NCBI GenBank assembly: GCA_043825735.1
Contig: JBDRRP010000155.1
Span: 57,221 to 77,220, forward strand
Length of the DNA: 20,000 nucleotides
Reading direction: 5' to 3'
DNA from: Pseudomonadota bacterium
GTDB taxonomy: Bacteria > Desulfobacterota > Desulfobacteria > Desulfobacterales > JBDRRP01
Numbering within the stretch: position 1 is the stretch's first letter; each line of letters begins with the position of its first letter. Shown in pieces: positions 1 through 20,000 of the stretch. The position numbers were made by a program, and so were the translations under genes. The notes beneath the pieces were generated by a model. That model searched no databases and was not told the DNA's origin. It saw only the letters and a program-made list of their open reading frames with translations.

Positions 1-502
1 ATTCTGCCAGGGCGATGGCCTGCTCGGAGTAGGAGGCAATCGGCAGGAAGATGTAGGTCGACCCATCAAGGTTACCCTTGTGGAAAGAGGCTGGGATGGT
101 GGCGATCTTCGTTTCGTCGAAATCTTTTTTCAGGGCCATGGTGCTGCCCGTGGAATAGTTAAGATAAAGAACGATGCCCATATTGAGAAATTCTTCGAAA
201 TTGCGTTTGGTCACGTCGGTCTTGTACTGGTCGTCGCGGATGGTGCACTCAATCTTGTCTTCACCCAATAGTTTTTCGTCATTGACGAACTTGAAAAAGT
301 CCTCAACGCCCATGGCGTATGGCTGCCCGGCGTCCGACGTTGGGCCGGATTGCGCCAATGAAAGGGCCAGCTTATAGACCTTGGCCTTTTCTACAGCTTT
401 TTGGGCAACAGGCTTCGCCTCTTCCTTTTTGCCGCAGCTCACAAATAACCCTAGGCCGAACAAAACAGCGACGATCAAAGCAATTATCCCATTTCTTTTC
501 AT
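1..502 (-). CDS. ABC transporter substrate-binding lipoprotein, LivK/Peripla_BP_6-like (5' part only; runs off the window)
   Basis: Not in the ORF track; translated by hand from ATG at 502: MKRNGIIALIVAVLFGLGLFVSCGKKEEAK...LSLAQSGPTSDAGQPYAMGVEDFFKFVN...IRDDQYK. It has a lipoprotein-type signal ending in Cys, the LivK-like SGP and DD.Y motifs, and a GGGGGAG RBS upstream. It follows the livM-like gene. Confidence 0.88.
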   Translation of the reverse strand, partial: MKRNGIIALIVAVLFGLGLFVSCGKKEEAKPVAQKAVEKAKVYKLALSLAQSGPTSDAGQPYAMGVEDFFKFVNDEKLLGEDKIECTIRDDQYKTDVTKRNFEEFLNMGIVLYLNYSTGSTMALKKDFDETKIATIPASFHKGNLDGSTYIFLPIASYSEQAIALAE

Positions 503-580
503 CTGCTCCCCCTTCATTCTTAGGTGGTTTGGTGTGGCTATCCATGAATCGATACAAACATCGTTGCCTCCCCTTATGAA

Positions 581-1675
581 TCAATATCGGAAAGGCCATA
601 GTTTAACGTATGATCTTGCGATGCGCCACCAATTGGCGATCCCTCGCGGCTCGAACATGAGAAAAAGCACAATGACAAGACCGAAAGTCAGCGGCCTCAG
701 GGCCGTGGTAAGATTGGTGGACGCCGTGAATATCTCTCCGGCACGCTCAGCGATGGTTTCCACCTGCAGGTCGAGATACCGGATGGCGGCCGGCCCCCAG
801 AAACTGCCGTTCAGGGTACCCAACCCACCCACGATGGCCATGGCCAGGTAGGTGATAGATTGGTGCAGCGTAAACGACTCGATGCCAGCGCCTTTGAACA
901 AATAGGCGTGAAGCGCCCCGGCAACACCGGCCAGGAAACCGGCCAGGGCAAAGGCGTAGACTTTGGTGAGCCCCGGGTGCATCCCCATGGCGTCGGCCGC
1001 CCGGTCGTTGTCGCGCACGGCGATAAGGCTTCGACCGTAGCGGCTGCGCAGCAGGTTGCGTACGCCGAAACCGCAGATCACTACCGATACCAGCGCCACG
1101 TAATACCAGAACTGGTAGTGTCGGGCCCGTGTAATTTCTCCGGTGAACCAGTAGACCCGACCGATATAGATGGTCTGGCCCTGATTGAAAAACCGCATCA
1201 CCTGGATCGTCCATTCGAAGATCATCTGAAACGACAACGTGGCGATGGCCAGATACAAATGCTTCAATCGCAGCGCCGGCAGGCCCACAAACGCCCCGAA
1301 AACAGCCCCCATGAGGCCGGACAAAACGATCATCAGGGGCCATGCATGGGTAATCAGCACATGATTGTCGCCAAACAGGGTCGATACCGTGGCCAGGGTG
1401 TAGGCCCCCACCCCCACAAAAGCGGCGTGCCCGATGGAGATGAGTCCGGCAAAACCGGTAACCAGATTAAGCCCGATGATGGCCACGACGGCGATGAGAA
1501 TGTTGTCTAAAACCAGCATATACTTGTTGCTGAGTTCGAAAAAAAACGGCCAGACAAATAAAATGGTCAGAAACGCGGCGAATATCGATCGGTCCAGGTT
1601 GGTTGTGAATATCCGCTGCTCTTCCGTATATGTGGAGAAGAAATTGCCTGTGGTTAACCAACGATTCGCTGACAT
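581..1675 (-). CDS. Branched-chain amino acid-type ABC permease (LivM-like)
   Basis: Hydrophobic 364 aa protein with GLNLVTGFAGLISIGHAAF, LRLKHLYLAIATL, GRSLIAVRDN and IVGGLGT motifs. Confidence 0.93.
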   Translation of the reverse strand: MSANRWLTTGNFFSTYTEEQRIFTTNLDRSIFAAFLTILFVWPFFFELSNKYMLVLDNILIAVVAIIGLNLVTGFAGLISIGHAAFVGVGAYTLATVSTLFGDNHVLITHAWPLMIVLSGLMGAVFGAFVGLPALRLKHLYLAIATLSFQMIFEWTIQVMRFFNQGQTIYIGRVYWFTGEITRARHYQFWYYVALVSVVICGFGVRNLLRSRYGRSLIAVRDNDRAADAMGMHPGLTKVYAFALAGFLAGVAGALHAYLFKGAGIESFTLHQSITYLAMAIVGGLGTLNGSFWGPAAIRYLDLQVETIAERAGEIFTASTNLTTALRPLTFGLVIVLFLMFEPRGIANWWRIARSYVKLWPFRY

Positions 1676-1678
1676 ACG

Positions 1679-2572
1679 TTATACCCGTTCAATTTCGTGG
1701 GTTCCGAAGAGACCGTGGGGTTTGAACAGCAGGATCACCAGAAGGATAACATAGGGCAGCACGTTGGCCGTGCCGACGAGGCCCCAGTTCCCGTCAAGAT
1801 AGCCGCTGGCCAGTTGCTGGATCAGCCCCATGATGATGCCTGCCACAACGGCGCCGATGATGCTGTCGAGCCCTCCGAGAATGACCACGGGAAAGACCGT
1901 GATGCCGAATGCGTGAAGGGTATCGAAATTGAGGCCCGTGATGTTGCCGATAATTCCGCCGGCGGCCGCTGCGCTCAGACCCGCCATGGCCCAGGCCAGT
2001 CCGAACACCCGGGGCACGGAAATGCCGATGGACATGGACGCAAACTGGTCATCGCTCACCGCCCGCATAGAGATGCCCAGGGTAGAGCGTTTGAAAAACC
2101 ACGAAAACGCGCCAATAAGGATGGCCGTGACGATGACCCCCACCAACTGTGTCCACGAGATGGACACCCCGCCCAGCACCAGCGGCGTGGTGGGCAGAAA
2201 CGGCGGAAACGACATGTTCACCGAACCGAACGGCGTCAGATAGATAATACCGTCCAGAATCGACATCAAGCCGATGGTGACCATGATCACCGAAATGATG
2301 GGCTCGCCGATGAGACGGCGCAAGAAAATCCGCTCCACGCTCATGGCCAGAAAAAAAGTGATGATCATGCTCAGAAGAAAAGAGAGCACGATGGGAATGC
2401 CGACCCAGATGGTCAGGGCATAGGTGATGAAGCAGCCGCCTGCGATGATCTGCCCGTGGGCGATGTTGAGCACCCGGCTCGATTTGTAGATGAGCACAAA
2501 ACCGAGGGCCGACAAGGCGTAGATCGAGCCAACGACGACGCCGCTAACGATGAGTTGAAAGAAATAGGTCAT
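1679..2572 (-). CDS. Branched-chain amino acid-type ABC permease (LivH-like)
   Basis: GSIYALSALGFVLIY, LNIAHG, GISMRAVS, VILGGLDS and KPHGLFG motifs. Confidence 0.93.
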   Translation of the reverse strand: MTYFFQLIVSGVVVGSIYALSALGFVLIYKSSRVLNIAHGQIIAGGCFITYALTIWVGIPIVLSFLLSMIITFFLAMSVERIFLRRLIGEPIISVIMVTIGLMSILDGIIYLTPFGSVNMSFPPFLPTTPLVLGGVSISWTQLVGVIVTAILIGAFSWFFKRSTLGISMRAVSDDQFASMSIGISVPRVFGLAWAMAGLSAAAAGGIIGNITGLNFDTLHAFGITVFPVVILGGLDSIIGAVVAGIIMGLIQQLASGYLDGNWGLVGTANVLPYVILLVILLFKPHGLFGTHEIERV

Positions 2573-4506
2573 GACATGCGTTCCATGGTGTAAAAGGGCA
2601 TCCGCATACTGACGGTGGCGGTCTGACCGTCCTGGTACTGAAAGACCGCCGCCACCTCTTTTTCCGTAACGCTCTCGTCGTAGAGCGCCTGGTACAATTC
2701 GTTGTACTTCTCCCGTACAAACTTTCGCCGGATTTTACCGGTCTTGGTCAACTCGCCGTCATCGGTATCGAGCATTTTGTATAAAATGGCGAATCGATGG
2801 ATGTAAAAATGGGCTTTTTCGATCGACTGGTTGAAATCGGCCACCTGCACTCGGATAAGATCGGCCACCTTCGGATTCAACGACAGGTCCATAAACGTGG
2901 TGTAGGAGATCCCCCGGTCCTCGGCCCACTTACCCACGATAATCGGATCGACGTTGATGAGAGCCGCAACGTAGTCCCGCTGGTCCCCGAAGATCACGAC
3001 CTCTTTGATATAGGGGCTGAACTTGAGCTTGTTTTCCAGAAACATGGGGCTGAACATGTCCCCCTGTCGGTTGTGCATCACGTCGGAAATGCGGTCGATG
3101 ACCACCAGATGGCCGTCGTCGTCGATGTAGCCGGCATCACCGGAGTGAAGCCATCCGTCTTTTTCCAGCAGTTCGTCTGTCTTGTCGGGCAGTTTGTAGT
3201 AGCCCGCGCACACCGACGGCGAGCGCGAGAGGATTTCGCCGGCTTCGGAAATGAGGCACTCGGTGCCCGGCAGCGGTTTTCCCACCGTGTCCGGTTTGAT
3301 ATCGCCATCAACGTGCATGTAGGCGATGCCGGTGATTTCCGTCTGGCCGTAGATCTGTTTGAGGTTGACCCCCATAGCCTGATAGAAGGTGAACAGATCT
3401 GGACCCAGCGCCGCCCCGCCGGTGTAAGCCCGCCGGAGTCTCAAAAACCCGATCTGGTTGATCTGGGGCCGGAAGACGATCTGGGTGCCCAGCCAGGACA
3501 GCACTCCCAGCATGAAGGGCATGGACTTGCCGGACATCCGGTAGCGGGCGGCCTTTAAACCGATCTTCATGAAATAGGCATGAATCATCCGGTTGAACCA
3601 GTAGCTGTCATCCATCTTGAGCCAGATCTGGGAGCGGATGGTCTCGTAAATGCGCGGCGCGCCGAAGACAAAGTGGGGCCCGATCTCTTTGAGATCGTCC
3701 ATGGCGGTTTCAACCGATTCGGGGAAATTGATGGTGATCCCGGTGGCCATCGCCACACCAAAGGAATTCATCTGCTCGCCGATCCAGGCAAAGGGCAGAA
3801 AGCTCAGATACTCATCGGTGGGCTCCAGCGGGTCGACCTTGGTGATCTGCACCCCCATGTTGATGTAGTTGCGGTGGGTCATCATGGCGCCCTTGGGCAG
3901 TCCCGTGGTGCCGGACGTCAGGCATAAAAAGCAGACGTCATCTGGCGCGCCCTCATCCACCATGCTTTCAAAGGCGGCGGGGTCCTTTTCCATGGCCGCT
4001 TCGCCCAGCCTGCACAGGTCCTTAAAATCCAAGAACCAGTCGTCAGAGCGGTAGCTGCGCATGCCGCGCGGATCCTCGTAGATCACCCGGGTGACACCCG
4101 GCACGCGGTCTCGAATTTCCAGCAGCTTATCCACCTGCTCCTGGTCTTCGCAGAACACGACGGTCACTTCCAGATACTCCAAAATCTGGGCGATCTCGTC
4201 AGGCAGGCTCGATTGGTATATACCGGCGCCGATACCGCCCACGGCCTGCGCCCCCACGGCGGTAAACAGCATCTCGGGAATGTTATCGCTGATGAGGGCC
4301 AGCTTCATTCCCTTGCCAAAACCGATCGCCCCCAGCCCCATGCCCACCTTGCCCACGATGTCGTAGTATTCCTGCCAGGTGTAGCCGCGCCAGATGCCGA
4401 ACTCCTTTTCCCGCAGCGCAACCCGCTGCGCGCTTTTTCCCACGCGCCAGCGAAGCAGTTGGGGGATGGTGAAATCCGTAAGCGTGATTGTGTCTTCCAC
4501 GGTCAA
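2569..4506 (-). CDS. AMP-binding long-chain acyl-CoA synthetase
   Basis: TSGTTGLPKG P-loop, YGQTE, GWLHSGDAG and ELTKTGKIRR adenylation motifs. Overlaps both neighbouring genes by 4 nt. Start codon is TTG 4506 or GTG 4500. Confidence 0.93.
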   Translation of the reverse strand: MTVEDTITLTDFTIPQLLRWRVGKSAQRVALREKEFGIWRGYTWQEYYDIVGKVGMGLGAIGFGKGMKLALISDNIPEMLFTAVGAQAVGGIGAGIYQSSLPDEIAQILEYLEVTVVFCEDQEQVDKLLEIRDRVPGVTRVIYEDPRGMRSYRSDDWFLDFKDLCRLGEAAMEKDPAAFESMVDEGAPDDVCFLCLTSGTTGLPKGAMMTHRNYINMGVQITKVDPLEPTDEYLSFLPFAWIGEQMNSFGVAMATGITINFPESVETAMDDLKEIGPHFVFGAPRIYETIRSQIWLKMDDSYWFNRMIHAYFMKIGLKAARYRMSGKSMPFMLGVLSWLGTQIVFRPQINQIGFLRLRRAYTGGAALGPDLFTFYQAMGVNLKQIYGQTEITGIAYMHVDGDIKPDTVGKPLPGTECLISEAGEILSRSPSVCAGYYKLPDKTDELLEKDGWLHSGDAGYIDDDGHLVVIDRISDVMHNRQGDMFSPMFLENKLKFSPYIKEVVIFGDQRDYVAALINVDPIIVGKWAEDRGISYTTFMDLSLNPKVADLIRVQVADFNQSIEKAHFYIHRFAILYKMLDTDDGELTKTGKIRRKFVREKYNELYQALYDESVTEKEVAAVFQYQDGQTATVSMRMPFYTMERMS

Positions 4507-5273
4507 TTGCTCTCTTCTTCTCCGATGTAGGCCTCAATGACCTTTCTGTTAGCGGCAATTTCCTTGGGCGTGCCCGAGCCGATCACCTCTCCGAAATCGA
4601 GCACGTACACCCGGTCGGAAATATCCATGACCACACCGAGGTCGTGCTCCACAAGCACAACCGTGATGTTGCGCTCCTTCTGGATATCGAGGATAAAGCG
4701 CACGATGTCTTCTTTTTCCTCGATGTTCATCCCGGCCATGGGTTCATCGAGCAGCAGCAGTTCCGGCCCCAGCGTCAGCGCGCGCGCCACTTCAATGCGC
4801 TTTTGCACGCCGTAGCTGAGGTTTCCCACAGTCTTTTTCCGATAGGGTTCCAGTTCCATGAAATCGATGACATCCTCCACATGTCCGCGATTCTCGGCTT
4901 CGATGCGCGAAGCCTTCCCGTAGTAGATGAGGGCGTGCAGGAAACTGTAGTTCAGATGACAGTGGCGGGCGAGCATCAGATTGTCGAGCACGGTCATACC
5001 ACGAAAAAGTTCAAGATTCTGAAACGCCCGGGCGATGCCGTACTTGGTGATTTTGTGGGGCGAGGCCTTGGTCAGCCGGTGCTCACCATAATGGATCTCG
5101 CCCTTTGTGGGATGATAGAAGCCCGAGATGCAATTGAGCAAACTGGTCTTTCCGGCCCCGTTGGGTCCGATCACCGAAGTGATCAGTCCGGGTTCGATGG
5201 CGATTTCGGCGTTGGTCAAGGCATTGAGCCCGCCGAAAGTGAGCGTGACATCGGAAACGTGTAACTGTCTCAT
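4503..5273 (-). CDS. ABC transporter ATP-binding protein (LivG-like)
   Basis: Walker A GPNGAGKT, LSYG signature, LLLLDEP, VEHD and C-terminal VIEAYIG. Confidence 0.94.
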   Translation of the reverse strand: MRQLHVSDVTLTFGGLNALTNAEIAIEPGLITSVIGPNGAGKTSLLNCISGFYHPTKGEIHYGEHRLTKASPHKITKYGIARAFQNLELFRGMTVLDNLMLARHCHLNYSFLHALIYYGKASRIEAENRGHVEDVIDFMELEPYRKKTVGNLSYGVQKRIEVARALTLGPELLLLDEPMAGMNIEEKEDIVRFILDIQKERNITVVLVEHDLGVVMDISDRVYVLDFGEVIGSGTPKEIAANRKVIEAYIGEEESN

Positions 5274-5770
5274 GAGGGCGGCGTCCTGTGGTGAAAAAGC
5301 AGCTGGCGCCTAGAGCGCCTGCCAGAGAATGAACGTAATTCATTTTTAAATTAAAGTTAACTGTTTAATCTCAGTTCACCTGTCAGCAGTCAAGGGAAAT
5401 CACCGGCAGGGTTTTGTGACGAACCGCGGCGCCCACTATTAAATTATTAAGCGGTCGGCCGGAATCACGCTGTCGGCACAAAACGTGTGCCTGCGGACGC
5501 AAATCGCTCCCTGTGCCGGTACAACCGCGGACGCCACCCCAGGGGTAACGCGGCGCAGGGGGCAGTAACCCTGATATTTTCCGTTATATTAATATGTTAT
5601 TCGTTTTTAGCGATTATTTAGGAGGCTGCTGTCATCAGGGCGGCGCACCAAGAGCCCGAACACTGGATCAATGGGTGCCGACAGGGGCATCCGCGTTTAA
5701 AAAACCCTTCGCTCAGAAAATGGAGGGTCCGCACATGAAATAATAGCTGGATAATAGTGGGTAAATACCG

Positions 5771-7363
5771 CTACTCATCAAAGGACAGCAAGTGGGTGGC
5801 CAGGTTGACCTTTGTATTGAGCAACCCCAGCTTACGCCGGATATTATAGCGATGGAAAAGCACTGTATTTTTTGAAAGATACAGCAGGTCGGCAATTTCC
5901 TGACTGCTCCGGCCGGCCTTGATAAGGTTGGCCACCTTTATCTCCATCGGAGTGAGCCTGAAATGCTTGGCGGAAAGACGGCTGATGAAGGGCGAAACGA
6001 TATTGTCCAGGTTACTCTCCAGGACATGCACCAGTGAGGCCTGCTCGGTACTCAGTCGGGCCTTTTTAAGCCGCCCCAGATAAGGCGTCACTAACTCCCG
6101 CACATTGGACAGCAGATTATCTTCAAGCTCCCCCTTGTCGGACTCCCGTTGCTTGAGCAGCACCTTGAGAGCGGTGTTGACCTCTTCCAGATGGCCGGAC
6201 TGGGCCGCCAGCTCCGCCTTGCTGCGACGCTGAGCCTCCTCGGCCCGCCGGCGCTCCTCCACTTCGCGGGCCAGGCGCCGGTTGCTTTTTTCCAGCTCCG
6301 AAGTGCGGGCCTCCACGAGTTTCTCCAGCCGCTCATGGTATCGGTGGAGTTCGCGTTCGGCGCGCTTTCGGGCCGTAATGTCCCGAAGGATCACGATATT
6401 GCCGGCAGGTTTTCCGCTGTGATCGTCATAGAGCGTAGAGCTGATTTGCACATCCAGCACCTGACCGTCCCGAGTGAGGCGCCGGGTTTCGAAAAGCTGG
6501 ATTTTTTTGCCGCTCAGCATGCGCTTGATGGCCTCCCGCGTCTCCGGCCAGTTTTCCTCGGGCACAAAATCGATGTTTCCGCCGAGCATCTCCTCCCGTC
6601 GCCATCCGAGTGTCTGCTCGAAGGCCGGATTCACATAAACCGCTTTTCCTTCAATATTGTAGACGACAATGGGATCCGGGGAATATTCCAGCAGGCTTCG
6701 ATAGCGTTCTTCGCTTTCCCGCAGACTCTCCTCGGTGTGGCGGCGTTGGGCCAGCTCACGCCGGAGGTCTTCGTAGAGCCGGACGTTGTCCAGGGCAATA
6801 GTGGCCAGTTCGGCAAAGCGCCCCAGGATGCTGATCACCTCCTGGCCGAACTGCCGCTCCCCCTCGACGCTGGCCAGGCCGATGACGCCCAGCACCTGGT
6901 TTTCAGCCTTGAGAGGGATGCCCACCACGGCACGCAACCGGTCCAGGGACTTACCGGGCAGCCGCCCTTCCCACTCGTGATAATCGTTCACCACCAGGGG
7001 CGCGCCACTCTCCCACACCTTACCGCCCAGCCCCTCACCCGGATTTACCCGAAGCCCAAGCTGTTGGGTGAACAGGCCCATGCCCACCCGCATTTGCATC
7101 TGGGTCTGGCCTGGCTCGATAAGGTAAAAGAATCCGTGTTCGGTACCGGTCAACACCGCGGCGCGGTCAAGGATGGCCTCCAGCAGTTCGTTTCTTTCCC
7201 GCCGATTGATGAGCCCTAGGGTGGTTTCATGAAGCGCGGACAGGTAGGTGTTCTGCCGACGAAGAATCTGTTCGGCCTCTCGCCGGCGGCGCGTTTCCTC
7301 ATCGAGAGCACGGACCTTCTCCGTTAGTGCCTCATAGCTCGGCTTAGCAGGGGGCGCTGTCAT
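5771..7363 (-). CDS. One-component regulator: GAF-PAS-coiled coil-LuxR HTH
   Basis: GAF (GEGLGGKVW, GIPLK..VLGVI), PAS (YVNPAFEQTLGW...RDIT) and a C-terminal LuxR HTH (LTPMEIKVANLIKAG...EIA..L.LS.NTV.FHRYNIRRKLG). No kinase or receiver motifs. Confidence 0.9.
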   Translation of the reverse strand: MTAPPAKPSYEALTEKVRALDEETRRRREAEQILRRQNTYLSALHETTLGLINRRERNELLEAILDRAAVLTGTEHGFFYLIEPGQTQMQMRVGMGLFTQQLGLRVNPGEGLGGKVWESGAPLVVNDYHEWEGRLPGKSLDRLRAVVGIPLKAENQVLGVIGLASVEGERQFGQEVISILGRFAELATIALDNVRLYEDLRRELAQRRHTEESLRESEERYRSLLEYSPDPIVVYNIEGKAVYVNPAFEQTLGWRREEMLGGNIDFVPEENWPETREAIKRMLSGKKIQLFETRRLTRDGQVLDVQISSTLYDDHSGKPAGNIVILRDITARKRAERELHRYHERLEKLVEARTSELEKSNRRLAREVEERRRAEEAQRRSKAELAAQSGHLEEVNTALKVLLKQRESDKGELEDNLLSNVRELVTPYLGRLKKARLSTEQASLVHVLESNLDNIVSPFISRLSAKHFRLTPMEIKVANLIKAGRSSQEIADLLYLSKNTVLFHRYNIRRKLGLLNTKVNLATHLLSFDE

Positions 7364-7391
7364 GGATAACTTCCTTTCCGGTCGCCGCCAC

Positions 7392-8042
7392 CTAAAGGAT
7401 GACCTTGCCGGTGACGTATTTCACCACATCTTCGGGATCGTCCAAAACCTTCAGAATATCCAAGTCCCTCGGTGAAATGCGTCCGGCCGCCACCAATCGG
7501 TCGTTGATCCAATCGATAAGACCGCCCCAGAAATCGGAGCCCACCAGTACGACAGGGAAAGGTTTGATGCGCCGGGTCTGGATCAGTGTAACGGCTTCAA
7601 ACATTTCGTCAAGCGTGCCGAAACCGCCAGGCATGATGATATAGGCGGATGCATATTTTACCAGCATCACCTTACGGACGAAAAAATAATTGAAGGCCAG
7701 CTGGATGTCGGCATAGGGGTTTGGTTTTTGCTCGAAAGGCAAGTGGATGTTGAGCCCCACCGAGGTCCCCCCCGCATCCGACGCGCCCTTGTTGCCGGCC
7801 TCCATGATGCCTGGGCCGCCGCCGGTCATAACGGCGAATCCGGCCTTCACGAAACCGGCGGCAATGGCCTCGGCGGCACGGTACAATGGATCGTCGGGGG
7901 CCACCCGTGCTGATCCGAAAATACTCACGGCCGGGCCGATGTCGTGAAGGGTTTCCACGCCATCAACGAATTCGCCCAAAATCTTAAACAGGCGCCAGGA
8001 TTCACCAAACCTCAAATCGTCAATGAGAAACTGTTTTTCCAT
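7392..8042 (-). CDS. LOG-family nucleotide phosphoribohydrolase (Rossmann fold)
   Basis: VSIFGSAR, TGGGPGIME, FFVRK and PGGFGTLDE motifs. Start reassigned to ATG 8042 (MEKQFLIDD), which has GGAG upstream; the longer ORF-track start overlaps the selenoprotein gene. Confidence 0.92.
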   Translation of the reverse strand: MEKQFLIDDLRFGESWRLFKILGEFVDGVETLHDIGPAVSIFGSARVAPDDPLYRAAEAIAAGFVKAGFAVMTGGGPGIMEAGNKGASDAGGTSVGLNIHLPFEQKPNPYADIQLAFNYFFVRKVMLVKYASAYIIMPGGFGTLDEMFEAVTLIQTRRIKPFPVVLVGSDFWGGLIDWINDRLVAAGRISPRDLDILKVLDDPEDVVKYVTGKVIL

Positions 8043-8065
8043 TACACGCTCCATAGAATCGCTGT

Positions 8066-8084
8066 CACCGGCTACCAGCCGGCG
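8066..8084 (-). promoter_or_regulatory. Putative SECIS hairpin for the second Sec codon (in the 3' UTR)
   Basis: Minus-strand CGCCGGCT-GGT-AGCCGGTG. The loop starts with G, 18 nt after the UGA, the same spacing as the first hairpin. Confidence 0.68.
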
Positions 8085-8085
8085 G

Positions 8086-8313
8086 TTATACGCGTCAGGC
8101 ACCCCCCTCGAATCCGATGCTTACCGCCTCGCCGTCAACGATTACGGGGATACGCCGCACGCCGCCGGAGACCAGCAGCATCGCTGCCAGATGCCGCGGA
8201 TCTTCGAATACGTTGATATACGTGTGCTCGCGACCATCCCTGCGACAGGCTTCACGAGCCGCGACGGTATGGGGTCACGTGTCTTTTCCGTAGATAATGA
8301 TGCCAGTTGCCAT
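8086..8313 (-). CDS. Glutaredoxin-like selenoprotein of the UXX-star type with two Sec codons (75 aa)
   Basis: An AAAGGAGG RBS precedes ATG 8313. Reading TGA as U gives MATGIIIYGKDT-U-PHTVAAREACRRDGREHTYINVFEDPRHLAAMLLVSGGVRRIPVIVDGEAVSIGFEGGA-U-RV-TAA. TGA codons are at 8277-8275 and 8097-8095, in frame. It has the Grx-like UxxT site, a cis-Pro (RIPVI) and an IGF motif, with a hairpin after each TGA. Confidence 0.9.
8248..8260 (-). promoter_or_regulatory. Putative SECIS hairpin for the first Sec codon
   Basis: Minus-strand GGCT-CGTGA-AGCC. The apical loop starts 18 nt after the UGA and has G at its second position; further flanking pairing is possible. Confidence 0.6.
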
Positions 8314-8403
8314 ACAGCCGCCCTCCTTTCTCACACAAGCCTCCCGCATTCAAATCGGTTTGACAAAGCGCAGATAGGCTGTTAGTGATTTTAGGTTCTA
8401 ATT

Positions 8404-8519
8404 AGTGCCCATCCAGAAACGGCATCTTTGCTTTAGAAACCCTGCGCTGCGCGCAGGATTCCAGGCGGAACCGACGGCCCATGCTCTGAACCAAAAGATA
8501 CCATTTCTGGACGGACACT
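8404..8519. mobile_element. MITE-like element, family A, short copy (116 bp)
   Basis: Imperfect terminal inverted repeats AGTGCCCATCCAGAAA / TTTCTGGACGGACACT. Both ends are near-identical to the element at 12780-13092. Confidence 0.8.
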
Positions 8520-8536
8520 GATTAAGCGGTACCGCG

Positions 8537-8833
8537 ATGACGCCCATGACAGCACCGACCCGCACCCTATCCCGAACCGTCACCATCGTCAACGCTCTCG
8601 GCCTGCATGCGCGATCCGCAGCTCGCGTTGCGACCATCGCCGGCAAGGCCTCTGGATCCGTATGGATAGAGAGCGGTAAGGAACGCGTCGACGCTTCGAG
8701 CATCATCGACATGCTTAGCTTGGGCTGCGCCCAGGGAACACGAGTGCAGGTGGTCATCGAGGCCACTGATGACAGCGGTGTCCTGGAGGACATCGTGTCT
8801 TTGATTCAGAGCGGTTTTGGAGAGCCTTCGTGA
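8537..8833 (+). CDS. ptsH: Phosphocarrier protein HPr
   Basis: NALGLHARSAA (His15 motif) and DASSIIDMLSLG (Ser46 motif). Overlaps the start of ptsI. The start may be 8546. Confidence 0.93.
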   Translation: MTPMTAPTRTLSRTVTIVNALGLHARSAARVATIAGKASGSVWIESGKERVDASSIIDMLSLGCAQGTRVQVVIEATDDSGVLEDIVSLIQSGFGEPS

Positions 8834-10605
8834 ACGCAGCGGACCAGAGCACCTCAGAGATTAGAATCACCGGCATCAGCGCCTCCCCAGGCATCTGCAT
8901 CGGCAAGGCCTATATGGTCGACACCGAGGGGGTCGAGGTGGTCAATACCTACCGCCTGGCTCCCGGAGAGCTGGAAGATGAAAAAAACCGATTCAAATCG
9001 GCTGTCAAAAAAGCCCGTGACCAGTTGGACGACATCATCGACAACACACCCGAAGCCCACCGCCAGCAAAACCAGATTCTTGAAACCCACAAAGTGCTGC
9101 TCCGGGACAAGATGCTCTTCAATCGCACCCTGGATCGCATCTCCGAGGAAGGCATCAACGCCGAGTGGGCGCTCAAGAAAGTTGTGGCTGACATCAAAAA
9201 CACGTTCACCGACATTGAAAACAGCTATGTCCGTGAACGGGCCAACGATATCGTTCAGGTCTCCGAGCACGTCTTCAGAAATCTGAGCGGCGCCGGCGAC
9301 GTGCGCATTGCCGAAATCCGCAAACGGGTAATTCTTGTAGCCCGGGATCTTTCTCCGGCTGAAACCAGCCAAATCGACCTCGAGCGCATCAGGGGCTTCA
9401 TTACCGATCGCGGCGGCAAGTCTTCACACACCAGCATCATCGCCAGAGCCCTTGAGATCCCGGCCGTGCAGGGGCTGCATAACGCCACCCGGTTGATTCG
9501 AAACGACGATCTGATCATTGTGGACGGATCCGCCGGTCTGGTCATCGTCAATCCCAGTGAAAGCACACTGATTGCTTTCGAAGAAAAACGAATCGCCTAC
9601 GAAGAGCGCAAAGCGGCCATCGGGCGCAGCAGCCACCTGGAGGCCCGCACCACCGACGGTGTCCATGTCCACGTCATGGCCAATATCGAATTGCCCGAAG
9701 AAGTTGTCTCGGCGCACAGCTACGGCAGCGACGGCATCGGGCTGTACCGGACGGAGTTCCAGTACATGAGCATCAGTGGTTTTCCATCGGAAGAAGCGCT
9801 TTTCGATAAATACAAAGACGTGGTGGATGTGATGGCCGGCAAGCCCGTGACCATACGCACTTTAGACATCAACGGCGACAAGGCTGTAAGCTACGGCACC
9901 GACACCTTCGAAGAAAACCCGGCTCTGGGCCTGCGCGCTATCCGCTATTGCCTGAAAAAAACCGATGTATTTCGCACGCAGTTGCGGGCCATCCTGCGAG
10001 CAGCCGCTTTTGGCAACGTGCGTATCCTGTTTCCCATGATTTCCAGCAAGGAAGAAATTGAGGCTGCCGTCGAACTGCTGGACACCGTTGCCGCTGAACT
10101 GGCCGCCGAAGGGCTGAAATTCAAACGAGAAATACCCATCGGCGCGATGATCGAAGTGCCTTCAGCGGTCATCATGGCCGACGCACTGGCCGACATCGTC
10201 GATTTTTTCAGTCTCGGCACCAACGATCTCGTACAATACACCCTGGCCATAGACCGCGGCAACCAGGAGGTGGCCCACTTGTTCCAGCCGCTTCACCCGG
10301 CTATCCTCCGGATGGTGAAGCATGTGGCCACGGTCGCCCGGGAAAAAGGCGTAAAAACCTACATCTGCGGGGAAATGGCCGGCGATCCACTCAATGTGCC
10401 GATTCTCATCGGGCTGGGCCTGGAGGAGTTCAGCATGAACCCACAATCGATCCCGGCCGTTAAAAGCATGATACGGGAAGTCGACACTGAAAGCTGCGCA
10501 CGGTTTCTGGATAAGGTATTGCAGCTGACCGCAGTGCGGGAGATCAACACACTGGTGGAGTCCACTTACGGCCCCATCCTTCAGGAGCGCATATACGGCG
10601 CCTGA
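8830..10605 (+). CDS. ptsI: PEP-protein phosphotransferase (PTS enzyme I)
   Basis: GGKSSHTSIIAR phospho-His motif, GIGLYRTEF, ENPALGLRAIR, FFSLGTNDL and ICGEMAGD. Confidence 0.96.
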   Translation: MNAADQSTSEIRITGISASPGICIGKAYMVDTEGVEVVNTYRLAPGELEDEKNRFKSAVKKARDQLDDIIDNTPEAHRQQNQILETHKVLLRDKMLFNRTLDRISEEGINAEWALKKVVADIKNTFTDIENSYVRERANDIVQVSEHVFRNLSGAGDVRIAEIRKRVILVARDLSPAETSQIDLERIRGFITDRGGKSSHTSIIARALEIPAVQGLHNATRLIRNDDLIIVDGSAGLVIVNPSESTLIAFEEKRIAYEERKAAIGRSSHLEARTTDGVHVHVMANIELPEEVVSAHSYGSDGIGLYRTEFQYMSISGFPSEEALFDKYKDVVDVMAGKPVTIRTLDINGDKAVSYGTDTFEENPALGLRAIRYCLKKTDVFRTQLRAILRAAAFGNVRILFPMISSKEEIEAAVELLDTVAAELAAEGLKFKREIPIGAMIEVPSAVIMADALADIVDFFSLGTNDLVQYTLAIDRGNQEVAHLFQPLHPAILRMVKHVATVAREKGVKTYICGEMAGDPLNVPILIGLGLEEFSMNPQSIPAVKSMIREVDTESCARFLDKVLQLTAVREINTLVESTYGPILQERIYGA

Positions 10606-10610
10606 ACCTT

Positions 10611-10780
10611 GATGGTCCCGTAAAAAGTCGGAATCTCTCGCAAAGCCGCCGTTCGACAGGCTCACGGCCCTGAGCGAAGTCGAAGGGCAACGATCGCAAA
10701 GTTAACACACTGATATTAAATAAATTTTTCTTGGCGTGCTTGGCGGCTTTGCGAGAAAATTGCTTTTCTACGAGCTGGTC
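10611..10780. mobile_element. MITE-like element, family B (170 bp), with a 6-bp target-site duplication and nested inverted repeats
   Basis: AACCTT direct repeat at 10605-10610 and 10781-10786. Degenerate termini GATGGTCCCGTAAAAAG / CTTTTCTACGAGCTGGTC. Perfect 15-bp internal inverted repeat at 10636-10650 / 10742-10756. Confidence 0.72.
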
Positions 10781-10825
10781 AACCTTAGTCACTGCGCGCG
10801 CGGAAATGACGGACGTGAGGGAATC

Positions 10826-11290
10826 ATGGTCGACAAGGGGCACGAAAAAGTGGTGGCCGAAAACCGCAAGGCGCGCCACGACTACTTCATCGAAGACACC
10901 TATGAAGCCGGCATGGTACTCACCGGTACCGAGGTCAAGTCCCTAAGGCAGGGCCGCGCGAATCTCAAAGACAGCTACGCCCGCATTAAAAACGGCGAGG
11001 TGTACGTCTACCAGATGCACATCAGCCCCTACCCTTTTGCCTATTATGATAATCATGAGCCGCTGCGCCCGCGAAAACTGCTGCTTCACAAATCTGAGAT
11101 CAGCAAACTTTACGGCAAGATCAATGAACAGGGGCATTCTCTCATTCCACTGCGACTCTACTTCAAAAACGGCAAGGTCAAAATCCTGCTCGCCCTGGCC
11201 AAGGGCAAACGCAAATACGACAAGCGCGAAACCATCCGCGAGCGCGACGGCAAGCGGGAACTGGACCGCGCCCGAAAGACCTACAAATAA
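10826..11290 (+). CDS. smpB: SsrA-binding protein SmpB
   Basis: [30 protein letters not shown] and GKRKYDKRE motifs. Start placed at ATG 10826 after a GAGG RBS. Confidence 0.97.
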
Positions 11291-11567
11291 ACTGCGGCAA
11301 ACAGCGCCGCAGTCTATATATGGCACTTCAAAACCTTAATCAGTTCACATAGATAACTTTTAATCCCCTCCTGGAAGCGGATCATACCGGTAAGATTTTA
11401 TCTGCTGTCGGCCACTCTCAGAACACTTCCAAACCCTTTCAAGAAACACCATAATTTCTATATATTATATTAAAACAGCCATTTGGAATCTTCGTTATCT
11501 ACTGTCTCGATCTGGATAGCCGAGAAAGCGGCCTCAGAAAAAAACACAACCGCTTCGAAATAATCGA

Positions 11568-11610
11568 TTGACACCATGGAAAATATGCAATATTGATTCA
11601 CACCATGAAT
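11568..11610 (+). promoter_or_regulatory. Probable sigma70 promoter and operator region of the MarR gene
   Basis: TTGACA at 11568-11573, AT-rich -10 region near 11588-11596, and an ATTCA-N5-TGAAT palindrome at 11596-11610. Confidence 0.5.
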
Positions 11611-12081
11611 TATAAATTAGATCCAGAAGCGCTCATCCCGCAATACCAGCTCGACCAGTTTCAGGAGCTCATCGGCAAGCTGTTTCAGTGCTGCCAGGAA
11701 CGCATACAGTACCAGAGCGAGCGTTTTGGCCTTCCGGACGCTGAGCTTCGGTGTCTCAAGCTCTTTGAAAGCGAGCGATACCTGACCGCCAAGGGAATCG
11801 CCCATCGGATGAATGTCGTCAAAAGCCGCGTGACCAAGATTATCGACGGCATGGTTCGAAAAGGCATGGTGCAAAGAGTCAAAGATCCGGAAGACTCGCG
11901 CATCACTCTGTTGAGCCTCACCTCGAAAGGGCAGGCCAAGCTTGATGCGATCAACGACTTTTTATCCGACGTGCACCAGGAAGTTCTTAACCGCCTGGTT
12001 CCTGAACAGCGCACCATCATGCTGTCAAACCTGGAAGTGCTCAAAACCGCCATGCAGTCCGTCAAGGACATGATGACCTGA
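11605..12081 (+). CDS. MarR-family transcriptional regulator
   Basis: Winged-helix pattern IAHRMNVVKSRVTKIIDGMVRKGMVQR..DPEDSR..L.LT.KG. ATG 11605 is preferred over TTG 11593. Confidence 0.92.
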   Translation: MNYKLDPEALIPQYQLDQFQELIGKLFQCCQERIQYQSERFGLPDAELRCLKLFESERYLTAKGIAHRMNVVKSRVTKIIDGMVRKGMVQRVKDPEDSRITLLSLTSKGQAKLDAINDFLSDVHQEVLNRLVPEQRTIMLSNLEVLKTAMQSVKDMMT

Positions 12082-12235
12082 CCAGCAGTCGCGGTATCGG
12101 CTCAGTTTCCTATACAGAAGGCAATTTTTGTGAGATATTGGTTCATATCATATACTTTTTCATAGTCGATAAGCCTGGATCAGATTGGTTTTCAATTGCT
12201 TATCAAGTCTATAGCATCAACCGTAGGAGGTCCAA

Positions 12236-12781
12236 ATGGAAAACATGGAACAGCAATTGGCGGACGTAAAAGCCCAACTCGATACGCTCCGCACCGGGCA
12301 GCCCGAAAACAAGCTGGCGATGGTGGTCTTCAGCGGTGATCTGGACAGGGCCCTCGCCGCACTGATCATCGCCACCGGCGCCGTTGCCATGGGCATGGAA
12401 GCAGTCCTGTTCTTCACCTTCTGGGGCACTCCGGTGCTCAGGGACAAAAACAAGAGCGTGAGCGGCAAGGACACCATGGGAAAGATGTTCGGAACGATGC
12501 TGCCCAAGGGGGCCGATGCCTTGAAGCTGTCCAAAATGAACATGGGCGGCATGGGCACCATGATGATGAAAACCCTCATGAAGCAAAAAAACGTTGCATC
12601 GCTGGCAGATATGCTGGCGCTGGCCGAGGAGCTCGAGGTGCGCATCATCATCTGCGAGATGAGCATGGATCTGATGGGCTTCAAACGCGAAGAGATGATC
12701 AACTACAAGCACCTGGAGTATGGCGGTGTGGCAAAATTCATAGCCGAAGCCGGGACCAGCAAGATCCAACTTTTCATTTAG
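12236..12781 (+). CDS. DsrE/DsrF-like (DsrE2/YrkE-type) sulfurtransferase
   Basis: VFSGDLDRALAA, LFFTFWG, LSKMNMGGMG, conserved Cys in ICEMSMDLMG, and GGVAKF. AGGAGG RBS upstream. Confidence 0.92.
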   Translation: MENMEQQLADVKAQLDTLRTGQPENKLAMVVFSGDLDRALAALIIATGAVAMGMEAVLFFTFWGTPVLRDKNKSVSGKDTMGKMFGTMLPKGADALKLSKMNMGGMGTMMMKTLMKQKNVASLADMLALAEELEVRIIICEMSMDLMGFKREEMINYKHLEYGGVAKFIAEAGTSKIQLFI

Positions 12782-13092
12782 TGCCCGGCCATAAACGGCA
12801 TCTTTGCCTTAGAAACCCTGCGCTGCGCGCAGGGTTCCAGGCGAAACAACCGGCTCAGGGCGGCGTTTTAAAGCCCCAAACATCGCGGGGCTTACCGGTA
12901 AGGCATCATGCCATTTTTATTCGCTCGCGATGCTCGCTGCGCCGGCCCGCACTTTTCGAAATCATCGGGCTGTTCGTCTGGAACCCGGTGCGAAGCACCG
13001 GGTTTCCAAGACAAATAGCAGGCTATTCCTCCGGTTTCGAAAATGCTCAAGCCTTGCCCTGAACCAAAACCTACCATTTCTGGACGGACACT
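12780..13092. mobile_element. MITE-like element, family A, long copy (313 bp)
   Basis: Termini AGTGCCCGGCCATAAA / TTTCTGGACGGACACT, flanked by ATTT direct repeats (ATTTAG occurs at 12776 and 13093). Contains several internal palindromes and no transposase ORF. Confidence 0.82.
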
Positions 13093-13154
13093 ATTTAGTA
13101 CTTTAAGGGCGACAACCAGCTTGCAAAAAAACCAAATAACTAAGGAGAAACGCA

Positions 13155-13397
13155 ATGAGTGACGACATCACAGTGAAAAAAGTTCTCGATCTCAAAGGCC
13201 TGGCATGCCCCATGCCGGTGGTAAAAATGAGCAAAGGCATCAAGGATGTGGCCGTGGGTGAAATCGTTGAGGCCATTACCACCGATCCCGGCGCGCTGGC
13301 CGATTTTCCCGCATGGGCCAAAACCAGCGGCAACGAGATCGTAAAGACCGATCAAAGCGGCGATGAGATCAAGTTCTACGTCAAACGCAAAGCCTGA
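13155..13397 (+). CDS. tusA: TusA-family sulfur carrier protein
   Basis: LDLKGLACPMPVV (CPxP motif) and TDPGALADFPAWA; 80 aa; AAGGAG RBS. Confidence 0.93.
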   Translation: MSDDITVKKVLDLKGLACPMPVVKMSKGIKDVAVGEIVEAITTDPGALADFPAWAKTSGNEIVKTDQSGDEIKFYVKRKA

Positions 13398-13558
13398 CCA
13401 TCTCAGGCGCCGGCTGCGAGCAGGTGAAATCTGCTTGGCCGCTGTCGGAACAACCGGTACACGGATCTCCCCCCCGTGAACCCGCGCCGCCACAGGCCAG
13501 TCTGCTCGATCTCCAGTGCCTGCGACAGGACCGGTGTCGGCGCACCAAGGAGGCAAAA

Positions 13559-14269
13559 TTGGAACCCGTCATCTATTTCATACTGGTACCGATGGTCTAC
13601 ATTGCCTTCGGCGTGTTCGCCATCGGCACGGTATTTCAGCTGGTCAGCATTTTCAGCAAACCTAAAAACCCATCGACACTGCGGATCTATCCGGACAAAG
13701 GCGCTCCGTGGCTGCTGGCGGCAGCAGACGCCCTTTTCTTCCCCACGATCCGCCGCCACAAACCACTGCTGTGGGTATTTCTCGTCATTTTCCATGTGGG
13801 CCTGCTCCTGTTGCTGATTACCCACCTCGAGCTGATCGCCGAATGGGCGCCGCTTCAGATCATTGCCCATGACATTCCCATGGGCCACGGCTTTGTGGGG
13901 CTATCGATGATCATCTGCCTGCTTTACTTTCTACTGCGCCGGTTCAAATCTCCGGTGCGCGAGCTCTCGGTGCCGGAAGACTACTTGATGCTCATCCTGC
14001 TGCTTCTCACGGTGCTCTTCGGTGCGGAAATGAACTGGGCCCGCACCTGGTACGAGTATGGCGAAATGGGCGTGGGCGACTACCGCGAATATCTGTACGG
14101 ACTGGTCACTTTCAGCCCCGAGCTGCCCGATGTGACACGCTATTCCGGTCACTCCTTCATGCTCGTGGTCCACGTTTTCTTTGCCAACGTGCTGCTGATT
14201 CTCTTTCCGTTCAGCCAGATGATTCACGCGTTTTTGGCACTTCCCATCAATAAACTGCGAAGAGGCTAA
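13559..14269 (+). CDS. NarI/DsrM-like membrane cytochrome b subunit
   Basis: TTG start after AAGGAGG. About five hydrophobic segments, with paired His residues (IFH...ITH and VVH...MIH) and the NarI-like LLRRF...VR..S..EDY motif. Confidence 0.82.
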   Translation: MEPVIYFILVPMVYIAFGVFAIGTVFQLVSIFSKPKNPSTLRIYPDKGAPWLLAAADALFFPTIRRHKPLLWVFLVIFHVGLLLLLITHLELIAEWAPLQIIAHDIPMGHGFVGLSMIICLLYFLLRRFKSPVRELSVPEDYLMLILLLLTVLFGAEMNWARTWYEYGEMGVGDYREYLYGLVTFSPELPDVTRYSGHSFMLVVHVFFANVLLILFPFSQMIHAFLALPINKLRRG

Positions 14270-14271
14270 CC

Positions 14272-15528
14272 ATGGACAAGCAAACCCGTGACGACCTGCT
14301 TGCGCTCTTTGGCAGCAAGCTGAACCAGGCCATGCGGCTTTATCTGGAAACCTGCACGCGCTGCGGCGTGTGCACCGAAGCCTGCCATGTCTATGCATCC
14401 ATGGGCCGCGTCCAGAACATTGCCGCCTACCGCGCGGAAATCATCCGGCGGCTTTACCGAAAATACTTTAAAACCAAAGGCAAGCTGATGCCGGGCCTGG
14501 GCGAGGCCAAGGAACTTAACGAACTGGCCATGACCGAGCTTTTCGAGGCGGCCTACTCCTGCACGGGATGCCGCCGGTGCATGATGTACTGCCCCTTCGG
14601 CATCGACACCCAGATGCTCATGAGCATTGCCAAACTGCTGCTCATCGGCCACGGCAGCGAACCGGAGACCCTCTCCATGCTGGCGGACATGTCCGTCCAG
14701 AAGGGGGAATCTGTCGACATGTTCAAGGAGAGTTTCATCGCGGGCATCAAGAAACTCGAAAACCAGGTGGTGGCCAAATGGCACTCGGAAGCCGGGGAAT
14801 CAGTCATCCCGGTGGATGTTGAGGGAGCCGACCTGCTTTACGTCGCCCTGGCCGGGGCCCACTCCATCATCCCGGCAGCGGCCATCTTCAATGCGGCCGG
14901 CGAAAAATGGACCCTGAGCTTTTTCGAAGCGGTCAATTTCGGCGCATTCGTGGGCGATCCGACCAAGACCAAGCTCATTTTGGAGCGCATCGTGAAAGAA
15001 GCCGTCAGACTCAAGGTCAAGGAGGTCTGCATCTGCGAGTGCGGTACGGCGTTCCGGGTCATGAAGCACCTGTCGGGCAAACATGAATTCAAGGTCACCG
15101 CCATCACCGAGGTTCACGCCCGCTACATCCGGGAGGGGCGCATCACGCTCGACAAGAGCAAGACCAAAGGCCCGGTCACCTACCACGATCCCTGCCAGAT
15201 CGCCCGGAACGGCGGCGTCATCGACGAACCCCGATACATTTTGAAGCATTTGACCGACGACTTCCGGGAAATGAGCCCGGAACCCAACTACAACTGGTGC
15301 TGCGGCGGCGGCGGCGGACTGGTGGCTCTTGGCGAGGACACCCTTGATTTCCGCATGAAATCCGCGCGCGTCAAATTCGACCAGGTGAAAAAGACCGAGG
15401 CGACGATTCTGAGCACGGCCTGTGAAAACTGCCACGAGCAACTCAAAAACCTCAATGACCACTACAAAATGGGCGTGGAAGTAAAGTTTCTTTCCTCCAT
15501 GGTAGCGGACGCGCTGATTCACCCGTAG
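14272..15528 (+). CDS. (Fe-S)-binding CCG-domain oxidoreductase, DsrK/TmcB/HmcF/HdrD-like
   Basis: Two ferredoxin motifs (CTRCGVCTEAC and CTGCRRCMMYCP), ECG, and a CCG domain YHDPC...CCGGGGG...ACENC. Confidence 0.9.
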   Translation: MDKQTRDDLLALFGSKLNQAMRLYLETCTRCGVCTEACHVYASMGRVQNIAAYRAEIIRRLYRKYFKTKGKLMPGLGEAKELNELAMTELFEAAYSCTGCRRCMMYCPFGIDTQMLMSIAKLLLIGHGSEPETLSMLADMSVQKGESVDMFKESFIAGIKKLENQVVAKWHSEAGESVIPVDVEGADLLYVALAGAHSIIPAAAIFNAAGEKWTLSFFEAVNFGAFVGDPTKTKLILERIVKEAVRLKVKEVCICECGTAFRVMKHLSGKHEFKVTAITEVHARYIREGRITLDKSKTKGPVTYHDPCQIARNGGVIDEPRYILKHLTDDFREMSPEPNYNWCCGGGGGLVALGEDTLDFRMKSARVKFDQVKKTEATILSTACENCHEQLKNLNDHYKMGVEVKFLSSMVADALIHP

Positions 15529-15579
15529 CCATTGATGCAATGCACCCGATTCCACTACCAACGAAGGAGGTAAGCAGAC

Positions 15580-16815
15580 ATGAGTAAACGTTACTTCAAG
15601 TTCGTGATGGTCATGACTCTGGCGCTGGCCGTGACCACTCCGGCATGGGCCACCAACGGCACCAACCTCATCGGAATTGGTCCCACATCCCGCGCCATGG
15701 GCGGCGTCGGCGTCGCCGCCCCGCAAGATGCCGTCAGTGCCATCTTTGCCAACCCTGCAGGGATGTGCTTCGGCTCATACTGCCCGGGATCCGAAGCCGA
15801 ATTTGGTGGCACCTTTTTTGCGCCAACCGTCAAGAGTACTGTAAAGACGCCTTTTGGCGCAGCCTCTGAAGACAGCCAGATGAAACCCTTCGTCGTGCCG
15901 GCGGTGGGAATCGCGGCGCCGGTCAACCCAAAGCTTCGTTTCGGTATCGGTGCGTACGGGGTTTCAGGCATGGGGGTCGATTACAAAGGCAAATCACCGG
16001 CGGTGTATGGTAATCTTTACACTAAACTGGAAATAATGAAATTTGCCCCCAATTTAGCCTATCAGGTCAGTGACAATTTTTCAGTTGGGGCCAGCTTGAG
16101 TGTTGACTACCAGAATTTGGATTTAGGCGAGGGCTCGGCTCACGATTATGCATACGGCGCTCAATTGGGTCTGATCTACAAGATCGGGATATTCTCACTG
16201 GGCGCATCCTATACAACCCCTCAAGGCGTCACGCATAAAAACGTATCGTCTTTTGGGTCCGGGACCCCTGCCAACAACGTTGTATATCCGACAAAAAGAT
16301 ATTTTGATTTAGAGTTGCAGAGCCCCCCCATTTATGCTGGCGGTGTGGCCTTCCAGCCCAACGACAAGCTCCTGGTTGAATTCGACATCAAGTACCTGCC
16401 GTGGGCTGATGCCTCAGGCTACAAGGATTTCGATTGGGATAACCAGTGGGTGTATGCGCTCGGTGCCCAATATCGTGTGACCCCGGCGGTCGCCTTACGA
16501 GCGGGTTACAATTATTCCAAAAACCCCGTAAAGGAACACAATGGTTTTAATGCCGGTGGCGCCACCAACCTGCAAGGGACCTCTGTTCCCAATTTTATGT
16601 ACGAGCAGTTCCGGATCATTGGCTTTCCGGCCGTGGTCGAACAACACGCCACCCTGGGACTTGGCTGGAATGTAACCGAGTCCTTCATCATTGATCTGTC
16701 CCTGATGCACGCATTCAAACAAAGCATCAGTGAGTCTGATTCCTCAGGCACATGGTCTTTTGAATCCTCTCTCGAGGAGACATCGACCTCCTTCGGTTGC
16801 ACCTGGCGGTTCTAG
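15580..16815 (+). CDS. OmpP1/FadL/TodX-family outer-membrane transport protein
   Basis: Signal peptide ending AWA|TNG, RAMGGVGVA, AIFANPAG hatch motif, LRAGYNY and a C-terminal Phe. Confidence 0.9.
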   Translation: MSKRYFKFVMVMTLALAVTTPAWATNGTNLIGIGPTSRAMGGVGVAAPQDAVSAIFANPAGMCFGSYCPGSEAEFGGTFFAPTVKSTVKTPFGAASEDSQMKPFVVPAVGIAAPVNPKLRFGIGAYGVSGMGVDYKGKSPAVYGNLYTKLEIMKFAPNLAYQVSDNFSVGASLSVDYQNLDLGEGSAHDYAYGAQLGLIYKIGIFSLGASYTTPQGVTHKNVSSFGSGTPANNVVYPTKRYFDLELQSPPIYAGGVAFQPNDKLLVEFDIKYLPWADASGYKDFDWDNQWVYALGAQYRVTPAVALRAGYNYSKNPVKEHNGFNAGGATNLQGTSVPNFMYEQFRIIGFPAVVEQHATLGLGWNVTESFIIDLSLMHAFKQSISESDSSGTWSFESSLEETSTSFGCTWRF

Positions 16816-16859
16816 TCTCCCGGAAGCGGGTCAAGTGACGAACTGCCCCAAAAAAACAC

Positions 16860-16891
16860 AGGCGGGTCCTATTTCAGGACCCGCCTTTTTT
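16860..16891 (+). terminator. Rho-independent terminator
   Basis: AGGCGGGTCCT-ATTTC-AGGACCCGCCT followed by a T tract. Confidence 0.9.
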
Positions 16892-16907
16892 GTTCTGCGC
16901 TATCTCA

Positions 16908-16936
16908 TTGACTATCTGGGAGCGTTGCCTTATCTT
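16908..16936 (+). promoter_or_regulatory. Probable sigma70 promoter of ssrA
   Basis: TTGACT-N17-TATCTT, about 90 bp upstream of the mature tmRNA 5' end. Confidence 0.65.
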
Positions 16937-17026
16937 ACGCCACGATTTATCGCTCTTTTACAAACACCTCACCAATCCGTTGCCATCCGCACGACCGGCG
17001 TTGCGTCGCGGATGCACCCACCCAAT

Positions 17027-17378
17027 GGGGGCGAAATGGCTTCGACGGGGGTAATGAAGCATAGGTTGCATGCCGAGCTCTCGCTGACTCGTTAAACCGG
17101 CGGGAACTAAACATAATCGCAGACGATTATAACTACGCCGTAGCCGCTTAGTCGGCTACCGTTCCTTCGGGGAGAGCCTGCGCCCCCGTCTGGAGCGTCG
17201 ACTAGCAGGACCGCCGATTCCGGGTGCCTGTACCGGTATCGGTTAAACTCATAGGATAAGCGCTTGGATATCCGGCCAGGAGGAGCTCCCGGCGCCGACA
17301 ATTAAAATTCTGGAAAAGCATGTAGACGCCTCTGTGGAGTACTTCCGGACGGGGGTTCAACTCCCCCCGCCTCCACCA
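17027..17378 (+). ncRNA. ssrA: tmRNA (transfer-messenger RNA)
   Basis: 5' GGGGGCGAAATGGCTTCGAC and 3' GACGGGGGTTCAACTCCCCCCGCCTCCACCA, forming an Ala-type acceptor stem with a G-U pair and a T arm. Tag reading frame 17119-17151 encodes ADDYNYAVAA*. Confidence 0.97.
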
Positions 17379-17406
17379 AATTCAAATCCAAGAAGGTCCA
17401 ATAAAG

Positions 17407-17440
17407 TCAGAAAAACCAATAATTATGGTGGTTTTTCTGA
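17407..17440. terminator. Hairpin downstream of ssrA (terminator-like or att-site structure)
   Basis: Perfect 12-bp inverted repeat TCAGAAAAACCA / TGGTTTTTCTGA followed by TTTT. Confidence 0.55.
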
Positions 17441-17540
17441 TTTTGCTGTCCGATAGGGACTTGTAACGTCTCTTGACATCCCGTCATTTTTGACGGTATT
17501 TATGGCGGTAGATCCAGTACAGCAAGGAGGATATACCGTC

Positions 17541-18725
17541 ATGCCCCTCACTGATACCGCCATCCGCAATGCCAAGACCCGCGAAAAAGCATACAAAATA
17601 ACCGACAGGGCCGGTCTCTACCTCCTGGTCCAGCGGTCGGGTAAATATTTCCGTTTTGATTATCGCTTCCAGGGAAAACGAAAGACACTTGCCCTCGGCG
17701 TCTATCCGAATGTATCGCTCAAAACCGCCAGGGAAAAGCTTGAGGACGCTCGCCGGCTGCTGAAAAACGATATCGATCCCTCCGAATACCGAAAAACAAA
17801 CAAGACCATACTCAAGGAACAGGTGGACAACAGCTTCGAAGTTCTATCGCGCGAGTGGTTCGCAAAAAACAAACATATCTGGACTCATGGGCACTCCAGG
17901 ACCATCATCCGACGCTTGGAGCTGAACATTTTCCCGTGGCTGGGGTCACGGCCGGTCGCATCTATCACCCCTCCGGAAATGTTGGCGGTCCTGCGCCGGA
18001 TTGAGGATAGAGGCGCCCTTGAGACCGCCCACCGAGTGCTTCAAATCTGCAGCCAGGTGTTTCGATATGCCATCGCCACAGGACGCGCCGAGAGAGATCC
18101 CAGCGCCGACCTTCGAGGCGCCCTACCACCCACCAAGCCCAAACGAATGTCAACCATCACCGACCCCAAGAAAATCGGCGAACTCCTCCGTGCCATAGAC
18201 GGCTACTCCGGTCACTTGATCACCCGGTGTGCCATGAGGCTTGCTCCATTAGTATTTGTGCGGCCAGGTGAATTGAGAAAGGCTGAATGGTCTGAGATCG
18301 ATCTCGAAAATGCCGAATGGAAAATCCCAGCCGAAAAAATGAAAGGACGAACCCCACACATAGTCCCCCTGTCCAGCCAAGCCGTCCAGATTTTGAGAGA
18401 GATAGAGCCGCTTTCTGGAGGGGGGCGATACGTGTTCCCCTCATTGCGGACAAACAGACGCCCTATGAGCAACAACACCGTATTGGCAGCATTAAGAAGA
18501 ATGGGGTACGCCAAGGACGAGATGAGCGGCCACGGGTTCCGAAGCATGGCCAGCACGCTTTTGAATGAGCAGGGATGGAACCGTGATGCCATTGAGCGAC
18601 AACTGGCTCATGCCGAGGGAAACAGTGTTCGGGCAGCGTATAACTACGCTGAATTCCTGCCGGAACGCAGACAGATGATGCAGGCGTGGGCTGATCACCT
18701 TGATGGACTTAAAGCCACAGTTTAA
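17541..18725 (+). CDS. P4-type tyrosine recombinase/integrase
   Basis: MPLTDTAIRNAK arm-binding N-terminus and LALGVYPNVSL. Catalytic residues are intact: VRPGELR, HGFR, LAH, AAY. AAGGAGG RBS before ATG 17541. Confidence 0.96.
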   Translation: MPLTDTAIRNAKTREKAYKITDRAGLYLLVQRSGKYFRFDYRFQGKRKTLALGVYPNVSLKTAREKLEDARRLLKNDIDPSEYRKTNKTILKEQVDNSFEVLSREWFAKNKHIWTHGHSRTIIRRLELNIFPWLGSRPVASITPPEMLAVLRRIEDRGALETAHRVLQICSQVFRYAIATGRAERDPSADLRGALPPTKPKRMSTITDPKKIGELLRAIDGYSGHLITRCAMRLAPLVFVRPGELRKAEWSEIDLENAEWKIPAEKMKGRTPHIVPLSSQAVQILREIEPLSGGGRYVFPSLRTNRRPMSNNTVLAALRRMGYAKDEMSGHGFRSMASTLLNEQGWNRDAIERQLAHAEGNSVRAAYNYAEFLPERRQMMQAWADHLDGLKATV

Positions 18726-18824
18726 ATCGCACCATAGAAGCCACCAACACAAAGTAAGTTATAGGCCCCCGCTCCTTGCTAAACGTGTCTCCAGAAGGAT
18801 GAGGCCATAGGTAGGCATCTGGCT

Positions 18825-20000
18825 GGTTCATCCCCGCGTGTGCGGGGAACGCGCCGGAAAAAGCCGGCGACCGGGACCAAAATAAGGTTCATCCCCGCGT
18901 GTGCGGGGAACGCAACCTACAATGCGAGTAAATAAAATATGTGCCCGGTTCATCCCCGCGTGTGCGGGGAACGCATCGGCGAAGCGCTCGACAAGGCCAT
19001 AGACGCCGGTTCATCCCCGCGTGTGCGGGGAACGCTGGATATGCTGGCCGCCGAGAGTTTTGACGCGGGGTTCATCCCCGCGTGTGCGGGGAACGCTCGG
19101 AGATGCCGAGGCCGAGCAACTGTTAATGCGGTTCATCCCCGCGTGTGCGGGGAACGCGCCAGCGCCCATACAGATAACCGGGTAAACCGCGGTTCATCCC
19201 CGCGTGTGCGGGGAACGCTGACGGATGCTTCGCGCTGATTGCTGACGACACGGTTCATCCCCGCGTGTGCGGGGAACGCATCGCAAGTCGGCCGTCTGGA
19301 AGCTCGATCACCGGTTCATCCCCGCGTGTGCGGGGAACGCGACGGTTGACTGCCGGCGGAAGTGGCGCGGCGGGGTTCATCCCCGCGTGTGCGGGGAACG
19401 CCCCGGCCGCATGACCCAATAGCCATAAGGAGGCGGTTCATCCCCGCGTGTGCGGGGAACGCCCGAGCAGGAACTCGCGCTCTCCGATGTGCAGCGGTTC
19501 ATCCCCGCGTGTGCGGGGAACGCGACTCAAGGCGGATCGAGCGTCTTTATGTATGCGGTTCATCCCCGCGTGTGCGGGGAACGCCGGTTTTCCGCCTGAA
19601 TCCATGCCATTCCGAGCGGTTCATCCCCGCGTGTGCGGGGAACGCGCGGTATGGAATGACGCAACAAACGCGCATATCGGTTCATCCCCGCGTGTGCGGG
19701 GAACGCTTCAGGTCTGAGGCGTATTGCGAAACGACCTGCGGTTCATCCCCGCGTGTGCGGGGGAACGCTGTATCGCTGCCGCTGAACTCAGTGACCTCAA
19801 CGGTTCATCCCCGCGTGTGCGGGGAACGCCACCCTTGCTACGGGTGCCATTACTGCGGACGCGGTTCATCCCCGCGTGTGCGGGGAACGCTTAAAAATGA
19901 GCAGTTGATAAATTTAAAAGTGCGGTTCATCCCCGCGTGTGCGGGGAACGCCCCGCGAAGAAGTCCTGGCGCTGAACGATCACCGGTTCATCCCCGCGTG
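18825..20000 (-). CRISPR. Type I-E-like CRISPR array: 19 complete repeats plus 1 truncated by the window edge, 19 spacers
   Basis: 28-bp core GGTTCATCCCCGCGTGTGCGGGGAACGC at a 61-bp period (18825, 18886, ... 19740, then 19802 ... 19985) with unique 33-nt intervening sequences. The reverse complement resembles the E. coli I-E repeat (..GTTCCCCGC....GCGGGGATAAACCG), which implies minus-strand transcription. Confidence 0.98.

Follow-up and report, generated by a model that had tools for sequence, protein, structure and literature searches.

Six genes lying in the same direction on contig JBDRRP010000155.1 of a Desulfobacterota bacterium raise the question of whether a repressor, two sulfur carriers, a membrane-bound iron-sulfur enzyme and an outer membrane channel form a single system for handling zero-valent sulfur, and what that system would do with it. 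The analysis covers a stretch of 20,000 nucleotides (the window) together with related loci in other genomes.

The locus and its surroundings

Open reading frames and Pfam profile matches confirm the six + strand genes described in the initial annotation. The enzyme subunits are called M and K below.

11605-12081, +: marR, 158 aa (PF01047, 40.9 bits)
12236-12781, +: dsrE2-like gene of the DsrE_2 family, 181 aa (PF13686, 171.5 bits)
12782-13090: interspersed genomic repeat with 136 genomic BLASTN hits (12-77 at each position)
13155-13397, +: tusA, 80 aa (PF01206, 75.1 bits)
13559-14269, +: M-like gene, NarI/DsrM-like dihaem membrane subunit, 236 aa (PF02665, 58.1 bits)
14272-15528, +: K-like gene, catalytic subunit with 2x[4Fe-4S] and a single CCG domain, 418 aa (Fer4_8 and one CCG match)
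15580-16815, +: fadL, FadL/TodX family, 411 aa (PF03349, 106.7 bits)
16860-16891, +: bidirectional intrinsic-terminator-like hairpin, 11-12 pairs, T-tails on both strands, -22.6 kcal/mol

The M gene starts with TTG behind an AGGAGG site. An open reading frame of 281 aa from 13424 is too long, because alignments to the homologues begin at the first residue of the 236-aa product. The gap between dsrE2 and tusA is 373 bp here, compared with a median of 42 bp in the homologues, and consists mostly of the genome-wide repeat, which is inserted between the two genes and lies outside the conserved unit. The hairpin is the best of 12 stems found where 10.4 are expected by chance, so that it counts because of how long it is and where it lies. 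The operon is flanked by smpB on one side and by tmRNA on the other. The reported absence of dsrJOP, tmcA/D and hmc genes holds within the window and fails for the genome, which carries dsrA and a DsrC with two Cys, as well as distinct clusters of dsrMKJOP, tmc and hmc-like genes, all three recognised by eye in the translations.

Conservation of the unit

The gene order is invariant across 80 related loci, and the unit is therefore beyond chance. Where the flanks are long enough, M is found in 73/73 loci, tusA in 70/70, dsrE2 in 64/65 and marR in 56/58. The marR-dsrE2-tusA-M-K set is thus a conserved unit in the Desulfobacterota. The sixth gene does not belong to the obligatory set: fadL is present in 32 of 71 loci (absent from 39) and in 40 of the 66 genomes with the unit. 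It is optional, yet tightly tied to the unit, as 40 of 45 genomes with this FadL carry K.

The same order is kept, at 44-49% identity in K, in a branch labelled Ca. Humimicrobiaceae/Actinomycetota/Chloroflexota/Elusimicrobia; on the Actinomycetota/Chloroflexota branch the regulator is ArsR and FadL is missing. A CoA-persulfide-reductase/rhodanese-like gene lies immediately 3' of the unit in 6/26 sister-branch loci. The distribution is patchy (66/301 genomes of the order, 23/400 of the phylum), and the unit often decays. In a congeneric genome M-K is deleted and dsrE2-tusA-fadL is retained. A DsrC-family match is found in 42 of 48 distinct carriers, and the remaining 6 have neither dsrA nor any DsrC-family gene. 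In two 100%-complete genomes without dsrA (G134, G275) K is broken, as if the module were decaying together with Dsr.

The catalytic pair

The four haem-ligating histidines of M (His79, His89, His205 and His223) are each conserved in 108/108 sequences, and M aligns to NarI (E 2.5e-4). The Arg-His and Pro pattern seen in the two DsrMKJOP-type DsrM compared is missing from M. As in three DsrC-linked DsrMK-type (DsrM-1-type) rows, its second His is not preceded by Arg and its TMH3 is rich in Gly, which may indicate an open quinol site as in DsrM-1/NarI instead of the Arg-blocked site of DsrM-2.

Like DsrK, K combines two canonical [4Fe-4S] motifs with one CCG (non-cubane) domain; C28/31/34/38, C97/100/103/107, C308, C343/344 and C384 are invariant in 44 rows. 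The non-ligating relay Cys329 and Glu292 of DsrK are retained as Cys257 and Glu219, and His331 is replaced by Thr259 (Thr in 93/108, His in 15/108). In DsrK, the Phe258 loop opens the DsrC trisulfide, and His210 and Asp500 also serve DsrC (bioRxiv 10.64898/2026.08.25.746951). In an 8-row alignment, the offsets of which fit the genome's own DsrK exactly, the Phe258 loop falls into a gap at K 195/196 and His210 becomes Ser147. Asp500 becomes Cys387; the DsrC-linked basal K also has Cys there, so this position does not discriminate between substrates. According to the authors of the same paper, Cys instead of Asp as the extra cluster ligand favours Hdr-like S-S chemistry (bioRxiv 10.64898/2026.08.25.746951).

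K is 29% identical to the genome's own DsrK and scores 262.9 bits against the NCBIfam DsrK model NF045796, below its cut-off of 400. The phylogeny places K in its own clade beside DsrK, separate from TmcB and HmcF. It stands apart from the DsrC-linked basal K in three trees, with a joint clade not rejected by the AU test (p 0.066). Assignment to TmcB or HmcF is rejected by the profile scores (223 and 220 against cut-offs of 735 and 750), the separate clade and an operon without multihaem cytochrome c; HdrD/HdrE would need two CCG domains, and only one match is found. The residues, the trees and the presence in genomes without dsrA and DsrC all argue, in line with the initial annotation, that the pair is not a DsrC-serving DsrMK.

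The carriers and docking of TusA

Cys140 of the DsrE2-like protein is conserved in 95/95 sequences. Its closest structure is the soluble 3PNX (E 5.9e-32), and against NF047629, the model of the membrane-anchored A. vinosum-type DsrE2, it scores 93.3 bits, below the cut-off of 210. TusA has the CPxP motif, with Cys18 in 101/102.

The proposal that TusA is the partner of K is supported by a folding model of the complex, which scores 0.78 with 44-row paired alignments compared with 0.01 for the best of three controls, a set without paralogous TusA or DsrC. The mark used for the docking score is reached by 116/157 solved complexes and by 2/215 mismatched pairs. At least 94% of contacts are shared between runs, with a partner pLDDT of at least 87. 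The modelled interface brings TusA residues 17-20, including Cys18, against K residues 147, 193-199, 217-223 and 385, positions equivalent to His210, the Phe258 loop and Glu292 of DsrK. TusA thus appears to dock on the active-site face of K. The PDB copy searched holds no comparable complex, the best match being 9OJN at 18% identity.

The FadL channel

The AlphaFold model of FadL (pLDDT 94) has a barrel, an N-terminal hatch and the NPA motif, with Foldseek TM values of 0.72-0.80 to TodX/FadL. A Cys pair after the NPA motif, C63/C68, is present in 35/38 module copies. In 6 of 15 loci fetched, close homologues outside the module adjoin DsrE2, TusA, type III SQR or a CsoR/CstR-family repressor, and no acyl-CoA ligase lies beside such homologues. 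One genome has the order ArsR-fadL-SQR(type III)-tusE-dsrE2, with the same FadL subfamily and SQR in the place of M-K. The subfamily therefore accompanies sulfur-carrier genes and not fatty-acid genes.

Regulation

11568-11596, +: predicted sigma70-type promoter of marR, TTGACA at 11568-11573, weak -10 at 11591-11596
11596-11610: candidate operator site 1, 15-bp palindrome over the -10 and start codon of marR, 16.6 bits
12128-12156, +: second promoter-like site TTGTGA-17-TATACT, 9/12 matches
12141-12155: candidate operator site 2, overlapping the second promoter-like site, 6.3 bits

The marR promoter was not picked up by the consensus promoter scan. The arrangement TTGACA-17-TATAGT directly 5' of the ATG, with no Shine-Dalgarno sequence, recurs in the homologues, CTTGACA being present in 50/70 marR upstream regions; marR is probably leaderless. 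The palindrome lies on the marR start codon in 70/70 cases, the starts on which the operator matrix was trained, and its right half overlaps coding sequence. The second promoter-like site is weak alone, because 3 such sites are found where 4.6 are expected. Operators of at least 8 bits occur in 44/67 homologous gaps before dsrE2, compared with 0.57 in shuffles. Where the middle genes have been lost (L225, L231), the operator stands directly 5' of fadL. This conservation suggests that the unit is self-regulated through a candidate MarR operator. MarR has C29 and C30 in 71/71 and C50 in 67/71 sequences, and Cys-bearing MarR regulators are described in PMC11211675 as sensors of sulfane sulfur.

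A possible mechanism and its alternatives

By combining these observations, it is possible to propose how the module might work. MarR would repress its own leaderless gene and the second promoter before dsrE2 through the shared palindrome, and would be released once sulfane sulfur modifies its cysteines. Zero-valent sulfur (S8, polysulfide) would diffuse in or pass through FadL where that channel is present and, by analogy with characterised DsrE/TusA pairs, would be loaded as persulfide on Cys140 of DsrE2 and then on Cys18 of TusA. M-K would then act as a quinone:TusA-persulfide oxidoreductase that is inducible and has sulfide as its most likely product, a reading to which we give slightly less than an even chance. 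The module would work like DsrMK-DsrC, yet as a separate family, and would let strict anaerobes without an O2-dependent persulfide dioxygenase dispose of S0 or exploit it. The invariant gene order, the conserved catalytic Cys and His residues and the docking of TusA on K support the module reading, as do the 6/48 carriers without dsrA and DsrC and the persulfide reductase paired with M-K in the sister branch. Of the earlier interpretation, the conserved unit, TusA as partner, a non-DsrC K and a FadL linked to sulfur genes are supported; the six genes as an obligatory set are not.

The energetics raise a difficulty. The potential of S0/HS- is about -270 mV and that of HSO3-/S0 about -40 mV. Menaquinol, at about -70 mV (PMC10861901), is therefore a poor donor for S0 reduction. 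A NarI-type M would furthermore have to move electrons against the membrane potential for sulfide to be released, and the thermodynamics may be compatible with K running oxidatively. A methylmenaquinone-synthase-like HemN motif was not found in genome G000 except in one HemW-type protein; MenB and MqnC are below cut-off in 5/5 genomes tested and MenA above it in 2/5. It is unlikely, but conceivable, that K oxidises TusA-bound sulfane sulfur to sulfite with the same docking, passing four electrons to quinone, as the O2-independent equivalent of persulfide dioxygenase or sHdr. In hosts that reduce sulfate, this sulfite would pass to DsrAB or AprAB/Sat, giving S0 reduction by way of sulfite, or S0 disproportionation. 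This route is thermodynamically easier, its outward electron flow being aided by the membrane potential, and most carriers have dsrA (34 of 50 entries above cut-off). According to the DsrK structure paper, turnover of oxygenated sulfur is possible at non-cubane clusters, and sHdr fed by DsrE-to-TusA cascades oxidises sulfane sulfur to sulfite (PMC11094781). However, six carriers lack dsrA, and AsrC is found neither in the four of these tested nor in G000, so these would have no respiratory sulfite sink; the Cys ligand favours S-S chemistry; and the conserved unit contains no sulfite exporter. In one divergent locus without tusA, a TauE gene lies 5' of M-K.

It is still less probable that M-K is a cytoplasm-facing sulfide:quinone oxidoreductase that makes TusA-persulfide from sulfide and reduces quinone, with DsrE2 buffering sulfane sulfur and FadL exporting S8 or polysulfide. 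Such a reaction would be downhill in sulfidic conditions, and it fits the genome with SQR in the place of M-K and the lack of a detected type III SQR in G000. Against it, sulfane sulfur that lifts the repressor would thereby drive its own formation, the sister branch couples M-K with a persulfide reductase, and no characterised single-CCG enzyme is known to act in this way outside reverse Dsr. There is also a minor chance, similar to that of sulfite formation, that the module serves organic polysulfide or lipophilic thiol, selenium species or cofactor sulfur, or that FadL is a passenger for an ordinary hydrophobic solute. The characterised FadL proteins transport fatty acids or aromatics, and FadL is missing in over half of the loci of a unit that is itself patchy and often decaying; the sulfur genes beside its homologues, the lack of acyl-CoA ligase there and the operator directly before fadL speak against this. 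Returning to the quinone:TusA-persulfide oxidoreductase, a broader version is possible though doubtful: an envelope-spanning, Dsr-independent elemental-sulfur pathway, with a sulfur-specific FadL subfamily that admits S8 or polysulfide through the outer membrane, DsrE2 and TusA as carriers, and a TusA-using sister enzyme of DsrK as the link to the membrane electron pool. It would serve respiration or, when running oxidatively to sulfite, the missing first step of S0 disproportionation, and would be present in roughly one in five genomes sampled from the order.

Comparison with known systems

No description of the marR-dsrE2-tusA-M-K(-fadL) combination was found in the literature searched. If the proposed role is true, M-K would become the first membrane enzyme of the Hdr/DsrK type to use TusA as its substrate. 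The unit offers a candidate channel, carrier, enzyme with predicted interface, operator and inducer for testing. Members are named 'DsrK (=HmeD)' in one source and '[DsrC]-trisulfide reductase subunit K' in another; therefore, non-sulfate-reducers can look Dsr-positive.

The DsrMK core of DsrMKJOP, which works with DsrC as a menaquinol:DsrC-trisulfide oxidoreductase (PMC10861901, bioRxiv 10.64898/2026.08.25.746951), shares the NarI-type dihaem subunit, the 2x[4Fe-4S]/single non-cubane subunit, the relay Cys329, Glu292 and sulfur carried on a small protein. In contrast, the K described here lacks His210, the Phe258 loop and Asp500, forms a separate clade, has tusA/dsrE2, a repressor gene and fadL as operon partners rather than dsrC/dsrAB/dsrJOP, and also occurs in genomes devoid of Dsr genes. 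The basal dsrMK-only clade (DsrM-1 type; PMC10504309, Neukirchen 2023) also has no JOP, a Gly-His pattern in M suggestive of an open quinol site, and Cys as extra ligand; its fetched copies (L131, L134, L135, L136), however, lie next to dsrC-family genes, show 35-38% identity and group with canonical DsrK in the trees, although a joint clade with K is not rejected (AU test, p 0.066). In the table of PMC10504309, the genome of L057 has no DsrK or DsrM label within 400 of the 407 characters of its entry. TmcB/TmcC and HmcF/HmcE share the single CCG domain, the relay Cys, CxxC at the cluster and a b-type cytochrome partner.

In sHdr-LbpA with TusA/DsrE2/DsrE3 (PMC11094781), DsrE/TusA carriers likewise feed an Hdr-related non-cubane enzyme; the present unit has no sHdrA/B/C or LbpA, and has a membrane cytochrome b and strictly anaerobic hosts. 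The YTD cluster and DsrEFH type II (PMC13293266, PMC12998232) have TusA and DsrE-family genes in Desulfobacterota, whereas yeeE/yedE and the DsrEFH type II trimer are absent from the six genes and from the recurring neighbours inspected, and the unit has its own redox enzyme and outer membrane channel. The channel shares its fold, N-terminal hatch and NPA motif with FadL/TodX/TbuX/CymD, and differs in its 13-20% identity, the Cys pair and the sulfur-gene neighbourhood. A parallel in gene arrangement comes from the cst/yrk operons, where, as described in PMC9918477, an autoregulated repressor is followed by DsrE and TusA homologues and such cassettes handle sulfane sulfur in Bacillus; here the repressor is MarR or ArsR instead of CstR, and the terminal enzyme is M-K instead of SQR/PDO.

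Gene content and genome setting

The initial annotation proposed six co-oriented genes ending at a strong terminator. ORF, profile and hairpin analysis bore out this gene set, the family of each member and the hairpin at its end:

11605-12081, + strand: marR, MarR-family regulator
12236-12781, + strand: dsrE2, sulfur carrier
13155-13397, + strand: tusA, sulfur carrier
13559-14269, + strand: M, NarI/DsrM-like dihaem membrane subunit
14272-15528, + strand: K, single-CCG, 2x[4Fe-4S] catalytic subunit
15580-16815, + strand: fadL, outer-membrane channel

The gaps between these genes contain no convincing additional ORFs; a 93-aa ORF at 12781 was rejected as a gene because it sits within a repeat. 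The repeat family (12782-13090 and 10600-10825) has more than 100 BLASTN hits in the genome, as intergenic insertions. The block is flanked by smpB and tmRNA, and an upstream smpB is shared by L030, the nearest relative with a name, and by G001, a genome of the same genus. A mobile origin of this copy was rejected: its GC and GC3 are like those of the neighbours, except for a lower GC3 in fadL (0.62 versus 0.65-0.79). K has no close relative on plasmids (best 28.9%), and FadL has no match among viral contigs.

A tyrosine integrase immediately 3' of the tmRNA gene is assigned to the island past that gene and not to the module. It is followed up to the contig end by a CRISPR array of 19-20 repeats with a 61-bp period, which we take to be type I-E-like. 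The stretch 17490-20000 is an island integrated at ssrA with the CRISPR array aboard.

Each module gene is present once in the source genome, except for a second, distant TusA (36%) and for paralogues of K with no more than 30% identity. These K paralogues were recognised by eye as parts of a complete dsrMKJOP cluster, a tmc cluster and an hmc-like cluster. DsrA and DsrC are both encoded. The module is thus an addition to an otherwise ordinary Dsr-bearing sulfate reducer. In this 100%-complete genome MenA was found, and neither MenB nor MqnC exceeded the cut-off.

In one sequencing run (X7), assembled RNA contigs from relatives, with about 80-90% similarity, cover all six genes, and a single 533-nt RNA piece crosses the K-fadL junction; DNA carry-over is possible in both cases. 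The assembled RNA run of the source study holds short, diverged pieces only. Runs with a small share were not counted as habitat evidence.

Conservation and distribution

A scan with one genome per species yielded 214 relatives of K, and the best 80 (68-82% identity) were kept. Among those loci with sufficient flank, M lies upstream of K in 73 of 73, tusA in 70 of 70, dsrE2 in 64 of 65 and marR in 56 of 58, and fadL is found 3' of K in 32 of 71. The proposed six-gene synteny thus stands for the order marR-dsrE2-tusA-M-K and falls for fadL as a constant member. One locus from a separate search (L124) has M and tusA swapped, and two of the most divergent copies (L128 and L130) lack dsrE2 and tusA. 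In L070 the five-gene block is duplicated in tandem, possibly as an assembly artefact.

Of the 301 genomes sampled from the order, 66 (the source genome among them) encode a K of this clade; for the phylum the figure is 23 of 400, at no less than 52% identity, the next best match being 40%. The one cultured species among the named K records is Desulfacinum infernum, whose strain DSM 9756 has the complete six-gene set. A sister branch with 44-49% K identity retains dsrE2-tusA-M-K; tusA is 5' of M in 16 of its 26 loci, and the remaining 10 end at contig ends. Its regulator is ArsR, fadL occurs in 0 of 26 loci, and a CoA-disulfide-reductase/rhodanese gene follows immediately downstream in 6 of 26 (3 of the 6 scanned). 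Members are named by their sources as Ca. Humimicrobiaceae, Actinomycetota, Chloroflexota and Elusimicrobia. Ferroglobus placidus WP_012965589 and M-K fusions form the next branches. In one Desulfobacterales genome, a second dsrE2-tusA-M-K copy is of the sister-branch type, with 43-44% K identity (L234, G676:C1:6457000-6469000); it adjoins reverse-transcriptase/transposase-like ORFs and was likely acquired by horizontal transfer.

Two further associations were dropped. A link to TauE carries little weight, as it concerns a single locus and an 80%-identical TauE is encoded elsewhere in the source genome. A DsrC gene 1.3 kb 3' of K in G016 is a single, non-recurring case.

Relation of K and M to DsrMK

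K scores under the cut-offs for DsrK, TmcB and HmcF. In a phylogeny against these proteins, as the initial annotation had suggested, module K forms one clade in all three trees (SH-aLRT 96 and 97), apart from canonical DsrK, DsrC-linked M-K copies and TmcB/HmcF. The first tree was built without one gappy row; for the second and third, 59 and 30 rows were selected from 119. IQ-TREE places the clade next to the DsrK group (90 and 99), and FastTree places it on the TmcB side. BLAST rank suggested the DsrC-linked M-K copies as the sister of K. The trees do not support this, and a joint clade of K with the DsrC-linked basal copies is not rejected by the AU test (p 0.066).

A cryo-EM preprint on DsrMKJOP (2026; bioRxiv 10.64898/2026.08.25.746951) identifies residues that serve DsrC. 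These were mapped onto K with exact offsets via the DsrK of the source genome. Cys329 and Glu292 of DsrK are retained as Cys257 and Glu219, His210 is replaced by Ser and Asp500 by Cys, and the seven-residue loop bearing Phe258 is absent. His331 is Thr in 93 of 108 K sequences and His in the sister branch. The four haem ligands of M are conserved in 108 of 108 sequences, and in 12 rows judged by eye its quinol site resembles the open pattern more than the Arg-blocked one. Judged by its sequence, K is not DsrK.

A DsrK-like gene in another genome (L143:5694-7097, G394:C12) has an in-frame TGA precisely at the site of the relay Cys329, followed by a hairpin, and is a candidate selenocysteine DsrK. 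Several further matches at about 32%, mainly of family f78, each have one TGA.

TusA as the predicted partner of K

When TusA was modelled with K, as had been proposed, it docked with a folding score of 0.78 versus 0.01 for the best control. Among solved complexes, 116 of 157 pass the mark used, against 2 of 215 mismatched pairs; these counts apply only approximately here, since our own 44-row alignments were used. Contact agreement between runs was at least 94%, and the pLDDT of TusA was at least 87. The modelled interface comprises residues 17-20, including the active Cys18, and 43-58 of TusA, and residues 133-162, 193-199, 217-223, 352, 354 and 385 of K. The K side includes the clade-characteristic helix, the place of the lost Phe258 loop and Glu219. 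No close relative of K is present in the PDB copy searched, so that recall of a similar complex is unlikely. The model supports TusA as the predicted binding partner of K.

Regulation

A 15-bp palindrome covers the marR start codon in 70 of 70 upstream regions. It lies just 3' of a TTGACA-17-TATAGT promoter, and there is no ribosome-binding site. With a matrix trained on marR starts, a second site is found in 44 of 67 marR-dsrE2 gaps versus 0.57 in shuffles; the other four intergenic gaps of the unit have no site (for the gap before fadL, 0 of 30). This arrangement fits autoregulation of a leaderless marR, with a single transcript under operator control that runs from dsrE2 to the terminator. 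Cys29 and Cys30 are present in 71 of 71 MarR homologues and Cys50 in 67 of 71. By analogy with other Cys-bearing MarR proteins (PMC11211675), the signal may be sulfane sulfur.

No wider regulon is claimed, the 46 genome matches of at least 11 bits being mostly inside genes. A second TusA cluster of the source genome (L228, G000:C129:96768-103017; TusA-like, TusA, MvhD-like, two HdrA-like and QmoC-like genes) is preceded, at a distance of about 200 bp, by a 17-bit match to the module operator. In L056 and L077 the module itself directly follows a similar HdrA-QmoC-like cluster.

FadL and sulfur carriers

FadL has the FadL/TodX fold. In the order sample, whose kin are not independent, this FadL occurs in 45 genomes, 40 of which also have K (39 adjacent); among genomes without K it occurs in 5 of 235. 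Of these five, one has a K truncated at a contig end, two are broken genes (one with the operator 135 bp upstream), one is a fadL-dsrE2 pair and one is G001. In G001 the same locus (L229, G001:C40:2171-4616) is a natural deletion variant: marR and most of M-K are gone, and dsrE2, tusA and fadL remain intact.

The phylum sample added 15 FadL loci. One is a full module split across contigs. In six, a gene of the DsrE2 family is next to fadL or no more than about 3 kb away; one of these also has type III SQR and TusE, another a CsoR/CstR-family repressor and a third the module MarR and both operators. The others are one marR-fadL, two ArsR-fadL-FAD/CCG oxidoreductase loci without DsrE2, one fadL 3' of an NfnAB/SudAB-like pair, one 5' of a radical SAM gene, one remnant, and two distant copies (29%) within acyl-CoA dehydratase clusters. 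In database protein P0509, tusA runs in frame into this FadL. A Cys pair after NPA is found in 35 of 38 module FadL copies and is absent in most of the non-module copies shown. This FadL subfamily thus tracks sulfur carriers.

In three genomes of one family (L217-L219), ArsR-fadL precedes a 1023-aa FAD-oxidase/CCG fusion; dsrE2-tusA is nearby in one of them.

Independence from Dsr

The Dsr survey covered 34 K-clade genomes and 16 of the 80 loci, the latter hand-picked partly for record titles unlike those of sulfate reducers; two duplicates reduced the 50 to 48 carriers. Six of the 48 have neither dsrA nor any DsrC-family match: G336 (94% complete), G290 (93%), G404 (91%), G438, G440 and G442, the last a single 3.18-Mb chromosome record. 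In the subsets of five tested, dsrB, aprA, canonical DsrK and TusE/DsrC are likewise all under cut-off. In G290 a contig end truncates K; the other five of the six encode an intact K. Two 100%-complete genomes without dsrA (G134 and G275) have DsrC as broken remnants only, and their K is interrupted by a stop or frameshift. On gene content, the module does not appear to need Dsr, although 42 of 48 carriers have a DsrC-family match and K is broken in G134 and G275.

Proposed mechanism and comparison with known systems

Conservation or modelling provides the grounds for one transcription unit, its operator, the catalytic residues and the docking of TusA. In the proposed mechanism, sulfane sulfur would act on MarR, DsrE2 would pass sulfur to TusA, as demonstrated for other such pairs (PMC11094781), and quinone would be the redox partner of M-K. 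We infer these steps, as well as the redox direction and the FadL substrate.

Reduction of TusA-persulfide to sulfide by M-K is placed first, if tentatively, because the characterised relative carries out this kind of reduction with menadiol (PMC10861901) and the Hdr-like ligation of K suits an S-S bond. Two further reasons are that the Dsr-less carriers have no sulfite sink and that a persulfide-reductase-like gene accompanies the unit in the sister branch. Thermodynamics with plain menaquinol speak against reduction and the membrane electron carrier was not found, so that oxidation to sulfite, which is rather unlikely, and an SQR-like formation of sulfane sulfur, which is improbable, are both live readings. 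That sulfane sulfur is turned over on TusA, in whatever form, is quite probable.

No description of the unit was found in full-text searches of literature available without subscription, which covered passages of PMC8528874, PMC12998232, PMC13490349, PMC13293266, PMC8477390, PMC9918477, PMC9431562, PMC7887784 and PMC10504309; FadL was not mentioned in any of the papers listed by one of these searches. The module is a real, widespread and apparently undescribed variant of the DsrMK/HdrDE kind, with TusA as the predicted substitute for DsrC and often a sulfur-linked FadL in addition.
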